IMG/VR virus record: IMGVR_UViG_3300043570_001980 | Location: 62,001 to 126,000 of that record | Direction: 5' to 3' (one strand) | Length of the DNA stretch: 64,000 nucleotides | Shown here: in pieces, positions 1-64,000 of the stretch | Numbering within the stretch: position 1 is the first letter of the stretch | Layout: each line of letters opens with the position of its first letter | Translations under genes and position numbers: made by a program | Notes under the pieces: generated by a model | The model's database searches: none | The model's input: only the letters and a program-made list of their open reading frames with translations | Told to the model about the DNA's origin: nothing

Positions 1-1
1 A

Positions 2-391
2 TTTGCTGGCACTGAGTTTGCTATTATTCCTATTGCAGTGGCCAAAGCTCTAGTTGATGCAGGCAAGGTAAAACCCATTGGATTTACAGGCACACGTCGG
101 ATGGCACAATTTCCTGATGTCCCATTGTTAAACACAGTAGCGCCTGGTATCAATGTGTATGCGGCCTGGTCAATACAATTGCCGCCTGGCACAGACAAGG
201 ACATTGTTGCATGGTATCAACAGCAATTCAGCAAGGCTATTCGTTCAGCAGAATACAAAGAGTACACGGATGCCAATGTTATTTTCTATGCTGAAGATGA
301 GTTGACTCCTGTCGGGCTTCGAAAGCAAATGGACGAATTACGTGCGGCATTTATTCCTGTGTTGAGTCGAATTGATTTAAGTAAAGAATGA
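2..391 (+). CDS. Tripartite tricarboxylate transporter substrate-binding protein (Bug/TctC family), C-terminal part; 5' end lies outside the window
   Basis: Frame is open from base 2. GKVKPIGFTGTRRMAQFPDVP and the closing helix match the Bug/TctC C-terminal pattern. Confidence 0.75.
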   Translation, partial: FAGTEFAIIPIAVAKALVDAGKVKPIGFTGTRRMAQFPDVPLLNTVAPGINVYAAWSIQLPPGTDKDIVAWYQQQFSKAIRSAEYKEYTDANVIFYAEDELTPVGLRKQMDELRAAFIPVLSRIDLSKE

Positions 392-1020
392 AATACATAT
401 TCGTAGCCGGTGCTCCAGGCTCAAAATGGAGTAGCGTAGTTAAAAACATCTACTACAGCGCAGACATTGATCGTAGCGACTATAGAGATGAGTGGACTTA
501 TTATCACGACGCTGGCGATACTGGGGTTAAAGAACTAATGCATTTGGGTGCATACTTTGACCCCGGCATGATCTCTCCATTGCCCGAAGATTTAACCGCA
601 TTGAATCGAGAACAACTGGAAAAAATATTTGCAGAACCCTTTCAATTCAAAGAATCCAAAGGTACACGAATTATCAAAAGCCATGTGTTTTCCAATCATA
701 TTGAACATTTGCGAGAATTATTCCCTGAAACGCCTGTTGTAATTGTACATCGTGGCGATGATTCATGTCTGGGCTGGTGGGTCAAGTGTGGGCATTTTGA
801 CATCACTTACCCTGACTATCACGAGTATTTCAAAGACTTAAAACACATGGCTCGGATTATCAAAAGTCAAAATCGAGACATCCTGAAAGCCTGGTGGAAG
901 TACACTGGTAAAATAGTGTCAGACAATGTTCAATTGGCACAAGCACTAAACATTGAACTCCCGCCTGTGGAATATTCTCAAGACTATGCAACATCAGACG
1001 TAAGGGTAAAAGTAATATGA
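388..1020 (+). CDS. Hypothetical protein, P-loop/sulfotransferase-like
   Basis: N-terminal YIFVAGAPGSKWSS loop, later IIKSH and IVHR motifs. ATGA overlap with upstream gene. Confidence 0.45.
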   Translation: MKYIFVAGAPGSKWSSVVKNIYYSADIDRSDYRDEWTYYHDAGDTGVKELMHLGAYFDPGMISPLPEDLTALNREQLEKIFAEPFQFKESKGTRIIKSHVFSNHIEHLRELFPETPVVIVHRGDDSCLGWWVKCGHFDITYPDYHEYFKDLKHMARIIKSQNRDILKAWWKYTGKIVSDNVQLAQALNIELPPVEYSQDYATSDVRVKVI

Positions 1021-1679
1021 TAACAGAAGAATTCAAAAGCAGTTGGGATTACACAAAGAGTTATAGCACATATCATTTTGACAGCGTCAAAATAGATCGA
1101 TTCAAAGATGTAATCACCCATCTAGGACATATCGAACCCACATGGACAGCAGACATAGCAGACATTGTGGCCAACTCTAATCCAGCAACCTGGGAAACTC
1201 GCGGCTACAAAGGTGAAGGTGTTCCTCCTCCGCGTGAAGATTTGTTAGCAGAAGAATACGACATTGAACGTGTGGGTGCAGATCCCAAAATGATCATTAC
1301 TCACATTAACTGGCGTATTCCCGCTTCGTTGCAAGCAATTACCGCGGCATTTGGCCTTGATGATTGCATGGAACGCATACATGTACAACAACCTGGAGAA
1401 GTGTGGAACTTACACATAGACAAACTGCAGAAATGGTGCCCAGAAGATCCGTCAAAGATAGGACGTTATTTTGTACAATTAACAGACTGGCAACCAGGAC
1501 AGTTTTGGGAATATGGGAACTATCACTGGAATCAATGGCAGGCCGGCGATGTATCAACATTCGACTGGGTTAACATACCGCACTCCACAGCCAATGCAGG
1601 TCACCATCCTAGAGTGACATTTCAGTTGACTGGTGTTATCACAGATAAGACTCGCAATTTCTTATCCTCACTACAATGA
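1017..1679 (+). CDS. Cupin / 2OG-Fe(II) oxygenase-like protein
   Basis: HxD (LHID) followed by a distal His (PHSTANAG) in a beta-rich core. Resembles 44694..45233. Confidence 0.55.
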   Translation: MITEEFKSSWDYTKSYSTYHFDSVKIDRFKDVITHLGHIEPTWTADIADIVANSNPATWETRGYKGEGVPPPREDLLAEEYDIERVGADPKMIITHINWRIPASLQAITAAFGLDDCMERIHVQQPGEVWNLHIDKLQKWCPEDPSKIGRYFVQLTDWQPGQFWEYGNYHWNQWQAGDVSTFDWVNIPHSTANAGHHPRVTFQLTGVITDKTRNFLSSLQ

Positions 1680-1885
1680 GCACAGACACATCAACAAGAA
1701 GTTTAGTCAAGACAATTAGTTGGCGTATAACTGGTAGCGGTGCAACTTTTGCAATATCTTATTTGGTGCTAGGTGATTTTTCTGTTGCTGGCACAATTGC
1801 AATAACTCAAGTCACACTGAATACCATATTGTATTACGTACACGAAAGAATTTGGAACAAGATTGCATGGCAAAAACACTTTTAA
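1676..1885 (+). CDS. DUF2061-like small membrane protein
   Basis: RSLVKTISWR...YYVHERIWNKI signature with a hydrophobic middle. Confidence 0.75.
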   Translation: MSTDTSTRSLVKTISWRITGSGATFAISYLVLGDFSVAGTIAITQVTLNTILYYVHERIWNKIAWQKHF

Positions 1886-2496
1886 TATTAACAGGGCCGC
1901 AGGGATCCGGTAATCATTTATGGTCAAAAATCTTTGCACTACATCCCGATGTGTATGCCTGGCATGCCTTGTTACATGAATACTGGATAGGACATGATCA
2001 AGAACCCTTTGCTGAGTACTGGGAAGATCCTGATCGGCTAAAGGAATTCAACTGGGGCAACTGCGAGTACTTTGTGACCAGCGTAAGCACACCATACATG
2101 ATGAACGGTGAGCGCACCGTGCCCAACATTGTGCGTTTTGCTGCCACTGCCATGGGTCTGGGCATTCGTGTAAAGATTGCTATCATTGGTCGTGACCGTA
2201 ACATATTAAACTATCAAGAAACTCGTGTGCGAGGTGAACCCACATATGATATAGCACTAGCAGAATATGAAAAATTAACAACATGGAATCCTGTATTCCT
2301 AAGTTACGAGTTACTTCATCTTTATAGAGAAAATTATTTGCTTCAAATTTCAAAACAATTAGAATTCCCTATAGAGTTTGATCATCCACAATTGAAATAT
2401 GTTCTGCAGGATGATACCAACAGTAAATACTTTCAACCTGTGGAACATCATGCCACAGATGATCTAGCACAACACTCTTCAAGGAAATGGAAATGA
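1867..2496 (+). CDS. P-loop / sulfotransferase-like protein
   Basis: LLILTGPQGSGNHLWSK N-terminal loop. Start moved to ATG 1867. Confidence 0.5.
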   Translation: MAKTLLILTGPQGSGNHLWSKIFALHPDVYAWHALLHEYWIGHDQEPFAEYWEDPDRLKEFNWGNCEYFVTSVSTPYMMNGERTVPNIVRFAATAMGLGIRVKIAIIGRDRNILNYQETRVRGEPTYDIALAEYEKLTTWNPVFLSYELLHLYRENYLLQISKQLEFPIEFDHPQLKYVLQDDTNSKYFQPVEHHATDDLAQHSSRKWK

Positions 2497-2515
2497 ATAT
2501 GCACGGAAAAACTTA

Positions 2516-2845
2516 ATGTTACCATATTTGCGAGAAGACATTGGTAACTTGTACAAAAAAATTATAGTAGTTGGATTATACAATTCTGCATCTTTTTCAA
2601 AAAAAGAAAGAGACTATATTTTTTCTTATGTAAGTAAAAAGAATAATTGCGATCAATGTTATATTGACCATTTACCCTTTGAATTTAACATCAACACATT
2701 TGATAGTAATATAATTAACCTAGTTGATAAATTGATTAGCGATTCGGCATATTATGACAATACCGTAGATCCACAATTGTTACTACAGATAAAATGTATT
2801 ATTGCATTTACTCATTTTGCAAATGCAATGAACAACTTAAGATAA
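2516..2845 (+). CDS. Hypothetical protein with CxxCxxxH (CMD/AhpD-like motif)
   Basis: CDQCYIDH. Very AT-rich ORF. Confidence 0.35.
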   Translation: MLPYLREDIGNLYKKIIVVGLYNSASFSKKERDYIFSYVSKKNNCDQCYIDHLPFEFNINTFDSNIINLVDKLISDSAYYDNTVDPQLLLQIKCIIAFTHFANAMNNLR

Positions 2846-2857
2846 TAGGAAATAAAA

Positions 2858-3652
2858 ATGACACAACGTATTTTAATCATGGGCCTGCCCGGCGCAGGCA
2901 AGACTTATTTGGCTCAACACATTGTTGACCATTTGCAAGCAGATAAAAAACGTGTGGGTTGGTTAAACGCCGACGATGTGCGTAAAAAATACAATGACTG
3001 GGATTTCAGTGATGCTGGACGTATTCGTCAGAGTTTACGTATGCGTGAACTAGCAGATTCTATGACAGATGTAGATTATGTTATCTGTGATTTTGTTGCA
3101 CCATTGGTTGAAATGCGCAACAACTTTAAGGCAGACTGGACAGTTTGGGTTGACACAATCGATAAAGGTCGTTACGAAGATACAAACAAAGCCTTTATTG
3201 CTCCAGAAGTATATGACTTCCGTATTATTGAACAGCATGGCGAGAAATGGGGTGAGTTTGTAGCCGCACACATATTAGATAATAGACGTCGTCCTACATT
3301 TGATTGGCAAAAAGAAACTGTGCAAATGCTAGGCCGTTGGCAACCGTGGCATGCAGGCCATCGTGCGTTGTTCGAACGTGCTATTGCTAAAACTGGGCAA
3401 GTTGTAATTCAGATACGTGATTGTCAAGGTTGGCAAGGATCCAATCCTTTTGCTATAGAACAAGTCAAGTCATTTATTCGACGTGATTTAGATATGTTAT
3501 ATCAGGGTCAATATGAAATACAAATTGTCCCAAACATTGTAAACATTACATATGGTCGCGATGTTGGCTATAAAATTGAACAAGAGTCATTTGATTCATC
3601 AGTAACTGATATCAGCGCAACTAAAATTCGTAAGAGCATGGGACTTGAGTGA
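2858..3652 (+). CDS. Adenylylsulfate-kinase-like domain fused to an HxGH nucleotidyltransferase domain
   Basis: GLPGAGKT P-loop and WLNADDVRK (CysC-like), then C-terminal GRWQPWHAGH. Confidence 0.75.
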   Translation: MTQRILIMGLPGAGKTYLAQHIVDHLQADKKRVGWLNADDVRKKYNDWDFSDAGRIRQSLRMRELADSMTDVDYVICDFVAPLVEMRNNFKADWTVWVDTIDKGRYEDTNKAFIAPEVYDFRIIEQHGEKWGEFVAAHILDNRRRPTFDWQKETVQMLGRWQPWHAGHRALFERAIAKTGQVVIQIRDCQGWQGSNPFAIEQVKSFIRRDLDMLYQGQYEIQIVPNIVNITYGRDVGYKIEQESFDSSVTDISATKIRKSMGLE

Positions 3653-4494
3653 TTCTGCCTGATTTTATTTTACCTAGTAGGATAAATCAACGTTGGGAAT
3701 ACAGCGGCATTGACAGCGTTAACTCTGCGCTAGATAGAGATCATTTTACTAGATACAAATTTACAGTAGATTACAAATACAACAGTCGAGGCTTCAGAGA
3801 TTCTGAATGGCCTGTGGATCTAAAAAAGTCAATTTGGTGTATTGGTGATAGCTTTACTGTGGGCATTGGAAGTCCGTTATCTCACACTTGGCCAAATATA
3901 CTACAGTCACAGTTAAAACAACGAACTATAAATGTAAGCATGGACGGTGGTAGTAATCCATGGATTAAAAGAAAAGCATTAACAGTTATTCAAGAAATTG
4001 TTCCTGAAACGGTAATCATACATTGGAGTTATCTACATCGTAGAGAAAATAGTTATCAAACAGTATTGAATAAAAAGTGGAGAGACTTTTACAACAATGT
4101 TAAAGATTCTTCTTGGCCCGCATGTCCCAACATCAACCACATGGATACCTTACCTAAATTTATATCTGACGAATTAAAAACATGTGATCAATCTTGGACA
4201 AATGTCAGTGATGAGGATCTGAAACTGCATTTTACTAGAAGCACAGATGAGGCAGACATAGCATTGACCATTGATTGTATTAACAAGATTGAAGAAAACA
4301 AAGGCAACTGTAACATAATTCACAGCGTTATTCCTAATTTTTCTGCGCCTGGTTTTAAATCAATGTTTCGCGAGCAATTACCTGATGTACAATTTATTCC
4401 TGAATTTGAAAAATTAGATCTTGCTAGAGACGGCTATCATTATGATATCAAAACTGCCGCTGCCTTTGTGGACAAGATTACAGATTTACTTTAA
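3649..4494 (+). CDS. SGNH/GDSL-like hypothetical protein
   Basis: YKYNSRGFRD, IGDSFTVG, C-terminal DGYHY. Confidence 0.55.
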   Translation: MILPDFILPSRINQRWEYSGIDSVNSALDRDHFTRYKFTVDYKYNSRGFRDSEWPVDLKKSIWCIGDSFTVGIGSPLSHTWPNILQSQLKQRTINVSMDGGSNPWIKRKALTVIQEIVPETVIIHWSYLHRRENSYQTVLNKKWRDFYNNVKDSSWPACPNINHMDTLPKFISDELKTCDQSWTNVSDEDLKLHFTRSTDEADIALTIDCINKIEENKGNCNIIHSVIPNFSAPGFKSMFREQLPDVQFIPEFEKLDLARDGYHYDIKTAAAFVDKITDLL

Positions 4495-5619
4495 CAAAGC
4501 TGTGGCATGCCAGGTTTTGATTTCTTCTTTTATTGTTGATTGAATATCTTCATCAGAGTACTGAATACCCTTGCCTGTGGCTTCTGACCATTTATTGTAA
4601 ACATCAACACACTGAGAAAAATTATTAATTAATAACTTCTTTTCCAGCATTGTCTGCAGTTTTATTGGTACAGGCGTGACCAACACTTTATTTTCTACCA
4701 GTTCGTTGATGGCATTGTGTGCTTTTTGATAACCAGGCCCGTTTTTTATTAAGAAACGTTGATCAATCACGGACAAAGACTTTGGTATCTCTGTTCTTGC
4801 CAGGCTTTGTAGTTGCACATTATCAAAGTTGGATTCTTTTCCGTCATAGGTCAACTGTGGATGGTCAACAGTTGGCAGTTGTGTGCTGATTCCGCTTAGA
4901 TCGCTGATCAAGTAATGACACTTATTCCAGTCAGCAAACTCTAGTTCAAAGATGTCTTTCCAGGACCGTTTATTTGGTTGCTGGCCAAAGATAGACAGCC
5001 CAAGTATGTACTCTTCTAGTCTTGACATATCTTTGTCGTATTTAAAATACGAGTTAACGTCAAAGTGATTGTCTACCCAGGCCAGATACTCAACATACTG
5101 GTCAAGGTATTTTGTTAGTGCCAATGGATCAACGTTGATCTTATTTTTATAAATGTTAGAAAATGCATCAACTTTTTCTTGATGGCTAAACACATTTAAT
5201 TTCTTTGACTCGTTTGATATACACCAGCTCAATCCATGCTCAAACAAATTGTCTCGTTGGGCACTGATGATGTAAAAATTTTGATTTAGATATTCGTAAA
5301 AAGGAACTTGACTAGCAATAGTGTCCTGTCGTTTTTTAATATGATAATGTGCTAGTCTTGTGGTTTTATAATGTTTAACTGAGCCAAGAAGTTCTGTGAT
5401 TTCCCCCAGTGTTTGATAATACCCCCATTTTTGTCGATCTTCAAACTTGCCCAGCACTTCTTGATTAAATGTAGGGCTATAATATTTCATAATGCCGTTG
5501 GTTAATTCATGCAAATTAATCACAGGCTGATCAAATGCGTGTGCATTCATGTAAACTGTGATTAATCTTTGTAGTAGAGTACTGCCAACACGATCGGGCG
5601 TGAGAATCAAAACATTCAT
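4486..5619 (-). CDS. Sulfotransferase-like P-loop protein
   Basis: MNVLILTPDRVGSTLL PSB-loop-like start; start moved to 5619. The only convincing minus-strand gene in the window. Confidence 0.55.
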   Translation of the reverse strand: MNVLILTPDRVGSTLLQRLITVYMNAHAFDQPVINLHELTNGIMKYYSPTFNQEVLGKFEDRQKWGYYQTLGEITELLGSVKHYKTTRLAHYHIKKRQDTIASQVPFYEYLNQNFYIISAQRDNLFEHGLSWCISNESKKLNVFSHQEKVDAFSNIYKNKINVDPLALTKYLDQYVEYLAWVDNHFDVNSYFKYDKDMSRLEEYILGLSIFGQQPNKRSWKDIFELEFADWNKCHYLISDLSGISTQLPTVDHPQLTYDGKESNFDNVQLQSLARTEIPKSLSVIDQRFLIKNGPGYQKAHNAINELVENKVLVTPVPIKLQTMLEKKLLINNFSQCVDVYNKWSEATGKGIQYSDEDIQSTIKEEIKTWHATALLK

Positions 5620-5648
5620 TGTAACATACTTATAAAATTCTGGGATCC

Positions 5649-5655
5649 ATAAATA
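5649..5655 (+). promoter_or_regulatory. T4-like late promoter-like motif ATAAATA
   Basis: Lies 22 nt before the endolysin ATG; the same motif recurs before many late genes. Confidence 0.5.
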
Positions 5656-5676
5656 CTTTTCAAATAGGACAATATT

Positions 5677-6315
5677 ATGAGCTTTGACTTTGAATTTACA
5701 CAGCAACAATTAAATCAAATGGTTCCGGGTAATCCCCATATAGATCACTGGTTCGAAGCAGTGGCAGAAATACTACCCGACTACGACATCAATACTAAAT
5801 CTCGTGTGGCAATGTTTATTGCACAATGCGCACACGAATCAGGCGGGTTTCGAGCCATTAAAGAAAATTTAAATTACAAGGCAGCAAGTTTACGCAAGAT
5901 ATTCCCAAAATATTTTCCCAACGATGAAATAGCCAATCGCTATGCCAGTTTGCCCAACAAGCAAGAAGCCATTGCCAATAGAATATATGCCAGCAGAATG
6001 GGCAATGGCCCAGAAGAATCTGGAGATGGCTATCGCTATTGCGGGCGTGGACTAATTCAGTTGACCGGCAAGTCCAACTATGAAAATTTTGCCATGAGTA
6101 TTGAAACCGCAGTAGAGGATGTTCCTGAATATTTGGCAACCTTTGAAGGTGCAGTACAATCAGCCTGTTGGTTCTGGGAAACCAACAATTTAAATCAGTG
6201 GGCTGACAAAGGTGACGTGCTCACTGCTACCAAACGCATCAACGGTGGAACCATTGGTCTCGACGATCGTATCAAACACTACAATCATGCCCTGCACATA
6301 TTAGGAGAACACTAA
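5677..6315 (+). CDS. Glycoside hydrolase family 19 endolysin
   Basis: FIAQCAHESGGF, YCGRGLIQLTGKSNY and TKRINGGTIGLDDR are GH19 motifs. Confidence 0.92.
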   Translation: MSFDFEFTQQQLNQMVPGNPHIDHWFEAVAEILPDYDINTKSRVAMFIAQCAHESGGFRAIKENLNYKAASLRKIFPKYFPNDEIANRYASLPNKQEAIANRIYASRMGNGPEESGDGYRYCGRGLIQLTGKSNYENFAMSIETAVEDVPEYLATFEGAVQSACWFWETNNLNQWADKGDVLTATKRINGGTIGLDDRIKHYNHALHILGEH

Positions 6316-6316
6316 A

Positions 6317-6796
6317 ATGTGGCAAATTACCTGGATACTTGGATTACTGCCAGAATGGTTTTGGCATGTAATCACTATCGGTGGTGCTGTTGCACTAGTG
6401 GTTGCTATGGCATTGAGTCGTATTCCATTTGTTAGCCAATACAACCTGCTGATTAAACTAGTCGGTATAACAGCTTTGTTACTGGGTGTATGGATGGAAG
6501 GCGGCATTGCCAACGAAGCAAAATGGCAGGCCAAAGTTGCTGACATGGAAGCAAAGTTAGAAGAAGCTAAAAAAGAATCTGTCAAAGTCAACACAGTGGT
6601 AGAAACCAAAGTTGTTACCAAGACTAAAGTTATCAAAGAAAAAGCTGATACTATAATTCAGTATGTTGACAGAGAAAAAGAGATTGTTAAATTTGATACA
6701 ACCTGTCCTATTCCCAAAGAAGCAATTGATGTACACAACGAAGCCGCACGTATGAATCAAGCCATTGAAGAAATGCGTAAAGGAGCCAAGAAATGA
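6317..6796 (+). CDS. Inner-membrane spanin (Rz-like)
   Basis: N-terminal TM helices, then a coiled coil. Directly after the endolysin and overlapping a lipoprotein gene. Confidence 0.65.
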   Translation: MWQITWILGLLPEWFWHVITIGGAVALVVAMALSRIPFVSQYNLLIKLVGITALLLGVWMEGGIANEAKWQAKVADMEAKLEEAKKESVKVNTVVETKVVTKTKVIKEKADTIIQYVDREKEIVKFDTTCPIPKEAIDVHNEAARMNQAIEEMRKGAKK

Positions 6797-7059
6797 AGTA
6801 CACTATTTTAGCATTGATGTTAGCATTAACAGCCTGCTCAACTACTGTACCAGTCAAGCCGGCATTTCCTGTGGCACCACAAATTCTACTAGAGCGTTGC
6901 CCAGACTTGATGCTGATTGATGACGGCAAAAATACCTTGCGTGAAATGTTAAAAGTAGTTATTCAAAACTATGCTACCTATTATCAATGTGCCGAAAAAA
7001 CACACGGATGGCAGGACTGGTACAAGGACCAAAAGAAAATCTACGAGGAAATTAAATGA
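6793..7059 (+). CDS. Outer-membrane lipoprotein spanin (Rz1-like)
   Basis: Lipobox LTAC followed by a Pro-rich segment PVKPAFPVAP...CP. Confidence 0.7.
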   Translation: MKYTILALMLALTACSTTVPVKPAFPVAPQILLERCPDLMLIDDGKNTLREMLKVVIQNYATYYQCAEKTHGWQDWYKDQKKIYEEIK

Positions 7060-7409
7060 AACGCATTTTGCTAGCATTGGCTGTTGTTTCATTAACTGGT
7101 TGTGGTACTATCAAAGAATATTGGCCAAGAGCGCACGATCCTGAAATGTTTGGTGCATTGGTTGACGTAGACATTGCAGTTGAACGTGTTAATTGCAACG
7201 CACCGGACTGGTCCAAAGCCATTGACTTGTCCACTCGGTTGGCACGTTTTAGTGAGTGGCGCGGTGATCCTCAAGCCACAAACCTCAAAGGGCTACAAGC
7301 GCACACAGAGCGCATGAGTCAAGGTGGCAGTCAAGTATTTTGCGATCTTGGCAAGAAAACTGCCGCACAACGTATACAAGCCGCTCGATCGGCCTGGGAA
7401 GGAAGATAA
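7056..7409 (+). CDS. Lipoprotein of unknown function
   Basis: Signal peptide with lipobox LTGC. Confidence 0.6.
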   Translation: MKRILLALAVVSLTGCGTIKEYWPRAHDPEMFGALVDVDIAVERVNCNAPDWSKAIDLSTRLARFSEWRGDPQATNLKGLQAHTERMSQGGSQVFCDLGKKTAAQRIQAARSAWEGR

Positions 7410-7597
7410 TGCATACATTAGAACAAGAAATTCAGGCCATTGTTGAACAATGCCAAATGGGCAACATCTCTGAAGATGAACACAATTATCTTCTTACTGA
7501 GATACGTGACATTCGTGCCGCACAAGAGTGTGCCGGCAACGAAGAATTATTCCGCTATGTTGTTCAAGCCTGCAACATAGCAATGAAATTGATATAA
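7409..7597 (+). CDS. Small hypothetical protein
   Basis: ATG 7409 overlaps the upstream stop; helical and acidic. Confidence 0.5.
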   Translation: MHTLEQEIQAIVEQCQMGNISEDEHNYLLTEIRDIRAAQECAGNEELFRYVVQACNIAMKLI

Positions 7598-7607
7598 AAG
7601 GAAACAA

Positions 7608-8195
7608 ATGAAAAAACTATTAGTTATACTAGCATCACTATTGCTATCAACCCCTGTATTTGCTCAGCCATCCAAAGATGGCATTACAACTTGTACGGGT
7701 GAATACGCACTATGTGCCGCAAGTACTTGCAATCCCACTGGTCGAACAATCACTGGCAACAACGGTGTGGCTTATCCTGAAGTAGAATGCCGGTGTCCCA
7801 TTCTCAACGGCACGTCTATTGCTGATACTTCAGCTGGTAATATGAAGGGTTCATGTGCCGCAACAGATAATAATCATGTTTGGAGTTTGTTTGCACCTAA
7901 AATCTTTTATCCACAAGAGGCTAGTAACTTTAGTCCTCTACCTTGGAAACAAAAAGCTACTATACAAAAATGTGATGCTAGTTTGAATCTTGGCGCACAA
8001 AGTAGCAATTGCTTTAGTTGGAATTGTAAAAAAGGTGCTGATGGTATAGCCGTATGTTCATGTCCTACAGGTCAAGTACCACCAGCAACATCATTCTTAA
8101 CAGAAGCCGGTCAAGGCGACCCGTCAGCTTGTGCTCAGTATCCTGTGAGCTTGCCAATTAAAGCACAAGACCGAGCAGAAGCTAAAGGAAAGTAG
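7608..8195 (+). CDS. Secreted cysteine-rich protein
   Basis: Signal peptide MKKLLVILASLLLSTPVFA, 12 Cys in the mature part, aaggaa SD. Confidence 0.6.
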   Translation: MKKLLVILASLLLSTPVFAQPSKDGITTCTGEYALCAASTCNPTGRTITGNNGVAYPEVECRCPILNGTSIADTSAGNMKGSCAATDNNHVWSLFAPKIFYPQEASNFSPLPWKQKATIQKCDASLNLGAQSSNCFSWNCKKGADGIAVCSCPTGQVPPATSFLTEAGQGDPSACAQYPVSLPIKAQDRAEAKGK

Positions 8196-8205
8196 GAGCT
8201 AGATA

Positions 8206-8778
8206 ATGTCAAAAGAAATCAAAAGCGAAAGCGAAAAGAAAAAAGAAGATTGGATGAATTCCAAATGGCGTCCAATGATGGGTTGGAGTTACATGTTGAC
8301 ATGTATTGCAGATTTTGTCATATTTCCAGTGTTATGGAGTGTATTACAATCTATCAGCAAAGGTCAAGTTAACATTCAGTGGCAACCTATTACCTTGCAA
8401 GGCGCAGGGCTATATCACATTGCCATGGGTGCTGTTCTAGGTATTGCCGCTTATGGTCGTACACAAGAAAAGCTGGGCGGTGCAAACAATGGCGGTATTG
8501 CATTACCACCAAATGTCGGAACAACATATACGCCTCCGCCACCGCCAGGACAGTCCATGCCCGGTGCATTTGGTACACCAACAGCAACAACAGTCACACA
8601 GTCCTGGGGCACGCCCTCCATGAGCGGTGGCTTTGGTACCACAAGTCCTGGGTTTGGAGCAGTACCTCCAATGTCAGGGCCAACCATGGGGTTTGCTGGT
8701 AATTCAGCAACAGGTCAAGTAGTATCAGGGTTTGGCGGCAAAAAAGCACCACCACCACAATTTGACCCAGAAATTTAA
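8206..8778 (+). CDS. Holin-like membrane protein with a Pro/Gly/Thr-rich tail
   Basis: WRPMMGWSY...TM...YHIAMGAVLGIAAYGRTQEK resembles 3TM holin-type proteins. Located in the lysis block. Confidence 0.6.
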   Translation: MSKEIKSESEKKKEDWMNSKWRPMMGWSYMLTCIADFVIFPVLWSVLQSISKGQVNIQWQPITLQGAGLYHIAMGAVLGIAAYGRTQEKLGGANNGGIALPPNVGTTYTPPPPPGQSMPGAFGTPTATTVTQSWGTPSMSGGFGTTSPGFGAVPPMSGPTMGFAGNSATGQVVSGFGGKKAPPPQFDPEI

Positions 8779-8790
8779 AAGGAGTATGTT

Positions 8791-8913
8791 ATGTTAGATA
8801 CATTATTATGGATAGCAGTAGGAGCATTTATTGGATGGAATTTCCCACAGCCGTTTTGGGCAAAGATTATTCAAGAAAAAATTCAAGCTATGTTAGCTAA
8901 GAAAGGAACATAA
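8791..8913 (+). CDS. Small membrane protein (40 aa; not in ORF track)
   Basis: MLDTLLWIAVGAFIGWNFPQPFWAK..., with an aaggag SD upstream. Confidence 0.6.
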   Translation: MLDTLLWIAVGAFIGWNFPQPFWAKIIQEKIQAMLAKKGT

Positions 8914-8915
8914 AA

Positions 8916-9125
8916 ATGAAAAATGTTATATTTGTAGCAGGTCTATGTTTGGTATTATCCGGTCCATCAGTAGCTGGCGGCGAAATTAAAGAAGTTTGTA
9001 CAGACAAAAAAGACAAAGCCGGTAAAGTCATAAATGGCAAGGACGGCAAACCTGTACAAGAATGCAAGAAAATCAAAGTACACAAGAAATTTGAAGGTGA
9101 AAAAGTTCCTGATGGCAAGAAATAA
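8916..9125 (+). CDS. Small secreted basic protein
   Basis: Signal peptide, two Cys, Lys-rich; aaagga SD. Confidence 0.55.
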   Translation: MKNVIFVAGLCLVLSGPSVAGGEIKEVCTDKKDKAGKVINGKDGKPVQECKKIKVHKKFEGEKVPDGKK

Positions 9126-9128
9126 TTA

Positions 9129-9157
9129 TTGACACTCGGTTAACAATCCTGTATAAT
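9129..9157 (+). promoter_or_regulatory. Sigma70 consensus promoter
   Basis: TTGACA(9129)-17 nt-TATAAT(9152), with TG extension. Confidence 0.8.
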
Positions 9158-9176
9158 TAACTGTACAGGATTTTTT

Positions 9177-9968
9177 ATGACAGATCACTATGCCACATTA
9201 GGTGTGCCCAAAACTGCTGCCGCTGATGAAATTAAAAAGGCTTATCGTAAGCTGGCCAGCCAACACCATCCAGACAAAGGTGGCGACACAAAAAAGTTCC
9301 AGGAAGTAGAAGAAGCATACAGAACACTAAGCGATCCAGAAAAGCGAGCACAATACGATACTCCACAGACTAATTTTAATTTTAGATCTGGTGGTCCGGG
9401 CGCCGGCCAGGATCCATTTGATATGGATGCTATTTTTAACATGTTTGGTGCCAGGATGAATGCTCATGCACCAAGACAGTCGTTTCAACGCATGACCTTG
9501 TGGATCAAACTAGATGATGTGGTCACAGGCGGCGCAAGAACTGTGTCAGTAACATCAAATTCAGGTACGTCAACAATTGAAATACACGTACCCGAAGGTA
9601 TTGAGGATGGTGCTAACATACGTTATCCAGGCATAGGACCCGGCAATGCTGATCTTGTTGTGCAGTTCAGAATTCACCCGCATCCAATTTGGTCTAGACA
9701 AGGCAATGATCTTTTTGCCAAGCACGATGCATCTTTTTGGGAATTAATTACAGGAACCGACACAGTGGTACACGACCTAAAAGGCAGAGCAATGACAGTG
9801 ACCATTCCCCCTATGACTAATCCAAATACCACATTGAGATTACGAGGACTGGGTCTGCGCTCAAGCAACAGACCAACTGGGGATATAATGATTAAATTAA
9901 ATGCAGTCATGCCCGACCATATTCCTGATGAAATACTAGATATTCTTAAAAATCAGTCAAATAAATAA
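9177..9968 (+). CDS. dnaJ: DnaJ-class (CbpA-like) co-chaperone lacking the zinc finger
   Basis: J-domain with HPD (HHPDKGG) and a DnaJ C-terminal domain. Confidence 0.9.
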   Translation: MTDHYATLGVPKTAAADEIKKAYRKLASQHHPDKGGDTKKFQEVEEAYRTLSDPEKRAQYDTPQTNFNFRSGGPGAGQDPFDMDAIFNMFGARMNAHAPRQSFQRMTLWIKLDDVVTGGARTVSVTSNSGTSTIEIHVPEGIEDGANIRYPGIGPGNADLVVQFRIHPHPIWSRQGNDLFAKHDASFWELITGTDTVVHDLKGRAMTVTIPPMTNPNTTLRLRGLGLRSSNRPTGDIMIKLNAVMPDHIPDEILDILKNQSNK

Positions 9969-10043
9969 TTTAACCGTACTGCTTGTGTTTTTAACACATT
10001 GAGTTTATAATTAAAAACTATCGAAGTACCCAATAGGAAAACT

Positions 10044-12335
10044 ATGCAAAATAATCCCGAAATTGAACAAATCATTGATGCGGCAGTTAGAATTGCCCGA
10101 GATAAAAAACACGAATATGTGTTAACTGAGCATCTATTGTTGTCGTTACTACAATACAATCCATTCAGAAATGTATTAATTAAGTTTGGTTCTGAAGTAG
10201 ACATGCTGGAAGCAGAATTAACTGCATATTTAGAAAATATGATCAATCTACGCAGTGACAAAGAAGATGTTCAACCTCGAAAAACAAATGCACTAGAACG
10301 TATTTTTAATCGTGCGTTGACACAGGTGTTGTTCACTGGTCGCCGAGTAATCACCACAATTGATCTTTATCTTGCAATCATGAGTGAGAGCAATAGTCAT
10401 GCACACTACTTCTTGCTCAAGTACGGTGTAACAAAAGCAGAGTTTGTGAAATTCTGGGAACAAAATTACAAGCACGGCGATGTTAAAATCACCAATCAAC
10501 AGGCCACAGAAATACTTGAAGAACATTGTACCAACATTACTGACCAGGCCAAAAAAGATCAACTTGAACCAGTGATTGGGCGGGAAAAAGACATTGAAGA
10601 AATGGTCACTGTGTTAGCACGTAGATTTAAAGCCAATGTGCTAATGGTAGGAGATCCCGGAGTGGGCAAAACTGCCATCATTGAAGGATTGGCACAGCGT
10701 ATTGTCAACAACACCGTTCCTAGTTTCCTTAGGGACCATGAAGTGTGGAGTTTGGAAATTGGCAGTTTACTAGCAGGTTCAAAATATCGCGGGGAGTTTG
10801 AAGAAAAACTCAAGCAGGTAATTGATGCTTTAGAAAGCAAAAAGAATTGTGTTTTGTTCATTGATGAAGCTCATACCATGCGTGGTGCAGGCAGTTCAGG
10901 ACAGAGTCAACTGGACTTTGCCAACATGATCAAGCCAGCCATTACCAAAGGTGTACTTAAAGTTGTAGCTAGTACTACCTGGGAAGAGTACTACGAAAGT
11001 TTTGAAAAGGATCGTGCATTAATGCGTAGATTCTATAGACTCAGCATTGACGAGCCAAACAAAGAAACCACAGAAAAAATTCTTATTGGACTGAGTCCGC
11101 GGCTGGAAAAGTTTCACAATGTGATGATTGATACAGATGCTATTATGTCAGCAGTTGAACTAAGTGGTCGTTATATTCATGACAAAAAGAATCCTGACAA
11201 AAGCATTGATTTAATTGATGCTGCCTGTGCCCGTGAAAGAGTCAAAGATGCAGGTACGTTAACAGTTACAAAAGAATTAATTATGCAACAGGTCAGTCGT
11301 GTTGCTGGCGTACCAATGGATCATTTGGCCAATCAACAGAGTACACGTATTATTGATCTTGAAAGTAATATCAAACAACGAGTATATGGTCAAGACCAAG
11401 TAATTGACACAGTACTAGATCGTATCTATGTAAGTTTTGCTGGCATCAATACAACAAGAAAACCCATGTCTAGTTTCTTATTCTTGGGCCCAACTGGCAC
11501 AGGTAAAACTGAATTAGCACGTATGTTAGCCGAATACCTTGATATGAAATTACTCAAGTACGACATGAGTGAGTACCAAGAAAAGCATACTGTATCAAGT
11601 TTGATTGGTGCTCCACCGGGCTATGTTGGGTTCGAAGATGGCAATCTTGGTGGCGGCAAATTAATCAGCGATCTGAGCAAGCACCCATTTTCAATATTAT
11701 TGTTTGACGAAGTAGAAAAAGCACATCCTGATGTAAGCAACATCTTTTTACAATTGCTTGATGAAGGAAAAATTACAGGTAGCAACGGAAAAACAGTTGA
11801 TTGTAAAAATACCATTGTTATCATGACCAGCAATCTTGGCAGCGCCGACAGTGAACGTAATAATATTGGCTTCGGAGACATGGCAAAAACCGGCGAAGAT
11901 GATCGTGCTCTTAAAGAATTTTTTAAACCTGAATTACGCAATCGCTTGGATGCAGTCTGTAAGTTTAGCAAGCTTGATAAGCTAGCAATTAAGAAAATTG
12001 TTATTAAATTCGTTGATGAACTAAAAACCAGTCTAGTTGATAAAAATATTAAACTAAACTTGACAGAGCCAGCAGTTGAACTGTTAGCTGACCGTGGATA
12101 TGATCCGTTGATGGGAGCTCGCCCACTGGGTAGAAAAATTGATGAGCTTATTCGTGTTCCGTTAAGTAGAAAAATTTTATTTGACCGTCTAACTGATTGC
12201 AACATAAATGTTGTTGTAAAGGATGGAGAAATTTACTTTGAAACAGACATAACCGTGCCTGTGCAAGAAACAAATCAACCTACAGTTAACAGTGATGGAT
12301 ACATTGTCCTTGACCAATTCAAACCCAGAATTTGA
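10044..12335 (+). CDS. clpA: ATP-dependent Clp protease ATP-binding subunit ClpA
   Basis: Clp N-domain; two AAA+ modules (GDPGVGKT/FIDEAH and GPTGTGKT/LFDEVEK); GARPL. No ClpB middle domain. Confidence 0.92.
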   Translation: MQNNPEIEQIIDAAVRIARDKKHEYVLTEHLLLSLLQYNPFRNVLIKFGSEVDMLEAELTAYLENMINLRSDKEDVQPRKTNALERIFNRALTQVLFTGRRVITTIDLYLAIMSESNSHAHYFLLKYGVTKAEFVKFWEQNYKHGDVKITNQQATEILEEHCTNITDQAKKDQLEPVIGREKDIEEMVTVLARRFKANVLMVGDPGVGKTAIIEGLAQRIVNNTVPSFLRDHEVWSLEIGSLLAGSKYRGEFEEKLKQVIDALESKKNCVLFIDEAHTMRGAGSSGQSQLDFANMIKPAITKGVLKVVASTTWEEYYESFEKDRALMRRFYRLSIDEPNKETTEKILIGLSPRLEKFHNVMIDTDAIMSAVELSGRYIHDKKNPDKSIDLIDAACARERVKDAGTLTVTKELIMQQVSRVAGVPMDHLANQQSTRIIDLESNIKQRVYGQDQVIDTVLDRIYVSFAGINTTRKPMSSFLFLGPTGTGKTELARMLAEYLDMKLLKYDMSEYQEKHTVSSLIGAPPGYVGFEDGNLGGGKLISDLSKHPFSILLFDEVEKAHPDVSNIFLQLLDEGKITGSNGKTVDCKNTIVIMTSNLGSADSERNNIGFGDMAKTGEDDRALKEFFKPELRNRLDAVCKFSKLDKLAIKKIVIKFVDELKTSLVDKNIKLNLTEPAVELLADRGYDPLMGARPLGRKIDELIRVPLSRKILFDRLTDCNINVVVKDGEIYFETDITVPVQETNQPTVNSDGYIVLDQFKPRI

Positions 12336-13026
12336 AGTAGTTAATTCAAGTCAGCTATACTTTGATCAATTTGAGTATAGGGCTGTGTTTTACCTTCAAG
12401 AGTTGCCTTGTCTACGAAATTTAAAAAATGATCCTGACAAAGATCGTCAGATGATTTCCTGGAATGTGGATCAGCGAAAAAAATTCAAAGATCACCTAAG
12501 ACATGTTAACTGGGGAGGAAGCTGGCACAACCAAAATAGTTCAATACCCATTGGTGATGAAGTAGAACCAAATTTATTGTTGTTTTATGATTTTTATTCT
12601 TCAGAGCCCGACGTTAAAAAACTAGTGATTCAGTCAGGTGGTTACGGGTATCTATACACTAACAATAAAAAATACATACAAGAACTGGCTAGATTACCAT
12701 TTATTAAAAATGTCTACGGGTATCAAATCAATGTAGCGTTTGCAAAAGGAACCATTAGGTTAAAAAATCCAAAGCATTCTTATCGTTTATATTTTAAAGA
12801 TAGAAAAATAACCAAACAACAAAAAAGTTATTTGGTTAATTTCTTAAAGAACCACGAAGGGCAAATAAGACTAGGACCAGCACTTAAACATTGGGTAAAA
12901 AAAGACGAGTACTGTTATTTGTACGGAAACTTTTTTGTAGAATACGATCACCAATCTTTTGTAAGTATGCTTAGTCTTGTGAGTCCAAGCACAGTTAGAA
13001 AGACTGTAACCTTAATAAAAGCATAA
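12295..13026 (+). CDS. Hypothetical protein
   Basis: 243-aa AT-rich ORF filling the gap after clpA. Confidence 0.6.
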   Translation: MDTLSLTNSNPEFEVVNSSQLYFDQFEYRAVFYLQELPCLRNLKNDPDKDRQMISWNVDQRKKFKDHLRHVNWGGSWHNQNSSIPIGDEVEPNLLLFYDFYSSEPDVKKLVIQSGGYGYLYTNNKKYIQELARLPFIKNVYGYQINVAFAKGTIRLKNPKHSYRLYFKDRKITKQQKSYLVNFLKNHEGQIRLGPALKHWVKKDEYCYLYGNFFVEYDHQSFVSMLSLVSPSTVRKTVTLIKA

Positions 13027-13036
13027 ATATATTACC

Positions 13037-13216
13037 ATGGCAAAAATACACGAAGAAATAGTTGTGATCAAACTTTCAAAATTGATCAAAGATGATGCAC
13101 CAAATCAAGGCACAATTGCCACGGTGGAACTGATAGAAAGTTTAGCGGCTGTGGCTGAAGAACTTGGCGGCAACGGTGTTGTTGTAGAAATTGAACAAGT
13201 TGGTCAACAGCAATGA
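13037..13216 (+). CDS. Small hypothetical protein (59 aa; not in ORF track)
   Basis: MAKIHEEIVVIKLSKLIK...; ATAAATA at 13023; stop overlaps the next ATG (ATGA). Confidence 0.6.
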   Translation: MAKIHEEIVVIKLSKLIKDDAPNQGTIATVELIESLAAVAEELGGNGVVVEIEQVGQQQ

Positions 13217-13581
13217 AAACCACAACCCTCCAGCTATTGCCAACTACCTCATATGGCACACCCTCGGGCAACTACGATGGTAGCAGTTTAGACTGGTCTG
13301 GAGAAAAGCAACAAGCGTCTAATTATTATGGTGGCTTTGGTTCCTTGCAAACGTTGGCTTTTTATCTAAATGGGTTTGAGGGTTTAATTAAAATTGAAGC
13401 CACAGTTGACTCAGTACCAGCAACCGACGCTGACTGGTTCAAAGTATACGAATTTGATTCTTTAACTACCACAACCACTAACAATTTTAGTGTCAACGTC
13501 ACTGGAAACTTTACATGGATTAGAGCCAATGTAGAGGGATTTTCCGCTGGAACAATCACCAAGTTGATGTTAAGCTATTAA
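13213..13581 (+). CDS. Hypothetical beta-rich protein, possibly a virion component
   Basis: Thr/Ser/Gly-rich ORF in the late block. Confidence 0.5.
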   Translation: MKTTTLQLLPTTSYGTPSGNYDGSSLDWSGEKQQASNYYGGFGSLQTLAFYLNGFEGLIKIEATVDSVPATDADWFKVYEFDSLTTTTTNNFSVNVTGNFTWIRANVEGFSAGTITKLMLSY

Positions 13582-14009
13582 TGGACAATTCAACATTGAG
13601 CCTGCGAGTTTCTGCTACAGAACCCGAGCTCGACGTGTCAATTCATTTAAATGATGTCAATATTTTTCAAGGAAAACCCAGCGTTGACCCTGTAATTGTT
13701 AATCACAAATTTGTAGACACTGATCAGGCATACACATTGACTATTACAATGTCTGGAAAAACCATTGATCATACCAAGGTAGATGAATTTGGAAATATTA
13801 TAAAAGATGTGCTAGTTACAGTTACTGATTTTAAACTTGAAGACATTGACGTAAGCAAAATAGTATTTCAGCAGGCCACGTATCACCACAACTTTAATGG
13901 GACTCAAGACAACATTGTTGACTCTTTCCATGGTGCAATTGGCTGCAACGGTCAAGTGATTTTTAAATTTCAAGCACCATCGTACCTTTGGCTCTTAGAG
14001 AACATGTAG
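13581..14009 (+). CDS. Hypothetical protein
   Basis: Coupled to the upstream stop codon. Confidence 0.55.
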   Translation: MDNSTLSLRVSATEPELDVSIHLNDVNIFQGKPSVDPVIVNHKFVDTDQAYTLTITMSGKTIDHTKVDEFGNIIKDVLVTVTDFKLEDIDVSKIVFQQATYHHNFNGTQDNIVDSFHGAIGCNGQVIFKFQAPSYLWLLENM

Positions 14010-14023
14010 GCTAAATATAAGGT

Positions 14024-15016
14024 ATGAAAAAACTAGTCATTATGCCCGGTGGTTTCCACCCCTTTCACGCAGGCCATAAAGCTCTGTATGATGCGGCCCA
14101 AGCGGCTTTCCCCAGCGCCGATGTTTACATTGCTGCCACAGCAGACACCTCAACAAGACCTTTTCCTTTTGCAGTCAAGCAAAAGCTGGCAAAATTAGCT
14201 GGCATTCCTGCACACAGATTTATTCAAGTCAAAAATCCTTTCCGTGCCAATGAAATTACACAACATTACGATCCCAGCACTACACAGCTGATTTTTGTAC
14301 GTAGTGAAAAAGATCGTAACGAACAGCCCGTGCCCGGTGGTGTAAAAAAGGATGGTAGTGCTGGCTACTTACAACCATACAAGCGCACAGGCCTACAGCC
14401 AATGACTCAGCATGCTTACATAGCATATTTGCCTGTGGTACAGTTTGGTTCAGGTATGACCAGTGCCACAGAAATTCGTGCCAAATGGCCTGCAATGTCA
14501 CCTGAACAAAAAGCCACATTGGTTAACTCATTATATCCACAGACCCAGGGCAACGAAAAATTAACCAATGTAACAATTAAACTAATTGATGCAGGCATGG
14601 GCAGTGATGTGAAAGAAGCACTACAAGGTCCAGCCTTTGGTGTTGGTGCAGGCGGATTAAATGCAGGAATGCCAATGCCAAATGGTCCAGATAAAGAAGT
14701 TGATGAAGCTACTCTGGTCAATGATCCCGACGAAGGAATTCAAATTCGCCCTACTGGAGGTCTTGGTACCTGGGATGAAGGTAGTCTTAAGCAGAGTTTA
14801 GTACGACAACTGGTTGAGTTAGCAGAAATGCTCAAAGTTGGCAACTATCGCGGAGTGGAACATCTAATGTACAAAGCTGGTGCTATGCAAAGTAAAGTCC
14901 AAGCTCTGGCCCGATTAGAAGATTTTACTGACAAACAAGGAAGACGACCTGTTGCACGTGGGCGAGAAATTGACATTGGCGAAAACAATGACTACGTCAA
15001 TGAAACAAACAAGTAA
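14024..15016 (+). CDS. HxGH cytidylyltransferase-like protein with C-terminal accessory modules
   Basis: IMPGGFHPFHAGH; later DVKE-A and EVDE-A junctions; CTAAATA at 14011. Confidence 0.7.
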   Translation: MKKLVIMPGGFHPFHAGHKALYDAAQAAFPSADVYIAATADTSTRPFPFAVKQKLAKLAGIPAHRFIQVKNPFRANEITQHYDPSTTQLIFVRSEKDRNEQPVPGGVKKDGSAGYLQPYKRTGLQPMTQHAYIAYLPVVQFGSGMTSATEIRAKWPAMSPEQKATLVNSLYPQTQGNEKLTNVTIKLIDAGMGSDVKEALQGPAFGVGAGGLNAGMPMPNGPDKEVDEATLVNDPDEGIQIRPTGGLGTWDEGSLKQSLVRQLVELAEMLKVGNYRGVEHLMYKAGAMQSKVQALARLEDFTDKQGRRPVARGREIDIGENNDYVNETNK

Positions 15017-15217
15017 ACGTCGCGTCTATCCGCCGAAACTACCGGTTAAAGTAGTACAGCACGGATCTCCCAATGTATTAATGACTCCACTAAGAAATTG
15101 CAGTAAGGTAATGCAGTTGGGCATTGGATTAAAAATAGCATCATAAATTTGCCAACAAAAAAATAGCCTGGGTTTTGTACGTAGTTAAATAGAAGTACAT
15201 ATTTTTACGAGGAACAT

Positions 15218-16162
15218 ATGGCTGAACAACAAATCCAAGTCAACGTTGACTACCTGCGCACCACTAGAGTGCATATCTGTATGCCCTGCTACGGTGGCAT
15301 GTTAACTGAAAGCACATTCATGAGTTATATCAAATGGGCCAACACTTGCCGACAACTTGGCATTGAGTGGACCATGGAAACCATGACCAATGAATCATTG
15401 ATCAGCCGTGCTAGAAACACACTGGTTGCTAAATTCCTAAACAATCCAGACTCAACTCACTTGATGTTTATCGACGCTGATATTGGTTGGGAACCTTGGC
15501 ATTTATTAGTACTGCTTAATGCACAAAAAGATGTAGTCGGTGGACTATATCCAATGAAAACTCTACCAATTAAATGGGTAGTTAATGGGTTTGAAAATGC
15601 AGAAGTCAGTGAAGATGGTAATCTTCAAGAAGTTAGCAAAACAGGCACAGGCTTTATGCTAGTAAAGCGTGATGTGTTTGATAAACTCAATGTACATCAA
15701 GCAGTCAAGCCGTTTAAGAACGACATTGGATTGCCTGTAGAATTAGATCCATACATGAAAACATACTACGACACAGCAGTTCGCGAAGGTCGCTACTATT
15801 CAGAAGACTGGACATTCTGTGAAAACTGGCGCGACATTGGTGGTAAAGTCTGGGTCGACAAGCGTGTATTGCTCAAGCATACAGGCACCTATGTGTTTGA
15901 CTTTAACACACAGGACAAATTGTACGAAGACCTAAGTGTTATTGCCAAAGCCAATGCAGACGCTAAAAAACTAGCAGATGCACAGGCAGCTCTGCAACAG
16001 GTGCCTGTAACTCCTCGAGTGATTGCCAGTAATGAATCACCTGTTGCAGAAACAGCCAAACAAGGTAAAGCAGTAGCCAAGCCAGTTAAAGCAGTGGCTA
16101 AACCAGTCAAGGCAATAGAAACGCCTGCTCTAGCTAAAAAGAAAACAAAAGCATCTAAGTAA
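15218..16162 (+). CDS. GT-A-type glycosyltransferase-like protein with a Lys/Ala/Pro-rich tail
   Basis: HICMPCYGG, ESLISRARN, HLMFIDADIGW, GTGFML, SEDWTFC. Confidence 0.75.
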   Translation: MAEQQIQVNVDYLRTTRVHICMPCYGGMLTESTFMSYIKWANTCRQLGIEWTMETMTNESLISRARNTLVAKFLNNPDSTHLMFIDADIGWEPWHLLVLLNAQKDVVGGLYPMKTLPIKWVVNGFENAEVSEDGNLQEVSKTGTGFMLVKRDVFDKLNVHQAVKPFKNDIGLPVELDPYMKTYYDTAVREGRYYSEDWTFCENWRDIGGKVWVDKRVLLKHTGTYVFDFNTQDKLYEDLSVIAKANADAKKLADAQAALQQVPVTPRVIASNESPVAETAKQGKAVAKPVKAVAKPVKAIETPALAKKKTKASK

Positions 16163-16183
16163 TCAAAGCGGTAAATATAGTTT

Positions 16184-18772
16184 ATGAACATTCATGAACT
16201 AGATTCCTATCGTTTAAGCAACGCAATCAAGTTTAACGACAAGTTAAACCCACGCATTTGGGGAGAGGACGAACATCTTCTCCCTGATGTTCGTGACCAC
16301 TTATTGGCAATTGCGGATGACTTTCGCGAATTCCTTGGCCTAACAGACCTTGAACTAAAAGATGTTACAATATCTGGTTCAAACGCCGCCTACACATATA
16401 CACCACACAGCGACATTGATCTACACTTGGTAGTAGATTTACCCAGGGCCGATGCCAGCGACGTTTATCGTGAGCTGTTTGATGCTAAAAAATATCAGTA
16501 CAACGATCAACACAATTTTAAAATTGGCGGTTACGATGTTGAGTTGTATGTACAGAATGCCAATCAACCGCCGGTGAGCCAAGGCGAGTATTCGGTGTTG
16601 AACAATGACTGGCTACAAGTTCCCAAACGTCAACAAGCTGTGGTTGATGACATGAGCACACGTAGCAAGTACGAAGATCTAGGACACAGAATTGAGTCAG
16701 CCATTGCTGATGGTGATAGACAGCGCATGGAGTCGCTGGCTAAAAAGATACGTGAAATGCGCACAACCGGCCTGGCAAAGACTGGAGAATTTGGTCCAGA
16801 AAATCTAGCATTTAAACTGTTGAGAGCCAGTGGCTTGATTGATCGACTGCGTGAAGCCAGACTTGCCGCAAAAGATCATGAACTAAGTTTACAAGAGCGC
16901 AAGAAAAAGAAAGTACGCTACGGATATGGTGGGTACTGGATGCCAGGATTCTCGTTTGGCGACGGCGAGGGCGGCGATGGTGGTGGTGGCGAAAGTGTAC
17001 AAGAAAACACAGAATCCCCAGACATCAATCAAGACATTAGGCAAGTACTACAACCATTCATTGATAGTTGTGTTGAGTATCTTGGAATTGAACAAGCCCC
17101 AAAAATTATATTAAAACGTGACCCAGAATGGACACGTAGAAACGGCACATTTGGTCAATTTGATCCCGAAACACGTTCAGTCACACTGGCAGTGAGTGGC
17201 CGTCATGTGCTAGATATTTTGCGTACTCTAGCACATGAGCTCACACACTCTCGTCAAAACGAACTAGCTGACATGCCCGTGGATGCAGGCGAAACAGGAT
17301 CCCCTTACGAAGACGAAGCCAATGCCAAAGCAGGCCAAATTATGCGACACTGGGTTGATCAGTATCCTGAATTCTTCAAAGATGCGCCACTAGAGGAATC
17401 TTTAAAAGATAAATTGGCTGCCGCTGCCGCTGCCGCTTGCATAGCTGGCACGCCCGGGTGTGCTACCACACAAAGCATGTCCACCGCTGATACATTGAAA
17501 GGTATTCAAACTGTTGGCCGAACTGCACAAACAGTAAAGCAAATGGGTAGCGCAGGCGCAAAAGAAGAATTAATACAACAACTAAAGAATGAACTGCGTA
17601 GACAACGTGGGCAGTTGCCAGAAACAGTCACTGACGAAGATTATGATCCCAACGGAAAACCACCCGGTCCAGAATTCAAACCCACCATGCCAGCAGGCAC
17701 AGTCAAAGTAGATGTCAGCGATGTCTACGATTGGTACAAGCTAGGACAACACATTAGTGATTTAAAAGGGCTGGGTCAGCATGACTTTGGAAGTGGTCCT
17801 CCTAGTACTATTATGGCATTTGGCAGCGAAGAAGAAGAACACAAGTATATCGACGCATTAAAGAAAACAGGATTGACCACAACTGACATTGATCCTGTTG
17901 ACCCCAATCGACCCAAAGGCATGCCTCGCCAGAAGACAGATCCTACATACAATGTCAACGAAGCATTTGATCAACCTTATCCACTACTTCGATGGGAAAA
18001 GGGTGACTTTGGTGATGTAGACGCAATCGCACGATTAGATGACGGAACTTTTCTAAGTATCATGTTCAACAAGGGATTTAGTAAAGATTCAAAAGAGGAA
18101 GCATGGAGTGTTGAGTTTTATAGAAACAACAGCCAAGAAGTCACAGGTGAAGGTGATTCTCAACGAGTATTTGCCACTGTGTTAAGTGCTATACAAACAT
18201 TTATTAAAAAGTACAAGCCTAATAGAATGACCTTTTCGGCCTCAAAAGAAGTTGAACCGGGACAAAACTCACAAAGCAGAGCCAGACTCTACGATAGTTT
18301 GGTTCAGCGTTATGCCAGAGCTTGGGGTTATAGAGCTTTCCGTGCAGATACCGGCAACAAAGTCATCTACGAACTAAGCAGAAGACAACCTGTAGTAGCA
18401 GAAGGTCCATTTGTTCAAAGAATTGTTCATCCTAATAAAATCAACATCTACGTGCGAGCAGGCAAAAAACCCAAACTGGTTGCAACCAATGTGTCTTATA
18501 ATCTATTAGACAAATACATTGACAAAGTGGTAGACAAATATCCACAGTTTAGGCCCACTGATTTTTCTTTTCAATCTGCTGATGAAAAAGTAATAGCAGA
18601 AGCCACCGGATACATTCCTGTCAACGACAAAGAAGCTCGTGATCCACGCTACAGCATGGCCATCACACAAGACATCAAGCCTGGCGAAGTGCAACGTCAA
18701 GCCAAAAAAATGGGCTGGCGCACCACTGCCGCTGGAACACCACCTACATTAAAGACATCAGGAAGAATGTAA
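16184..18772 (+). CDS. Putative head-packaged polyprotein: pol-beta-like nucleotidyltransferase + HEXXH metallopeptidase-like + further modules
   Basis: ISGSNAAY...SDIDLH; TLAHELTH; junctions VQE-N, LEE-S, VNE-A, VAE-G, IAE-A. Confidence 0.7.
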   Translation: MNIHELDSYRLSNAIKFNDKLNPRIWGEDEHLLPDVRDHLLAIADDFREFLGLTDLELKDVTISGSNAAYTYTPHSDIDLHLVVDLPRADASDVYRELFDAKKYQYNDQHNFKIGGYDVELYVQNANQPPVSQGEYSVLNNDWLQVPKRQQAVVDDMSTRSKYEDLGHRIESAIADGDRQRMESLAKKIREMRTTGLAKTGEFGPENLAFKLLRASGLIDRLREARLAAKDHELSLQERKKKKVRYGYGGYWMPGFSFGDGEGGDGGGGESVQENTESPDINQDIRQVLQPFIDSCVEYLGIEQAPKIILKRDPEWTRRNGTFGQFDPETRSVTLAVSGRHVLDILRTLAHELTHSRQNELADMPVDAGETGSPYEDEANAKAGQIMRHWVDQYPEFFKDAPLEESLKDKLAAAAAAACIAGTPGCATTQSMSTADTLKGIQTVGRTAQTVKQMGSAGAKEELIQQLKNELRRQRGQLPETVTDEDYDPNGKPPGPEFKPTMPAGTVKVDVSDVYDWYKLGQHISDLKGLGQHDFGSGPPSTIMAFGSEEEEHKYIDALKKTGLTTTDIDPVDPNRPKGMPRQKTDPTYNVNEAFDQPYPLLRWEKGDFGDVDAIARLDDGTFLSIMFNKGFSKDSKEEAWSVEFYRNNSQEVTGEGDSQRVFATVLSAIQTFIKKYKPNRMTFSASKEVEPGQNSQSRARLYDSLVQRYARAWGYRAFRADTGNKVIYELSRRQPVVAEGPFVQRIVHPNKINIYVRAGKKPKLVATNVSYNLLDKYIDKVVDKYPQFRPTDFSFQSADEKVIAEATGYIPVNDKEARDPRYSMAITQDIKPGEVQRQAKKMGWRTTAAGTPPTLKTSGRM

Positions 18773-20220
18773 TGAGAGCAACAGAGTTTATAGTTGAAAA
18801 CGCAGATCAAGCCGCAGTCAGTGCTTTGCAAAAAAAGCATGGCTGGTCTACGGGCACAACAGTCAATGGAGATCTTTACTTTACTTGGCAAGGGCTTACT
18901 TATGTGTTTTATGGTGAGCGTATGCGTATCAACGTCCCAAACACTGACCGCTCTATATCAGTTGTGTGGGGCAAGAAACCTGATTGGCAAGGCCGAGGCA
19001 ATGATGAAATTAGTTTTGCACAAGCAGTACAACGAAAAATTCTAAAATTTGACTTGTCAATTTGGCAACAATTGGACCGTGGTCAAATCAATGATAATCA
19101 AGCCCTGCAAAAATTCAAGGCCGAAAATGAACGGCAGGCTAGAGAAGCTCTTGCACAGGATACTACGGAAGGTCGAGAAAAGTTTAACCAGGCTGTGATG
19201 AAACCCGGTTTTGAGTTCAGTCAAGAAATCAACGGTGTCACGTATGAAGTAACAAATGATGAGGGCCCGGGTCCTGTGGTCACTGTAACTGACAAGAACA
19301 AAGAAGTAATTGCTCAAGCGGCATTCTGGAAGCACAAAACTCGTCCAGGATTAGAAAGCCTAAACACTTACGTTGAGCCCGAGTGGCAAGGTCAAGGCAT
19401 TGCCGCAAACATGTATGCTGTGATGCGCATGTTGGGTGCTAACATATCACCGTCTACCATTCAAACAGATGACGGCCAGGCCATGTGGGCCAAGTGGAGT
19501 AAACAAGGTGATGCTAAACATCTAAAGAATCTAAATCCCAAAATCAAAGAGCAAACAGTAACAGAAGGCAAGTTGAGTGTGGATGTACCCAACGAAGAAT
19601 GGTTGCAGGACAAGATTGACTATGCCAAGAGCAAAGGGCGTAACAGCTACGGTGTTCCTTACATGGGCAGTACCACTGCTGGGGTTGTTGGAACTCCACC
19701 TAGAGTGCGTGTAATGCGACTAGCTTCGTTGCCTGGTATGCGCAACGAACAAATGAATGTGCGCAAAAATGATCTAAAGTGGTTAATGGATTACATGGAA
19801 CGCACAGGTAAGTTGCCGCCCATGGGCAGTAATCCCAACGAGGAATACCTGCCCTACATCATGGTGGCCTACAATGGTGAAGCCTGGGTCAACGAAGGCA
19901 ATCATCGTATCATGGCTGCCTACAGATTAAACTGGCCCGACATGCCCATTGAAATACGTTACTTTGATGGTGGTGAAAGAATTGAATCAGGGCCAATGGC
20001 TCCGGGAAAGATTGGGCTGGGTACACCAGTGGCAGAATCTCATGAACAATGTCCTGAGTGTGGCGGAGCAATGTTCAGTGAATTAATGATCAACGAAAAA
20101 CAAGATGCCTGTTACTACAAAGTTAAAAGCCGTTACAAAGTATGGCCTAGTGCTTATGCCAGTGGTGCACTGGTGCAATGTCGTAAAAAAGGTGCGGCCA
20201 ATTGGGGGAACAAAAAATGA
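18772..20220 (+). CDS. Putative head-packaged polyprotein: GNAT acetyltransferase + ParB-like domain + Cys module
   Basis: Starts MRATEFIVE; YVEPEWQGQGIA (GNAT motif A); NEGNHRIMAA (ParB-like); junctions VTE-G and VAE-S. Confidence 0.7.
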   Translation: MRATEFIVENADQAAVSALQKKHGWSTGTTVNGDLYFTWQGLTYVFYGERMRINVPNTDRSISVVWGKKPDWQGRGNDEISFAQAVQRKILKFDLSIWQQLDRGQINDNQALQKFKAENERQAREALAQDTTEGREKFNQAVMKPGFEFSQEINGVTYEVTNDEGPGPVVTVTDKNKEVIAQAAFWKHKTRPGLESLNTYVEPEWQGQGIAANMYAVMRMLGANISPSTIQTDDGQAMWAKWSKQGDAKHLKNLNPKIKEQTVTEGKLSVDVPNEEWLQDKIDYAKSKGRNSYGVPYMGSTTAGVVGTPPRVRVMRLASLPGMRNEQMNVRKNDLKWLMDYMERTGKLPPMGSNPNEEYLPYIMVAYNGEAWVNEGNHRIMAAYRLNWPDMPIEIRYFDGGERIESGPMAPGKIGLGTPVAESHEQCPECGGAMFSELMINEKQDACYYKVKSRYKVWPSAYASGALVQCRKKGAANWGNKK

Positions 20221-21731
20221 GATATCGTGAAATATTAGAAGCCTGCTGGAAAGGCTATCACAAAGAAGGCATGAAAACCATGTTTGGCAAACGCTATCCC
20301 AACTGCGTGAAAAATACCAACGAAGAACTAGAAGAAGATCTACGCAAATGGTTCAAAGAGAAGTGGGTGCGTTTTGGTCCAGATGGCAAGATTCGTGGAG
20401 ATTGTGCCAGGGGTGATGATAGTGAAGGCAAGCCAAAATGTTTGCCACAAAGCAAGGCACACGGTCTAGGTAAAAAGGGTCGTGCAAGTGCGGCAAGTCG
20501 TAAGCGCAGACAAGATCCCAATCCAGAGCGTAGTGGTCCAGCAATCAATGTCAACACCAAGAAAAAATCAAACGAAGGTGCAGTTGGAGTTGGTTGGTCT
20601 CACAAGCCCGAAGCAATTGACAAGATTCATTCTTGGCAAAATTCAGAGACAGGTACAGATTCAAGAATGTTTCAGGGTTACAAAATGAAGTTCACTCCCA
20701 ATGGGATGTTTATCTACAAAGGTGGCGATGTGGTACATAAGCAGCCTGGAGATTTTTCAGACCCGACCAATAAAGACATCATGGCGGCTAAGAGAAGAAT
20801 AACAATGTTGATTAATAAAACGCAAGGCGTGGCGGAAGGCTCTGAGCAACAGTACGCCGTTACCATTGACGCAATCAATCACGGTGTGTTGGCACCTGTA
20901 ACAGTTGTTGCCGGCAGTTCAGAAGAAGCAAAACAAAAGGCCATTGCTGGTGTTAAAGCATCAATGATCAAGCGTGGATATGAATTAATGGTGCGTAGTG
21001 TATCAGCCAAGCCCGAACAAGGTGTGGCGGAAAACATGGACCACAGCAAAGATGGTCGCGCTGTGGAAGAACTCAAGGCAGCATTGATAGATCGCAAACA
21101 ACGATTACAGTCTGCCAGTGATGATCAAGTGTACGATAGCATTGACAAGATCATGACACGTATTGCAAAAACTCACAGCATCAGTGGACAGAAACTGCAT
21201 GACCTGTGGGTGGACCGGTACAAACAAGTACCTGATACATGGATCATGAACGAAGATGCCAGTGGTATAGATTTTGACATGCAGTTTGACGATGACACCG
21301 GGTCGTTTGCAACAGTGACCGCTCGAGCACAAGGCCGCACACTAGGTTCGGTCAAGTTCTTTATGGACGGAGATACCTTGGAAGCAGACATGGTAGAAGT
21401 GGATGACCGGTATCGTGGACAAGGCATTGCGGCGGCCATGTATGACTATGCCAAGAGCCAAGGTTATACAATAGAAAAAAGTTCGAATCTAACACCCGAT
21501 GGTGATCACTTCTGGAACAAAAATCGCGGAGAAGAAACTGTTTGGGAACAAGGCATGGCAGAGAACTTTGCCGACGGTAAGAATCCTGGACGCAAAGGCC
21601 TAGCCAAACGTGTGGGTGTGAACTGCAAACAACCTGTTGCCAAACTGCGTAGTATTGCTGCCAATTCATCAGGCGAACGACAACGAATGGCACATTGGTG
21701 TGCCAACATGAAATCAGGAAAGAAAAAATGA
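20217..21731 (+). CDS. Putative head-packaged polyprotein with a GNAT domain and small Cys/basic modules
   Basis: Starts MRYREILE; CWKGY...PNCVK; DLRKWFKEKWV; VEVDDRYRGQGIA; two QGVAE and one QGMAE. Confidence 0.7.
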   Translation: MRYREILEACWKGYHKEGMKTMFGKRYPNCVKNTNEELEEDLRKWFKEKWVRFGPDGKIRGDCARGDDSEGKPKCLPQSKAHGLGKKGRASAASRKRRQDPNPERSGPAINVNTKKKSNEGAVGVGWSHKPEAIDKIHSWQNSETGTDSRMFQGYKMKFTPNGMFIYKGGDVVHKQPGDFSDPTNKDIMAAKRRITMLINKTQGVAEGSEQQYAVTIDAINHGVLAPVTVVAGSSEEAKQKAIAGVKASMIKRGYELMVRSVSAKPEQGVAENMDHSKDGRAVEELKAALIDRKQRLQSASDDQVYDSIDKIMTRIAKTHSISGQKLHDLWVDRYKQVPDTWIMNEDASGIDFDMQFDDDTGSFATVTARAQGRTLGSVKFFMDGDTLEADMVEVDDRYRGQGIAAAMYDYAKSQGYTIEKSSNLTPDGDHFWNKNRGEETVWEQGMAENFADGKNPGRKGLAKRVGVNCKQPVAKLRSIAANSSGERQRMAHWCANMKSGKKK

Positions 21732-22132
21732 GAAATTTTATTAATCTACTGGAAGCTATAGAAAAAGGCTGCCCGCTTGCTACACAAAGCATTGAACTAA
21801 ATTTAAAAAATCGTCAAAAAGCCATAGACGAATACCATTATGGACCTCTCAATCCCAACGAGCCCAACGATGAATATTGGGAAGAATTAGCAGACAAATG
21901 GAACACAAATGACATTAAATCAGTAAAACAAAACCGCTGTGGGAATTGTGCAGCCTTTGACATTTCTGAATCCATGCAAGATTGTATTGCAAAAGGCATT
22001 GGTGAGGAACCAGGGTCAGATCCACACGATACAATAGATGCTGGGCAACTAGGATATTGTAAGTTTTTGAAATTTAAATGTGCCGCCAAACGAACTTGCG
22101 ATGCCTGGGTAGAAGGCGGCCCTGTTACATGA
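21728..22132 (+). CDS. Cys-rich hypothetical protein with an IP-like propeptide
   Basis: MRNFINLLE-A; CGNCAAF, YCKFLKFKC, TCDAW. Confidence 0.6.
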   Translation: MRNFINLLEAIEKGCPLATQSIELNLKNRQKAIDEYHYGPLNPNEPNDEYWEELADKWNTNDIKSVKQNRCGNCAAFDISESMQDCIAKGIGEEPGSDPHDTIDAGQLGYCKFLKFKCAAKRTCDAWVEGGPVT

Positions 22133-22275
22133 AATTTGGTCGTAAAAAATAATGTCAGCATCTTCAAAATCTATTTTATTAGTAGGATGCTTGTTTAGCG
22201 ATTATTGCGGATTTGGAGAGATCATTGGAAATCATAAGTAATCAATAAAGATTGCCTTTGCAAATAGGAAAAAAA

Positions 22276-23769
22276 ATGAGATTTAACGAACTTCAAGAAA
22301 CTACCCTAGGCGGATTTAAAGTAAAACCGTTGCATATTGAGAACACCGGTGTTAGTGAAGAGCTTGAGCATAACTTTGACAAACACATAGTTGCGGTCAC
22401 TGTCAGTGATCCTCACAGTTCAGCTGTGACACAACGTCAAGAACTAAAACAACGCAAGGCCAAGGTACGTGCATTAGATCGTGAATCTGCTGTTAATACT
22501 GCTGTCAATTGGTATCGTAAACAAGGCTACAAAGTACACGATCATCACTACATTGGCACAGATAACGGTATTGCCGAAGGCTCTGTAACTAAAAAGCCGC
22601 AACCCTATAATGACCCCAATTGGTCCAAAAACTTACCTAAAGAAAAATTAGATGCATTGGCTGGACCAAGATATAAAAAAGATAAAAAAGACAAAGGTGT
22701 AGCCGAAGCAATCAAGTTAAATGCGCCACAACGCACAATACCACGTGATGAATTGCAGGGCTATGCTGACCGTATCAAGACTGGCACCAAAACCAAACGT
22801 GACAAGTTTAGCCCTATCATTCACGGCAGCAATATCAAGGCCATTACCAAAGATGATGAGAACACTGAGTGGGACTTGGATGATTTGTCCAAGCAGATTA
22901 CCACACGTCCCCGGGCCATACTTGGCACTAATGCCAAAATGGAAAAGTCTAAAACTGAAGGCGAAATCATTTATGACCTGACATTGCCTGCACTATCAGG
23001 TATTGTTGTGGATGAAGATACTGGCGACTTTGTGGAAATTACCACATGCCCGGGTGCTGGTGCTTGCCAACTATTCTGTTATGCTAGAAAAGGTGGCTAT
23101 GTTATGTTCCCTGCTAGCAGTATGAGTGCGGCGCAGGCACTAAACTTCCTGGTCAATGACCCTGAAGGTTATACTGCCAGAGTCAATCAAGAAATCAAAA
23201 CAATCAAAGCCAAAACAGACAAAGCTGGTGTACAGTTAGTTGTTCGTTGGCACGATGCTGGTGATTTCTTCTCCAAGGAGTATTTGGATCTAGCATATGG
23301 TGTTGCCCAATCCAATCCTGATGTGCAGTTTTATGCCTACACCAAGATGGGCGATGTTGCCACAGGTGCCGCACCTGCTAACTTTACCATGAACTTTTCA
23401 TCAGGCAGCAAGCGTGGTGAAGAAAAGAAAGTGGAATTCTACAAACAACAAAACCCTGGTGCCACAGTCAAGCAAGGTGTTACTGTTCCCAAGGACATGT
23501 TCTTTGATCTAATTGCACGTAAAGGCACTAGCTTGATCAAAGACGCCAAGGGTCGCACACAATTTGCCAGCCCCGAAGCACTTGACACATTTAAGCAACG
23601 TATTGCACAACAGTACAAGGTTGCTCCTGATTCAATTATTACCTACGATCAAATGCTAGCAACTCCAGTGGGCACAGAGCCCAAGTGGAATGTTATTGTA
23701 CAACCGGGTGCTGGTGACCGTGCAGCCAATCGCAAGGATGTAATTGACAGTTACTTGATGTTCCACTGA
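22276..23769 (+). CDS. Putative head-packaged polyprotein with a C-terminal Gp88-like domain
   Basis: MRFNELQE-T; GIAE-G and GVAE-A junctions; TCPGAGAC..FCYA, VRWHDAGDF, FYAYTK. Confidence 0.6.
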   Translation: MRFNELQETTLGGFKVKPLHIENTGVSEELEHNFDKHIVAVTVSDPHSSAVTQRQELKQRKAKVRALDRESAVNTAVNWYRKQGYKVHDHHYIGTDNGIAEGSVTKKPQPYNDPNWSKNLPKEKLDALAGPRYKKDKKDKGVAEAIKLNAPQRTIPRDELQGYADRIKTGTKTKRDKFSPIIHGSNIKAITKDDENTEWDLDDLSKQITTRPRAILGTNAKMEKSKTEGEIIYDLTLPALSGIVVDEDTGDFVEITTCPGAGACQLFCYARKGGYVMFPASSMSAAQALNFLVNDPEGYTARVNQEIKTIKAKTDKAGVQLVVRWHDAGDFFSKEYLDLAYGVAQSNPDVQFYAYTKMGDVATGAAPANFTMNFSSGSKRGEEKKVEFYKQQNPGATVKQGVTVPKDMFFDLIARKGTSLIKDAKGRTQFASPEALDTFKQRIAQQYKVAPDSIITYDQMLATPVGTEPKWNVIVQPGAGDRAANRKDVIDSYLMFH

Positions 23770-23770
23770 T

Positions 23771-23971
23771 ATGCGCTACAACGAAATCAAGCCTGTTAAA
23801 ACCAAGATGAAAACCTATGTTGTAAAGATAAAATTACAGCAAACAGGCTACACCAATATCATCGACACCACAGTGATGGCTCGCACACCAGAAATGGCTC
23901 GTAGACTACTCCGACAACAATACAACAACAAGCATGTGGTTGTTGGACAGCCAAAAGAACTCAAAGTTTAG
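23771..23971 (+). CDS. Small basic hypothetical protein
   Basis: MRYNEI start; coupled to the upstream gene. Confidence 0.55.
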   Translation: MRYNEIKPVKTKMKTYVVKIKLQQTGYTNIIDTTVMARTPEMARRLLRQQYNNKHVVVGQPKELKV

Positions 23972-23998
23972 TTCAGTTAACGCCCAACTAAATACTGG

Positions 23999-24298
23999 GT
24001 GAAAAAACAATTTGTAAAAGCTTTTTTTGATTTACATTGCGACTGGCAAGGATTACCACCTTCCTATCGAATCTACGTCAACGATGAATTATTTGCTGAA
24101 CGTACATTCTATTGGGAAAATGAATACCTAAAAGAAATACTGCAAATAGAAGCACCGGCAGGAATGTACACAGTTAAGTTTGAGCCGCTAAAGCCCAACT
24201 TGGCCACGTTCCAGATGGAAAATTATGGAATTGAACACGGATCGGCTCGCTGGGTTGATCAACAAACCTTGGAGATTATATTCGATGCGACTACGTGA
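23999..24298 (+). CDS. Hypothetical protein
   Basis: GTG start 5 nt after CTAAATA (23988). Confidence 0.5.
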   Translation: MKKQFVKAFFDLHCDWQGLPPSYRIYVNDELFAERTFYWENEYLKEILQIEAPAGMYTVKFEPLKPNLATFQMENYGIEHGSARWVDQQTLEIIFDATT

Positions 24299-24452
24299 AA
24301 TAACTGAAAGTATGGGCGGCACATGCTCAGGCGGTATTGCTACTGTGGCTCAACCAATGGGCGAAGTGATAACTAGGACTAAGAGTACTAAACCGGCTAA
24401 ATATGCTAATAGCGCACAAAAAATGGTGCCTGTAAAACCTAGGAAAAAATAA
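24285..24452 (+). CDS. Small basic protein with an IP-like propeptide
   Basis: MRLREITE-S start at ATG 24285. Confidence 0.55.
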   Translation: MRLREITESMGGTCSGGIATVAQPMGEVITRTKSTKPAKYANSAQKMVPVKPRKK

Positions 24453-24892
24453 TGTTATCGGACGATTTAAAGACCTTGCTGGCCACACAATATGCTTTGA
24501 GTATCAAAGCACAGAATTTTCACTGGAATGTGGAAGGTCCTGACTTTGCTCAATACCACGACTTCTTTGCCAACTTCTATGAAGAGGTTTACAGCGCAGT
24601 TGATCGAATCGCTGAATACATTCGCACCTTGCAAGAATACAGCCCGGGAAGTTTTGAGCGTTTTCAAGAACTGTCTATTATACAAGGACAAACAAAGATC
24701 CCACGTGCTCGATTGATGATTGAAGAATTGCTGTCAGACAACGGCGCCCTAATTGATCTGTTGAATCAGACATTTGTCAGTGCTGAACAAGAAAACAACC
24801 AGGGCATTGCCAACTTCATTGCTGAACGCTTGGACGCACAGGCCAAGCATGGCTGGATGCTGAGAAGTTTCTTAAAAGGCGACCGGGCATGA
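24452..24892 (+). CDS. dps: Dps / DNA-binding ferritin-like protein
   Basis: KAQNFHWNVEGPDF..HDFF...Y...D.IAEYIR, and C-terminal KHGWML. Confidence 0.92.
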   Translation: MLSDDLKTLLATQYALSIKAQNFHWNVEGPDFAQYHDFFANFYEEVYSAVDRIAEYIRTLQEYSPGSFERFQELSIIQGQTKIPRARLMIEELLSDNGALIDLLNQTFVSAEQENNQGIANFIAERLDAQAKHGWMLRSFLKGDRA

Positions 24893-25482
24893 GCGATTTA
24901 AAAGATATTTTAGCAAAGCTAGATAAAATTGCCGAGGGAGACATTACTCCCGTGAATGTTAAATCTGGACTTAATAAACAACAAAGGCGAGTACCTGAAC
25001 TTCCTGCGCTGTTCAAGCCAAGAAGTATCAATGTATTAACCAATAAAACCGATCCTGAGCATCCTACCAAGGGATACTTTGTTGGCTCAGAAAGTGTTGA
25101 ACAAGACGAAGATCAAGAAACCATCGCCGAAGTGGTCACATCCGAAGATGTAGTCAGCACAGTGAAGAAAAAACTAGGCGATTACCTAGCTGACCTTTCA
25201 AAAGAAATCAAGTCAGACTCTGATCTCAAGGACAAGATTCCACAAGAAGTTGATCAAATTGGTTCTTCAGTTAGAACTATTACCACAGACGACGGTCAAG
25301 AAATTAAAATCCACGGCAACGAGGATGATGGTTTCAGAATTACAATTAAAAACAAACCACATAGTGCAAAGTTTGAATCACTCAAACATGCCGAGATGGC
25401 CTGCGAAATGTACTGCTCACGTCGTAGAGCACGTACTATGGAAACTTCACAGGCCACACCTGATTACCTGGATGAAGCATAA
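24889..25482 (+). CDS. Hypothetical acidic protein, putative head-packaged
   Basis: KIAE-G, TIAE-V, ends YLDEA. Confidence 0.55.
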   Translation: MSDLKDILAKLDKIAEGDITPVNVKSGLNKQQRRVPELPALFKPRSINVLTNKTDPEHPTKGYFVGSESVEQDEDQETIAEVVTSEDVVSTVKKKLGDYLADLSKEIKSDSDLKDKIPQEVDQIGSSVRTITTDDGQEIKIHGNEDDGFRITIKNKPHSAKFESLKHAEMACEMYCSRRRARTMETSQATPDYLDEA

Positions 25483-27164
25483 TGAATCTCAATAACTTAT
25501 TCGAAGCTGCCAACCCGGCGCAACAAGCTGCCATTGCTATAGCAAAGAAAAAAGCTGGTGAAAAACCCAAGAACAAAGGCCTGACTGAATTTGCTCCACC
25601 CGGTGGGAACAACGGTGATTCGGGACGCTGGTACACAGATGACGAGCTGGCAGACATCATTGGTGATGATTGGTTTGAAGATTTTGATGTCAGCAACGAT
25701 GGATTTAACATTGATGCATACGGCGAAAAGGCCAAGAAGAATTTAGTGGGCTATGCCAACTCATGGTTTGATGACAAAGGTTACAATGTTAACGTAATGG
25801 GTGTAGAACATAATGATGTTGACCATGATTTAAAATGGTACATTGTTGGTAGTTTCCAGAATGATAATTTTGCAGGTAAAGATGTAGACGAAGGCTTGGG
25901 TTCCAAGTTAGCTGGATTAGGTCTTGCTGGAGCAATGGCTCTTGGCTCAGCAGGCGCCAATGCCAGAGTTACTCCTGATGGCCAAGGCGGTTTCACTGGC
26001 GGGCTAAAGCCAAGTACAACAGTGACAGCACCTGCTGATAATAAACCGGCCGCAGAAGCACCAAAAGGATTTAGCAAAGAATATCTACAAAAGGCAGCAG
26101 ACCCAAATAGATTTGGTAGATACATGATCAGTGTTGAAAAAGCACAAGAATTGCTGAAGAACATGCAAGAAGCTGTAGCGGAAGGTTCACAGCGAGTTGA
26201 TTCACTTGTGACCGACGCACTAAAAATAATGCAGGGTTCAGACGTAAATGATGCTGTACGAGCTCTAAAGACTGTGCTTGGAGATAGAGAATACAACGGC
26301 CGCCGTGGTCATTACAATTTCTATGTTCGACAACTGATGGATATGTATGGCCAGCAAGGTGTAACAGAAGCTGGTTACAGAAACTACGATGACAATCGCA
26401 CAGGTTTTGGTAAGAATTCACAAGCATATCGTGCTGATGGTGGTGCCAACGATGAAGATCACGAAAGCGATCGTCGCCGTGAACAACAAGTGCAGTCCGG
26501 TACATGGTACATTCGTCTCAATGGAAAAATCATCAAAGACAAACAAGGCAATCCTTATTCATTCCGCGGTAAGGCTGCCGCAAACAAAGCCGCACTAACA
26601 ATGCAGGCTAAACTGTTCAATCAGGGCAAAGAGTTTATGTTGACTACCAATCCCAACGATAACCCTCAAGGTGTGGCGGAAGGCTGGAAAGATGTTGTTG
26701 CAGGTAGTGCAATGGCATTAAGTTCACTAGGTGTTGGCGCTCAAACAATGCCAAGCATGAATGGTCAACAAGTAGAATTAGCAAACAAATATTTTCAGGT
26801 CTTAGTGCAACGAGCAAAAGAAGATGGTAGAGAATTAGACACAAGAACATTGAATGTGTTGAAGGCAAAGGCACAAGATGCGGCTGCACAAAAGATGCAA
26901 CAATCTAAGAAATCACAAACTAATTTTCCAAGTCAAGGCAGTGAGCGTAGAGTTTCTAAAGATATAGGTACTTTTGAATCGCAAGGCGTGGCAGAAGGCC
27001 CTGCTGTAGACGCATACATGGCAGGCAAGAGTCCGGCACTGGCTCACTTTGCTGATCAACTAGATAAGAGTACTGAAGTAAATTTTCAGAAAAACAAAGG
27101 TGTAGCGGAAGGTCAACGAAGCGGCTACGGTCGCGGCTACGCTAGTTATAAATCCAGCAAGTAA
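25482..27164 (+). CDS. Putative head-packaged polyprotein with multiple GVAE junctions and internal signal-peptide-like segments
   Basis: MNLNNLFE-A; GLTE-F, VDE-G, AVAE-G, QGVTE-A, two QGVAE-G, KGVAE-G. Confidence 0.7.
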   Translation: MNLNNLFEAANPAQQAAIAIAKKKAGEKPKNKGLTEFAPPGGNNGDSGRWYTDDELADIIGDDWFEDFDVSNDGFNIDAYGEKAKKNLVGYANSWFDDKGYNVNVMGVEHNDVDHDLKWYIVGSFQNDNFAGKDVDEGLGSKLAGLGLAGAMALGSAGANARVTPDGQGGFTGGLKPSTTVTAPADNKPAAEAPKGFSKEYLQKAADPNRFGRYMISVEKAQELLKNMQEAVAEGSQRVDSLVTDALKIMQGSDVNDAVRALKTVLGDREYNGRRGHYNFYVRQLMDMYGQQGVTEAGYRNYDDNRTGFGKNSQAYRADGGANDEDHESDRRREQQVQSGTWYIRLNGKIIKDKQGNPYSFRGKAAANKAALTMQAKLFNQGKEFMLTTNPNDNPQGVAEGWKDVVAGSAMALSSLGVGAQTMPSMNGQQVELANKYFQVLVQRAKEDGRELDTRTLNVLKAKAQDAAAQKMQQSKKSQTNFPSQGSERRVSKDIGTFESQGVAEGPAVDAYMAGKSPALAHFADQLDKSTEVNFQKNKGVAEGQRSGYGRGYASYKSSK

Positions 27165-27168
27165 ATCA

Positions 27169-27249
27169 ATGCAAAACAACGAGTACCCAGTGTATCCTGA
27201 ACAAGAGGGCGAATGGGATCGCCCTCTCAATCCCCACAGCCCAGTATAA
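27169..27249 (+). CDS. Putative 26-aa micropeptide
   Basis: MQNNEYPVYPEQEGEWDRPLNPHSPV, directly after the 25482..27164 stop. Confidence 0.4.
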   Translation: MQNNEYPVYPEQEGEWDRPLNPHSPV

Positions 27250-27274
27250 ATTATCAACTACTTTTTTTAAGAAC

Positions 27275-27360
27275 ACACCTTAGGACCGGTACTTGTTACC
27301 GTGGTGTAGGCGGCTGCTGCCTTGGACGGCCTGATTCGCTACCAGGAATCCAAAAGTGAG
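27275..27360 (+). ncRNA. Candidate structured RNA (multi-hairpin with possible pseudoknot)
   Basis: GC-rich island in an AT-rich intergenic region: ACACC/GGTGT, CGGTA/TACCG, AGGC/GCCT, TGGA/TCCA, CCTG/CAGG. Confidence 0.5.
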
Positions 27361-27372
27361 CATAATTACTAT

Positions 27373-28443
27373 ATGTCAAAATACAAACTAAATTGGATAC
27401 AAAAACCACTAGTACAATTTCCAGCAAAAAATTTTCAAAATCTTGTTTGTCTTAGTCCTTTTGTGGGCATGTGCATTGATACAGATGGTGGAATAACATT
27501 ATGTGGTTGTCAAGATTGGATGCCCTCCAAGGTTGGAAATTTATTAATCAATTCACTAGACGAAATATTGTCCAATGCTGGCAGTACCAATATACGTCAA
27601 AGCATCATCAACGGAACCTACGACTTTTGCAATGAAAACACCTGTGGAGTTTTAAAAAGTGATCTACTTAATGTTAAAGAAAATGTAGGCGATGATATTA
27701 AGCCCTTGCTTCTTGATGCATCTCGTTACATTATGCCCAAAGAGATTTGGGTATCCGGCGATCGCACCTGTAATCTCAGTTGCCCAAGTTGTCGAACGGA
27801 AATTATAAAAAACAATGATGCACAGACCGAACATCTAGAACACCTAGGGCAAACGCTAAAATCAAATCTGTTTTGTACACCCACTGATCGACCAATTGTA
27901 CTACACGTGAGTACCAGTGGGGAACTGTTTGCTAGTCCAATGTTGTTGTCGTTTGTTAACACAATATCAACTGAGGATTTTCCAAACGTACAATTGGCTA
28001 TACAATCAAATGGTTTACTGGTACCAGAACGATGGCATCGACTCGAGAGCATGCAAGAAAAAGTAAAATCAATTACCATTACCACTGATGCCGCAAGGCC
28101 CGCTACATATGAAAAATTGCGTCGTGGTGGACGCTGGGACGACCTACAACATGCATTATTGTGGATCTCTGAAAAGAAAAAACAAAATGGCATGCTGTTT
28201 AAAATTCGAATGATTGTTCAAAAAGATAATTTTGAAGAAATGCTAGAATTTTACAACATGGGACAGGAACTGGGCGTAGATTTAGTCGAATATGGAAGAA
28301 TTGGAAATTGGGGTACATTTTCCAACGATGAATTTAAGTTGATTGATGTATTTAATCCCAAACACAGTCAATATCCACAAGCACAAGAAAACTTAGATCA
28401 AATAAAAAATCTTGACCGAGTAATTTTATTTGGCGGATTATAA
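27373..28443 (+). CDS. Radical SAM protein with an N-terminal SPASM/twitch-like Cys cluster
   Basis: CNLSCPSC (CxxxCxxC) and CLSPF...LCGC. Start moved to ATG 27373. Confidence 0.8.
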   Translation: MSKYKLNWIQKPLVQFPAKNFQNLVCLSPFVGMCIDTDGGITLCGCQDWMPSKVGNLLINSLDEILSNAGSTNIRQSIINGTYDFCNENTCGVLKSDLLNVKENVGDDIKPLLLDASRYIMPKEIWVSGDRTCNLSCPSCRTEIIKNNDAQTEHLEHLGQTLKSNLFCTPTDRPIVLHVSTSGELFASPMLLSFVNTISTEDFPNVQLAIQSNGLLVPERWHRLESMQEKVKSITITTDAARPATYEKLRRGGRWDDLQHALLWISEKKKQNGMLFKIRMIVQKDNFEEMLEFYNMGQELGVDLVEYGRIGNWGTFSNDEFKLIDVFNPKHSQYPQAQENLDQIKNLDRVILFGGL

Positions 28444-28467
28444 TTCTACCAAAACAGCCATATATTG

Positions 28468-28496
28468 TTGACCTAGGCAGGTAAACCTGTTATACT
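28468..28496 (+). promoter_or_regulatory. Sigma70-type promoter
   Basis: TTGACC-17 nt-TATACT upstream of the replication block. Confidence 0.65.
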
Positions 28497-28516
28497 ATGT
28501 TTTTAGGAGAACTCTC

Positions 28517-28777
28517 GTGGACAACAAAACATTTAATGGCGATCAAAAGATTAAACTTATTCAAATTATCAATGAAGGCATGCAAGTCATGCACGAAGTT
28601 GAAACTTTAAATGGCGGCCTAAACGATACCATTAAAGCCATCGCCGAAGAACTTGAAATCAAACCAGCTGTTCTTAAAAAAGCAATCAAGATCGCACACA
28701 AAGCTGAACTAGGAAAAACACGACAGGACCACGAGCTCCTGGAAACTATTCTCGAAACTGCCGGCAAAACTCTTTAA
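28517..28777 (+). CDS. Small DNA-binding protein (T4 DsbA / GapR-like)
   Basis: Helical pattern LNDTIKAIAEELEIKPAVLKKAIKIAHK; aggaga SD. Confidence 0.5.
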   Translation: MDNKTFNGDQKIKLIQIINEGMQVMHEVETLNGGLNDTIKAIAEELEIKPAVLKKAIKIAHKAELGKTRQDHELLETILETAGKTL

Positions 28778-28786
28778 AGGTAAAAT

Positions 28787-29380
28787 ATGGCATTAGTACC
28801 AATGGTGCTGGAACAAACCAGCAAAGGTGAGCGTAGCTATGATATCTATAGCCGCTTGTTACGTGACCGTGTGATTTTACTTGAAGGTGAAGTACATGAT
28901 CAAATGGCAAATCTAATTGTTGCTCAACTACTATTTCTCGAGAGCGAAAACCCAGACAAAGATATCAGTATGTACATCAACAGCCCTGGAGGTAGTGTCA
29001 CTGCTGGTATGGCTATCTATGATACCATGCAGTTTATTAAACCCGATGTTAATACCATTGTAATGGGACAAGCATGTAGCATGGGAAGTTTGTTGGCACA
29101 ATCGGGTGCCAAAGGCAAGCGCATGATCCTGCCTAATGCACGACACATGATACACCAACCTAGTGGTGGCGCTCGTGGCATGCAAAGCGATATCGAAATT
29201 AGCTACAAAGAAATTACCTATTTGAAGAAACGTTTAACTGAAATTTATGTCAAGCACAACTCAACGGGTAAAACTTTTGAACAGCTAACTGAAGATATGG
29301 ATCGTGACAAGTTTATGTCAGCAGAGGAATCAGTTAATTACGGTCTTGCCGACAAAGTGATAACTACACGTGATATTTAA
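28787..29380 (+). CDS. clpP: ATP-dependent Clp protease proteolytic subunit
   Basis: [23 protein letters not shown] (catalytic Ser), MIHQP, DRD. Confidence 0.95.
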
Positions 29381-29396
29381 TGTTAAGTGGAGATAA

Positions 29397-32057
29397 ATGA
29401 GTTACATTGACGCACTATTTGATCGTGAGCACGATCGTATTCACATTGTGGGTCGTAAGAATGGACAAAGGTACTACGAAGAATACCCTGCCAACTACAT
29501 CTTTTATTATGATGACCCTAGAGGCAAGTTTCAAAGCATCTATGGCACATCTGTCAGTAGATTCTCCACACGCAACAACAAAGAGTTTCGTAAGGAACTG
29601 CGAGTACAAAGTCACAAGAACTTGTACGAAGCAGATATCAAACCTGTGTTTAGATGCCTGGAAGAAAACTACAAAGGGCAAGACGGCCCTAAACTTAATG
29701 TAGCGTTCTTTGACATTGAAGTAGACTTTGATCCTGAACGTGGCTTCAGCAGACCCGATGATCCATTCAATCCTATCACTGCTATCAGTGTTTACATGGA
29801 CTGGCTGGACCAGATGGTCACCTTGGTTGTTCCACCTAGGCACATGAGTGCAGAGACTGCAAATGAAATTGCTAGAGAATTCCCTAACTGTTTTGTGTTT
29901 GAAAAAGAAGCAGACTTGTTGGATACCTTTTTAAATCTTATTGAAGACGCAGATGTGCTGAGTGGCTGGAACTCAGAAGGCTACGACATACCATATACAA
30001 TCAACAGAACAACTCGTGTGCTCAGCAAAGATGACACCAGGAGATTCTGCTTGTGGGGGCAACTGCCCAAGAAGCGTATGTTTGAACGTTTTGGCAGTGA
30101 AAATGAGACCTTTGACTTGATTGGCCGTGTGCATCTAGACTACATGCAATTGTATCGCAAATACACATACGAAGAGCGACATTCATACAGTCTAGATGCA
30201 ATTGGTGAGTACGAAGAACTGGGATCAAAGACAGCATTTGAAGGTACCTTGGACCAGTTGTACAATCAAAACTTCAAAACATTCATTGAGTACAACAGAC
30301 AAGATACAAAACTGTTGAGTGACATTGACAAGAAACTGCGTTTCCTAGACCTAGCCAATACCTTGGCACATGAGAATACTGTGTTACTGCCAACCACCAT
30401 GGGTGCTGTGGCAGTGACAGAACAAGCAATTATTAATGAAGCCCACGAACGTGGAATGGTAGTTCCTAACCGTAAAGAAAGACTCACAGATGAAGACACG
30501 CAAGCCGCAGGTGCCTATGTTGCTTATCCCAAAAAAGGAGTCCACGAATACATTGGTAGTATCGACATCAACTCGCTCTACCCGTCAGCAATCCGTGCTC
30601 TTAACATGGGACCCGAAACCATTGTTGGTCAACTCCGACCGATAATGACAGATCATTTGATTCGAGAAAAGACCAGCAAAGGTTCCAGTTTTGCCGGTGC
30701 CTGGGAGGGCTTGTTTGCCACCATGGAATACACAGCAGTGATGGAACAGCAACGTGGCACAGAGATCACCATTGACTGGCAGTCGGGCGAGGAGACTGTG
30801 CATAGTGCCGCCGAAATATGGAAGATGATCTTTGATTCAAATCAACCCTGGATCTTGAGCGCCAATGGCACTATCTTTACCTATGCCACAGAAGGCATCA
30901 TACCAGGCTTGTTAAAACGTTGGTATGCTGAACGTAAAGAAATGCAGGCCAAACTAAAAGAATGCAAAACAAAAGAAGATGAAGAATACTGGGACAAGCG
31001 TCAGTTGGTCAAGAAGATTAACTTGAACAGCTTGTATGGTGCTATTCTTAATCCTGGTTGTAGATTCTTTGACAAACGAATTGGTCAAAGTACCACTTTG
31101 ACTGGGCGTAGCATTGCCCGGCACATGGATGCTCATGTGAACGAGTGCATACATGGCAAGTATGATCACACAGGCGAAAGCATCATTTATGGTGACACAG
31201 ACTCCTGTTACTTTAGTGCATGGAGTGCTGTCAAAGCCGAAGTAGAAGCAGGTCGCATGGAATGGTCAAAAGAAATTGCCATTGCATTGTATGACTCTAT
31301 TGCTGAACAAGTGAATCAAAGTTTCCCAGGATTTATGGAACAGGCATTTCATGTGCCAAGAGAAATGGGATCAATTATCAAGGGCGGTCGAGAAATTGTT
31401 GCCAGCAAAGGATTATTCATTACCAAGAAGCGTTATGCTGTGATGATCATTGACAAGGAAGGCAAGCGACTGGATGTGGCAGGCAAGCCAGGCAAGGTCA
31501 AGGCCATGGGCCTGGATTTGAAGCGCAGTGACACGCCCAAGGTCATTCAAGAATTTCTCAGTGACATTCTTAACGAAGTATTGATAGGTACCAAGCGTGA
31601 GATCATCATTGAAAAAATCCGAGACTTCAAGTACATATTTGCTGATCGTCCAGGTTGGGAAAAAGGTTCGCCCAAGCGTGTGAACAACTTGACCAAGTAT
31701 GCGGCAGAAGAAGCCCGCTTGGGCAAAGCCAACATGCCCGGGCATGTTAGAGCAGCCATCAACTGGAATAACATGCGTAAGATGAACGGGGACAACTATT
31801 CCATGCAAGTGGTTGACGGTATGAAAACCATTGTGTGCAAACTAAAATCAAATCCCCTGGGCTGGACATCAATTGGTTATCCCACAGACGAACTACATTT
31901 GCCACAATGGTTCAAAGACTTGCCGTTCAACGATGGCGAGATGGAGGCCACTGTTGTGGATCAAAAAATTGATAACTTGTTGGGTGTACTAGAATGGGAT
32001 CTTGCTAGTGCAACCAACACAGAAAATACATTTCAAACATTATTTGACTTCTCATGA
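29397..32057 (+). CDS. Family B DNA polymerase (T4 gp43-like)
   Basis: Exonuclease FFDIE and GWNSEGYD; polymerase DINSLYP, KINLNSLYG, YGDTDS, KKRY. Confidence 0.95.
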   Translation: MSYIDALFDREHDRIHIVGRKNGQRYYEEYPANYIFYYDDPRGKFQSIYGTSVSRFSTRNNKEFRKELRVQSHKNLYEADIKPVFRCLEENYKGQDGPKLNVAFFDIEVDFDPERGFSRPDDPFNPITAISVYMDWLDQMVTLVVPPRHMSAETANEIAREFPNCFVFEKEADLLDTFLNLIEDADVLSGWNSEGYDIPYTINRTTRVLSKDDTRRFCLWGQLPKKRMFERFGSENETFDLIGRVHLDYMQLYRKYTYEERHSYSLDAIGEYEELGSKTAFEGTLDQLYNQNFKTFIEYNRQDTKLLSDIDKKLRFLDLANTLAHENTVLLPTTMGAVAVTEQAIINEAHERGMVVPNRKERLTDEDTQAAGAYVAYPKKGVHEYIGSIDINSLYPSAIRALNMGPETIVGQLRPIMTDHLIREKTSKGSSFAGAWEGLFATMEYTAVMEQQRGTEITIDWQSGEETVHSAAEIWKMIFDSNQPWILSANGTIFTYATEGIIPGLLKRWYAERKEMQAKLKECKTKEDEEYWDKRQLVKKINLNSLYGAILNPGCRFFDKRIGQSTTLTGRSIARHMDAHVNECIHGKYDHTGESIIYGDTDSCYFSAWSAVKAEVEAGRMEWSKEIAIALYDSIAEQVNQSFPGFMEQAFHVPREMGSIIKGGREIVASKGLFITKKRYAVMIIDKEGKRLDVAGKPGKVKAMGLDLKRSDTPKVIQEFLSDILNEVLIGTKREIIIEKIRDFKYIFADRPGWEKGSPKRVNNLTKYAAEEARLGKANMPGHVRAAINWNNMRKMNGDNYSMQVVDGMKTIVCKLKSNPLGWTSIGYPTDELHLPQWFKDLPFNDGEMEATVVDQKIDNLLGVLEWDLASATNTENTFQTLFDFS

Positions 32058-32998
32058 AATTAAGTTCTCTTGTGGCATACAAAAATTTGCTAGACGATTT
32101 AACACCAATTGATGTTATTCCGCTCACGCACGAAAAACTTGGACCAGTATTACATACAGTAGCTACCCACGGAATTCAATTTAACGATTTAATTCGAGAA
32201 TTAGAGGACGACTACAAAAATATTAATTCAGCGTTTACTAAATTTGACGACACCATTGAGAAAGTCAAAGAAGAACTTGCATCAATAATTTCCAATCAGG
32301 AATCGGCGTATTTTCAAGAAAGTTATAGACTATATGATCAAGAAATGGTGCATGACTCAGCTGAATACATTTTAGATCGACGGCCTACTCTGGAACACTC
32401 AGCATTTGATTTTATCAAAGGAAGAATTGGGCTGTATGGTGACTGGCATCATGCAGGTATGATTATTCGTCCGGGTCGAGAAGATTGGATACGGCAATTG
32501 GTTGGTTGCGATCCGTTGTATCTTGTTGATGTTACCAATGAGTTGTTAGATCCTGCTGTATTAAAATTTAGTAGACAATATCAACGTCGACTACGATCGT
32601 ATGTGATCCAAGAATCATGTGAACACACTATGCTGGATAACATCCCTGACAATCAATTTGGGTTTTGTCTTGCTTATAACTTTTTTAATTTTAAACCATT
32701 TGAAGTAATCAAATGTTACCTTATTGAAATATACAAAAAACTCAAAAATGGTGGAACATTTGCTATAACATTTAACGATTGCGACCGTGCCGCAGGAGTT
32801 GAATTGACCGAGCGTAGCTTTATGTGCTACACACCCGGCGCAATGGTATTAAATCTTGCACGTTCAATAGGGTATGAAGTGAGACAAACATTTCATGTAG
32901 ATGCGGCCAGCTGTTGGGTAGAATTGCGTAAGCCGGGTACATTGTCCAGTATTAGAGGTGGACAAAGTTTGGCCGAAATCGTTGCAAAATCTAAATAA
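32054..32998 (+). CDS. Class I SAM-dependent methyltransferase-like protein
   Basis: C-terminal LAYNFF...IYKKLKNGGTFAITF Rossmann-MTase pattern. Confidence 0.5.
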   Translation: MKLSSLVAYKNLLDDLTPIDVIPLTHEKLGPVLHTVATHGIQFNDLIRELEDDYKNINSAFTKFDDTIEKVKEELASIISNQESAYFQESYRLYDQEMVHDSAEYILDRRPTLEHSAFDFIKGRIGLYGDWHHAGMIIRPGREDWIRQLVGCDPLYLVDVTNELLDPAVLKFSRQYQRRLRSYVIQESCEHTMLDNIPDNQFGFCLAYNFFNFKPFEVIKCYLIEIYKKLKNGGTFAITFNDCDRAAGVELTERSFMCYTPGAMVLNLARSIGYEVRQTFHVDAASCWVELRKPGTLSSIRGGQSLAEIVAKSK

Positions 32999-33033
32999 CC
33001 CTTGTATAATACTTTTAACACTTTGGAGAAAAT

Positions 33034-33765
33034 ATGAAAGACCACTTACTAGACTTAGTACAACACACATTCGATCTTGGCTGTATCGACCTAATTAAGA
33101 TTACAGGAACAGAAACCGAAACTGTCATCGACGGCATGGCCGAAGATCGTTCAGTTGTAGTCCAGGCTAAATTTTTAAATCCAGTTCCTGACTTTATTGG
33201 CACATTTGGCATGCCTAATCTAAGCAAACTTAAAATTCTATTAAACTTGCAAGAGTATAAAGAAAATGCTGAGATCACTGTCAAGCGACAAGACCGCAAT
33301 GGTGAATCTGTGCCGGTGGGCTTACACTTTAAAAACAAAGTAGGCGACTTTAAAAACGACTATCGTTTTATGACCAGTGAGATAATTGCCGAAAAACTTA
33401 AAACAGTCAAGTTCAAGGGTGTGAACTGGCACATTGAATTCGAACCAACCAATGCAGGAATTCAACGTCTTAAGATGCAAAGTCAGGCCAATGCAGAAGA
33501 GCCATCGTTTCAAGCACGTACCGAAGGTACAGATCTAAAATTATATTTTGGTGATCACTCAACACATGCTGGTGAATTTGTGTTCCACTCAGGTATCAGT
33601 GGACAATTGAAACGTGCATGGTCTTGGCCCAAGTCACAGGTAATCAGTATTCTAGATCTAACTGGTGATAAAACATTTAAAATCAGCGATGACGGTGCCG
33701 CACAGATTACTGTAAACAGTGGCATTGCAGAATACAATTATATTCTTCCAGCACATAGCAAATAA
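33034..33765 (+). CDS. Sliding clamp (gp45-like)
   Basis: 243 aa with repeated beta-alpha pattern, FGMPNLSKL and C-terminal YNYILPA; near the polymerase. Confidence 0.7.
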   Translation: MKDHLLDLVQHTFDLGCIDLIKITGTETETVIDGMAEDRSVVVQAKFLNPVPDFIGTFGMPNLSKLKILLNLQEYKENAEITVKRQDRNGESVPVGLHFKNKVGDFKNDYRFMTSEIIAEKLKTVKFKGVNWHIEFEPTNAGIQRLKMQSQANAEEPSFQARTEGTDLKLYFGDHSTHAGEFVFHSGISGQLKRAWSWPKSQVISILDLTGDKTFKISDDGAAQITVNSGIAEYNYILPAHSK

Positions 33766-33780
33766 AAGATTGTTATTCTG

Positions 33781-35346
33781 ATGGATCTTAAAGAAAATAA
33801 TAGCTCAGTCACGCAGGACAATTTAACAGCACAGCAAAGTGACTATGCTGTGTTTTTGCCTGCTATTAGTAGTTTCTATGCTTCGTATGTGGGCAGGCAA
33901 CGTACTGAACAATATATTGAACCAGCACGTATGCCCACAGCAATCCCTGACATGGAAATGCTTAATTGGCTCAGTCCACAAAAAGGGTTATTTCCATACA
34001 AGTACAGTCTTTACTCAGCGGGTCATGCCAACCTAGATCTGGCCAAGGTAGATCCAAAAGAAGACATGGTTCGAAACAGGGATCCAAACAGTCTCATGAT
34101 TTTGGACTCCGGCGGATTCCAGATAGCCAAGGGTGTATGGCCCGGTCGCTGGGCTGATCCCACAGACAAAGCCGCAGAGAAAAAACGCAGAGCAGTATTA
34201 GAATGGCAATGCGGTCTGGGCACATACGGAATGACCATGGATATTCCAACTTGGACATTCCGTGATCCAAAGGCCGCTGCCGCATGTGGTATTTTTAGCT
34301 ACGACGATGCAGTGAGTGCCACAAAGTACAACAACGAATATTGGATTAAAAATAGACACGGCAATGTCAAGATTCTAAATGTACTGCAAGGTGGTAATCA
34401 TGGAGAGGCCGACCACTGGTACAGTTTGATGAAGGATTACTGCGACCCTTCCAAATACGAACGACCATTTAACGGCTGGGGCATGGGTGGTCAGAACATG
34501 TGTGATGTTCACTTGGTTCTAAAAAGATTAATTACACTAATTCACGATGGTCTATTAGAAGAAGGCCTACATGATTGGATGCACTTTTTAGGTACAAGCA
34601 AACTTGAGTGGGCGTGTTTGCTTACTGATGTTCAACGTGCAGTTAGACGTTATCACAATCCCAAGTTCACCATCAGCTTTGACTGTGCCAGCCCTTTCCT
34701 TGCCACAGCCAATGGACAAATCTACACCAATCTACGTGTGGAAGATAGAGGCAAGTGGTCTTATCAAATGGAACCAACTGCAGATGATAAAAAATATTCT
34801 ATCGACACAAGAAGTTTTAGAGATGCAGTAATACAAGACAAAGTACACAGCTTGTTTGAAGACAGTCCAATTAGTTCAAGAATGGGCATTAAGGATGTTT
34901 GCATTTATAAACCTGGTGATCTTAATAAGATTGGCAAAGAAGGTCGCACATCATGGGATAGTTTTAGCTATGCTTTGATGATGGGGCACAATGTTTGGCA
35001 TCACATTCGAGCAGTACAGGAAGCAAATAGGCAATATGATGCAGGCTTGTTGCCCGGAATGCTTGTCCGAGAAACCTTTGATCGTGTAAAATTTAGGGAC
35101 TTAATAGATAAAATCTTTAGCCTTAAAGACAGACAAAAGAGTCTTGACTTGATTAACCAACATTCGAAGTTTTGGGATCAGATCATAGGCACTAGAGGTT
35201 TTACTGGTAAGAAAACAACCAACGCACATACACAATTTAATAACTTGTTTGAAGTTGAAAGCACCCGGTCATCAGATGAGTTTGATGAATCACTTTTAGA
35301 TCAATTGGAGAATTTAAATGCACAAGGGAAAAATTCGCATGCTTGA
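33781..35346 (+). CDS. dpdA: DNA 7-deazaguanine transglycosylase (TGT-fold, DpdA/DpdA2-like)
   Basis: ILDSGGFQ, MTMD, LNVLQGG, MHFLG, ISFDCASP; folE, queD and queE nearby. Confidence 0.8.
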   Translation: MDLKENNSSVTQDNLTAQQSDYAVFLPAISSFYASYVGRQRTEQYIEPARMPTAIPDMEMLNWLSPQKGLFPYKYSLYSAGHANLDLAKVDPKEDMVRNRDPNSLMILDSGGFQIAKGVWPGRWADPTDKAAEKKRRAVLEWQCGLGTYGMTMDIPTWTFRDPKAAAACGIFSYDDAVSATKYNNEYWIKNRHGNVKILNVLQGGNHGEADHWYSLMKDYCDPSKYERPFNGWGMGGQNMCDVHLVLKRLITLIHDGLLEEGLHDWMHFLGTSKLEWACLLTDVQRAVRRYHNPKFTISFDCASPFLATANGQIYTNLRVEDRGKWSYQMEPTADDKKYSIDTRSFRDAVIQDKVHSLFEDSPISSRMGIKDVCIYKPGDLNKIGKEGRTSWDSFSYALMMGHNVWHHIRAVQEANRQYDAGLLPGMLVRETFDRVKFRDLIDKIFSLKDRQKSLDLINQHSKFWDQIIGTRGFTGKKTTNAHTQFNNLFEVESTRSSDEFDESLLDQLENLNAQGKNSHA

Positions 35347-35524
35347 GGAGTCACACCGTGTGCTCCATGACAAGATTGACACATTAGAAAAGTCGGGTGT
35401 GTACACCGACGAGTTAATGCAAAATCTTAAAAAACAAAAACTAACAGTTTTAGATCAACTGTCAGCACTACGCAAACAACAATACGAATACGAACAAGAG
35501 ATTCCCTGGGATGATGAACGATGA
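35318..35524 (+). CDS. DUF465/YdcH-like coiled-coil protein
   Basis: LEESHRVLHDKI...LKKQKLTVLDQL pattern. Confidence 0.6.
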   Translation: MHKGKIRMLEESHRVLHDKIDTLEKSGVYTDELMQNLKKQKLTVLDQLSALRKQQYEYEQEIPWDDER

Positions 35525-36063
35525 ATCGCGAAGGTCACAATAATATCAAGTTCTTCTTTGGCAAAGAAGTTGAACACACTCCTGCTTATGGAATGAATAC
35601 TCTTTTTGTAGTTGGATTACAATCGCCCAATGACATTAAAGAAATATTAGATGAGCAAAATAGTCACTCAGATTCTACCCAGCGTATAAAACACATTTAC
35701 TTTGGCGCAAATATGAGTTTTCCAATTCATATTGAAACCAATGATGCTGTTTTTTGGAATCCTTGGGAAAAATTAATTCAATACTTTTTAGACCTAGGTT
35801 ATTGGTGTACTCTTGACATTGACCAAAAAAATGTCGAAGGACTGTTGGAAAGCGGATTAGTTGAACATCACTTGTTCATTCCAATGATCAGTGTTAAACT
35901 ACCTTACATCCAACAACTAGGATACAATGCCACAATTAAACTAGATGATAAAGACTTTGCCGCTACCAATCCTGGCGTCTGGTGTCATAGTCTGCATGAG
36001 TTAACAAGGCGCGAAACATTCACTGACTGGACTCAGTATAAAAATGATTCAACGTTTAAATAA
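35521..36063 (+). CDS. Hypothetical protein next to dpdA
   Basis: GKEVEHTPAYG, HIYFGAN, GVWCH; coupled by ATGA. Confidence 0.6.
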   Translation: MNREGHNNIKFFFGKEVEHTPAYGMNTLFVVGLQSPNDIKEILDEQNSHSDSTQRIKHIYFGANMSFPIHIETNDAVFWNPWEKLIQYFLDLGYWCTLDIDQKNVEGLLESGLVEHHLFIPMISVKLPYIQQLGYNATIKLDDKDFAATNPGVWCHSLHELTRRETFTDWTQYKNDSTFK

Positions 36064-36073
36064 GGAAATAAAA

Positions 36074-36265
36074 ATGGCAAAACTAACTAAACTTGCAAAA
36101 GTAAATGAAAACATCAGTCTTAATCGTTATGACAACGGCTTCATGGTAGAAGTTGGTGGTCGCGATAAGAAAGAAGAATGGAAGACCGCCAAGGTTATGT
36201 GCAATACAGAAGAAGAACTTATTGCAGTGGTCAAAGAGTGGATTTCAATGGACTTAGATAATTAA
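36074..36265 (+). CDS. Small hypothetical protein
   Basis: taagga SD and ATG 36074. Confidence 0.6.
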   Translation: MAKLTKLAKVNENISLNRYDNGFMVEVGGRDKKEEWKTAKVMCNTEEELIAVVKEWISMDLDN

Positions 36266-36275
36266 GGAGAAAAAT

Positions 36276-36971
36276 ATGTTTGGTGCAAATTATACTGATA
36301 ATGGTATTGTAAATTACCGCTCAGCAGAAGAAATCAATTCAGCAATGGGTCGTGTGTATGGACACATGAGTCTTGCTGTAATAGTATCAATGTTTGTGAG
36401 TTACTTTGTAGGATCTAGTCCAGAGTTGCTGGCATTCTTTTTTACAGGTTGGTTGAAATGGATTGTGATCTTTTCACCACTTGCGGCAATCTTTGGTGTT
36501 GCTATGGTACTAGGTAACAATCCTACTAAGAGTGTGGCACAGTTATGCTTGCATGGCTTTGCGGCCCTGATGGGCCTGAGTTTTGCAATGATCTTTGCTG
36601 TGTTCACTATGGGATCAATTGTGTCAGCATTTATGGGTGCTGCCATTCTGTTTGGGGTGATGAGTGGCTATGGCTACTTCACCAAACAAAGTCTAGATAG
36701 CATGGGCAAGTTTATGTTTGTTGGACTGATTGCTATTGTTATTGCCAGTATTGTGAATATCTTTATTGGATCAACTGTGATGCAGATGGTGATCTCCGCA
36801 CTAGCAATTATTATCTTCCTTGGATTGACTGCCTATGACACGCAAAAGATTCGTGAAGAACTCAGTACCGAAACCAGCGACGTGGCCGAAGTTCGTGGTG
36901 CGCTGACCTTGTACATGGACTTTATCAACTTGTTCTTGAACCTGTTGCAGTTGTTTGGTGATAGGAAATAA
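36276..36971 (+). CDS. Bax inhibitor-1 / YccA family membrane protein
   Basis: About 7 TM helices; AYDTQKI and ALTLYMDFINLFL. Confidence 0.9.
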   Translation: MFGANYTDNGIVNYRSAEEINSAMGRVYGHMSLAVIVSMFVSYFVGSSPELLAFFFTGWLKWIVIFSPLAAIFGVAMVLGNNPTKSVAQLCLHGFAALMGLSFAMIFAVFTMGSIVSAFMGAAILFGVMSGYGYFTKQSLDSMGKFMFVGLIAIVIASIVNIFIGSTVMQMVISALAIIIFLGLTAYDTQKIREELSTETSDVAEVRGALTLYMDFINLFLNLLQLFGDRK

Positions 36972-36973
36972 TT

Positions 36974-37165
36974 GTGACTGACCTAGCAACGGCGTTAGAG
37001 TCGCATGACTGGAGTTTAGATGGTTATGCAACAAGACCGCAACTGGATCAGTTGATGAAGTCTCATGCTGATGTTGCAGAAGCAAACACACTATGGGAAC
37101 AACATTGTCCCTGGAGCAAAACCAATGGTGGCTACATTGTCTGGGCCGCTTGCATTACTAAGTAA
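36974..37165 (+). CDS. Small hypothetical protein
   Basis: Fills the gap; GTG start. Confidence 0.4.
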   Translation: MTDLATALESHDWSLDGYATRPQLDQLMKSHADVAEANTLWEQHCPWSKTNGGYIVWAACITK

Positions 37166-37177
37166 AGGAGCCAAATC

Positions 37178-37588
37178 ATGGCAACATGGACGCTAAAAAC
37201 GCTACACAAAAAGTCTGCTGTTGAACGACAGTTCTGGTACAAAGACGGCAAAGTAATCATTCGTGAAGAAGGTTATCGTTGGGGCGAGTTCTATTGCGAA
37301 AGCGATGAACAACCTGTTATTGAGCCTGAAGATGGAGAATACAATCTAAGCGAAAGTGATTATGATTGGGAACTGTCAAGTCTTGACGATGGATGTTGGG
37401 CTGATTGGACTTTTCCTGAGGACATGACGGAAGAAGAACAAGCAGAGATTGAAACAGCATGGGATGAAGATTACTTTGATGGCATGGAAGAACTAGGTTG
37501 GTCAAACAATGACACAGATTACATCTTACAAGGACCGCTAGAGTTGACTGATGAAGAAGGCAATGTTGTATATTCAGGAGAAGAATGA
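37178..37588 (+). CDS. Acidic hypothetical protein (paralog of 37764..38243)
   Basis: KTLHKKSAV...EGYRWG...WDEDYFDG...GW. Confidence 0.6.
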   Translation: MATWTLKTLHKKSAVERQFWYKDGKVIIREEGYRWGEFYCESDEQPVIEPEDGEYNLSESDYDWELSSLDDGCWADWTFPEDMTEEEQAEIETAWDEDYFDGMEELGWSNNDTDYILQGPLELTDEEGNVVYSGEE

Positions 37589-37767
37589 TGATGGGTAAAT
37601 TTTTAGAATGGTGTAATCGCAACAGTAAATCAATTAGCCTTACAATTGGCGGGTTGAATCTACTGTCTGGGCTAAGTGCATTGGTCACAGGTAACTATGC
37701 ACTTGCCATAGTGGGATTTACAATTGGTGGCGCTCTTATGTTTGACGCTTATCGGGGATTCAAATGA
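37585..37767 (+). CDS. Small membrane protein
   Basis: Two hydrophobic segments; overlapping start and stop with neighbours. Confidence 0.55.
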   Translation: MMMGKFLEWCNRNSKSISLTIGGLNLLSGLSALVTGNYALAIVGFTIGGALMFDAYRGFK

Positions 37768-38243
37768 GTGTATATCTTATCAAACCCTTGGAAAAGAAAA
37801 GTGTTCAGTGGGTGGTAGAAATGTTTCGCCAAAACGACAATGATACTGTCAGTTGGTTTACCATGCGTGAAACATATCGATGGGGACAAGGATTTATTGA
37901 AGAGGATCTAGATTGCAATCTTCCCTGGAAAGAAGACGACATTGCTTATGCTCGAACCGATTGTGGTTGGGGCTGTGAGTTTGACGACAGTATAGGAATC
38001 GAATGGGAATTTAGTGATGATATCACTGAAACAGAGCAACAAGAAATCAAAGAATCCTACTACGAAGGTGGCGCCGCCTGGTTATTTGATGGCGAACACG
38101 AATGGGGTGTCGAGGATGATCAGGTTGTGATATATGCACCTTTTGAGATTAGTCTGTGTGAAGATGATGGTACAGTGATTGAAGAAAATATTAAATTAAA
38201 ACCTCGCCCCGCTGCCAGCAATAACTGGCCATTTCCAAACTAA
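37764..38243 (+). CDS. Acidic hypothetical protein (paralog of 37178..37588)
   Basis: KPLEKKSV...ETYRWG...YYEGG...EW. Confidence 0.6.
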   Translation: MSVYLIKPLEKKSVQWVVEMFRQNDNDTVSWFTMRETYRWGQGFIEEDLDCNLPWKEDDIAYARTDCGWGCEFDDSIGIEWEFSDDITETEQQEIKESYYEGGAAWLFDGEHEWGVEDDQVVIYAPFEISLCEDDGTVIEENIKLKPRPAASNNWPFPN

Positions 38244-38245
38244 AA

Positions 38246-38425
38246 ATGAATCAGATATATCATATCCAATCTCTCAACGGAGATTTAATTGAGTATTTTT
38301 TTGATCCTGATTTGGTAGATAGTTGGTTCCCAGAGAATCTTGATAAAATTAATAATTTAGGCCCAGTTCTAGTTGACATTGTTGATAAAAAGCAATATAA
38401 TAGCATGAACAAGGACAATACATGA
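38246..38425 (+). CDS. Small hypothetical protein (59 aa; not in ORF track)
   Basis: MNQIYHIQSLNG...; stop overlaps the ATG at 38422. Confidence 0.4.
   Translation: MNQIYHIQSLNGDLIEYFFDPDLVDSWFPENLDKINNLGPVLVDIVDKKQYNSMNKDNT
38373..38401 (+). promoter_or_regulatory. Sigma70 consensus promoter
   Basis: TTGACA-17 nt-TATAAT. Confidence 0.8.
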
Positions 38426-38718
38426 AATGGTTTTGGAGATATCTTTTTAACAAAATAGATAGAGTTGGCTCTGATTGCGAGGCTGTGCCTGCTCGTAATA
38501 TTAGCAAACACAGTCGACTAATGAATAGTACTGATGATTACCCAGACGGCGGCCTAAATATACAAGTTAAATCTGCTATTGGCGGTAAAATTGTAATCTT
38601 TAGGAACTACGATCAAAGAACAGATAGAACAAACCACACAACTTATATTATCAACAGCGATGAGAATTTTTCTGAATCACTAGGTAAAATTATAACTACT
38701 GAAAGTCTTAAATTATGA
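38422..38718 (+). CDS. Hypothetical protein
   Basis: aagga SD; coupled to the next gene. Confidence 0.6.
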   Translation: MKWFWRYLFNKIDRVGSDCEAVPARNISKHSRLMNSTDDYPDGGLNIQVKSAIGGKIVIFRNYDQRTDRTNHTTYIINSDENFSESLGKIITTESLKL

Positions 38719-39164
38719 ATCAAGAGCAACGAGAAAAAATTGATAGAATTAAACAATATGCAGAACGAAAAATCTGGGTCACGTTCCGCAAAGAAGGCAT
38801 CCACAAGTATCCGGCAGCCTTGGAAGACCCGCAACTAGCAACAGGAGATGAATATGATGTTTCGTTTTTGGGCTATCCTCATCGTCATATTTTTCATTTC
38901 AGGGTTTGGATTGACGTATTCCACAATGACCGAGATGTGGAGTTTATACAATTCAAGCGTTGGCTCGAAAAATTGTATTCTAGCAACCAAGGTGTACTGT
39001 CGTTAGACTACAAGAGTTGCGAAATGATCTCAGACGATCTGTACTTGCAGATTGCCGAAAGGTATCCTGACCGTGCGGTCTGGATTGAAGTGGCCGAAGA
39101 TGGTGAGAACGGCGCTTTGATCAAGTATGAAATTTCTCGCTCAAGTTTGTCAATCAAAATTTAA
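38715..39164 (+). CDS. QueD-paralog T-fold protein (DpdL-like, putative CDG decarboxylase)
   Basis: LGYPHRHIF matches LxxxHRHxF; also SCEMI and EVAEDGENGA, QueD-like C-terminus. Confidence 0.65.
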   Translation: MNQEQREKIDRIKQYAERKIWVTFRKEGIHKYPAALEDPQLATGDEYDVSFLGYPHRHIFHFRVWIDVFHNDRDVEFIQFKRWLEKLYSSNQGVLSLDYKSCEMISDDLYLQIAERYPDRAVWIEVAEDGENGALIKYEISRSSLSIKI

Positions 39165-39175
39165 TAGGAAATAGT

Positions 39176-39382
39176 ATGGCCAAGCCTACATTTAAAACCA
39201 ACCCTCGTCTTAATCAAATTTTTGAAGAGCTAGAAAAATTTCTAGATTTTTGTATTAGATTTGGCTATCGTTACAACGAAACCGATTTGTATAACTGGAA
39301 GAGTTATGCATGGCAACAATACAGCAAACATGCCCAAGGCAAAAACGCCAAGGACATGTGGACTGCTGACACAAGACCTTAA
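39176..39382 (+). CDS. Small hypothetical protein
   Basis: agga SD; 68 aa. Confidence 0.55.
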   Translation: MAKPTFKTNPRLNQIFEELEKFLDFCIRFGYRYNETDLYNWKSYAWQQYSKHAQGKNAKDMWTADTRP

Positions 39383-39390
39383 GGGTTAAT

Positions 39391-40587
39391 ATGAGAAAAC
39401 TATTCTACATGGGCTTGGAAAGTTACGAAGCCCGTTACACACTACAACTCACTGAATGGAATCGACGTGTATTTGAACGTCGAGGCATTGATGTAGTGTA
39501 TGTTCCTGGATCCACTATAGACAATACTAAAAGTATTAGTGTAGGACAGGTTTTAGACGCACACGGGCGCAGTTACTTTGGCATGAGTCAGATGATGAAT
39601 CTTGTACAGCTGATGCGTAATGGTGAATGCTCAGGAAAAGATGTTGTGTACTTTGAAGACATGTTCCAGCCAGGCATTGAAAGCTTGCCTTATATCATGA
39701 ATCAGATTCCAACAGAACAAAGACCTCGTGTGTATGTTCGTTGTCTGGCACAGGCTATTGATCCCGACGACTTTGTACATGTATGGGGCATGAGCAAGTG
39801 GATGAGTTTGTATGAACAAATGGTCAATGAATTTGTTACAGGTGTACTGGCTACCAACGAAGAAATGGTAGCCCACATGCGTATTGCCAATTGGACTGCA
39901 CCTATCTACAATATTAGCGGTTTAGCATTTGGCAAAGAAGAAGTGTTAGAACGCATAGGTGGCACAGCAAATATCAAACCATTTGCCGATCGTAAAATGC
40001 GGGTAGGGTTTGCCGCAAGATTTGACCAAGAAAAGCAACCAGGTTTCTTTATGGACCTGGCTGAACGTGTTCAAGAAGAACAGCCTCAGATTAGCTTTGC
40101 TATCTTCTCTGGAGGTCCGTTGCGGTCAAACAATAATAATTATGTAAAACGTGCTCGCAAATTACAAGCTAGTGGATTACTTGAGATTCATGAAAACTTA
40201 ACTAAAAATGAGTATTACTCTCTTCTTAATGACACTCGTGTTCTTTTCAATTGTGCTCTTCAAGACTGGGTGTCAAACACAGTTTCAGAAGCTGACACAC
40301 TTGGCGCTAATGTGCTTTACCCTGCTTATCGTAGTTTTCCAGAAACATTTGCTAACGACCTAGACCGTCTGTACATTCCCTGGAGTGAGGATGATGTAGT
40401 TAGAAAACTTAATAATCTATTAGAAAAATCTCATCATAACATTGGTCTCATCAGTGACTGGAACAACGGAACTATTGATAGAATCTGCGATATCATGCAA
40501 GGCAAAGGAGAGCAATGGAATCGTGCAGGCAATCGATATCGAGACCATGTGGCTGGCGCAAAATATAAAGTTAGGAAAGTTGAATGA
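39391..40587 (+). CDS. GT-B glycosyltransferase
   Basis: GFAARFDQEKQP and EADTLGANVLYP, the C-terminal GT-B nucleotide-sugar motif. Confidence 0.75.
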   Translation: MRKLFYMGLESYEARYTLQLTEWNRRVFERRGIDVVYVPGSTIDNTKSISVGQVLDAHGRSYFGMSQMMNLVQLMRNGECSGKDVVYFEDMFQPGIESLPYIMNQIPTEQRPRVYVRCLAQAIDPDDFVHVWGMSKWMSLYEQMVNEFVTGVLATNEEMVAHMRIANWTAPIYNISGLAFGKEEVLERIGGTANIKPFADRKMRVGFAARFDQEKQPGFFMDLAERVQEEQPQISFAIFSGGPLRSNNNNYVKRARKLQASGLLEIHENLTKNEYYSLLNDTRVLFNCALQDWVSNTVSEADTLGANVLYPAYRSFPETFANDLDRLYIPWSEDDVVRKLNNLLEKSHHNIGLISDWNNGTIDRICDIMQGKGEQWNRAGNRYRDHVAGAKYKVRKVE

Positions 40588-41561
40588 ATGTTGACTCTTA
40601 TAAATTAGTAGTAGTTACTGGTGCTGCCGGGTATATCGGTGGACAAACAATGATTTCGTTAAAGCGGTTAGGGTACATAGTTCTTGGAGTTGATCAGAAT
40701 ACGTTGCCCAAACATTTAATGTTGGTACCAAATCAATTCCATCGAGGGGATTTTGCATCTGAGGAAATCATCAATGTCATCGAGGCCGCCAGGCCAGCCG
40801 CGGTCATTCATTGTGCAGGAACTAGTCTAGTTGGACCCAGTGTTAAGAATCCAAAAGAATACTGGAATAATAACATTGCAAAGAACATACAATTTCTGGA
40901 TAGAATTTGTAGTATTCCAGCAGAATATCGTCCCAAAATTATCTTTAGTAGTAGTGCTAGTGTTTATGGTAATCCAATTATGACTCCTTGTCACGAAGTT
41001 GATCCTTGCGAACCAATTAGTCCATATGGAGAAACAAAACGGGCTATGGAATGGATTTTAGAAGGATATAAAGTAGCTTATGGATTAGAATATGTTGCAT
41101 TCCGATATTTCAATGCCTGCGGTGCAGATAGTAAAATACAGCACGGGCAAGCACCCAATGCAACACACATTATTGCTCGTGTGTTAGAGAGTTTACGGGA
41201 TGGTCAAGAATTCACTCTCAATGGTAACAATTATCCCACTGCTGACAAAACCTGCATTAGAGATTACATTCATGTTGAGGACATTGCACATGCACACATA
41301 TTGGCAATTGATGCAGAACTTCCTAGTGGGACTTATAATCTTGGAACCAGTACAGGATCAAGTAATCAGGACATTATCAATTCAGCAGAAAAAATTACAG
41401 GATTAAAACTACAGGTAAAAATAGGTCCACAAAGAGATGGTGATCCGGAGATCCTGACTGCCAGCGCAGATAAATTTAGTTCTTTAACCAATTGGAAACA
41501 GCAGTTTTCACTAGATGATATAATTAAACATGCCTGGCTTTGGTATAATAGAAAACAGTAA
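40584..41561 (+). CDS. galE: UDP-glucose 4-epimerase-like NAD-dependent epimerase
   Basis: TGAAGYIGG, FSSSASVYG, YGETK, FRYFNACGA, IRDYIHV. Confidence 0.9.
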   Translation: MNVDSYKLVVVTGAAGYIGGQTMISLKRLGYIVLGVDQNTLPKHLMLVPNQFHRGDFASEEIINVIEAARPAAVIHCAGTSLVGPSVKNPKEYWNNNIAKNIQFLDRICSIPAEYRPKIIFSSSASVYGNPIMTPCHEVDPCEPISPYGETKRAMEWILEGYKVAYGLEYVAFRYFNACGADSKIQHGQAPNATHIIARVLESLRDGQEFTLNGNNYPTADKTCIRDYIHVEDIAHAHILAIDAELPSGTYNLGTSTGSSNQDIINSAEKITGLKLQVKIGPQRDGDPEILTASADKFSSLTNWKQQFSLDDIIKHAWLWYNRKQ

Positions 41562-42228
41562 ACTTTGGGTATTTGGACAAAGTATGTCCTTGCCTTACAA
41601 TATTGGGTCACCCGAACATGGATGGCCCAATCTTCTTAGTAAAAAGCTAAATATAGAGTACGAAAATTATGCTCAAGCAGGAGCAGATAATTTTTTCATT
41701 TATCATACGTTTTTAGAAAATCTTAACAGAATTACAGACAACGATTTGGTAATAATTGGATGGAGTCACCCATCACGAAAATCCTTTATCATTGACAATG
41801 ATAACCCAGTACACACAGAAGCTATTAAAAAAAGTTTAGTGTATACCACCAAAACAAAACAGTTATTTCGCAGTAATAACAATTTTCTTAACACACAAAA
41901 AAAGTGGTCAACATTGACTCCTACGTCAACTGGGATCAATTTTTATGATAATTGGTTTGACAATTATTATTCGTTATACGAACAAACCTGCAATTTTCTA
42001 AGTTACACCGATAGTGTAAAATTGCGGTGTCCTGGGACTTATGTTCCGTTTTATTTTAGCAAAGAAAGCACACAAGATTTAAAACTTGTTGGTGCTGGAT
42101 ATATGTTGGATTTCATTGTTGACAACAATGTTGCGATAAGTAAAAATGATTGTCACCTTAATGATTATGGTCACCAAATGTGGTCAGAGCATATTTACAA
42201 TTATATAAAAAAATCAAAAAATGCATAA
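41530..42228 (+). CDS. SGNH-like hypothetical protein
   Basis: VFGQS, GWSHPSR, DCHLNDYGH. Start uncertain. Confidence 0.5.
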   Translation: MPGFGIIENSKLWVFGQSMSLPYNIGSPEHGWPNLLSKKLNIEYENYAQAGADNFFIYHTFLENLNRITDNDLVIIGWSHPSRKSFIIDNDNPVHTEAIKKSLVYTTKTKQLFRSNNNFLNTQKKWSTLTPTSTGINFYDNWFDNYYSLYEQTCNFLSYTDSVKLRCPGTYVPFYFSKESTQDLKLVGAGYMLDFIVDNNVAISKNDCHLNDYGHQMWSEHIYNYIKKSKNA

Positions 42229-44101
42229 TGTTTACTTACTACAGCCCGCACATGGAAATGTGTTTGGCGGAACCGAAGGGTATTGGTTGCCGTATTCTGT
42301 AGGATGCCTTTGGAGTTTTGCTGTACAAAACCCGGTGATTAAAGATAACTTTGCACTTAAAGAGTTGGTCTTTAAAAGAATGTCAATTGACGAAACAATT
42401 AAAAACTTTGATAATCCATCCGTGGCAGCATTTAGTTGTTATGTCTGGAATTACGAATATTGTAAAAAACTAGCCGAGGCTATTAAAGAAAAATGGCCCA
42501 AGTGTCTTATTGTATTTGGTGGACCACAAGTTACTAAATTACCCTATGAAAAATCTTTCTTTAAGAAACATCCATATGTTGATACAATTGTCAATGGTGA
42601 AGGTGAGCCGGCATTTTTAGATATACTATTATCATTATATCATAATAAACCAATTAAAAAAGTTAGTACGTTTGCTAGAATGGCCAACTTAGAGTACCCA
42701 AGCCCATACACATCGGGTGTGTTTGATAAAATAGTCAAGGATAATCCTGAGTATTACTGGCAAGGAGTATTAGAAACCAACCGTGGATGCCCGTATTCAT
42801 GTACTTTTTGTGATTGGGGTAGCTTAACATACAGCAAGGTTCTTAAATTTGCAGAAGATCGGGTACTAGACGAGCTTACTTGGATGGCTAACAATCGTGT
42901 TGCATATTTGTTTATTGCTGATGCAAATTTTGGCATGCTCTATGAAAGAGATAAAAAGTTTGCACAACACATCCATCAATTACAAAACACAAAGGGATTT
43001 CCGCATGTTGTTATTGCCCAATGGGCTAAAAATGCAAAACAAAAAATTATAGAAATTGCAAAAATATTTTTTAGTAATGATAAAAATAGAGGATTTACTG
43101 TCAGTGTGCAAAGCATGAACGACCAAGTTCTCGATGCTATCAAAAGAAAGAATATGGAAATCAGCGATCTTAAAGAAATGCTAGAAGAATGTTTTAAAAA
43201 TGGTATTCCAGCATACACTGAAATGATCCTCGGACTACCCTATGAGACCTATGAAACTTGGAAACAAAATCATGGGCTGATACTCGAGGCCGGGCAACAC
43301 AACAGCCTGGATGTTTGGCTTGCACAATTATTAGAAAACTCAGAACTCAACAGCTATGAGCAACGGACTCTGCACCAGATTGAAAGTATTGCTGTTCCAA
43401 AGTTTGTAACTGGTGCATTAGTTAATGAGGGTGATGATATTATGGAAAAAGAAGTAGTAGTCAAAGCCACAAAGTACATGCCCCTTGAGGATTTTGTTAA
43501 GAGTTATTTGTTTAGTTATATTATAATGACTTATCACTATAGTGGCATCACGCATATTCTAAGTAGGTTCCTAAGAAAACATAAAAATATCAGTTACTAC
43601 GATTTCTATTCTCAAATTGAAAATAAAATTGTTAACGGTCCTAGTACTAGTTTACTGACTCAAGAATACTATAGAATGAAGAATTTTATTGTTTCTTTTT
43701 TAGAAAGTGGCGAAAGTATTATTCCAAACAGGGATGGGCATAGTGCGCTTTGGACCAGTATCCACATATTGTTTGATAATGTTGATTTGACGCTTGAAGA
43801 AATTTATCAAATTATTAACAACGAATTTTGCGAGTTGGATCCTGAAATTTATAAAGAAGTAATGTTGTTGCAATCTGATTATCTACATCATTATGAAGGT
43901 AGTTACCCGTATACTGTTGACTATCAATACAACATTTACGATTATGTGTTCAACAACTCTGACGAATTAAACGTTCCAAACACACTTGAAATTTCGTATC
44001 CATTTAAGCATAAAAACAAACAGGACTTCTTTGAACAATTATATTTTGGTCGACGAGCATCAGTATCAAAAAACAGAATTAACAAAATTGACAATGTTTG
44101 A
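42221..44101 (+). CDS. Cobalamin-binding radical SAM protein
   Basis: B12 domain (FSCYVWN, VFGGP, GEGE) plus RGCPYSCTFC. Confidence 0.88.
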   Translation: MHNVYLLQPAHGNVFGGTEGYWLPYSVGCLWSFAVQNPVIKDNFALKELVFKRMSIDETIKNFDNPSVAAFSCYVWNYEYCKKLAEAIKEKWPKCLIVFGGPQVTKLPYEKSFFKKHPYVDTIVNGEGEPAFLDILLSLYHNKPIKKVSTFARMANLEYPSPYTSGVFDKIVKDNPEYYWQGVLETNRGCPYSCTFCDWGSLTYSKVLKFAEDRVLDELTWMANNRVAYLFIADANFGMLYERDKKFAQHIHQLQNTKGFPHVVIAQWAKNAKQKIIEIAKIFFSNDKNRGFTVSVQSMNDQVLDAIKRKNMEISDLKEMLEECFKNGIPAYTEMILGLPYETYETWKQNHGLILEAGQHNSLDVWLAQLLENSELNSYEQRTLHQIESIAVPKFVTGALVNEGDDIMEKEVVVKATKYMPLEDFVKSYLFSYIIMTYHYSGITHILSRFLRKHKNISYYDFYSQIENKIVNGPSTSLLTQEYYRMKNFIVSFLESGESIIPNRDGHSALWTSIHILFDNVDLTLEEIYQIINNEFCELDPEIYKEVMLLQSDYLHHYEGSYPYTVDYQYNIYDYVFNNSDELNVPNTLEISYPFKHKNKQDFFEQLYFGRRASVSKNRINKIDNV

Positions 44102-44690
44102 CAAAATATTAAAATTTGAACAAGCTCTAGCAGAGTTTACCGGTGCGCCATATGCAATCATGACTGATTGTTGTACGCATGCTATTGAACTGTGTTTGCG
44201 ATACGATCAAGTCAAGGAGTGCAAGTTTACTCCTTATACCTATTTGAGTATTCCAATGACCATGCACAAGTTAGGTATCAAATACGAGTACCTTGATCAT
44301 GCCTGGCAACGCTGGGTCGGCGAATACCCTTTTGTAGGCACACGCATTTGGGATTCAGCACGTAGACTCGAACAAGATATGTATCGTCCGGACACATTGA
44401 CCTGCCTGAGCTTTGGGCATGGCAAACCACTTCACATTGGTCGTGGTGGTGCTATCTTGCTGGATGATGTCGAAGCCTACAATATCATGCTGGCTCAACG
44501 CTACGACGGCAGAGACTTAGCTATCAAGCCATGGGAATCACAGCAGGTGTTCAAGGTGGGTTATCATTACAAGCCCACCATAGAAGAAGCAGAAATTGGT
44601 TTGGACCTGCTCAACGTAATCAAGGTTAATAGGCCGCAACCCGTGTATGTTGATTATCCAGACTGTAGACAAATAACCATTGAGGATTAA
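44094..44690 (+). CDS. Short DegT/DnrJ-like PLP-dependent protein
   Basis: DCCTHAIELCL, WDSA, LSFGHGKPL..GRGG. Start moved to ATG 44094; only 198 aa. Confidence 0.7.
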   Translation: MFDKILKFEQALAEFTGAPYAIMTDCCTHAIELCLRYDQVKECKFTPYTYLSIPMTMHKLGIKYEYLDHAWQRWVGEYPFVGTRIWDSARRLEQDMYRPDTLTCLSFGHGKPLHIGRGGAILLDDVEAYNIMLAQRYDGRDLAIKPWESQQVFKVGYHYKPTIEEAEIGLDLLNVIKVNRPQPVYVDYPDCRQITIED

Positions 44691-44693
44691 AAA

Positions 44694-45233
44694 ATGTTTG
44701 TACAAAAAATTAAACTAGACTATAATTTTGGTATTTTTCTAAATGCCGACTATACCACACACGAAGATACCTGTATCAAACATCAGGTGACCGAAATGGC
44801 TGACATCTATGCATCCTATGGTGGATTGCCAAAAAGTTACTGTTATGAAAATACTAAAATTAATCAACTTTGGTGGACTCCGGATCAGATAGACTTTATA
44901 GAAATTGGTCAACAGTTAGGTATGGAAATTGTCACTATGTCAAGTATTAGACAACAACCTGGCTGTATAACCACCTTGCACAAAGATACATTCTACCAAA
45001 TTAAAAAACGATTTCCTGAACGTACTGAACTAAAAGTCAGAGCCAATGTCTATTTGGAAGATTACAAATTTGGGCAAATGATTCAATACATTTCCCCGGA
45101 CAATACTTTTGAAACCAGTGTTGGTTGGAAACAGGGCGAGGGCTGGATGTGGGATAGTGATATCCAACATCTAAGCTGTAATGCAGGCATGGAAGACAAA
45201 TATACTCTCCAAATTTCAGGCTTTAGGATTTGA
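44694..45233 (+). CDS. Cupin / 2OG-Fe(II) oxygenase-like protein
   Basis: LHKD (HxD) and a distal HLSCNAG. Confidence 0.55.
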   Translation: MFVQKIKLDYNFGIFLNADYTTHEDTCIKHQVTEMADIYASYGGLPKSYCYENTKINQLWWTPDQIDFIEIGQQLGMEIVTMSSIRQQPGCITTLHKDTFYQIKKRFPERTELKVRANVYLEDYKFGQMIQYISPDNTFETSVGWKQGEGWMWDSDIQHLSCNAGMEDKYTLQISGFRI

Positions 45234-45267
45234 CTTTTTTAAATAAATCTGTTAAACTTAATAAATA
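45230..45267 (+). promoter_or_regulatory. Tandem sigma70-type and late-type promoters for folE
   Basis: TTGACT-17 nt-TAAACT, then ATAAATA at 45261. Confidence 0.55.
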
Positions 45268-45329
45268 TTCTTGCTACACAAAGGTAGCAAATATCAAAAT
45301 TTAAAATCCGCGTAAGGAAGGATATCAAT

Positions 45330-46013
45330 ATGTCATACAACAAAACAAAATGCGACCCTGAATTGGGTCTACTAGTACACAAACACTTGGTCAAGTGTGG
45401 TGTAGAAACTCCTACATTTCAACATGCAGTTGATCGTAAAGATAAAATTGAGTTAATCGAAAAAGACTTTAAACATATCATGGAAGTGTTGGGTTTAGAC
45501 CTTAGTGATGATAGTCTAATGGATACACCAAAGCGTGTGGCCAAGATGTATGTTAATGAAATCTTCTGGGGTCTTGACTATGAAGCGTTTCCAAAATGTA
45601 CTACAGTTGACAACAAGATGAAATACGATGAAATGGTTATTGAACGTAATGTCAACGTACAAAGCAATTGCGAACATCACTTTGTTGTGATTGATGGTGT
45701 AGCAACTGTGGGTTACATTCCCAAACAAAAAGTCTTGGGCTTATCTAAGATCAATCGTGTTGTTGAATACTTTAGCAAACGTCCACAAATTCAAGAGCGT
45801 CTGACAGAACAGGTATATCATGCTCTACAATACATTCTTGACACTGATGATATTGCGGTGGTAGTCGATGCTCAACACTATTGTGTAAAGAGTCGCGGCG
45901 TAGAGGACACAGGATCGTCAACAGTTACTAGCAAACTTGGCGGAGTATTCAAGAGTGATCCATCAGTTCGTAACGAGTTTATGAATATTGTTAATGCGTG
46001 TAAAAGAAATTAA
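45330..46013 (+). CDS. folE: GTP cyclohydrolase I
   Basis: DTPKRVAKMY, SNCEHH, GLSK, RPQIQERLT, HYCVKSRG. Confidence 0.95.
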   Translation: MSYNKTKCDPELGLLVHKHLVKCGVETPTFQHAVDRKDKIELIEKDFKHIMEVLGLDLSDDSLMDTPKRVAKMYVNEIFWGLDYEAFPKCTTVDNKMKYDEMVIERNVNVQSNCEHHFVVIDGVATVGYIPKQKVLGLSKINRVVEYFSKRPQIQERLTEQVYHALQYILDTDDIAVVVDAQHYCVKSRGVEDTGSSTVTSKLGGVFKSDPSVRNEFMNIVNACKRN

Positions 46014-46016
46014 TAT

Positions 46017-46709
46017 ATGAATAACGTAAACGAATACAATGTATCCAAATTTAAAGAAGAGTTTCTGAATACAGATTTATACCGGACTCTCGAAAAAGAC
46101 TTTGACCATTTAGTCTGGACCAAACACTGGCCGTATCAAAAACATGCAAGTACTCCTAGACAAATGTGGGGAGATCGGCTACGAGAGACTTATTTTTCTC
46201 TAACACCTTTTTATTATCTAAAACCATTGTTGGAAAAATCTCCGGACACAATATATGATATAGGATGTGGCTGGAATATTTTTAAAAAATATATACCTAA
46301 TATTGTTGGTGTAGATTTCAATGATGACTATCGAGACATTGATGATCAATTTGATGATGAATATGTTAAAAATCATCAACAATATTTTGAATCAGTATTT
46401 TCAATTTGTGCCTTGCATTTTTGTTCATTAACTAAATTTGAGAATCAAATACAACAATTTGTTTCAATGATCAAACCTGGCGGGCGAGGATATCTGGCAT
46501 TAAATTTTCAAAGATTCACTGACTTTACAAGTGAAACTGATTTAATTAAACTTTTTAACACAGCAAAGCCCAACGGTGCAATGTACAATCAGTTTATCCG
46601 TGATGCGTTATCAAATATAGATTGTAATTATTTGATTGTGGACGTTGACATTAGCACTCACAATGAACAAATGGACGGAAATATTCGTATTGTGGTAGAA
46701 GCCAAGTAG
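46017..46709 (+). CDS. Class I SAM-dependent methyltransferase-like protein
   Basis: IYDIGCG motif I; KPGGRGYL. Confidence 0.7.
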   Translation: MNNVNEYNVSKFKEEFLNTDLYRTLEKDFDHLVWTKHWPYQKHASTPRQMWGDRLRETYFSLTPFYYLKPLLEKSPDTIYDIGCGWNIFKKYIPNIVGVDFNDDYRDIDDQFDDEYVKNHQQYFESVFSICALHFCSLTKFENQIQQFVSMIKPGGRGYLALNFQRFTDFTSETDLIKLFNTAKPNGAMYNQFIRDALSNIDCNYLIVDVDISTHNEQMDGNIRIVVEAK

Positions 46710-46718
46710 TCAAGCTTC

Positions 46719-46756
46719 AGCGGTCTTTAGAGCATCATCCCGCTATACAAATTCTG
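46719..46756 (+). ncRNA. Candidate preQ1-I-like H-type pseudoknot aptamer upstream of queD
   Basis: P1 AGCGG/CCGCT; C immediately before the P1 3' strand; A-rich tail ATACAAA; P2 TAGAG/TTCTG. Confidence 0.4.
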
Positions 46757-46790
46757 CTGTCTATGCTATAATTTAACATAGGAGAAAAGC

Positions 46791-47324
46791 ATGTCAGACA
46801 ATTTTAACGCAGTAGTCGAGCAAAAGTATCGTCCGGTGACCTACAAGTTTACCAGTACCAAAGAGTACATTGATGCATTTCCGTGTGCCTACCGACAGTG
46901 GAGAGCCGACAGTCATTGTAACTTGAATCATGGTTACTCGTTTAGTATGAAGTTTTACTTTGGTACCAACCACCTTGACGTCCGCAACTGGGCCGCTGAC
47001 TATGGTGGTCTCAAAGAACTTAAAAAGATTTTAGAAGATCAATTTGATCACACAACCTTGGTCAGTGCCGATGATCCGGAACTAGAATTCTACAAAGAAA
47101 TGGAACGTCGTAAACTGGCCAAGCTCACAATCTTGCCCCGAGTTGGATGTGAATCACTTGCAGACATGCTGTACAAGTATGTGAACGGTGTTTACATTCC
47201 TGACTTTTGGGGAGAGTACGAAGCAAGTCGTTTATGGTGCTACCGAGTGGAAGTGCGTGAAACACAAGCAAACATGGCTTTTAGAGAAGGCCATAGAGAA
47301 TGGAACGAGGATTTATTTGAATGA
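46791..47324 (+). CDS. queD: 6-carboxytetrahydropterin synthase-like (QueD) protein
   Basis: HCNLNHGY (CxxxHG), DYGGLKELK, FDHTTL, EVRET; strong aggaga SD. Confidence 0.8.
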   Translation: MSDNFNAVVEQKYRPVTYKFTSTKEYIDAFPCAYRQWRADSHCNLNHGYSFSMKFYFGTNHLDVRNWAADYGGLKELKKILEDQFDHTTLVSADDPELEFYKEMERRKLAKLTILPRVGCESLADMLYKYVNGVYIPDFWGEYEASRLWCYRVEVRETQANMAFREGHREWNEDLFE

Positions 47325-48163
47325 AATTAATTGAAATACCAGCTTTAATTTTAGAGCCAAAATATGATGTGGCTGTATTATTACCCACACGAGGACGCAC
47401 AACTGCATTGCTCGATAGTCTAAACAGCCTGATTGACCACGCCGATGATGTAAAATCAATACAAATTTTACTGGGCATGGATGATGATGACACAGAGTCT
47501 ATTGAGTGGGCGGCAAAAAATATTTTTAAAGATTTTGACAGTCGAGGTATTTCAACGTCAATATTGGAATTTAAACCGGTTGGCTACACTCGCTTGAATG
47601 AATATGTAACAGCACTGGCTAAAAAAAGCAATGCACGTTGGTTAATGTTCTGGAACGACGATGCACTCATGCAAACACAGGGCTGGGACAGTCGAATAAA
47701 AGAGCACACCGGTAAGTTTCGTGTGTTGAGAATGCCCACACACAATGAACACCCTTATGCTGTATTTCCAATTGTGCCAAGAGATTGGTTAATGTTATTT
47801 GATTATCTAAGCGCACATCAACTTTCCGACGCATGGATTAGTCAGATTGCCTATATATTGAATATCATGGAAACTATTTCCGTTGATGTACTACACGATC
47901 GACACGACCTAACCGGTAATAATAACGACGAAACTTTTCAGAATAGAATTATGTACGAGGGTCGGCCTGAAGATCCTAGAGACTTTAATCACTTTGACCA
48001 TCGACGTCAACGCTTTTTAGATGCTAGTCGAATTGCTTGGTTTATGCATGCTCGAGGTGAAGATGTTAGTTGGTTTATGAATGTACTGGCAAACAAACAA
48101 GACCCGTGGGTTAGAATGCTTGATGAGTTTGACCCAAATAAACAAATGGCAAAATTTAATTAA
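47321..48163 (+). CDS. GT2-family glycosyltransferase
   Basis: VLLPTRGR, LGMDDDD, FWNDD. Confidence 0.75.
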   Translation: MKLIEIPALILEPKYDVAVLLPTRGRTTALLDSLNSLIDHADDVKSIQILLGMDDDDTESIEWAAKNIFKDFDSRGISTSILEFKPVGYTRLNEYVTALAKKSNARWLMFWNDDALMQTQGWDSRIKEHTGKFRVLRMPTHNEHPYAVFPIVPRDWLMLFDYLSAHQLSDAWISQIAYILNIMETISVDVLHDRHDLTGNNNDETFQNRIMYEGRPEDPRDFNHFDHRRQRFLDASRIAWFMHARGEDVSWFMNVLANKQDPWVRMLDEFDPNKQMAKFN

Positions 48164-48165
48164 TT

Positions 48166-48936
48166 ATGGACTTACAAAAAAGAATTCTTGACTACTGGAA
48201 CACACAACCATGTAATGTTGGGCACAGTAGTGCTACCATTGGCTCTGAACAGTACTTTGACGAAGTAACAAGCAAACGATATCGTGCTGAACCACACATC
48301 CTTGATTTTGCTGGATTTCACAGTTGGCGAGGTAAACGTGTATTAGAAATTGGATGTGGTATTGGCACGGATGCTGAACAGTTTGCTCGTCACGGTGCCG
48401 AATACGTGGGCATTGATTTGTCAGATGCCAGTTTAGATTTGTGCAAGCAAAGATTCAATGTCTATGACCTCGAAGGTGAGTTTTACAATATTGACATCAC
48501 TGACCGCAAAGTGTTAGACTTAGGACAATTTGATTTGGTCTACAGCTACGGAGTCCTGCATCATTACCCAGGCATGCAAGATCATATTAAAACTGTTGCC
48601 AGTTTGTTAACACCCGACGGCGAGTTTAGATTTATGGTCTATGCCAAAAACTCCTGGAAGTATGCTATGATTCGAAAAGGTCTAGATCAATTTGAAGCTC
48701 AGGCAAATTGTCCTTATGCAGAAGCATATACTTCAGAAGAAATACACGAGTTGCTAAAAGAAGATTTCGATGTGTTACGCTTACGACAAAGTCATTGCTT
48801 TATGTATAATGTAGAAAAATACAAGCAGGGTATTTTTGAACTTGAGCCGTGGTTTGAAGCAATGCCCGAATTAATGAGAGAAGCAGTTAAAGAATATTTA
48901 GGCTGGCATCTTTTGGTAAAAGCAAAGAAGTTATGA
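48166..48936 (+). CDS. Class I SAM-dependent methyltransferase
   Basis: VLEIGCGIG, GIDLS, FDLVYSYGVLHH, LTPDG. Confidence 0.88.
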   Translation: MDLQKRILDYWNTQPCNVGHSSATIGSEQYFDEVTSKRYRAEPHILDFAGFHSWRGKRVLEIGCGIGTDAEQFARHGAEYVGIDLSDASLDLCKQRFNVYDLEGEFYNIDITDRKVLDLGQFDLVYSYGVLHHYPGMQDHIKTVASLLTPDGEFRFMVYAKNSWKYAMIRKGLDQFEAQANCPYAEAYTSEEIHELLKEDFDVLRLRQSHCFMYNVEKYKQGIFELEPWFEAMPELMREAVKEYLGWHLLVKAKKL

Positions 48937-49211
48937 ACTCAAAAATAAACGAAGTGATGGATATCCTCCAGGAAGAGTGTGCTGAGGTTATACAAATTGT
49001 AAGCAAGATACGTAGATTTGGCATAGATGAAATTCATCTGAAACGTGGAATGTCCAATAGAGAAATGTTGTGCGAAGAAGTAGGCGATGTACTGTGCATG
49101 GTTGAATTGCTTAGAGAACTTAAAATTATTGATGATGCTAGTATACAAGCCGCTGTTCAAAATAAAAGAAAAAAGTTACAGCAGTGGTCAACCATATATG
49201 AAAGCCAGTGA
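48933..49211 (+). CDS. MazG-like nucleotide pyrophosphohydrolase
   Basis: EECAE...EEVGDV. Confidence 0.75.
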   Translation: MNSKINEVMDILQEECAEVIQIVSKIRRFGIDEIHLKRGMSNREMLCEEVGDVLCMVELLRELKIIDDASIQAAVQNKRKKLQQWSTIYESQ

Positions 49212-50046
49212 CATCAAATGGCTTCATGTTGAAGCTAGTTCAAAATGCAATGCTTGGTGTCCGGCTTGTCCCAGAAACAACAATGGATATGGATTGAAGC
49301 CAGGACTGGTTGAACAAGATCTTGAAACTGATCGGTTAGCTGATATTCTAAATCAACTGCCAATGTTGGACGGCATACAATTTTGCGGAAACTACGGTGA
49401 TCCAGTGATAGCTCACAATTTTATTGAATTGATTAAACTTGCTAAACGTCACACTCAAAAAATACAAATACATACCAACGGTAGCTTAAGAACTACTGCA
49501 TGGTGGAAAGATTTAGCAAATTTATTAACTGACATCAATCATGACGTTTGGTTTGGTATAGATGGGCTAAAAGGTGTACACGAAATATATCGGCAAGGCA
49601 CAGACTATAACAAAGTAATTGAAAATGCCAAGGCATTTATATCAGCTGGTGGAACAGCAACATGGCAATTTATACCATATGCACACAACGAACATCAGGT
49701 TAAAGATTGTATACGCACTAGCCAAAAACTAGGATTTAAACATTTTAAATTGGTTAAATTATATCGCAATCGTCAATTGGCCAAAAATTATAGAACTGGA
49801 GAGGAATTTGATCTTTTACCACCGGTGGAATTTCAACATCTGATACGTATGCCAAAAATATCAACTGTGGTTGATCCAAAAAATTGTATACATTTATTGC
49901 CGCCTTCGATGTATCTAGCCGCATCAGGAAAACTGAGTACATGTTGTTTTTTTGCTCCAGTAGAAAAATTTGACAGCATTGACGAATTACTGTATAATAA
50001 ACTAGATCTAACACACAATCAGTGTTTGATATCATGTGGAACATAA
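49198..50046 (+). CDS. Radical SAM protein
   Basis: KCNAWCPAC, GNYGDP, HTNG. Start moved to ATG 49198. Confidence 0.8.
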   Translation: MKASDIKWLHVEASSKCNAWCPACPRNNNGYGLKPGLVEQDLETDRLADILNQLPMLDGIQFCGNYGDPVIAHNFIELIKLAKRHTQKIQIHTNGSLRTTAWWKDLANLLTDINHDVWFGIDGLKGVHEIYRQGTDYNKVIENAKAFISAGGTATWQFIPYAHNEHQVKDCIRTSQKLGFKHFKLVKLYRNRQLAKNYRTGEEFDLLPPVEFQHLIRMPKISTVVDPKNCIHLLPPSMYLAASGKLSTCCFFAPVEKFDSIDELLYNKLDLTHNQCLISCGT

Positions 50047-50047
50047 T

Positions 50048-50929
50048 ATGAAAATAAAAGTAAGCGAACTGTTTTACTCCGCACAAGGTGAAGGACGCTT
50101 TGTTGGTGTACCCAGTGTTTTTTTACGCACATTTGGCTGTAACTTTAAATGTGCAGGATTTGGTATGCCCCCAGGGGAAGTGAGTCATGAAGCCACTGAC
50201 ATTGCGGCAACTCACAAATTGATCCAGCCTTTTAAAAAGTTTGAAGACTTGCCATTGGTCAATACCGGCTGTGACAGTTATGCCAGCTGGCATCCGGACT
50301 TTAAAGACCTAAGTCCAACTATTGATAACAATAAGCTGGTAGATCAAATGTTGGCATTGACACCCAATCACAAATGGGTACAAGACAATGGTAATGATGT
50401 ACATTTGGTTATCACAGGTGGTGAGCCGTTGTTGGGATGGCAACGTGCATATGAAGAATTAATTAGTAACCCAAACATGGGAGATTTGCGTAACATTACA
50501 TTTGAAACCAATGGTACTCAAAAATTGCAACCCAGTTTTAAAGATTTCATGCACGAATGGCAACGAGCTCCATTGGGCGGCAAGAAAGATCGCGAAATTA
50601 CATTTTCAGTCAGTGCCAAGCTCAGTGCCAGCGGTGAGAGTTGGGAGGAAGCAATCTGTCCTGACATTGTTGCCAGCTATCAAGCACTAGGCACAGTATA
50701 TCTCAAATTTGTTGTTGAAACCAACGAACATTTTGCAGAAGTAGAACGTGCAGTTAAAGAATTTAGAGCAGGTGGATTTACCGGTGTTGTTTACGTTATG
50801 CCACAGGGTGGTGTGGTTACTCCTTATGCGCAGAATCGTGTTCGTGTGGCAGACTGGGCATGCAGTCGTGGTTATTACTACAGTCCAAGACTACACGTTG
50901 ACCTATGGGGCAACGGATGGGGGAAATAA
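50048..50929 (+). CDS. queE: 7-carboxy-7-deazaguanine synthase
   Basis: SELFYSAQGEG...FLRTFGCNFKC...CDS, ITGGEP, FETNG, SPRLHVDLWG. Confidence 0.92.
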   Translation: MKIKVSELFYSAQGEGRFVGVPSVFLRTFGCNFKCAGFGMPPGEVSHEATDIAATHKLIQPFKKFEDLPLVNTGCDSYASWHPDFKDLSPTIDNNKLVDQMLALTPNHKWVQDNGNDVHLVITGGEPLLGWQRAYEELISNPNMGDLRNITFETNGTQKLQPSFKDFMHEWQRAPLGGKKDREITFSVSAKLSASGESWEEAICPDIVASYQALGTVYLKFVVETNEHFAEVERAVKEFRAGGFTGVVYVMPQGGVVTPYAQNRVRVADWACSRGYYYSPRLHVDLWGNGWGK

Positions 50930-50930
50930 A

Positions 50931-51194
50931 ATGAATTTTGTTTTAAATTACATTAAGTCTCATGTGCCACAAATGGAAATGATTGGGGTTATCATGCGTA
51001 TCATTAGTTTTAGTTTGGTGTCATGGTTAGGCCCGGCTAGTCCGTTTATGTTTGTATGGGTATTCAATACTTTAGATGCTATTCTATTAACATATTGTGC
51101 TAGACTAAAGAGAGATCCAGCATACACGCTGTTAAATGCTTTCTGGATCCTAGTTGGGATCATTGGGATTGCTAGAGCAGGAGGGTGGGCATAA
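50931..51194 (+). CDS. Small membrane protein
   Basis: Three hydrophobic segments; ATG 50931. Confidence 0.55.
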   Translation: MNFVLNYIKSHVPQMEMIGVIMRIISFSLVSWLGPASPFMFVWVFNTLDAILLTYCARLKRDPAYTLLNAFWILVGIIGIARAGGWA

Positions 51195-51569
51195 ATGAAA
51201 CTGTTTGACAAGTTCTTTAAGAAAAAAACAAAACAACCCGAGCAACCAAAAGAAGCAAAGGCTCCTAAGAAAACAGAAAAAGAGTTAGCTACTGAACGTG
51301 GAGAGCCTTATGTGGCAATACTAGGTTTAGAAATTGATGCCAATAATATGCATCAAGGTGCATTTGACCTTGACTGGAATGAAAAATTTGTAGCCAATCT
51401 GCTACGTGCAGGATATGCGGGAAAAACAGATGCTGACATAGTCGACCAATGGTTCCAAAATGTCTGCAGACATGTGGTGATGGAAACATGGGAACAAGAG
51501 CAGGCAATGAATCCCAATACATACACCAGAGAACGAGACCTAGGCGGCGGAAGAAAAGAAATTTCATGA
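51195..51569 (+). CDS. Hypothetical protein
   Basis: Coupled ORF of 124 aa. Confidence 0.6.
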   Translation: MKLFDKFFKKKTKQPEQPKEAKAPKKTEKELATERGEPYVAILGLEIDANNMHQGAFDLDWNEKFVANLLRAGYAGKTDADIVDQWFQNVCRHVVMETWEQEQAMNPNTYTRERDLGGGRKEIS

Positions 51570-52051
51570 TTTTCAATCACATTAAACAACTCAAAGCAGA
51601 CGGTAAAAAAATTGGCATCACGTTCTCGACCTTTGACATGCTACACGCAGGGCATATTGCCATGCTCAGTGAAGCAAAGAATCACTGCGATTACTTGATA
51701 TGCGGACTACAAACAGACCCTACCATTGATCGTCCTGATACTAAAAATCATCCTGTGCAAAGTATTGTTGAGAGACAAATACAGTTGGCAGCCTGCCGCT
51801 ATGTAGACGAAGTTGTGGTGTACCAAACCGAGCAAGATCTAATTGACCTGTTGTTGATCCTGCCACTGGATGTGCGTATCTTGGGTGTAGAATATGCTGA
51901 GAAAGAGTTCTCAGGACAAGGCGAATGCTATGACAGAGGCATTGAAATTGTGTTTAACAAACGTGATCATAGTTTCAGTAGTTCGAGTTTAAGGAAGCGG
52001 GTAGTTCACGCAGAAACATTTAAGGTATTAAAAGATGGAAATCCAACCTAA
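51566..52051 (+). CDS. Cytidylyltransferase (TagD/RfaE-like)
   Basis: TFSTFDMLHAGH, GLQTDP, YVDEV; ATG 51566. Confidence 0.88.
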   Translation: MIFNHIKQLKADGKKIGITFSTFDMLHAGHIAMLSEAKNHCDYLICGLQTDPTIDRPDTKNHPVQSIVERQIQLAACRYVDEVVVYQTEQDLIDLLLILPLDVRILGVEYAEKEFSGQGECYDRGIEIVFNKRDHSFSSSSLRKRVVHAETFKVLKDGNPT

Positions 52052-52202
52052 AGACACAAGCAAGGGACATTTTTATGTTAGCCTTGTCAAAAGTGTGTTA
52101 CGCATTACAGCAGGTGGTGCGTTAATTTCCGGCTTTATAGTACATGCTGGTGTATTGTTAATTGTAGCCGAAGTGCTTGGCATTGTTGAGGAACTGGTGT
52201 GA
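52035..52202 (+). CDS. Small membrane protein (55 aa; not in ORF track)
   Basis: MEIQPKDTSKGHFYVSLVKS...GIVEELV; overlaps both neighbours. Confidence 0.55.
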   Translation: MEIQPKDTSKGHFYVSLVKSVLRITAGGALISGFIVHAGVLLIVAEVLGIVEELV

Positions 52203-52903
52203 TTTTATATGTAAACGGCGATAGTCACACAGCTGGTGCAGAAATTGTCACACCATATGCATTTGCAGAGGATGACCAACGCTATGTCTACATGGGTCGT
52301 AGACCACATCCTGAAAATATTATTGCCACGTGGGGCAAAACATTAGCTGATGCAATCAAAGCGGGTTTTTGGTACGATGCTGAGTCTGCTAGTTCAAATG
52401 CACGTATTATTAGAACCACAGAAAAATACCTAACAGAGCATGCCAGTAATCTGTACGAAACATTGATGATTATTCAATGGAGTACCTGGGAACGAGAAGA
52501 ATGGTTACACAACGGTGTTTATTATCAAGTGAACGCCAGTGGAATTGACGACGTTCCACAAGAGCTACAAGAAAAATACAGAAATTATATTATTGGAATC
52601 GATTGGCAATTAAAAACCGAACAAGCACACAACGATATATGGCAACTGCATTGCCGACTCAATGATCTAAATGTCAAGCATGTGTTTTTTAATGGTAACT
52701 CAGATTTTTCTAAAATTACTGATCAACGCAGTTGGGGAGTAAGTTACATGGATCCTTACAAACCAAAATCTACATTTTCGGATACACTTACACAACGTGG
52801 GTTTGATACAGTAGCACCCAGTTCTTATCATTTTGGTAAACCTGCCCATAGCTTTTGGAGCAATCATATGCTACAATATGTTATCAGTAACCATTTGATT
52901 TGA
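52199..52903 (+). CDS. SGNH-like hypothetical protein
   Basis: YVNGDSHTAG, SSNARI, IIQWSTWER, HF...AH. Confidence 0.55.
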   Translation: MILYVNGDSHTAGAEIVTPYAFAEDDQRYVYMGRRPHPENIIATWGKTLADAIKAGFWYDAESASSNARIIRTTEKYLTEHASNLYETLMIIQWSTWEREEWLHNGVYYQVNASGIDDVPQELQEKYRNYIIGIDWQLKTEQAHNDIWQLHCRLNDLNVKHVFFNGNSDFSKITDQRSWGVSYMDPYKPKSTFSDTLTQRGFDTVAPSSYHFGKPAHSFWSNHMLQYVISNHLI

Positions 52904-52909
52904 GGCAAA

Positions 52910-53917
52910 ATGCAATATCTTTTAATCGATACTTCTAACATGTTTTTTCGTGCTAGACATGTGGCCTACAGGGCAGAAGATGCTTGGGAAAAAATTGGAT
53001 ACGCATTACACATTACACTGGCTTCAATTAACAAAGTAGCACGACAATTTAATGCAGACCATGTGGTATTTGCACTCGAAGGTCGTAGCTGGCGTAAGGA
53101 TTTTTACAAGCCCTACAAAGCAAACCGTGCAGAATCACGTGCGGCCATGTCAGAAAAAGAGCAAGAAGAAGACAAATTGTTCTGGGAAACTTATGATAAT
53201 CTGACTAAATATTTGCTAGAGCAAACAAACTGTTCAGTAATCCGACACCCTAATGCAGAAGCAGATGATGTAATTGCACGTTGGACTGCTCTGCACCCAC
53301 AAGACAATCATATTATCATTTCAAGCGACACAGATTTTGTGCAGTTACTGGCGGACAATGTGCAACAGTACAATGGCATAACTGATGAACTTCTTACAAT
53401 TAATGGTATCTTTGATGCCAAGGGTAAACCTGTAATTGATAAGAAAACAAAAGAACCTAAAACTATTCCAAATCCAAAGTGGCTTCTATTTGAAAAATGC
53501 ATGCGTGGTGACACATCCGATAATGTTTTTAGTGCCTTCCCGGGTGTACGCCTTAAAGGAACTAAAAACAAAATTGGCTTGCAAGAAGCATTTGACGACA
53601 TGAATAAAAAAGGATATGCTTGGAACAATCTCATGCTTCAGCGTTGGACCGACCACAACGGTCTAGAACATCGTGTGTTAGATGACTACGAACGCAATCG
53701 ACATTTAATTGATCTTGGTGAACAACCAGAAGAAATTAAACAACAAGTCGATCAAGCAATATGTGAACAGATTAGTCATCGAGACATTGGACAAGTTGGT
53801 GTCAGATTTATGAAGTTTTGTGGCAAGTACGAGCTTAGTCGTATCAGCGAAAATCCCGAACAGTTTGCTCGCTGGCTAAACGCAACATATCAAGGAGTAT
53901 TAAATGATCATAGCTAA
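52910..53917 (+). CDS. rnh: 5'-3' exonuclease / T4 RNase H-like
   Basis: LLIDTSN, SWRK, EADD, SSDTD, GDTSDN. Confidence 0.88.
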   Translation: MQYLLIDTSNMFFRARHVAYRAEDAWEKIGYALHITLASINKVARQFNADHVVFALEGRSWRKDFYKPYKANRAESRAAMSEKEQEEDKLFWETYDNLTKYLLEQTNCSVIRHPNAEADDVIARWTALHPQDNHIIISSDTDFVQLLADNVQQYNGITDELLTINGIFDAKGKPVIDKKTKEPKTIPNPKWLLFEKCMRGDTSDNVFSAFPGVRLKGTKNKIGLQEAFDDMNKKGYAWNNLMLQRWTDHNGLEHRVLDDYERNRHLIDLGEQPEEIKQQVDQAICEQISHRDIGQVGVRFMKFCGKYELSRISENPEQFARWLNATYQGVLNDHS

Positions 53918-54353
53918 AGCAGTTATTCCAAATCAATATTGGATCTTGAAAGAAAACGATCGTAAGATTGGTAACATTGAATCTGGACCTGACGGATTTT
54001 CTGTTAAAATAAAAGATCTAACCACGTGTTTTAAAACACTGAGTATGGTGCAACAACGTATTGGCATTGACTTTGAACCTATTAAACAAAGATCTGTACC
54101 TGAACCTAACCAAGTACACGGATATCCAACCACAGACCATCCATATAATCCAATTTTTGATGTTAAACGTCAACTGCCTATTTGGACGCAGGAAGAAAAA
54201 TCCAAGTCGTGGTTTGCCGCAGGATGGTATCGATTAAAGACCGGACGAGTCTGGAATGTTGTACAATGTCCAAAACTTATTACACTTCAGCGTTATCCAT
54301 ACACTGGACCATTTTATACCGAGGAAGAAGCCTGTGACAAATCCGTTTCGTGA
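53904..54353 (+). CDS. Hypothetical protein
   Basis: Coupled ORF. Confidence 0.6.
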   Translation: MIIAKAVIPNQYWILKENDRKIGNIESGPDGFSVKIKDLTTCFKTLSMVQQRIGIDFEPIKQRSVPEPNQVHGYPTTDHPYNPIFDVKRQLPIWTQEEKSKSWFAAGWYRLKTGRVWNVVQCPKLITLQRYPYTGPFYTEEEACDKSVS

Positions 54354-54705
54354 TCAAGAAAAATTTATGAGAGCCTGCGACCAAACAGTGGGTGAATTCA
54401 ATGGTACACAATATGATATGTATTGTGCGTTAATCGAAGAAGAGTTTAAAGAACTTCAACAAGCATTAGCCGATAACAATGATGTGGAGTGCTTGGATGC
54501 ACTGATCGACATCTTGGTTGTGACTATCGGTGCCATACAGTCAGCTGGGTTTGACGGTGAAGGTGCGTGGAAAGAAGTCATGAGTACAAACTTTGCCAAA
54601 ATCGACAAGTTAACTGGCAAGGTGCGTAAACGTGAAGATGGTAAGGTATTAAAGCCAGTGGGGTGGACCCCTCCTAATCTAGCACCTTATCTAAAAAGAA
54701 CATAA
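54334..54705 (+). CDS. MazG/HisE-like all-alpha NTP pyrophosphohydrolase
   Basis: EEEFKE, DALIDI, TNFAK, REDGKVLKP; GTG 54334. Confidence 0.8.
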   Translation: MTNPFRDQEKFMRACDQTVGEFNGTQYDMYCALIEEEFKELQQALADNNDVECLDALIDILVVTIGAIQSAGFDGEGAWKEVMSTNFAKIDKLTGKVRKREDGKVLKPVGWTPPNLAPYLKRT

Positions 54706-54911
54706 TGTTACACATTAACAAATTCATCGATCGAGTCAAAGCGGCAGAAAGCAGAAGTCAACGTGACTTGATCATGACCATCAACGAAGCCAGGGACTTG
54801 CACGGGGATATTACAAAATTACTTTTAAGTCTTCAAGTACTACGTGAACAGTCTACTGCAACCCCTGTGGAACCCGTAACCAGCATTGAGGTTGTCGGCG
54901 GCTCATTCTAA
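54705..54911 (+). CDS. Small hypothetical protein
   Basis: Coupled ORF. Confidence 0.55.
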   Translation: MLHINKFIDRVKAAESRSQRDLIMTINEARDLHGDITKLLLSLQVLREQSTATPVEPVTSIEVVGGSF

Positions 54912-54963
54912 AACTACCTAAAACTACCTACATAACGGGATAAATAAAAGTAGGAGTTTAACA

Positions 54964-55266
54964 ATGAGCAGACCAAAACCTAAAGTTCTAGTAGAACTAA
55001 CCAACAAAGTCAATTACAAGACCGAACAGGTACTTGCGGCTGAAGGGATATGGGCTGTGTTTTTTGACGGGCTACCTATCAACCTCAAAACATCAAATAT
55101 GCTAATTCAATATCCTGGCCCCAAGTACAAGAAGGTTAGTTTTTCCAACAGCGGCCATGCAATTAATCTAGCAAAAAAACTTAACACACAATTCAAGACT
55201 GACAAATTCTCAGTGGTGTTATTAAAGCAAGGTCCCCAGATTTTTCCAGATGGTAAACAAAAATGA
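54964..55266 (+). CDS. Hypothetical protein
   Basis: ATAAATA at 54940 and aggag SD. Confidence 0.6.
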   Translation: MSRPKPKVLVELTNKVNYKTEQVLAAEGIWAVFFDGLPINLKTSNMLIQYPGPKYKKVSFSNSGHAINLAKKLNTQFKTDKFSVVLLKQGPQIFPDGKQK

Positions 55267-55606
55267 ACTAACACAAACGTTAGTTGAATTATTACCCAAT
55301 TCATTATCTGTAACCACAGAAAAAGCACTCAAGACTTGGTACTGTAATATTCGATCCAATGGTGGGTTACGACTTACTGATTACGGCTACAAAGCTTTTC
55401 AATTCTTAGAGATTGAAAGTTGGAATGTGCCGATTGAGTTTAAAAATCTCAATAAGAAAGGTCTATTGGCACTAGACCGTAAACTGACCTTTCCTTATTA
55501 TATTGATTCAAAAAATAAACAGCTAGTTATGTTTTCTAGTAAGGAAGCAATGTTGGCAACTTTATACGGGGATTTACAAAAGTTTCTCGACAGTTATTCC
55601 GGGTAA
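55250..55606 (+). CDS. Hypothetical protein
   Basis: Coupled ORF. Confidence 0.55.
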   Translation: MVNKNELTQTLVELLPNSLSVTTEKALKTWYCNIRSNGGLRLTDYGYKAFQFLEIESWNVPIEFKNLNKKGLLALDRKLTFPYYIDSKNKQLVMFSSKEAMLATLYGDLQKFLDSYSG

Positions 55607-55687
55607 CTATAATCCACTATAATATTATCAGATATTATTGATAATATTATCGGATTATCAAGGTAATACTTGAGTATTATCTTATTT

Positions 55688-55727
55688 TGTTGTTTTTTTA
55701 CCACAATTTTGTGGCTTTTTTACCACA
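55688..55727. promoter_or_regulatory. Tandem palindromic operator-like sites TGT(T/G)G-N8-CCACA
   Basis: Two copies, at 55688-55705 and 55710-55727, 22 bp apart and just upstream of a -35 box. Confidence 0.55.
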
Positions 55728-55738
55728 GTTGTGTTTGG

Positions 55739-55767
55739 TTGACTGGAAATGCCCATTTTGCTATAAT
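55739..55767 (+). promoter_or_regulatory. Sigma70-type promoter, probably giving a leaderless mRNA
   Basis: TTGACT-17 nt-TATAAT, with ATG 7 nt after the -10 box. Confidence 0.75.
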
Positions 55768-55773
55768 ATATAC

Positions 55774-56115
55774 ATGAACACAAAAACAGTAACCCGTAAA
55801 AAGCGTACAGACCGCACTCACATCATTTATATGATCGAAAGCGGTACAGACTTCTACATTGGTGTCACAGCCAAGACCATGAGCACCGTTAAAAAGAGTG
55901 TGTTGGTTCGTTGCAACAAACACATTTATCGTATGCGTTCTGAAGACAAGTCATGGATGCTGTACGAGACCATGCGTGAGCGTGGTACTGACTCATTCAC
56001 TGTTCGTGTGATGGCTGTGGTGCGTGGCAAAACAGAAGCTCACAATTTTGAGCGTGACATGATCCGTAGCATGAAGCCCAACTTAAATACTGATGTTCGT
56101 GGAGTTAACTTTTAA
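55774..56115 (+). CDS. GIY-YIG-like endonuclease
   Basis: HIIY...FYIG...R...H...E. Start moved to ATG 55774. Confidence 0.65.
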   Translation: MNTKTVTRKKRTDRTHIIYMIESGTDFYIGVTAKTMSTVKKSVLVRCNKHIYRMRSEDKSWMLYETMRERGTDSFTVRVMAVVRGKTEAHNFERDMIRSMKPNLNTDVRGVNF

Positions 56116-56124
56116 TGGTGCAGT

Positions 56125-56277
56125 ATGAAAATCAAACAATCCAAACCTAGAAACTTTGTTGCCAAAGATTTGCGCACACCAAAATATCGCATGCGCAAAG
56201 AAGAATTAAAAACGGCATACCAACGACATGAAAAACATCAAACACGTTGTTGTCTTGTTGACTTTAAAATTGCATAA
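56125..56277 (+). CDS. ArfA-like alternative ribosome-rescue factor (50 aa; not in ORF track)
   Basis: NFVAKDLRTPKYRMRKEELKTAYQRHEKH aligns by eye with E. coli ArfA [32 protein letters not shown]. Confidence 0.55.
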   Translation: MKIKQSKPRNFVAKDLRTPKYRMRKEELKTAYQRHEKHQTRCCLVDFKIA

Positions 56278-56286
56278 GTGTATAAT
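56258..56286 (+). promoter_or_regulatory. Sigma70-type promoter
   Basis: TTGACT-17 nt-TATAAT, with TG extension. Confidence 0.75.
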
Positions 56287-56311
56287 CAGTATCTAACCAG
56301 GAGTATATCAT

Positions 56312-56857
56312 ATGATCACAATGAAAGAATGGATGGAACTAGTTGACTATAAAATCACCGAAGGTGGTGATTTTGGCTGGGACTGTTACGGATCAAATAG
56401 TTACCAGCTAAGTAGCTGGAACGGTGTTCACGACCAGGGTGGGTGGAGTTTCAATATTGTATTCAGTACCAAGAGTCAAAAGGTCTACGAAGTAGCAGTC
56501 TGCGACTACACCAACAATCGTGCATATCGCATGATCAATCCCGACTATGTTAAAAAGTACAACAAAGAAGCCAAGACTCGCGGCGAAATGCTGAACCAAG
56601 CCTGGGACGATGTTGACTATGTGGATCTAGAAGTGGACGACGACTTTATCCAAAAATGTCTTGCTATCAAAGCCGGAGAAGTGTATGATACCCGTGTGAG
56701 TGTGCCTATTGATCTGTCAGATGATGGCATGTTTACACTGATGAAAATGGCACACGAACGCGACATTACATTTAATCAAATGGTCGAACAAGTCCTACGA
56801 GAACAATTGGGTCTGCTGGGTATGGATTCAGTTGTTGACAACAAAAACAAATTCTAA
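56312..56857 (+). CDS. Hypothetical protein with a C-terminal ribbon-helix-helix-like segment
   Basis: aggag SD; C-terminal LMKMAHERDITFNQMVEQVL. Confidence 0.6.
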   Translation: MITMKEWMELVDYKITEGGDFGWDCYGSNSYQLSSWNGVHDQGGWSFNIVFSTKSQKVYEVAVCDYTNNRAYRMINPDYVKKYNKEAKTRGEMLNQAWDDVDYVDLEVDDDFIQKCLAIKAGEVYDTRVSVPIDLSDDGMFTLMKMAHERDITFNQMVEQVLREQLGLLGMDSVVDNKNKF

Positions 56858-56863
56858 TATAAT
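56835..56863 (+). promoter_or_regulatory. Sigma70 consensus promoter for the tRNA cluster
   Basis: TTGACA-17 nt-TATAAT, 11 nt before the first tRNA. Confidence 0.85.
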
Positions 56864-56873
56864 TACGTTTATA

Positions 56874-56951
56874 GGGCCGTTAGCTCATGTTGGTTAGAGC
56901 AGTGGACTCATAATCCATTGGTGCTGTGTTCGACTCACAGACGGCCCACCA
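56874..56951 (+). tRNA. tRNA with CAT anticodon, most like tRNA-Ile2 (lysidine)
   Basis: Cloverleaf GGGCCGT/ACGGCCC, loop CTCATAA, TTCGA, encoded CCA. Resembles ileX rather than Met tRNAs. Confidence 0.85.
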
Positions 56952-56958
56952 GACAATT

Positions 56959-57045
56959 GCGACTGTGGTGAAATAGGTAGACACAAGAGACTTAAAATCT
57001 CTCGCTCGCAAGGGCATGCCGGTTCGATTCCGGCCAGTCGCACCA
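56959..57045 (+). tRNA. tRNA-Leu(TAA)
   Basis: GCGACTG/CAGTCGC acceptor, AGAGA-CTTAAAA-TCTCT, long variable arm, CCA. Confidence 0.93.
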
Positions 57046-57050
57046 ACAAC

Positions 57051-57125
57051 CTGGCCTTAGTTCAATGGACAGAACAGTAGCCTTCTAAGCTATCAATACA
57101 GGTTCGATTCCTGTAGGCCGGACCA
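57051..57125 (+). tRNA. tRNA-Arg(TCT)
   Basis: CTGGCCT/AGGCCGG, GTAGC-CTTCTAA-GCTAT, TTCGA, CCA. Confidence 0.92.
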
Positions 57126-57140
57126 TAACAAGGATTTACA

Positions 57141-57386
57141 ATGACTAATTCGCAGAAATCAAAAGTAGAGTTTGCACCTGGTGCATTTGATGATTTTGAT
57201 GGAACACAAGAAGAACTTGATGCTTTGCAGAAAGAGCTTGTTGAAATGTTTTCTAATCTAACACCAGAAGAATTAGCAGAACAAAGTCGAGCTGTGGACT
57301 TTGAAGAACTCATGGAAGAAGATCCTGCGCTGGCAGAAAAACTGTTTAACAGTTTTAACGACGAGCCCACAAGAAAACTGCAATGA
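57141..57386 (+). CDS. Acidic hypothetical protein
   Basis: aagga SD. Confidence 0.6.
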   Translation: MTNSQKSKVEFAPGAFDDFDGTQEELDALQKELVEMFSNLTPEELAEQSRAVDFEELMEEDPALAEKLFNSFNDEPTRKLQ

Positions 57387-57934
57387 CCAAGATAAACAGC
57401 AGTCCTGAGCGTAATACCTTCCAAGTAGAAGGTGCTATCAAGCGGGCAGAAGAAGCAGGCCAAGAGCCTGACCAAGACTATATTGACATGTGGGAACAGA
57501 TCAAGATTGACGATGCTAACAAGATCCACGATCCTGAGTGGCAAAAAGACAATATGGAGTACGATCTACGCAGTACTTTATGGATCTGTGACAAAGTAAA
57601 AGCCAGCGACAATTATGCACAGAACTTGTATGCGGCCATGTGTAACATGCAGTTTCAAAAATTAGAAACTTGGCCTATCTTAAAGAATCAGCGGTGGAGT
57701 TGTAGTTGGCGTCATAGTGGTGGTATCATTGCAGACATGCAAGAAAAAGGCGACTACATTGATTGGTACTGTAGCGGCATTGGTAACAAAGAAAACGGTT
57801 TTGGATTAGATGGGTACGAACCCACATTGGATTCTGATGGCAGAGACTACGTTGCCGAAGGTGTAGTCACAGAAGAGATCCGAGAAGATCTACGTAAACT
57901 TGGATGGACGCCAATTGAATGGGAAGATGATTAA
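57383..57934 (+). CDS. Hypothetical protein
   Basis: NMEYDL, YAQNLYAAMCN, WSCSWR, YIDWYCSG. Confidence 0.65.
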   Translation: MTKINSSPERNTFQVEGAIKRAEEAGQEPDQDYIDMWEQIKIDDANKIHDPEWQKDNMEYDLRSTLWICDKVKASDNYAQNLYAAMCNMQFQKLETWPILKNQRWSCSWRHSGGIIADMQEKGDYIDWYCSGIGNKENGFGLDGYEPTLDSDGRDYVAEGVVTEEIREDLRKLGWTPIEWEDD

Positions 57935-58145
57935 CAGTTTATCAGGGTGGTATGTGGCCAGTATTACGCCTCCTGTAAACGGTCGCGTTTCTAAACATGT
58001 ATATGTGGGGTGGACACCTTGCATAGATTGGTGCAAAGAGCAATTTGGAAATAATGCAATAGATGGTTGGAGATTCATCGGAGAAGGTGTATTTGAATTT
58101 AGAGATGAAAAAATGTTAACATTGTTCTTACTGAGGTGGGCATGA
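57927..58145 (+). CDS. Small hypothetical protein
   Basis: ATG 57927; ends FEFRDEKMLTLFLLRWA. Confidence 0.5.
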   Translation: MINSLSGWYVASITPPVNGRVSKHVYVGWTPCIDWCKEQFGNNAIDGWRFIGEGVFEFRDEKMLTLFLLRWA

Positions 58146-58360
58146 TCGAAGTAACTCTCGAAGGACACAACCCAACTCGTGTTATGGAAATAGTACAAGA
58201 GTTGAGAGACAGCGGTCTTCAACAAGGCTCCGACTTTGACTTTCAATATCATCCTCCCAAGTTTGATGCAATAAATGGTCACGAAATGAAACCTAAATAT
58301 ACAATTTTTTTCTTTTACAACAATGCAACTGCCAGTTGGTTTGCATTAAAACACAAGTGA
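58142..58360 (+). CDS. Small hypothetical protein
   Basis: ATGA overlap; gagg SD. Confidence 0.55.
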   Translation: MIEVTLEGHNPTRVMEIVQELRDSGLQQGSDFDFQYHPPKFDAINGHEMKPKYTIFFFYNNATASWFALKHK

Positions 58361-58367
58361 GGTAATT

Positions 58368-58724
58368 ATGGATTGGTCTAAACAAGAAATGGTACGACTG
58401 CTTAAAAGTGCTCCTGGCACACAGTACCAAGAAGCAGATGACACGCAGAAAATGGTCATTAGAGATTGGGTGCGTAGTTTGCTACAAGCAGGTTCTGTCA
58501 GCCTTGAGTTTGTCAAGGCTGATGGTACAATTCGACAAATGAAATGTACTCTTAATCACGACTTGATCAAATGGGAAACTGTTACAGAATCGGCACTCCC
58601 CAAGAAAGAACGCAAAGAACCCACAGAGGATGTTGTGCGGGTGTATGACTTGGAAAAACAAGAATGGCGTAGTTTTAGATTTGACCGACTGCATAAAATT
58701 ACAACCGAGTTATCTTTTACCTAA
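58368..58724 (+). CDS. DUF2693/WYL_2-like SH3-fold protein
   Basis: FVKADGTIRQMKCTL and VYDLEKQEWRSFRFD. Confidence 0.7.
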   Translation: MDWSKQEMVRLLKSAPGTQYQEADDTQKMVIRDWVRSLLQAGSVSLEFVKADGTIRQMKCTLNHDLIKWETVTESALPKKERKEPTEDVVRVYDLEKQEWRSFRFDRLHKITTELSFT

Positions 58725-58728
58725 TTGG

Positions 58729-58772
58729 TTGCAAATATTTTTTGTATAGTATAAAATAACGAATTATAAATA
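58729..58772 (+). promoter_or_regulatory. Sigma70-type plus perfect T4 late-type promoter for groES
   Basis: TTGCAA-17 nt-TAAAAT, and TATAAATA at 58765. Confidence 0.65.
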
Positions 58773-58776
58773 TTGA

Positions 58777-58834
58777 TTCGTGATGCCATTCATGGGTCAT
58801 GAATAAAATCTTGCTTAATTTAAAGGAGAAAAAT

Positions 58835-58837
<3 letters not shown>
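58777..58837 (+). promoter_or_regulatory. ROSE-like RNA thermometer in the groES 5' UTR
   Basis: Two hairpins; TCTTGCTT pairs with AAAGGAGA (SD) with a bulged G, the ROSE U(U/C)GCU signature. Confidence 0.65.
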
Positions 58838-60753
<1,916 letters not shown>

Positions 60754-60756
60754 TCT

Positions 60757-60784
60757 AAAAGCCCGGACATTGTCCGGGCTTTTT
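60757..60784. terminator. Rho-independent (bidirectional) terminator after groEL
   Basis: AAAAGCCCGGAC-ATT-GTCCGGGCTTTT. Confidence 0.88.
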
Positions 60785-60794
60785 AACAAGAGTT

Positions 60795-60880
60795 ATTGAT
60801 TTTTTCTATTGTCGTTATTAAAACAATTTCAAGAAAAATCCATAAATCTGCTTGATTATATAGATATATAATATTATAAT
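60795..60880 (+). promoter_or_regulatory. OxyR-like site plus sigma70 promoter of ahpC
   Basis: ATTG-N7-CTAT-N7-ATTA at 60795; TTGATT-17 nt-TATAAT at 60852-60880. Confidence 0.5.
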
Positions 60881-60928
60881 AAACACTCAGTACAAACACT
60901 GAGTAACATTTTAACAAAGGAAAATAAC

Positions 60929-61489
60929 ATGAAAACAGTTGGCGATAAATTAACCCCATTTGCAGTAACAGGTGTCAAGCCAGGACAACCAGAAGATGCC
61001 TTCTATACAATTACAGAAAAATCATTTGAAGGCAAGTGGAAAGTAATTGTTTACTATCCAAAGGACTTTACATTTGTATGCCCTACAGAAATTGTAGCAT
61101 ATGACAAATTAGCAGGTGACTTTGCCGAGCGTGATGCAGTTTTACTCACAGGCTCGACAGACAACGAGTTCTGTAAGGTAGCATGGCAAAAGTCACACGA
61201 TGACTTGCGCAAGATTATACATCACCAGTTTGCTGATACTGCTCGTCACCAACCTGGCGAAGAACGTGGCGGTGTAAGTCTTATTGAGCAGTTGGGCGTG
61301 TTCTATGCTCCAGCAGGTGCCGCACTTCGTGCCACATTCATCGTTGACCCAGACAACGTTATCCAGCACGTTACTGTGAACAACTTGAATGTTGGTCGTA
61401 GCCCAGAAGAAACTCTGCGTGTGTTGGATGCGTTACAGACTGGCGAACTATGTGCCTGTAACCGTACCGTTGGCGGCGAGACACTATAA
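60929..61489 (+). CDS. ahpC: Peroxiredoxin AhpC
   Basis: YYPKDFTFVCPTE, GELCACN. Confidence 0.95.
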   Translation: MKTVGDKLTPFAVTGVKPGQPEDAFYTITEKSFEGKWKVIVYYPKDFTFVCPTEIVAYDKLAGDFAERDAVLLTGSTDNEFCKVAWQKSHDDLRKIIHHQFADTARHQPGEERGGVSLIEQLGVFYAPAGAALRATFIVDPDNVIQHVTVNNLNVGRSPEETLRVLDALQTGELCACNRTVGGETL

Positions 61490-61995
61490 TGGCATTTATT
61501 GACGCAATTAAAACTGCGTTGCCAGACTACGCCAAGGACACCAAGTTAAACCTTGATGCTGTTCTTGTGCGTAGCACATTGGATGCTGATGTGGCCATGG
61601 GTTGTGCTGTGGCCGCACTCGCCGCAACTGGTAACGGAAAGGTATTAGCTGTTATGTTAGCGGATCAACCAGTACATGCTGAATCAGCAATGACCGCCGC
61701 TTCAATTATGGCACAGAACAATGTATGGTATCCCTACGTTGAGATGGCTGACGATCCTGCTCTTAAAGGATTGCCAGCACAGTTACGCATGAATGCCATT
61801 GCCAGTCACGGTGGAACTACCAAGTCAAACTTTGAGGCATTTAGTTTAGCCGCAAGTATTGTGGGCAAGTGCCACTTCTGTGTGAAAGCGCACTACGAAA
61901 CACTCAAGCAAGAAGGATACACAGTAGAGCAATTACGTGATATTGGCCGTATTGCCAGTGTTATGAATTCGGTGGCCAAAGTTCTGAACAGCTAA
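61489..61995 (+). CDS. ahpD: Alkyl hydroperoxide reductase AhpD
   Basis: LPDYAKDTKLNL, MAQNNVWY, SIVGKCHFCVKAH. Confidence 0.93.
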   Translation: MAFIDAIKTALPDYAKDTKLNLDAVLVRSTLDADVAMGCAVAALAATGNGKVLAVMLADQPVHAESAMTAASIMAQNNVWYPYVEMADDPALKGLPAQLRMNAIASHGGTTKSNFEAFSLAASIVGKCHFCVKAHYETLKQEGYTVEQLRDIGRIASVMNSVAKVLNS

Positions 61996-63083
61996 TGCAC
62001 AAAAAACATCAAGTCATCAGATGTGAAGCATATATCTTTCAAGGAGATACTTTTTCCGTTGAACAGGCTGAAAATTTTCTTAAAGAGTACGACACAGACT
62101 GTGATACTATTTTAGCTAGTGTGTGGGAAGTACCTTATTATAAAATGTCTACTAACTGGAGACAAGGGTATAAAAACCTAGTACAAACAGCAAAAAGAAA
62201 ATTAAAAGGAAGAATTTTTGTTATACTTGATTCCTGGTATCAACCATATTACCAAGACTTGTTAGATCCAGCTGTTGATGATGTTTTGTTAATTGATTAT
62301 TTCTTGGTTAGAATCTATAACGAAGTTGTAGTTAAAAAACTATGCGATTTTAAAAAAATACCCGATGTAAAAAATCCATTTTTATTCTTAACTGGCAAAC
62401 CATCTAAACTCAACAGAACTCGATTGTTATATAAGTTACAACAGAAGAATTTGTTAGAAAACAGCATATGGTCGTTTTATCCAATTAAAGATAAAATTAA
62501 TCAAGAACATTCAACTGTGCCTGAAATAACAGTTGACGAATACATTGATTTTACAAACAAATATCAACGTCAACCAGATAGTGTTAAATTTAAACCGTCT
62601 GGCCACTCTTATTTTTTTCTTCCGGTACCTTACGACGTTAAACTTTATGATAGTACAGGTTTTTCAATTGTACCCGAAACTATATTTAATAATACAAATT
62701 CGTTTGATACTGTTTTTTTCACAGAAAAAACCTGGATTCCAATATTAAATAATCATGCTTTTATAATTGCTGGAATTCCTGGTGTACTCAAACAACTATC
62801 AACTATGGGGTTCAAAACCTTTGAAGAATATTTGCCAGTTAAATATGACAACATACTTAACCACGAACAACGATTAAATGCAATTGTTGAAAACGTGGAA
62901 TTTTTAGTTAATAACATCGATGCCCTAGAGAATGATTTAATTAACGATATCAAACACAATCATCAAAATTTAATAAAATTAGCTTGCAATAATGTTGATA
63001 ATATTCTCAATCTTGCCAAACAGCATCAATGGCAAATTAAACAGTTTGACGACCTAGTTAACACCGCTGATAAAATTCTATAA
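61995..63083 (+). CDS. Hypothetical protein, glycosyltransferase-like
   Basis: FLFLTGK...R, IVPET, FTEKTW, LSTMGFKTF pattern; AT-rich. Confidence 0.55.
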   Translation: MHKKHQVIRCEAYIFQGDTFSVEQAENFLKEYDTDCDTILASVWEVPYYKMSTNWRQGYKNLVQTAKRKLKGRIFVILDSWYQPYYQDLLDPAVDDVLLIDYFLVRIYNEVVVKKLCDFKKIPDVKNPFLFLTGKPSKLNRTRLLYKLQQKNLLENSIWSFYPIKDKINQEHSTVPEITVDEYIDFTNKYQRQPDSVKFKPSGHSYFFLPVPYDVKLYDSTGFSIVPETIFNNTNSFDTVFFTEKTWIPILNNHAFIIAGIPGVLKQLSTMGFKTFEEYLPVKYDNILNHEQRLNAIVENVEFLVNNIDALENDLINDIKHNHQNLIKLACNNVDNILNLAKQHQWQIKQFDDLVNTADKIL

Positions 63084-63114
63084 CAATTACAGATTATGGA
63101 TATATAATAGTACT

Positions 63115-63219
63115 ATGAACTATCAATCATTGTCCATGTACACCAAGTGTGACGCACGAGATTTCGTGAGTTACAACTATGAGCACATGTGCAATGCGGG
63201 TCTTGGGAAATCTAGATAA
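63115..63219 (+). CDS. Putative leader peptide (34 aa; not in ORF track)
   Basis: MNYQSLSMYTKCDARDFVSYNYEHMCNAGLGKSR; ATG 7 nt after TATAAT (63103). Confidence 0.45.
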   Translation: MNYQSLSMYTKCDARDFVSYNYEHMCNAGLGKSR

Positions 63220-63238
63220 CTAGAAAGTACTGCTAATA

Positions 63239-63269
63239 AAGACCCGCCAACTAGGCGGGTTTTCTTTTT
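63239..63269 (+). terminator. Rho-independent terminator with an overlapping antiterminator option
   Basis: AAGACCCGCC-AACTA-GGCGGGTTTT-CTTTTT; the 5' arm also pairs with GCGGGTCTT at 63196. Confidence 0.8.
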
Positions 63270-63367
63270 GTAGGTAGACCAGAATTGACAGATCTAGTAC
63301 AATAGAAACATGAAGGAAGCAATTCCGGGCAACAACAGAGTGTTGTAAAAATACAACAAACAAGTAG

Positions 63368-63434
63368 TTGACAAAAATTGCAAAGTATCATATAATTGAT
63401 GCATACGTTGAGAAATCAACAATGTTCTTTAACA
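63368..63434 (+). promoter_or_regulatory. Sigma70 consensus promoter followed by a boxB-like hairpin and rrn-type boxA
   Basis: TTGACA-17 nt-TATAAT; GTTGA-GAAA-TCAAC; TGTTCTTTAACA at 63423. Confidence 0.75.
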
Positions 63435-63487
63435 ATGTTAGAGTTTTTGTATAGTAGCCCGCAAGGGTTGCTATATTAAAATGTATT

Positions 63488-63668
63488 AAAGGTTACCTAC
63501 ACCGTTAGGGATCTACAGCGAGGACAGTGGGGCCGCCCACGCTCAAACTAGGTCTATGAAACCGGGCAGAAATGTCCAGAAAAGCGGCGGAGCATGTAGG
63601 CAGTAATGACCGTGCAGGCCTATACAAGACGGTTGTATAGGTAGACATAGATGCACAATGGTTCCTTT
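63488..63668 (+). ncRNA. Candidate multi-helix structured RNA upstream of tRNAs
   Basis: CCTACA/TGTAGG, GTGGG/CCCAC, GGGCA-GAAA-TGTCC, GTGCA/TGCAC, CCTATACAA/TTGTATAGG, AAAGG/CCTTT. Confidence 0.55.
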
Positions 63669-63693
63669 AGTATTTTTTAATATAGTAAATTTT

Positions 63694-63783
63694 GGAGCGG
63701 TGGCCGAACGGTAAGGCAGCGGATTGCTAATCCGTACAACGTGTTAAAGCGTTGACTGGGTTCGACTCCCAGTCGCTCCGCCA
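63694..63783 (+). tRNA. tRNA-Ser(GCT)
   Basis: GGAGCGG/TCGCTCC, loop TTGCTAA, long variable arm, GCCA end. Confidence 0.93.
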
Positions 63784-63789
63784 AGTTTT

Positions 63790-63854
63790 GAGAGTCACAT
63801 CGCCTGGATACTTCCTTTGGTAACAAAGCACTAGGTCCTGCAACCGTGGCTCTC
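63790..63854 (+). ncRNA. Candidate small structured RNA between tRNA genes
   Basis: GAGAGTCAC/GTGGCTCTC, CCTGG/CTAGG, CTTTG-GTAA-CAAAG. Confidence 0.45.
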
Positions 63855-63862
63855 CCTTATTT

Positions 63863-63937
63863 GCTCGATTCGTCTATCGGTTAGGACATGCGGTTTTCAT
63901 CCGCATAAGAGCGGTTCGACTCCGCTATCGAGTACCA
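63863..63937 (+). tRNA. tRNA-Glu(TTC)
   Basis: GCTCGAT/ATCGAGT, TGCGG-TTTTCAT-CCGCA, TTCGA, CCA. Confidence 0.93.
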
Positions 63938-63942
63938 GACAT

Positions 63943-64000
63943 GGAGATGTGGCCGAGTGGCTGAAGGCGGCAGACTGTAAATCTGTTCTGTAAAAAGCGC
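63943..64000 (+). tRNA. tRNA-Tyr(GTA), truncated by the window end
   Basis: GGAGATGTGGCCGAGTGG D-arm; GCAGA-CTGTAAA-TCTGT. Confidence 0.85.

What the first reader, a model, noticed from the sequence alone, without database searches (positions are those of the whole stretch)
46719..46793. preQ1-I-like pseudoknot upstream of queD: candidate variant riboswitch for a deazaguanine
Seen: P1 AGCGG/CCGCT; loop starts UC and ends in C just before P1; A-rich tail AUACAAA; P2 UAGAG/UUCUG. The same UUCU can alternatively pair with the SD region AGAA, extending the CUAUG/CAUAG stem. Known: preQ1-I aptamers (B. subtilis queC AGAGGUUCUAGCUACACCCUCUAUAAAAAACUAA) have this topology and use that C to pair the ligand. 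The loop here is longer (16 nt). Inference: it may sense CDG, 7-deazaguanine or preQ0. Caveat: TGCTATAAT at 46764 could be an extended -10 promoter that bypasses it.
Basis: partly seen in the sequence, partly recalled or inferred. Interest (0 to 1): 0.72.

Follow-up and report, generated by a model that had tools for sequence, protein, structure and literature searches.

The report
Phage queD leader pseudoknot, riboswitch candidate
The leader of this lake phage's queD gene holds a small, strongly conserved RNA pseudoknot that resembles preQ1-I riboswitches but does not match that family, recurs in front of queD in hundreds of uncultured phages, and is probably an undescribed metabolite sensor that controls queD translation, with a promoter built into it that can bypass it.

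Summary
P1 (46719-23 with 46740-44), the UC-start and C-end loop, the A-rich tail and TGCTATAAT are all present. The proposed P2 (UAGAG/UUCUG) is not conserved: 67% of cells paired and 0 of 5 pairs compensatory. The conserved P2 joins 46732-37 to 46755-60 across an invariant U.C. On 130 distinct phage leaders, P1 plus this P2 is 92.9% paired, with a covariation score of 0.383 against 0.109 shuffled (0/500).

A pattern scan that left three P1 pairs unspecified returned 120 viral matches. 114 had a perfect P1 and 117 lay just upstream of QueD homologues that are 32-91% identical to the window's. The same pattern in cellular genomes gave mostly noise.

No Rfam family matches, not even PreQ1 at E<=10. 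Several preQ1-I defining features are not met.

In all three leader types the P2 3' strand also belongs to a stem that hides the SD or AUG, so ligand-stabilised P2 should turn translation ON (inferred).

In the window's leader type, a sigma-70 promoter (TATACA, 17 nt, TGcTATAAT) sits inside the element. Other types carry the promoter just upstream instead, placing +1 at P1.

The ligand is unknown.

The parts
46719..46723 (+). P1 5' strand (AGCGG)
   Evidence: Pairs with 46740-46744. Across 130 distinct leaders it is 99.2% paired, 3 of 5 pairs show compensatory changes, and the two top G-C pairs never vary.
46724..46731 (+). L1 (UCUUUAGA): variable first base, invariant C46725, near-invariant U46726, then a linker of variable length
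   Evidence: First base is U/C/A in 54/52/29 leaders. In the AGCGG class across all IMG/VR there are 0 variants with a non-C at position 2 and only 3 with a non-U at position 3.
46732..46737 (+). P2 5' strand (GCAUCA), with U46735 opposite C46757
   Evidence: All 6 pairs show changes on both sides, with 87.6% of cells paired. U.C occurs in 130/130 leaders. Own loop/tail duplex energy is -6.17 against -4.74 kcal/mol when permuted, z = -11.3.
46738..46739 (+). L2 (UC). C46739 is the candidate ligand-pairing base.
   Evidence: C in 135/135 leaders, preceded by U 111, C 14 or A 10. A dedicated scan of IMG/VR found 0 non-C variants in the AGCGG class.
46740..46744 (+). P1 3' strand (CCGCU)
46745..46754 (+). 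L3 (AUACAAAUUC): A-rich, with three invariant A and an invariant UC at its end
   Evidence: Invariant columns in the QueD-selected alignment A1, where only one A, the TC and the final C were imposed by the filter.
46755..46760 (+). P2 3' strand (UGCUGU). This is the switching strand, also used by the downstream sequestering stem.
46760..46782 (+). P3 hairpin: (U46760.G46782), CUAUG 46761-65 with CAUAG 46777-81. It covers A46780-G46782 of the SD.
   Evidence: Found as CCUAUG/CAUAGG in nearly all 116 type-1 leaders, with compensatory variants in L152 (CCUAUA/UAUAGG) and L193.
46744..46772 (+). Embedded sigma-70-type promoter: -35 TATACA 46744-49, 17-nt spacer, TG 46764-65, -10 TATAAT 46767-72. 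Predicted start is near 46779.
   Evidence: It is the best promoter-like site in 45000-48500, at 10/12 with TG. TGnTAnnnT is kept in the P3 loop while the rest of the loop varies. It scores >=9/12 with TG in 90 of 98 type-1 leaders and in none of 56 type-2/3 leaders, which carry an upstream promoter instead.
46780..46793 (+). Shine-Dalgarno AGGAG (46780-84) and start codon ATG (46791-93)
46791..47324 (+). QueD-like 6-pyruvoyl-tetrahydropterin synthase family gene (177 aa), the regulated gene
   Evidence: Pfam PTPS 2.5e-14; PHROG QueD-like 1e-34. It is the only PTPS-family gene in the record and in four near-complete relatives.

Best explanation
The leader carries a roughly 42-nt H-type RNA pseudoknot at 46719-46760.

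Anatomy:
- A 5-bp P1 topped by two invariant G-C pairs.
- A long L1 (N-C-U plus a linker).
- A 6-10-bp P2 made from the 3' part of the loop and the strand that follows an A-rich 10-nt L3. P2 is interrupted by an invariant U.C juxtaposition.
- A 2-3-nt L2 ending in an invariant C next to P1.

It is the aptamer of a phage-specific riboswitch candidate dedicated to queD. It looks like preQ1-I but is not a member by the tests run here.

Inferred mechanism: a small ligand with a guanine-like face binds at the P1/P2 junction. Candidates are a 7-deazaguanine such as CDG, preQ0 or 7-deazaguanine, or a pterin such as H2NTP or CPH4. Binding would stabilise P2. The distal part of the P2 3' strand is also the 5' arm of a stem that hides the SD (the window's leader type) or the AUG (two other types). 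A stabilised P2 therefore frees the ribosome-binding site, and queD translation goes ON.

In the window's leader type a sigma-70 promoter lies inside the element, with -35 in L3 and -10 in the P3 loop. Only read-through transcripts from the upstream folE-containing genes carry the sensor. Transcripts starting near 46779 escape it.

Shown: the structure, its conservation, its gene association and the promoter geometry. Inferred: ligand binding, ligand identity and the direction of the switch.
For: 1. Prevalence. 73 of 77 QueD-selected IMG/VR loci with enough upstream sequence carry the motif, plus L047 with a 1-nt longer L1.

2. Specificity. 114 had a perfect P1 and 117 lay directly upstream of a QueD-like ORF. 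The same pattern in 596 Gb of cellular genomes gave 11 perfect P1 among 121 matches and only 2 true-looking sites.

3. Covariation. 92.9% of cells are paired. The score is 0.383 against 0.109 shuffled (0/500), and 0.03-0.07 when the partners are slid. 9 of 11 pairs show compensatory changes. This also holds within type-1 leaders alone: 78% against 57% shuffled, maximum 65%.

4. Island of conservation. Pairwise identity is 0.78-0.85 inside the element against 0.32-0.43 in the flanks. The downstream QueD proteins diverge to 32% identity.

5. Copy number. One copy and one PTPS gene per genome in four genomes of 331-382 kb that are 95-100% complete.

6. Transcript start. In 39 of 156 distinct upstream regions a >=10/12 promoter ends 5-9 nt before P1, exactly 7 nt in 23 of them. 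Controls gave 0/181. The RNA therefore starts at P1.

7. Key loop bases are strictly kept.

8. Switch logic. With the P2 3' strand free, the AUG is unpaired with probability 0.01-0.02 (types 2 and 3) and the SD with 0.40 (type 1). With the strand sequestered, the SD is about 0.7 unpaired. P2 (-6 to -7.7 kcal/mol) roughly balances the loss in P3 (4.4-6.8 kcal/mol). The base at -1 of the AUG co-varies with the arm between types: C-G against U-A.

9. RNA libraries. Metatranscriptome contigs of relatives cover the aptamer and run more than 150 nt upstream of it.
Against:
- No Rfam family matches, so the fold has no validated relative.
- The P3 stem of type 1 is almost invariant, so its RNA role rests on two variant sequences and on analogy with types 2 and 3.
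- In the window itself P2 is weak (five pairs, one of them a wobble) and overlaps P3 by one or two bases, so coupling is weaker than in relatives.
- The embedded promoter could supply most queD mRNA and make the sensor marginal in this phage.
- ON logic for a biosynthetic gene is unusual if the ligand is the pathway product.
- Part of the reported invariance was imposed by my search patterns: C-U in L1, the C before P1, and A3/A5/A7, UC and GC in the tail.
- The RNA-library contigs carry no strand information and may include DNA.
Confidence: 0.65

Rival explanations
1. It is a true but very divergent preQ1-I riboswitch (a fourth subtype) that binds preQ1 or preQ0 in the class-I alpha mode.
For: It shares the H-type topology, the G-C floor, the UC/AC-type dinucleotide before the P1 3' strand, the A-rich L3 and a conserved C in the 3' tail, as in type I. 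These features are listed in PMC11625349 and seen. It is associated with a queuosine-pathway gene.
Against: The PreQ1 covariance model does not match, even at E<=10 on 121-201-nt slices of three leader types, nor at gathering score in 20 loci. The first L1 base is not a conserved U. L3 ends in UC rather than A. P2 is 6-10 bp with an invariant U.C and does not contain the SD. Loop proportions are inverted, with a long L1 and a 2-3-nt L2. These phages show no QueC over the cut-off, so preQ0 and preQ1 may not be made by them.
Confidence: 0.15
2. It is a ligand-independent structured leader. The pseudoknot would stabilise the mRNA 5' end or act as an operator for a phage or host RNA-binding protein that times queD translation.
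For: In types 2 and 3 it sits exactly at the transcript 5' end. P2 is long enough (-6 kcal/mol) to form without a ligand.
Against: There is one copy per 330-380-kb genome and it always lies at queD. A generic stabiliser would be used more widely. About 13 loop nucleotides are strictly conserved while the QueD proteins diverge to 32% identity. That fits an unchanging small ligand better than a co-evolving protein.
Confidence: 0.14
3. The conservation is at the DNA level: a promoter with a palindromic operator around its -10 element. Any RNA structure would be incidental.
For: In type-1 leaders L3 doubles as a -35 and the P3 loop as an extended -10. The P3 arms form an inverted repeat around the -10.
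Against: Types 2 and 3 keep the same aptamer without any internal promoter. The interleaved (pseudoknotted) complementarity of P1 and P2 with compensatory changes, also within type 1, has no DNA-binding explanation. P3 partners in types 2 and 3 lie 20-35 nt apart and include the AUG.
Confidence: 0.04

Closest known systems
preQ1-I riboswitch (Rfam RF00522; types I-III)
   Same: Small H-type pseudoknot with a 5-bp P1 closed by a conserved G-C. A cytosine lies directly 5' of the P1 3' strand, preceded by U (as in type I) or A (types II and III). It has an A-rich L3, a conserved C in the 3' tail (type I), and an association with 7-deazaguanine pathway genes (PMC11625349).
   Different: No covariance-model match. 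L1 is N-C-U plus a linker, not U or UU. L2 is only 2-3 nt. P2 is 6-10 bp with an invariant U.C and does not include the SD. L3 ends in UC. The expression platform predicts ON, not OFF. It is found in phages only.
preQ1-II and preQ1-III riboswitches
   Same: These read the ligand with a conserved C and a conserved U (the gamma mode). The invariant U46735.C46757 juxtaposition could play such a role, but this is speculation.
   Different: Those are HLout pseudoknots of about 80-100 nt with an embedded hairpin. No Rfam match was found here, and the size and topology differ.
Translational ON riboswitches such as the Vibrio vulnificus add adenine riboswitch (from general knowledge)
   Same: A strand of the aptamer competes with a helix that hides the ribosome-binding site. 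Ligand binding frees the site.
   Different: That one has a three-way-junction purine fold, a different ligand pocket, and a cellular rather than viral origin.
Phage 7-deazaguanine DNA-modification gene sets (Hutinet 2019, PMC6884629; Cui 2023, PMC10516641)
   Same: FolE, QueD and QueE are encoded together. A QueC-less set is known from Cellulophaga phage phiST, which makes 7-deazaguanine DNA.
   Different: Neither paper uses the word riboswitch (occurrence counts of 0). Here no TGT/DpdA Pfam match was found in four near-complete relatives, although DpdA3-type proteins are too distant for that test.

Membership tests
preQ1-I riboswitch (RF00522) | Scores at or above the Rfam gathering threshold with the PreQ1 covariance model | tested here: not met
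   No hit at gathering score in the window or in 20 related loci. No PreQ1 hit even at E<=10 on 121-201-nt slices of type 1, 2 and 3 leaders.
preQ1-I riboswitch (RF00522) | H-type pseudoknot: P1 hairpin whose loop pairs with the 3' tail (P2) | tested here: met
   P1 is 99.2% and P2 87.6% paired over 130 sequences, and 9 of 11 pairs are compensatory.
preQ1-I riboswitch (RF00522) | Cytosine specificity base directly 5' of the P1 3' strand, preceded by U (type I) or A (types II/III) | tested here: met
   C in 135/135 leaders, preceded by U 111, C 14 or A 10. There are 0 non-C variants of the AGCGG class in IMG/VR. Its role in binding is not testable here.
preQ1-I riboswitch (RF00522) | Conserved G-C closing pair of P1 as the pocket floor | tested here: met
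   G-C in 130/130 at both top pairs. These are also invariant in alignment A1, where they were not imposed.
preQ1-I riboswitch (RF00522) | Conserved U as the first L1 base (U6; UU in types I and III) | tested here: not met
   The first L1 base is U 54, C 52 or A 29. The conserved bases are C then U at positions 2-3.
preQ1-I riboswitch (RF00522) | A-rich L3 whose last adenine reads the ligand just before the P2 3' strand | tested here: inconclusive
   L3 is A-rich with three invariant A, but it ends in an invariant U-C before P2. Type I has a conserved tail C.
preQ1-I riboswitch (RF00522) | Short P2 (about 3-4 pairs) that contains SD bases or feeds a terminator; OFF switch | tested here: not met
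   P2 spans 6-10 positions with an internal U.C. The SD lies 20-30 nt downstream. P2 competes with an SD/AUG-sequestering stem.
preQ1-I riboswitch (RF00522) | Binds preQ1 (and preQ0) selectively | not testable with these tools
   Needs in-line probing or ITC.
preQ1-II / preQ1-III riboswitches (RF01054, RF02680) | Covariance-model match; HLout pseudoknot with an embedded hairpin | tested here: not met
   No Rfam hits. The element is about 42 nt and has no embedded hairpin.
Sigma-70 extended -10 promoter (embedded, type-1 leaders) | -35-like hexamer, 16-18-nt spacer, TGn, and a -10 with conserved T1, A2 and T6 | tested here: met
   The window has TATACA, 17 nt, TGcTATAAT, scoring 10/12. 90 of 98 type-1 leaders score >=9/12 with TG. 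The loop varies except at TAnnnT.
Sigma-70 extended -10 promoter (embedded, type-1 leaders) | Transcripts start about 7 nt downstream of the -10 (near 46779) | not testable with these tools
   The RNA-library data are contigs without ends or strand.

The most novel reading that the evidence does not exclude
This is a new riboswitch class, confined to uncultured freshwater jumbo phages. It does not sense preQ1 but another guanine-faced pathway metabolite (CDG, 7-deazaguanine, or the pterin substrate/product of QueD). It switches queD translation ON. If so, it would be the first riboswitch governing a viral 7-deazapurine pathway, and it would carry a promoter nested inside the aptamer/platform so that one gene gets both sensed and unsensed mRNAs.
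Probability: 0.35. Interest if true: 0.9.

Novelty: new variant of a known kind. Interest (0 to 1): 0.78.

Why it matters
Riboswitches in phages are few, and none is known for the 7-deazaguanine pathways that phages use to modify their DNA against host restriction.

It is tiny (about 42 nt), has clean covariation and strictly conserved loop bases, and precedes QueD proteins that have diverged to 32% identity. That makes it an unusually good candidate for ligand discovery.

The phages that carry it have FolE, QueD and QueE but no recognisable QueC or TGT/DpdA. The ligand could therefore point to unknown deazapurine chemistry.

The ON-type platform and the nested promoter would both be new for preQ1-like pseudoknots.

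A 45-60-nt synthetic RNA and a handful of commercially available or easily made ligands would settle the matter.

Tried and rejected
67% of cells paired and no compensatory change.
- UUCU/AGAA extension of the hairpin: not predicted by folding and not testable by covariation.
- Alternative P2 in the window between AGCAU 46731-35 and AUGCU 46763-67 (RNAduplex optimum, -4.5 kcal/mol): rejected. AUGC never varies in type-1 leaders while the loop varies, whereas the UGCC/CGCC/CACC register covaries.
- Long-range pairing UGUCU 46758-62 with AGACA 46797-801 in the window's MFE: not kept in the close relative L002, so probably fortuitous.
- Nested MFE folding of the leader: uninformative (z = -0.37), because it cannot model pseudoknots.
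- G.U against A.C asymmetry as a strand test: uninformative, 30 against 28 cells.
- blastn of the leader against 50,697 isolate phage records: only a chance-level hit, so no cultured carrier was found.
- tblastn of the two flanking ORFs against isolates: no match.
- Weak Rfam hits (mir-9460, ceN69, freshwater-2 at 13.5 bits against a gathering score of 49.9): chance level.
- Literature searches for a phage queD, preQ0 or deazaguanine riboswitch: nothing found in the held library. McCown 2014 and Eichhorn 2014 were not held.
- The first MAFFT alignment (A1) misplaced the L2 indel. It was used only for its invariant columns; pairs were counted on A2.
- No covariance model was built.

Full report
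**Where it lies.** The window is part of a 128.8-kb IMG/VR virus record estimated to be 35% complete. The sequence is found in many lake-water metagenomes. The finding sits in the 81-nt gap between an unknown ORF (46017-46709, a class I methyltransferase-like protein) and a PTPS/QueD-like ORF (46791-47324; Pfam 2.5e-14, PHROG QueD-like 1e-34). GTP cyclohydrolase I (folE) is at 45330-46013 and a QueE-like radical-SAM gene at 50036-50929.

**Checking the observation.** Taken alone, the sequence is unremarkable: the nested MFE has z = -0.37. No Rfam family reaches its gathering score in the window. A permissive scan of 46650-46850 at E<=10 returns only two chance-level hits and no PreQ1.

**Relatives.** Searching IMG/VR with the QueD protein gave 596 confirmed loci, of which the best 80 were kept. 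Of the 77 with enough upstream sequence, 73 carry the same leader element under a strict filter. One more (L047) has it with a 1-nt longer L1, and three lack it.

To remove the bias of selecting by gene, I scanned IMG/VR with a pattern that fixes only the loop and tail signature and leaves three P1 pairs free.
114 have a perfect 5-bp P1 and six have 4 of 5 pairs.
- 117 of the 120 lie immediately upstream of a QueD-like ORF by phmmer.
- In the exceptions another ORF intervenes (a cupin in L150, an unknown 243-aa ORF in L164; L040 from the QueD-selected set is similar) or the start codon is altered (L180).
- The same pattern in 596 Gb of bacterial and archaeal genomes acts as a negative control. 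Only 11 of 121 matches have a perfect P1, and only two look real (L254 and L295; L254 is a 5.5-kb contig of a metagenome bin).
- The pattern occurs once in the window, against 0.00 expected, and once in each of four relatives of 331-382 kb that are 95-100% complete.

**Structure.** There are 194 instances and 135 distinct aptamers.
- P1 occurs as AGCGG/CCGCU (89), UGCGG/CCGCA (13), AGAGG/CCUCU (10), ACCGG/CCGGU (8), AGUGG/CCACU (6) and AUCGG/CCGAU (4).
UUCUG hardly varies while its proposed partner does: 67.3% of cells paired and no pair with a change on both sides.
- The 3' part of the loop instead pairs with the strand that follows the conserved YUC. Examples are GGCA-U-CA with UG-C-UGCC, GGCG/CGCC, GGUG/CACC, GACAA/UUGUC and ACGAC/GUCGU. 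The inner pairs change from CA/UG to CG/CG or UA/UA.
- On a MAFFT alignment of 130 distinct sequences (A2), P1 plus this P2 is 92.9% paired. 9 of 11 pairs have changes on both sides. The covariation score is 0.383 against 0.109 in shuffles (0 of 500 reach it) and 0.03-0.07 when partners are slid by 1-3 columns.
- Each sequence's own loop and tail pair better than permuted ones: -6.17 against -4.74 kcal/mol, z = -11.3.
- An invariant U faces an invariant C inside P2 in 130/130 sequences (the C was fixed by my pattern, the U was not).

In window coordinates:
- P1: 46719-23 with 46740-44
- L1: 46724-31
- P2: 46732-37 with 46755-60
- L2: U46738, C46739
- L3: 46745-54

The window's P2 is a weak version, with a G.U wobble and an A.C or bulged A where relatives have G-C pairs.

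**Conservation.** The element is an island. Mean pairwise identity is 0.78-0.85 inside it, 0.32 just upstream and 0.38-0.43 downstream. The QueD proteins behind it range from 91% down to 32% identity to the window's and include several subfamilies.

Part of the invariance was imposed by my filters. I therefore scanned IMG/VR for AGCGG-class members with a changed key base:
- none has a non-C before the P1 3' strand;
- none has a non-C at L1 position 2;
- three (two identical) have a non-U at L1 position 3.

**It is RNA, and often the very 5' end.** In 39 of 156 distinct upstream regions a sigma-70-type promoter scoring >=10/12 ends 5-9 nt before the first base of P1, exactly 7 nt in 23 of them. 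Control windows 330-400 nt upstream gave 0 of 181. Contigs from four metatranscriptome libraries cover the aptamer of relatives, and some continue 150-255 nt upstream of it. These are contigs without strand or ends and may contain DNA, so this is weak support.

**Expression platforms and direction.** Three leader types share the aptamer.
- Type 1 (116 instances, including the window) has a CCUAUG...CAUAGG hairpin covering the first bases of the SD.
- Type 2 (50 instances) pairs GYCRUC with GAUGGC.
- Type 3 (21 instances) pairs GYCAUUG with CAAUGGC.

In types 2 and 3 the stem contains the start codon. The base at -1 of the AUG differs between those two types and its partner changes with it, C-G against U-A. 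In every type the 5' arm of this stem includes the last 2-6 nt of the P2 3' strand, so P2 and the sequestering stem exclude each other.

Partition-function folding gives these figures:
- With the P2 strand free, the AUG is unpaired with probability 0.02 (type 2) and 0.01 (type 3), and the SD with 0.40 (type 1).
- With the strand withheld, as in a formed pseudoknot, the SD is about 0.7 unpaired and the AUG 0.33-0.38.
- The energy of P2 (-6.0 to -7.7 kcal/mol) is close to what the platform loses (4.4-6.8 kcal/mol).

That is the arrangement of a thermodynamic switch in which ligand-stabilised P2 turns translation ON. This is inference. No ligand or reporter test was possible.

**The nested promoter.** The best promoter-like site between 45000 and 48500 is TATACA (46744-49), 17 nt, TG (46764-65), TATAAT (46767-72).
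- In type-1 leaders the hairpin loop keeps TGnTAnnnT while the rest of the loop varies in sequence and length.
- L3 reads TTTACA or TATACA at 17-18 nt from the -10.
- Of 98 distinct type-1 leaders, 90 have this internal promoter (>=9/12 with TG) and only 2 have a strong upstream one.
- Of 56 type-2/3 leaders, none has an internal promoter and 34 have a strong upstream one.

The promoter is therefore either just in front of the aptamer or built into it. Within type 1 the aptamer still shows compensatory change: 78% paired against 57% shuffled, maximum 65% in 2000 shuffles. It is thus still used as RNA, presumably on read-through transcripts from the upstream genes. In the window the previous ORF ends 9 nt before P1. 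Transcripts from the internal promoter would start near 46779 and lack the sensor.

**Comparison with known families.** The defining features of class I preQ1 riboswitches come from PMC11625349.
- Shared: the H-type fold, the G-C floor, the cytosine preceded by U or A before the P1 3' strand, the A-rich L3 and, as in type I, a conserved C in the tail.
- Different: the first L1 base is not a conserved U; L1 is long and L2 short; L3 ends in UC; P2 is long, holds an invariant U.C and does not contain the SD; the platform predicts ON.

The PreQ1 model finds nothing even at E<=10 in all three leader types. No Rfam family reaches its gathering score in 20 loci. I therefore file it as preQ1-I-like in architecture but not as a member.

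Searches of the held literature found no description of a phage queD, preQ0 or deazaguanine riboswitch. The library is not exhaustive.

**Ligand.** Unknown. The four near-complete relatives have one PTPS gene each, no QueC over the Pfam cut-off and no TGT-family match. DpdA3-type proteins are known to be too distant for such a test, and QueC-less phages such as phiST make 7-deazaguanine DNA. The phage-made pool may therefore stop at CDG or a derivative rather than preQ0 or preQ1. An ON switch on the first committed enzyme fits a precursor or signal (for example the pterin substrate) at least as well as an end product. Both deazaguanines and pterins offer the 2-amino-4-oxo face that could pair with the invariant C.

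**Verdict.** The feature is real and conserved. Most probably it is an undescribed phage-specific riboswitch candidate related in architecture to preQ1-I. It has a corrected P2, a likely ON platform, and, in this window's type, a bypassing promoter nested inside it.

Noticed in passing
window 45330-50929; relatives G001-G004: FolE, a single QueD-like gene and a QueE-like gene are present. No QueC over the Pfam cut-off and no TGT/DpdA Pfam match were found in four relatives that are 95-100% complete. The pathway may end at CDG or a derivative, or it may use a transglycosylase too distant for Pfam, like DpdA3 of phage phiST.
   Followed up: partly
window 46791-47324 (QueD-like), residues around 'HCNLNHGY': The window's QueD-like protein and several of the motif-associated QueD-like proteins printed read CxxxHGY where canonical QueD has CxxxHGH (motif as quoted in PMC10516641). 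A minority (e.g. L163) keep HGH. This may be a distinct T-fold subfamily.
   Followed up: no
window 39391-52051: The deazapurine genes sit among sugar and modification genes: GT1-like (39391), NAD epimerase/dehydratase (40584), a 626-aa B12-binding radical-SAM protein (42221), a DegT-like piece (43986-44690, overlapping the previous ORF by about 115 nt), a methyltransferase-like ORF (46017), GT2-like (47321), a methyltransferase (48166), a MazG-like NTP pyrophosphohydrolase (48933), a second radical-SAM protein (49087) and a cytidylyltransferase-like ORF (51449). This suggests an elaborate hypermodification or glycan cluster.
   Followed up: partly
window 36276-36971: A phage-encoded Bax inhibitor-1 / YccA-family membrane protein (Pfam Bax1-I, 6e-54).
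   Followed up: no
window 56874-57122 and 63694-63934: Five tRNA genes in two clusters, consistent with a jumbo phage.
   Followed up: no
L040 2062-3534; L164 4352-5160; L150 6412-6829: In a few phages an extra ORF lies between the leader motif and queD, or directly after the motif: 293 aa in L040, 243 aa with no Pfam match in L164, and a 113-aa cupin in L150. These may be insertions, or additional regulated genes.
   Followed up: partly
type-2 leaders, e.g. L010 2958-3000: The block CAAACUUGCUACCUUACAAAGGAGACUAGAGAUGGC between P2 and the start codon is itself highly conserved across type-2 leaders, beyond what the AUG-sequestering stem needs. The reason is unknown.
   Followed up: no
L254 (about 2515-2550 on the + strand, motif on the - strand; 5.5-kb contig of an uncultured Bacteroidetes MAG) and L295 (motif on the - strand; 8000-nt locus): These are the only two genuine-looking motif copies among the 120 genome contigs matches. 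L254 lies on a 5.5-kb contig of a metagenome bin; L295's record was not shown. They are probably mis-binned phage DNA, but could hint at the host.
   Followed up: no

What the first reader, a model, noticed from the sequence alone, without database searches (positions are those of the whole stretch)
56125..56277. Hidden ArfA-like ribosome-rescue factor
Seen: a 50-aa ORF below the track cutoff. Against E. coli ArfA (recalled sequence) it keeps N, L, P, aromatic-R-x-R-x-E, K, Y-x-R and K-H, but lacks the KGKG segment, and it has a short hydrophobic tail as ArfA does. Known: ArfA recruits RF2 to ribosomes stalled on non-stop mRNA. Inference: the phage rescues ribosomes stalled by host mRNA/tRNA-cleaving defences, or a KGKG-less mimic blocks rescue.
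Basis: partly seen in the sequence, partly recalled or inferred. Interest (0 to 1): 0.75.

Follow-up and report, generated by a model that had tools for sequence, protein, structure and literature searches.

The report
Phage-encoded short ArfA-like ribosome-rescue factor
The 50-codon ORF is a real, conserved gene of a freshwater jumbo phage and a divergent relative of the bacterial ribosome-rescue factor ArfA; the same small gene sits unrecognised in hundreds of phage genomes, so phages may commonly bring their own factor for freeing stalled ribosomes.

Summary
The ORF at 56125-56277 (+) exists as described, and its resemblance to E. coli ArfA is real.

**Homology.**
- Alone, the ORF misses Pfam ArfA. 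It scores 19 bits on DUF7230, below that family's cut-off.
- It belongs to a family of 238 clusters of 36-119 aa proteins, found on at least 489 viral contigs.
- A profile of that family aligns with ArfA (hhalign probability 90%, E 1.6e-6; reversed controls 0.3-0.4%).
- Chromosomal SAR11 proteins bridge the two. They carry the phage family's AKDLRTPKY motif plus ArfA's KKGKGS motif, pass Pfam's ArfA cut-off, and are 46% identical to the ORF.
- GKG-less copies are stable chromosomal genes in SAR86, always between tatC and acs, and also occur in SAR11. The missing KGKG is therefore a natural variant, not a sign of a decoy.

**Interface.** A complex model places the ORF on E. coli RF2 at the known ArfA interface (score 0.51, best control 0.01). 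The tool rates this weak support that may come from memory of solved structures.

**Where it differs from ArfA.**
- The "hydrophobic tail" is lineage-specific and is encoded by the next gene's promoter.
- There is no arfA-type 3' hairpin.
- Two of the three RF2-activating hydrophobic residues are charged.
- The tunnel segment is only weakly basic.

**Verdict.** ArfA-superfamily homology is well supported. Rescue activity is inferred, not shown. The proposed anti-defence role is untested.

The parts
56125..56277 (+). CDS of the 50-aa ArfA-like protein, including the TAA stop
   Evidence: ORF. 100% identical copies lie on 6 other viral contigs, and 84-92% identical copies on relatives including a 345-kb contig. 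The family has 238 clusters.
56158..56226 (+). Conserved core, codons 12-34 (VAKDLRTPKYRMRK-E-K--Y-R). It aligns with E. coli ArfA residues 16-41.
   Evidence: Invariant columns in A1. Nearly invariant A13, D15, L16, R17, P19, K20, Y21, R24 and R34 across 145 members. Only synonymous changes among close relatives. hhalign alignment to ArfA.
56185..56199 (+). Codons 21-25 (Y-R-M-R-K). They are the counterpart of ArfA F25-V29, whose backbone pairs with RF2 strand 213-217.
   Evidence: Alignment. ArfA-RF2 contacts from PMC5378476. The complex model puts ORF residues 21-28 against RF2 211-221.
56200..56247 (+). Codons 26-41, the counterpart of the ArfA segment that lies in the empty mRNA tunnel (ArfA 30-48). 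It lacks G35-K36-G37.
   Evidence: Alignment. Net charge from R24 on is +3 over 18 residues, against a family median of +6 and +8 over 21 residues in E. coli ArfA.
56258..56286 (+). Sigma-70-like promoter (TTGACT, 17 nt, TATAAT) for the next gene (56312..56857). It overlaps the last six codons and the stop of the ORF.
   Evidence: Promoter scan, 11 of 12 matches. Both hexamers are invariant in four related contigs.
55739..55767 (+). Sigma-70-like promoter (TTGACT, 17 nt, TG-TATAAT). It is the likely start of the transcript that carries the GIY-YIG gene and the ArfA-like gene.
   Evidence: Promoter scan, 11 of 12 matches with an extended -10 TG. No terminator-like site lies between it and 56277 on the + strand. 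That it drives the ORF is inferred.
55774..56115 (+). Upstream same-strand gene, a GIY-YIG homing-endonuclease-like protein. Its stop lies 9 nt before the ArfA-like start codon.
   Evidence: PHROGs homing endonuclease families, E 2.5e-5 and 3.6e-5. Weak Pfam GIY-YIG hit.

Best explanation
The ORF is a real early-region gene of a roughly 340-kb freshwater jumbo phage. It encodes a short, GKG-less member of the ArfA superfamily, on the branch that Pfam partly captures as DUF7230.

**Most likely mechanism (inferred by homology).**
- After mRNA truncation leaves a ribosome with an empty A site and mRNA channel, the C-terminal half (K29 to R41) enters the vacant channel.
- The N-terminal part (N10-P19) holds RF2 in its open form, so that RF2 hydrolyses the peptidyl-tRNA without a stop codon.

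**Difference from enterobacterial arfA.** This gene has an ordinary stop codon and no 3' hairpin, and it already has the length of the active truncated ArfA. Its product should therefore not be kept low by tmRNA tagging. The phage would supply rescue capacity unconditionally, freeing ribosomes trapped on decaying or cleaved messages for phage translation.

**Shown:** gene reality, conservation, homology to ArfA, and lack of the GKG loop and the hairpin.
**Inferred:** ribosome binding, RF2 recruitment, the benefit to the phage, and the timing of expression.
For: **Real gene and wide family.**
- 238 clusters.
- At least 489 viral contigs.
- 72 cultured-phage records.
- Purifying selection on the core.

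**Homology to ArfA.**
- BLASTP against E. coli ArfA, E 0.002.
- The family HMM finds E. coli ArfA at 21.5 bits, E 1e-6 among 124 sequences.
- hhalign 90.1%, E 1.6e-6 over 39 columns. The stricter set gives 87.8%; reversed controls give 0.3-0.4%.
- In Pfam scans of the family, 93 of 145 members hit DUF7230 and 14 of 145 hit ArfA; every other Pfam family was matched by at most 3 members.
- One member (P0109) scores equally on both models.
- IMG names some members ArfA.

**Bridging sequences.**
- SAR11 chromosomal ORFs combine AKDLRTPKY with KKGKGSF-RK.
- They score 32.1 and 31.6 bits on Pfam ArfA, whose cut-off is 25.5.
- They are 46% identical to the ORF, E 2e-9.

**GKG-less forms are cellular genes.**
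- In SAR86 the gene always lies between tatC and acs, even where TatC is only 57% identical.
- 21 of 81 genomes of that order and 18 of 61 Pelagibacterales match.
- Both GKG-plus and GKG-less forms occur in Pelagibacterales.
- The SAR86 and SAR11 genomes checked have RF1 and RF2 but no ArfB-sized RF-1 protein.

**RF2 interface.**
- The model with E. coli RF2 scores ipSAE 0.51 against a best control of 0.01. The tool calls this 'weak support'. That mark was reached by 58 of 80 solved complexes and 2 of 110 mismatches; scores at or under 0.60 came from only 7 of those 80 and from both mismatches.
- The contacts are RF2 196-198, 211-221 and 320-322 with ORF 10-17 and 21-28.
- These match the cryo-EM contacts: ArfA 25-29 with RF2 213-217, plus V198, F217 and W319 (PMC5378476).
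- RF2 keeps these residues in SAR11 and SAR86.

**The phage needs a host release factor.** The 342-kb and 345-kb relatives, 95% and 99% complete, encode no RF-1-domain protein and no Pth.

**No arfA-type regulation.** The 3' region folds no better than shuffles (z 0.65).

**Length.** 47 residues of E. coli ArfA suffice for function (PMC5378476), and the ORF covers the equivalent of residues 7-47.
Against: - The ORF alone matches neither Pfam ArfA (no hit at E<=10) nor DUF7230 above its cut-off (19.2 against 27 bits).
- phmmer against all PDB chains does not find ArfA.
- The KGKGS loop is shortened by three residues.
- Of the hydrophobic patch L19/L24/F25 that contacts RF2 W319, two positions are D15 and K20.
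- The position of A18, where even A18T kills release in E. coli, is K14. The activation step may therefore differ or be absent.
- The tunnel segment of this copy is among the least basic in the family, +3 against a median of +6.
- The complex score is in the band the tool calls more often wrong than right without a strong prior, and it may reflect memory of solved ArfA-RF2 structures.
- There is no transcript evidence; the RNA runs did not cover the ORF.
- There is no conserved translation-related neighbourhood.
- No biochemical datum exists for any member of this branch.
Confidence: 0.6

Rival explanations
1. An ArfA-derived decoy. The protein still binds the stalled ribosome and/or RF2 but cannot switch RF2 to its active form. 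It would block ArfA-type rescue, or tie up RF2, as a way of manipulating host translation.
For: - K14 sits where A18T already abolishes release without abolishing RF2 binding (PMC5378476).
- D15 and K20 replace two of the three hydrophobic residues that contact RF2 W319.
- The GKG of the decoding-centre loop is missing.
- The modelled interface is consistent with binding but says nothing about activation.
Against: - The same K14/D15/K20 residues occur in SAR11 chromosomal proteins that pass Pfam's ArfA cut-off.
- They also occur in the syntenic tatC-acs gene of SAR86. In the genomes checked, those cells have no other alternative rescue factor. A cell has no obvious use for a rescue blocker.
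- The GKG deletion toggles among chromosomal copies within one bacterial order.
Confidence: 0.12
2. A rescue factor of ArfA ancestry with a changed partner. Because its N-terminal patch differs, it would recruit RF1, or either release factor, as Francisella ArfT does. Alternatively it would act on a different class of stalled ribosome.
For: - The hydrophobic patch that explains ArfA's strict RF2 dependence is not conserved.
- ArfT shows that a 40-aa factor can use RF1 or RF2 (PMC6299226).
Against: - The strand that pairs with RF2 domain 2 is conserved (Y-R-x-R-V/K).
- The model docks the protein on RF2 exactly as ArfA sits.
- RF2 contact residues are conserved in hosts that carry this branch.
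- RF1 was not tested here.
Confidence: 0.15
3. A small basic RNA-binding peptide with a role unrelated to ribosome rescue. The ArfA likeness would come from composition or convergence.
For: - The protein is short, K/R-rich and probably unstructured on its own.
- The ORF alone gives no significant hit to ArfA models.
- It lies in a T4-like early region full of small genes of unknown function.
Against: - Reversed-sequence controls remove the profile signal (0.3-0.4% against 88-90%).
- The similarity is positional over 39 columns, anchored on N, P, aromatic-R-x-R and Y-x-R-K-x-K-H.
- Intermediates carry both motif sets.
Confidence: 0.06
4. Not a gene: a chance ORF between a homing-endonuclease gene and a promoter.
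For: - It is short, and many ORFs of similar size occur by chance in the region.
- The Shine-Dalgarno-like element is weak.
- No RNA reads were found.
Against: - 238 protein clusters and at least 489 viral contigs carry it.
- The core shows only synonymous change among relatives.
- Chromosomal homologues sit in a fixed bacterial locus.
Confidence: 0.01

Closest known systems
E. coli ArfA (YhdL; Pfam PF03889), the RF2-dependent alternative ribosome-rescue factor
   Same: - The order of motifs is the same: N-x-[IV]...L-x-x-P-x-[FY]-R-x-R-x-E...K...Y-x-R-x-x-K-H.
- The ORF has about the size of the active truncated form.
- It is modelled on the same RF2 surface.
   Different: - No hit to PF03889 by itself.
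- G35-K36-G37 are missing.
- A18, L19 and L24 are replaced by K, D and K.
- The tunnel segment is less basic.
- It has an ordinary stop codon, no 3' hairpin, and no homologous hydrophobic C-terminal extension.
Chromosomal ArfA of SAR11 (Pelagibacterales), 35-42 aa
   Same: - 46% identity over 35 residues, E 2e-9.
- Shares the AKDLRTPKY-x-R core.
- Short, with an ordinary stop.
   Different: - Most SAR11 copies keep KKGKGSF and pass Pfam's ArfA cut-off; some are GKG-less like the phage copy.
- They are cellular, not viral.
SAR86 chromosomal GKG-less homologue between tatC and acs
   Same: - Same core and the same three-residue deletion.
- Below the DUF7230 cut-off, like the phage ORF.
   Different: It is a vertically inherited cell gene in a fixed locus, with a more basic tail.
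Pfam DUF7230 (PF23876), for example the unannotated 36-aa ORF of Acinetobacter phage 133
   Same: - It is the best Pfam match of the ORF (19.2 bits) and matches 93 of 145 relatives.
- Small phage proteins in T4-like early regions.
- The phage 133 ORF scores 48.8 bits.
   Different: - The window ORF is below the 27-bit cut-off.
- The DUF7230 core reads AKAVRTPAFKMQVV rather than AKDLRTPKYRMRK.
- By its name, Pfam records no function for the family.
Phage genes already annotated as ArfA: pelagiphage HTVC027P gp30 and Citromicrobium phage RXM g10
   Same: They are phage-encoded ArfA homologues. HTVC027P gp30 is transcribed early and late during infection (PMC12753301; PMC8953757).
   Different: - HTVC027P gp30 is reported to carry the PF03889 domain, which this ORF does not match; the RXM paper names g10 ArfA without stating the basis.
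- I did not compare their sequences with the ORF.
- Neither paper reports a functional test of the gene.
ArfT (Francisella), BrfA (Bacillus) and ArfB
   Same: ArfT and BrfA are likewise small release-factor-dependent rescue factors with basic tails (PMC6299226; PMC6881298).
   Different: - ArfT is regarded as independently evolved and uses RF1 or RF2.
- ArfB carries its own GGQ domain, which a 50-aa protein cannot hold.
- No sequence comparison with ArfT or BrfA was run.

Membership tests
ArfA (Pfam PF03889) | Score at or above the Pfam gathering cut-off (25.5 bits) | tested here: not met
   No PF03889 hit at E<=10 for the ORF or in six frames of the 128.8-kb contig. E. coli ArfA scores 89.5 bits and the SAR11 homologues 31.6-32.1 bits.
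ArfA (Pfam PF03889) | Homology detectable at profile level | tested here: met
   hhalign 90.1%, E 1.6e-6. The strict set gives 87.8% and reversed controls 0.3-0.4%. 14 of 145 family members hit PF03889. BLASTP to a PF03889-positive SAR11 protein gives E 2e-9. With only the six closest relatives the probability is 20%, E 0.0011.
ArfA (Pfam PF03889) | Mid-region strand (ArfA 25-29, F-R-Q-R-V) that extends the beta-sheet of RF2 domain 2 | tested here: met
   Y21-R-M-R-K25 aligns with it. The model contacts are ORF 21-28 with RF2 211-221. The role of this strand is taken from PMC5378476.
ArfA (Pfam PF03889) | Conserved KGKGS loop | tested here: not met
   There is a three-residue gap at G35-K36-G37. 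Only 1 of 145 relatives has G[KR]G. According to PMC6299226, no single residue of this motif is essential.
ArfA (Pfam PF03889) | N-terminal hydrophobic patch (L19, L24, F25) and small residue at A18 that activate RF2 | tested here: not met
   The aligned residues are D15, K20, Y21 and K14. Their roles are taken from PMC5378476. The same residues occur in PF03889-positive SAR11 proteins.
ArfA (Pfam PF03889) | Positively charged C-terminal segment able to fill the empty mRNA tunnel | tested here: inconclusive
   K29, R34, K37 and R41 plus two His are present, but E26, E27 and E36 lower the net charge to +3. The family median is +6 and E. coli ArfA is +8.
ArfA (Pfam PF03889) | Binding to RF2 | tested here: inconclusive
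   ipSAE 0.51 against a best control of 0.01, rated 'weak support'. The interface equals the known one and may be recalled from solved complexes.
ArfA (Pfam PF03889) | Stop-codon-independent peptide release on non-stop ribosomes; rescue of ssrA/arfA lethality | not testable with these tools
   This needs biochemistry or genetics.
Enterobacterial arfA regulation | 3' hairpin (RNase III site or terminator) that makes the mRNA non-stop, plus a hydrophobic C-terminal extension that is removed | tested here: not met
   The fold of 56200-56320 has z 0.65, and 147 of 200 shuffles fold at least as well. The tail is encoded by a promoter and is lineage-specific.
DUF7230 (Pfam PF23876) | Score at or above the gathering cut-off (27 bits) | tested here: not met
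   19.2 bits, E 1.4e-3. 93 of 145 relatives match at E<=10, best 2e-9. The Acinetobacter phage 133 ORF scores 48.8 bits.
ArfB / release-factor family | RF-1 domain with GGQ | tested here: not met
   No PF00472 match in the contig or in two near-complete relatives. The ORF is only 50 aa.
ArfT (Francisella) | Sequence similarity to the 40-aa ArfT with its KKGGSTNKK tail | not tested
   No ArfT sequence was fetched. Only the description in PMC6299226 was read.

The most novel reading that the evidence does not exclude
Phages of many lineages carry a constitutive short-form ArfA: freshwater jumbo phages, T4-like Acinetobacter phages, and Agrobacterium, Rhizobium and Roseobacter phages. It escapes the tmRNA-dependent control that keeps cellular ArfA low. 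Its altered activation patch (K14/D15/K20, no GKG) defines a mechanistically distinct way of switching on a release factor. The gene would be a general phage tool for recycling ribosomes stranded on cleaved mRNA, whether the cleavage comes from the phage's own host shut-off or from RNA-cleaving defence systems.
Probability: 0.25. Interest if true: 0.75.

Novelty: new variant of a known kind. Interest (0 to 1): 0.6.

Why it matters
ArfA is usually described as a back-up system of some beta- and gammaproteobacteria. Phage copies have so far been noted only as annotations in two phage genome papers.

This analysis links a Pfam "unknown function" family (DUF7230), and a much larger set of 36-70 aa phage proteins, to ArfA through natural intermediates. 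It also shows that GKG-less versions are ordinary chromosomal genes in SAR86 and SAR11.

If the phage proteins are active, three things follow:
- Ribosome rescue joins tRNAs and other translation parts among the functions phages commonly import.
- The minimal requirements for RF2 activation would need revising, since no GKG loop and a charged "hydrophobic patch" would suffice.
- Cultured Acinetobacter, Agrobacterium and Roseobacter phages offer a direct way to ask what non-stop ribosome stalling costs a phage during infection.

If the proteins are not active, the family is still an example of a small gene that annotation pipelines miss. It is unannotated in phage 133 and labelled "hypothetical" elsewhere.

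Tried and rejected
**Searches with the single ORF that found nothing useful.**
- NCBIfam and PHROGs gave no family.
- phmmer against PDB chains gave only a chance hit to a mitoribosomal protein at E 8.
- DNA megablast of the region against cultured phages matched only the tRNA genes.

**tRNA adjacency as a functional clue: rejected.** Only the window phage's close relatives (8 loci) have tRNAs within 2 kb; one further locus has a tRNA cluster about 2.5 kb away. The other 71 of 80 viral loci have none.

**Neighbourhood analysis.** The recurrent neighbours are a MazG-like NTP pyrophosphohydrolase, a WYL_2 protein, DsbA and RNase H. That is T4-like early-region synteny, not a translation module.

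**Search for a phage release factor, ArfB or Pth.** None in the contig or in two near-complete relatives.

**arfA-like 3' hairpin.** None.

**Rfam scan of 54000-58500.** Only the three tRNAs.

**Transcription evidence.** Three metatranscriptome runs gave no coverage of 56086-56301. This is uninformative, because only assembled contigs of unrelated samples were available.

**tblastn of the SAR11 ArfA against cultured phages.** No match, probably because of the low-complexity filter on a lysine-rich 38-mer.

**PF03889 in 301 genomes of the class of a SAR86 genome.** Only 3 matches, so this gave few extra ArfA sequences.

**Co-variation of RF2 with the changed ArfA patch.** Not seen. V/I198, F217 and W319 are conserved.

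**Technical and literature notes.**
It was repeated with a 52-row subset.
- A literature search for DUF7230 found no paper.
Full report
**1. The observation**

The window has an ATG-to-TAA ORF at 56125..56277 on the + strand encoding 50 residues. It begins 9 nt after the stop of a same-strand GIY-YIG homing-endonuclease-like gene (55774-56115). It has only a weak GGTG element 4 nt upstream.

I took the E. coli K-12 arfA gene from the annotated RefSeq record rather than from memory. BLASTP aligns ORF 10-41 with ArfA 14-48: 12/35 identities, one three-residue gap, E 0.002 for the pair.

An ORF of this size is not evidence of a gene by itself, since one search lists dozens. I therefore looked for conservation.

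**2. It is a real gene of a large family**

- The word-indexed protein search found the identical protein on 39 contigs, the longest 342 kb. It also found five relatives of 68-86% identity.
- The window is part of a 128.8-kb IMG/VR contig estimated 35% complete. Relatives of 342 and 345 kb are 95-99% complete. The DNA is found in more than 20 lake-water metagenome runs from 2020-2024. This is a freshwater jumbo phage.
- A profile of the six sequences, searched exhaustively against 1.84 billion representatives, found 238 clusters at E<=1e-3. All of the 150 listed are 36-119 aa and share (K/R)N-x-[VI]-A-K-D-L-R-T-P-K-Y-R-x-R-V-V-x-S-K-K-x-Y-x-R-K-x-K-H.
- Among the nearest relatives, codons 12-34 show only synonymous substitutions. 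All replacements fall in codons 6-11 and 35-50.

**3. Relation to ArfA**

*The ORF alone.* It gives no Pfam ArfA hit and no NCBIfam or PHROGs family. It scores 19.2 bits on DUF7230, whose cut-off is 27. phmmer against PDB does not reach ArfA.

*The family.*
- Among 145 members scanned one by one, 93 hit DUF7230 and 14 hit ArfA. No other Pfam family was matched by more than 3 members.
- The family HMM finds E. coli ArfA at 21.5 bits.
- hhalign of the family against an ArfA alignment gives 90.1% probability, E 1.6e-6, over 39 columns.
- With the one G[KR]G-containing family member (P0109) and the three non-enterobacterial ArfA sequences removed, it is 87.8%.
- With either alignment reversed, which preserves composition, it drops to 0.3-0.4%.
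- With only the six closest relatives it is 20%, E 0.0011.

*Natural intermediates are the strongest evidence.*
- A scan of one genome per prokaryotic species found 22 bacterial loci.
- Pelagibacteraceae chromosomal ORFs of 35-38 aa combine the phage family's N-F-I-A-K-D-L-R-T-P-K-Y with ArfA's K-K-G-K-G-S-F-x-R-K.
- They pass Pfam's ArfA cut-off at 32.1 and 31.6 bits.
- They are 46% identical to the phage ORF, E 2e-9.
- One metagenomic member (P0109) scores about equally on both Pfam models, and E. coli ArfA itself weakly touches DUF7230.
- IMG already labels some members "stalled ribosome alternative rescue factor ArfA".

I conclude that the ORF, DUF7230 and ArfA form one superfamily.

**4. 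Is the missing KGKG a defect?**

- In SAR86 genomes a GKG-less copy lies immediately after tatC and before acetyl-CoA synthetase in every locus examined. This holds even where TatC has diverged to 57% identity. That is vertical inheritance of a cell gene, not a prophage.
- 21 of 81 genomes of that order and 18 of 61 Pelagibacterales match the family profile.
- Within Pelagibacterales, both GKG-containing and GKG-less chromosomal forms occur.
- The SAR86 and SAR11 genomes checked contain RF1 and RF2 but no ArfB-like third RF-1 protein. E. coli, searched the same way, shows four.
- The SAR86 genomes have no canonical ArfA. They are incomplete, so this means "not found", not "absent".

These data make a working GKG-less rescue factor more plausible than a decoy.

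**5. Mapping onto the known mechanism**

From the cryo-EM study of ArfA-RF2 on the ribosome (PMC5378476):
- ArfA 31-48 fills the mRNA tunnel.
- ArfA 25-29 pairs with RF2 213-217.
- L19, L24 and F25 contact RF2 W319, V198 and F217.
- A18T blocks release without blocking RF2 binding.
- 47 residues suffice for function.

On the hhalign alignment the ORF covers ArfA 7-47.
- It keeps the strand (Y21-R-M-R-K25) and the Y-x-R...K-H tunnel anchors.
- It has K14, D15 and K20 at the positions of A18, L19 and L24.
- Its tunnel segment has net charge +3, against a family median of +6 and +8 in E. coli.
- The same K/D/K residues are in the SAR11 and SAR86 cell proteins, whose RF2 keeps V/I198, F217 and W319. 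The whole clade must therefore build its N-terminal part differently. A D15-K20 salt bridge replacing the L19-L24 contact is my speculation.

A complex prediction of the ORF (with its family alignment) and E. coli RF2 scored ipSAE 0.51 against 0.01 for the best of three controls.
- The tool rates this "weak support". The mark was reached by 58 of 80 solved complexes and 2 of 110 mismatches. Scores of 0.60 or less came from only 7 of those 80 and from both mismatches.
- The tool warns that memory of solved complexes can produce such a result.
- The interface residues are RF2 196-198, 211-221 and 320-322 with ORF 10-17 and 21-28, which are those of the ArfA-RF2 structure.
- I read this as confirming likeness, not as proof of binding.

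**6. What is not ArfA-like**

- The C-terminal "hydrophobic tail" (LVDFKIA) occurs only in this phage lineage.
- It is encoded by a TTGACT-17-TATAAT site at 56258-56286 that precedes the next gene and its strong AGGAG ribosome-binding site. Both hexamers are invariant in relatives.
- The 3' part of the ORF folds no better than shuffled sequence (z 0.65), so there is no counterpart of the arfA hairpin that makes the E. coli message non-stop.
- Together with the ordinary stop codon, this suggests the phage protein is made as a ready short form outside tmRNA control. This is inference.
- Similar promoter-like sites at 55739-55767 and 56835-56863 fit a T4-like early region. The first probably drives the homing-endonuclease gene and this ORF.

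**7. Context**

- The three tRNA genes 600 nt downstream accompany the gene only in close relatives of this phage.
- Across 80 viral loci the recurrent neighbours are a MazG-like pyrophosphohydrolase, a WYL_2 protein (74 of 80 loci; in the window at 58368-58724), DsbA and RNase H. That is T4-like synteny without a translation theme.
- Neither the contig nor two near-complete relatives encode a release factor, ArfB or Pth. Any release activity must use a host factor.
- Metatranscriptome contigs did not cover the ORF, which is uninformative.
- Rfam finds only the tRNAs.

**8. What is already known**

- Two papers annotate ArfA in phages: pelagiphage HTVC027P gp30, with a PF03889 domain and expressed early and late (PMC12753301), and Citromicrobium phage RXM g10 (PMC8953757). 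Neither reports a functional test of the gene.
- No paper mentions DUF7230.
- In the cultured-phage collection a typical family member matches 72 records: 60 Acinetobacter T4-like phages, plus Agrobacterium (including the jumbo phage Atu_ph07), Rhizobium, Ochrobactrum and Roseobacter phages. Nearly all the records listed are labelled "hypothetical protein" or are unannotated under the match.
- In Acinetobacter phage 133 the 36-aa ORF is not annotated at all and overlaps the end of another CDS. It scores 48.8 bits on DUF7230.

**9. Verdict**

- Homology to ArfA: about 0.9.
- RF-dependent rescue as the function of this copy: about 0.6. The main doubts are the changed activation patch, the weakly basic tail and the absence of any experiment on this branch.
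- The anti-defence idea is possible but has no support from context.
- Novelty: a new variant of a known kind (short, GKG-less, unregulated, phage-borne). The useful side result is that DUF7230 and many unannotated phage ORFs belong with ArfA.

Noticed in passing
window 55774-56115 (+): A GIY-YIG homing-endonuclease-like gene sits directly upstream of the ArfA-like ORF (PHROGs E 2.5e-5). The last 30 nt of it and the junction are identical in four related contigs. Whether it is a mobile insertion was not examined.
   Followed up: partly
window 55739-55767, 56258-56286, 56835-56863 (+): Three near-consensus sigma-70-type promoters (11-12 of 12 matches, 17-nt spacers) lie within 1.1 kb. The last one is directly in front of the tRNA cluster. 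This suggests host-RNA-polymerase-driven early transcription.
   Followed up: partly
window 56874-57125 and 63694-63937 (+): tRNA genes Met(CAT), Leu(TAA) and Arg(TCT), and further on Ser(GCT) and Glu(TTC). tRNA-Met is about 90% identical to that of Acinetobacter T4-like phages.
   Followed up: no
window 58368-58724 (+): A WYL_2 / Sm-like SH3 barrel protein (PF10902, E 1.5e-16; phrog_1086). Its homologues lie within 3 kb of the ArfA-like gene in 74 of 80 viral loci. This may be plain synteny or a functional link; I did not resolve which.
   Followed up: partly
window 54256-54705 (+): A MazG/PRA-PH-like all-alpha NTP pyrophosphohydrolase (PF01503, E 5.5e-9). A homologous neighbour is also found upstream of the ArfA-like gene in T4-like loci.
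   Followed up: no
L122:2504-2614 (Acinetobacter phage 133, HM114315.1, about 12484-12594, minus strand): An unannotated 36-aa ORF that is a full DUF7230 member (48.8 bits). It overlaps the 3' end of annotated CDS Acj133p022 in another frame.
   Followed up: yes
L088:3998-4132 and the other SAR86 loci (L087-L092, L097, L100, L102, L123-L132): In SAR86 the ArfA-like gene starts inside or right at the end of tatC (L088: tatC ends at 4014, the ArfA-like ATG is at 3998). This suggests translational coupling with tatC.
   Followed up: partly
L084, L085, L086, L091 (short contigs in bacterial MAGs): Family members most like the phage type sit on 2.6-14 kb contigs binned into Bacteriovoracaceae, Gammaproteobacteria and Bacteroidota MAGs from lakes and rivers. 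These may be phage contigs mis-binned into MAGs; I did not check.
   Followed up: no
L109 and L110 (genomes G059 and G101): These are further divergent ArfA forms with KKGKGSY. One has T-P-K-F-R-S-R, close to the phage motif. The other sits in a 241-codon open frame that is probably an artefact of high G+C.
   Followed up: no

What the first reader, a model, noticed from the sequence alone, without database searches (positions are those of the whole stretch)
58765..58837. ROSE-like RNA thermometer controlling phage groES-groEL
Seen: after TATAAATA, hairpin 1 TTCGTGA..CC/GG..TCATGAA; then TCTTGCTT(58809) pairs with AAAGGAGA(58822), with G58813 bulged opposite the SD; ATG at 58835. Known: ROSE elements use U(U/C)GCU against the SD with a bulged G and usually control small heat-shock genes in alpha/gamma-proteobacteria. 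Inference: temperature-gated translation of a phage chaperonin, a context I do not know to be described.
Basis: partly seen in the sequence, partly recalled or inferred. Interest (0 to 1): 0.7.

Follow-up and report, generated by a model that had tools for sequence, protein, structure and literature searches.

The report
ROSE-like RNA thermometer before phage groES
The short leader in front of this giant phage's groES-groEL chaperonin genes is a two-hairpin ROSE-type RNA element that hides the ribosome-binding site, the same device bacteria use to make small heat-shock proteins only when warm, and related phages carry it in front of groES, dnaK and hsp20 genes.

Summary
A TATAAATA box (58765-58772) is followed by a stable hairpin I (58777-58803). 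A weak hairpin II then pairs UCUUgCUU (58809-58816, G58813 bulged) with the Shine-Dalgarno AAGGAGA (58823-58829), 5 nt before the groES ATG (58835).

Rfam's ROSE_3 model matches end to end, with the start codons aligned, at 30.4 bits (E 6e-4). This is below its gathering score of 43.

Comparative evidence is stronger. Twelve distinct phage groES leaders, found by protein homology, keep both hairpins. Hairpin I covaries at 8 of 10 pairs. The hairpin II core is invariant while its loop varies.

Related leaders precede more than 100 distinct phage sHSP, DnaK and GroES genes. These include cultured phages (Melnitz, HTVC103P, Mosig, HTVC008M). In bacteria, 22 matches in one alphaproteobacterial order all preceded sHSP genes.

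The TATAAATA box belongs to a strand-biased, intergenic ATAAATA class. Near-complete relatives encode a T4 gp55-like late sigma factor, so late transcription is likely.

Temperature response is inferred, not shown. groEL has its own unsequestered SD. I found no paper describing ROSE elements in phages or before groES. Verdict: a real, conserved ROSE-like element, a new member of a known kind in a new context.

The parts
58765..58772 (+). TATAAATA promoter box (T4-type late-promoter consensus; also reads as a -10-like TATAAA)
   Evidence: This is the only TATAAATA in the window. It belongs to an ATAAATA class found 14 times on the + strand and 2 times on the - strand of the 128.8-kb record. Twelve of the 14 are intergenic, mostly 12-45 nt before an ORF. 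The window holds 6, all on +, against 16.1 +/- 4.2 expected. Near-complete relatives encode a gp55-like late sigma factor. Related leaders have TATAAATA or TATAAT at the same distance from hairpin I.
58777..58803 (+). Hairpin I: stable 5'-terminal stem-loop with a bulged G (58785). The predicted transcript start lies at its base, about 58777-58779.
   Evidence: It is part of the minimum-free-energy fold. Predicted energy is -16 kcal/mol at 5 C and -9.2 at 37 C. Pairs with changes on both sides number 8 of 10 in alignment A1, 9 of 10 in A2 and 9 of 10 in A4. Its upper stem, GAUGCC...GGGUC, matches the ROSE_3 consensus. Phage-specific metatranscriptome contigs start at 58789 and 58804, and none covers 58300-58719.
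58809..58816 (+). Anti-SD UCUUgCUU containing the ROSE motif UUGCU; G58813 is bulged
   Evidence: It is invariant in all 12 distinct groES leaders found by protein homology. It is predicted to pair with 58823-58829. Some relatives replace the bulged G with a bulged A, giving UCUUACUU.
58817..58822 (+). Loop of hairpin II (AAUUUA)
   Evidence: Its sequence and length vary among relatives while both stem arms stay constant.
58823..58829 (+). Shine-Dalgarno AAGGAGA of groES, sequestered in hairpin II
   Evidence: Seen in the folds. Predicted hairpin II energy is -7.2 kcal/mol at 5 C, -4.7 at 20 C, -1.9 at 37 C and -1.0 at 42 C.
58835..59122 (+). groES (Cpn10, 95 aa); the start codon 58835-58837 is unpaired
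   Evidence: Pfam PF00166, E 1.9e-32; ORF listing.
59134..60753 (+). groEL (Cpn60, 539 aa) with its own SD AAGGAGA at 59121-59127, outside the ROSE hairpin
   Evidence: Pfam PF00118, E 3.6e-77; sequence.

Best explanation
The groES-groEL operon of this jumbo phage has a 58-nt leader that is a short, two-hairpin ROSE-like RNA thermometer.

Transcription most likely starts 5-7 nt after the TATAAATA box, at the base of hairpin I. That box is probably a T4-type late promoter read by a gp55-like phage sigma factor.

Hairpin I is a stable 5' stem that does not melt. By analogy with Pseudomonas ibpA, it helps folding or mRNA stability.

Hairpin II is a deliberately weak 7-pair stem with one U.G pair and a bulged G. 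It pairs UCUUgCUU with the Shine-Dalgarno AAGGAGA. At low temperature this blocks 30S binding to the groES start. As temperature rises the stem opens gradually and groES is translated.

groEL follows with its own free SD. Any effect on GroEL is therefore indirect, through coupling or mRNA stability.

Shown here: the sequence, the conserved structure, the covariation of hairpin I, the invariance of the anti-SD, the similarity to ROSE_3, and the distribution across phages and bacteria.

Inferred: the transcript start, the melting behaviour and the temperature response.
For: - ROSE_3 is the only Rfam match at E below 1. It covers the full model and aligns the AUGs.
- Both hairpins form in the minimum-free-energy fold at 5-45 C, with hairpin II marginal and hairpin I stable.
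- A two-state estimate from the energies puts the open fraction of hairpin II at about 2e-6 at 5 C, 1e-3 at 25 C and 5e-2 at 37 C.
- Twelve distinct groES leaders found through the protein (GroES 46-99% identical) all keep the architecture. Hairpin I covaries and UCUUGCUUA and GGAG are invariant.
- The U.G pair next to the bulge is U.G in all 32 distinct rows of the protein-first set and in all 67 distinct rows of the pattern-ascertained set. This fits selection for a weak stem.
- Covariance model R1, built from these leaders, hits 44 of 80 viral groES loci.
- An exact-motif scan of viral contigs gave 118 distinct leaders before sHSP, DnaK and GroES genes. R1 matched 80 sites in those and the groES loci.
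- R1 also hits cultured phages Melnitz, HTVC103P, Mosig, HTVC008M and C48C1 before hsp20.
- It gives one hit per genome in 24 of 42 genomes of an alphaproteobacterial order. All 22 I could parse precede an IbpA-like sHSP, and the one context I examined is chromosomal.
- Near-identical complete relatives carry a second copy before their IbpA-like Hsp20.
- Short two-hairpin ROSE elements were shown experimentally to be thermometers in Pseudomonas ibpA, with hairpin II melting and hairpin I staying closed (PMC3669281).
- For the promoter: the ATAAATA class and the gp55 homologue.
- For the transcript start: RNA contigs cover groES from 58789 but not the upstream gene.
Against: - The Rfam score of 30.4 is below the gathering score of 43. 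The ROSE (RF00435) and ROSE_2 (RF01832) models gave no match at E up to 10.
- Hairpin II shows no compensatory change, only invariance, because the SD is constrained for other reasons.
- The fold energy is not unusual for this composition, with a z-score of -1.19.
- In the full-leader ensemble the SD is still about 80% paired at 37 C. Opening within a lake's temperature range may be small unless ribosomes compete for the SD.
- The RNA evidence consists of assembled contigs without direction or true 5' ends, and DNA carry-over cannot be excluded.
- There is no experiment on any phage copy.
Confidence: 0.7

Rival explanations
1. The leader is mainly a protein-binding site. A small heat-shock protein of the IbpA type, from the phage or the host, binds the ROSE-like leader and represses translation. 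Repression lifts when the sHSP is drawn away by unfolded or aggregating proteins. The element would then sense folding load rather than temperature, or in addition to it.
For: E. coli and other gammaproteobacterial IbpA proteins repress translation by binding their own thermometer-type 5'UTRs (PMC10474464; PMC10410725). The complete relatives of this phage encode an IbpA-like Hsp20 with the same kind of leader. The same leader on sHSP, dnaK and groES genes in phages would make one regulon.
Against: Nothing here tests binding. The published effect is shown only for gammaproteobacterial IbpA and its own or the rpoH mRNA. The invariant anti-SD/SD complementarity and the weak stem are already explained by a thermometer. 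The two mechanisms do not exclude each other.
Confidence: 0.12
2. The leader is a conserved expression cassette without sensing. Hairpin I protects the 5' end from decay, and hairpin II merely sets a fixed, moderate translation rate for a very strong SD.
For: Hairpin I sits at the predicted 5' end, is stable, and is the part that covaries. In Pseudomonas, hairpin I was proposed to stabilise the mRNA. In the predicted ensemble the SD stays mostly paired up to 45 C.
Against: It does not explain several things. The anti-SD keeps the ROSE motif with a bulge and an invariant U.G pair rather than drifting to a stronger or weaker stem. The element is found almost only before chaperone genes. It matches ROSE_3, the only Rfam ROSE model that hit, and its two-hairpin layout is that of the experimentally proven short thermometers of Pseudomonas ibpA.
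Confidence: 0.12
3. Hairpin I is a DNA inverted repeat bound by a repressor, a CIRCE/HrcA-like operator, or it is the terminator of the upstream gene.
For: An inverted repeat between promoter and groES is where CIRCE sits in many bacteria. Four viral groES loci do carry CIRCE.
Against: The stem sequence changes freely while pairing is kept, and the asymmetric bulge is conserved. That is how an RNA structure behaves, not a protein-binding palindrome. The leader contains no CIRCE consensus. No U-tract follows the stem and no terminator was called there. The stem lies downstream of the promoter box.
Confidence: 0.03

Closest known systems
Short two-hairpin ROSE-like thermometers of Pseudomonas ibpA (Krajewski et al. 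2013, PMC3669281). Rfam ROSE_3, RF02523, has the same layout; I could not confirm which sequences it was built from.
   Same: A leader of about 60 nt. A stable G+C-rich hairpin I with a bulge and the GAUGCC...GGGUC upper stem. A short hairpin II in which U(U/C)GCU pairs imperfectly with the SD. An unpaired AUG.
   Different: The score is below the family threshold (30.4 against 43). Hairpin II has U-A closing pairs instead of the flanking G-C clamps described for Pseudomonas, so it is weaker. The promoter box is TATAAATA (T4 late type) rather than sigma-32 type. The gene is groES-groEL in a phage, not a bacterial ibpA.
Classical ROSE elements of rhizobia and ROSE-like elements of enterobacterial ibpA (Rfam ROSE RF00435, ROSE_2 RF01832)
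   Same: Same principle and the same anti-SD motif with a bulged G opposite the SD. They control heat-shock genes by translation.
   Different: Those have three or four hairpins and longer leaders. Neither model matched here at E up to 10.
ROSE-like leaders of chromosomal IbpA-like sHSP genes in a small-genome alphaproteobacterial order (found here)
   Same: Nearly identical hairpin II (AUCUUGCUUA...AAGGAGA) and the same hairpin I design. These are probably the source from which phages took the element.
   Different: They precede sHSP genes only, with one copy per genome. They follow a CACUAUAUU box rather than TATAAATA.
Known phage RNA thermometers: lambda cIII (Rfam RF01804) and the fourU element of SPbeta blyA (PMC10586365)
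   Same: Temperature-responsive mRNA structures in phage or prophage genes.
   Different: Unrelated structures and logic, and neither controls a chaperone. Neither model matched here.
CIRCE/HrcA and sigma-32 control of bacterial groESL
   Same: They regulate the same operon in response to heat.
   Different: Both act on transcription. No CIRCE or sigma-32 consensus is present in this leader. CIRCE was seen in 4 other viral groES loci.

Membership tests
ROSE-like RNA thermometers (functional class) | Lies in the 5'UTR of a heat-shock gene, between promoter and start codon | tested here: met
   The element occupies 58777-58834, between the TATAAATA box and the groES ATG. RNA contigs cover it from 58789 onward. 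The transcript start itself is inferred.
ROSE-like RNA thermometers (functional class) | Two to four hairpins, with the 3'-proximal one holding the SD | tested here: met
   Two hairpins appear in the minimum-free-energy fold and in the RNAalifold consensus. Hairpin I is supported by covariation.
ROSE-like RNA thermometers (functional class) | U(U/C)GCU anti-SD motif paired with the SD, with a bulged G | tested here: met
   UUGCU lies at 58811-58815 and G58813 is bulged in every prediction. The motif is invariant in protein-ascertained relatives. The pairing is predicted, not probed.
ROSE-like RNA thermometers (functional class) | Compensatory base changes in the SD hairpin | tested here: inconclusive
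   The hairpin II core never varies. Only one-sided changes occur (U-A to U-G), plus bulge G-to-A variants.
ROSE-like RNA thermometers (functional class) | Heat-induced melting of the SD hairpin and temperature-dependent translation | not testable with these tools
   Only predicted energies are available: hairpin II goes from -7.2 kcal/mol at 5 C to -1.0 at 42 C, while hairpin I stays stable.
ROSE-like RNA thermometers (functional class) | Controls a small heat-shock protein gene (the usual context) | tested here: not met
   Here the gene is groES. The same phage lineage has a second copy before an IbpA-like Hsp20.
Rfam ROSE_3 (RF02523) | Score at or above the curated gathering score of 43 bits | tested here: not met
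   The window scores 30.4 bits, E 6e-4, over model positions 1-69 of 69, and gets no match at gathering level. In a gathering-level scan of 18 related viral loci, only one ROSE_3 match passed, the L146 sHSP leader at 44.4 bits. Melnitz scores 34.1 and the others 26.8-27.5.
Rfam ROSE (RF00435) and ROSE_2 (RF01832) | Match to the covariance model | tested here: not met
   No match at E up to 10 in 58000-59500.
T4-type late promoter | TATAAATA box about 6 nt before the start, no need for a -35 box, and a gp55-type sigma factor in the phage | tested here: inconclusive
   The box is present. The ATAAATA class is strand-biased, intergenic and otherwise depleted. A gp55-like gene (phrog_234, E 2e-23) is found in near-complete relatives but not in the 128.8-kb record. 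The transcript start is not mapped.

The most novel reading that the evidence does not exclude
Large aquatic phages carry their own proteostasis regulon. Its genes (groES-groEL, dnaK, ibpA-like hsp20) each sit behind the same ROSE-type leader. Phages took that leader from host sHSP genes, transplanted it onto other chaperone genes and coupled it to phage (late) promoters. The leader may respond not only to temperature but also to folding load during capsid production, through titration of an IbpA-type repressor. In some phages it gates a conserved 8-codon mini-ORF ahead of groES.
Probability: 0.2. Interest if true: 0.8.

Novelty: new member of a known kind. Interest (0 to 1): 0.6.

Why it matters
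RNA thermometers of the ROSE type are known as regulators of bacterial small heat-shock genes. Here the same device sits in a virus, before a chaperonin operon. Sister copies sit before phage dnaK and hsp20 genes in more than a hundred distinct environmental phage sequences and in several cultured marine phages.

If the element works as in Pseudomonas, phages tune their own chaperone supply to water temperature, and possibly to folding stress, during infection. That bears on how temperature shapes phage production in lakes and oceans.

It also shows a regulatory RNA moving between genes and between host and virus. All but one of the copies scored here fall below Rfam's threshold, which would explain why routine annotation has missed them. 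Cultured carriers such as Melnitz on OM43 and HTVC008M, Mosig and HTVC103P on Pelagibacter make the idea directly testable.

Tried and rejected
- Fold stability as evidence. The z-score is -1.19, which is not informative.
- Other Rfam families (ROSE, ROSE_2, fourU, lambda cIII, Pseudomon-groES). None matched; only chance-level snoRNA hits appeared.
- More copies in the window or genome. R1 finds only the groES copy. A 22.7-bit hit at G000:C1:18041-18095 turned out to be an unrelated hairpin before a small secreted protein. The Clp-like ATPase gene at 10044 has no such leader.
- 'The exact motif is virus-only.' The scan of 185,579 bacterial species with TTCTTGCTTA...AAGGAGA...ATG gave about chance-level noise and roughly 7 real sHSP leaders. 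That pattern misses the AUCUUGCUUA form carried by the window itself. The covariance model then found the element in 24 of 42 genomes of one alphaproteobacterial order, so I dropped the claim.
- A betaproteobacterial source. R1 found nothing in 150 other genomes of the order holding the Polynucleobacter MAG. It found nothing in 150 further genomes of the class of G002 (the MAG titled Rickettsiales bacterium) and one match in 150 of the class of the Polynucleobacter MAG. Only 33 candidates per genome were scored.
- Cultured phages with groES. BcepSaruman and Motura have no such leader. Cyanophage S-TIM5 hsp20 has none either.
- A sigma-70 reading of the promoter. The scan flags TTGCAA-17-TAAAAT at 58729-58757. 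TTGTAT-17-TATAAA is weak and lacks the final T. The late-promoter reading fits better, but the start is unmapped.
- Metatranscriptomes. Most laid contigs were conserved groEL pieces of other organisms, and only a few contigs are phage-specific.

Full report
**What is there**

The window is part of a 128.8-kb IMG/VR virus record estimated at about 35% complete. It carries a T4-type DNA polymerase, a Clp-like ATPase and tRNA genes.

Near-identical records of 342 and 345 kb are 95-99% complete, so this is a jumbo phage.

- groES (Cpn10) runs 58835-59122.
- groEL (Cpn60) runs 59134-60753.
- An AhpC/AhpD pair follows.
- The gene upstream (58368-58724) encodes a WYL_2-domain protein.

- TATAAATA at 58765-58772;
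- hairpin I at 58777-58803;
- UCUUGCUU at 58809-58816;
- AAGGAGA at 58823-58829;
- ATG at 58835.

RNAfold gives both hairpins as the minimum-free-energy structure with G58813 bulged.

**Is it more than chance?**

Fold energy alone is not (z = -1.19). That is expected for an element that must melt. Three other lines of evidence are beyond chance.

First, among 4227 Rfam families only ROSE_3 matches at E below 1. It scores 30.4 bits (E 6e-4 for 1.5 kb), covers the whole model, and places the model's AUG on the groES AUG. The upper stem of hairpin I (GAUGCC...GGGUC) matches the consensus letter for letter. This is below the gathering score of 43, so routine annotation does not report it.

Second, I searched viral contigs with the GroES protein, not with the RNA. 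This gave 18 loci and 12 distinct leaders, with GroES 46-99% identical to the window's. All have both hairpins.

- With the structure written by hand, 97% of cells pair and 8 of 10 hairpin I pairs show changes on both sides. No shuffle of 500 reaches the covariation score, and sliding the partners by 1-3 columns collapses pairing to about 50%.
- RNAalifold finds the same two hairpins and both bulges unaided.
- In hairpin II the arms UCUUGCUUA and GGAG are invariant while the loop changes in sequence and length. There is no compensatory change there, because the SD is fixed for other reasons. The support for hairpin II is invariance plus complementarity, not covariation.

Third, a wider protein-first survey covered 80 viral groES loci with 59 distinct upstream regions.

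- Covariance model R1 hits 44 loci.
- In 32 loci the hit abuts groES. Hairpin I covaries at 9 of 10 pairs in this set.
- Variants keep the design. Four loci have UCUUACUU, a bulged A instead of G. Others have ACUUGCUU or UUCGCUU.
- The U.G pair beside the bulge is never replaced by C-G in 32 and 67 distinct sequences. This fits selection for a weak stem.

**How widespread, and where from**

It gave 118 distinct leaders, about 63 before IbpA-like sHSP genes, about 30 before dnaK and 11 before groES. Nearly all have a hairpin I and a TATAAATA or TATAAT box about 6 nt upstream.

The complete relatives of this phage have a second copy before an IbpA-like Hsp20.

Cultured phages carry it before hsp20:

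- Methylophilales phage Melnitz (R1 40.5 bits);
- Pelagibacter phages HTVC103P (29.6 bits), Mosig and HTVC008M;
- phage C48C1.

All score below Rfam's threshold.

In bacteria the picture is narrower.

- The exact motif gave mostly noise.
- R1 found exactly one copy in 24 of 42 genomes of one order of small-genome Alphaproteobacteria. All 22 matches I could parse precede an IbpA-like sHSP.
- The one context I examined is plainly chromosomal, with dapA, folK, rpoZ and smpB nearby.
- R1 found it in almost none of 450 other sampled proteobacterial genomes, with limited sensitivity.

So, in what was searched, the element before sHSP genes is shared by bacteria and phages. Its use before groES and dnaK was seen only in phages.

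**Promoter and timing**

TATAAATA is the T4 late-promoter consensus; that is established knowledge, not something tested here.

- In the 128.8-kb record ATAAATA occurs 14 times on the coding strand and twice on the other.
- Twelve of the 14 are intergenic, mostly 12-45 nt before an ORF.
- The window has 6, all on the + strand, against 16 expected. The motif is avoided except where it could be a promoter.
- The near-complete relatives encode a gp55-like late sigma factor (phrog_234, E 2e-23).

A late promoter with a start at the base of hairpin I is therefore the best reading. Late expression would suit a chaperonin needed for capsid folding.

Four metatranscriptomes hold phage-specific contigs covering 58789-59140 and 58804-59005, and nothing over 58300-58719. 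This agrees with a start between the upstream gene and 58789, but it is weak evidence.

**Mechanism**

Predicted energies are as follows:

| Temperature | Hairpin II (kcal/mol) |
|---|---|
| 5 C | -7.2 |
| 20 C | -4.7 |
| 37 C | -1.9 |
| 42 C | -1.0 |

Hairpin I goes from -16 at 5 C to -9 at 37 C.

A two-state estimate from these numbers puts the open fraction of hairpin II at about 2e-6 at 5 C, 1e-3 at 25 C and 5e-2 at 37 C. That is a steep response across natural water temperatures.

This mirrors the Pseudomonas ibpA elements. There, probing showed hairpin II melting and hairpin I staying closed, and deleting the bulged G locked the element shut (PMC3669281).

Only the groES SD is sequestered. 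groEL has its own AAGGAGA at 59121-59127.

A second layer is possible. IbpA proteins repress translation by binding thermometer-type leaders (PMC10474464, PMC10410725), and this phage lineage encodes an IbpA-like protein.

**Comparison and novelty**

By architecture and motif this is a short ROSE-like element of the Pseudomonas type. It fails Rfam's numeric threshold and the usual gene context. It differs in three ways:

- a weaker hairpin II without G-C clamps;
- its promoter type;
- its location in a phage before groES-groEL.

Seven full-text searches found no description of ROSE elements in phages or before groES or dnaK. The Melnitz genome paper mentions Hsp20 once and 'thermometer' not at all.

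I rate it a new member of a known kind in a new and broad context.

- Confidence that it is a genuine conserved ROSE-like RNA: about 0.85.
- Confidence that it acts as a thermometer on groES: about 0.7.

Noticed in passing
L360, L364, L369, L372-L375, L379, L399, L400, L408, L413 (about 100-200 nt before groES at 1501): In another clade of phage groES loci the ROSE-like leader, with its TTATAAATAA box, is followed by a conserved mini-ORF of 8-14 codons (MSKHTYLT*, MSKQPFLT*, MTKSSQPVWLF*). About 100 nt further on comes a strong TTGACA-N17-TACAAT promoter, and only then groES. This is either the relic of a deleted ROSE-controlled gene or a ROSE-gated leader peptide.
   Followed up: partly
Own genome outside the window: G000:C1:10254-10320 (L439:455-521): A second, weaker ROSE_3-like two-hairpin leader (21.4 bits, E 0.04; anti-SD CUCgCUU against AAGGAG) lies before a 91-aa ORF with no Pfam match.
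   Followed up: partly
G154:C1:330569-330641 and G155:C1:92140-92212 (L430, L429): Near-complete relatives of this phage carry a ROSE-like leader (ACUUGCUU variant) before an IbpA-like Hsp20 of 144 aa. It follows TTGACT-N17-TATAAA, with TG directly before the -10 box (TGTATAAATA).
   Followed up: yes
Window 5649, 9961, 13023, 45261, 54940, 58766 (+); whole record: ATAAATA boxes occur only on the coding strand, are intergenic, and are depleted elsewhere. This looks like a T4-type late-promoter class. A gp55-like sigma factor is present in relatives at G154:C1:206307-206615.
   Followed up: partly
L146:6896-7269, L017:1880-2262, L020:2498-2888: Related phage loci encode a two-piece (permuted) tmRNA of the betaproteobacterial type next to the chaperone genes. 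L020 also has a cluster of seven tRNA genes. This hints that those phages have betaproteobacterial hosts.
   Followed up: no
Window 60929-61995: A phage-encoded peroxiredoxin pair, AhpC-like (186 aa) and AhpD/CMD-like (168 aa), lies directly downstream of groEL with its own TTGATT-17-TATAAT promoter-like site at 60852-60880.
   Followed up: no
Window 10044-12335: A 763-aa Clp/Hsp100-like ATPase (phrog_4871, E 1e-238) is a further proteostasis gene in the phage. It has no ROSE-like leader.
   Followed up: partly
L359, L363, L386, L394: Four viral-contig groES genes are preceded by a CIRCE inverted repeat (TTAGCACTC...GAGTGCTAA). These are either host-type HrcA control carried on phage contigs or bacterial DNA in the viral collection.
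   Followed up: no
L342, L440-L461 (bacterial sHSP leaders): In the alphaproteobacterial copies the box before hairpin I is CACTATATT rather than TATAAATA. It may be an RpoH-type -10 element, so host and phage copies would share the RNA but not the promoter.
   Followed up: no
Window 56874-57125 and 63694-63937; L168:1987-2037: tRNA genes (Met, Leu, Arg; Ser, Glu) flank the chaperonin block. A glutamine riboswitch just reaches its threshold in one related viral locus.
   Followed up: no
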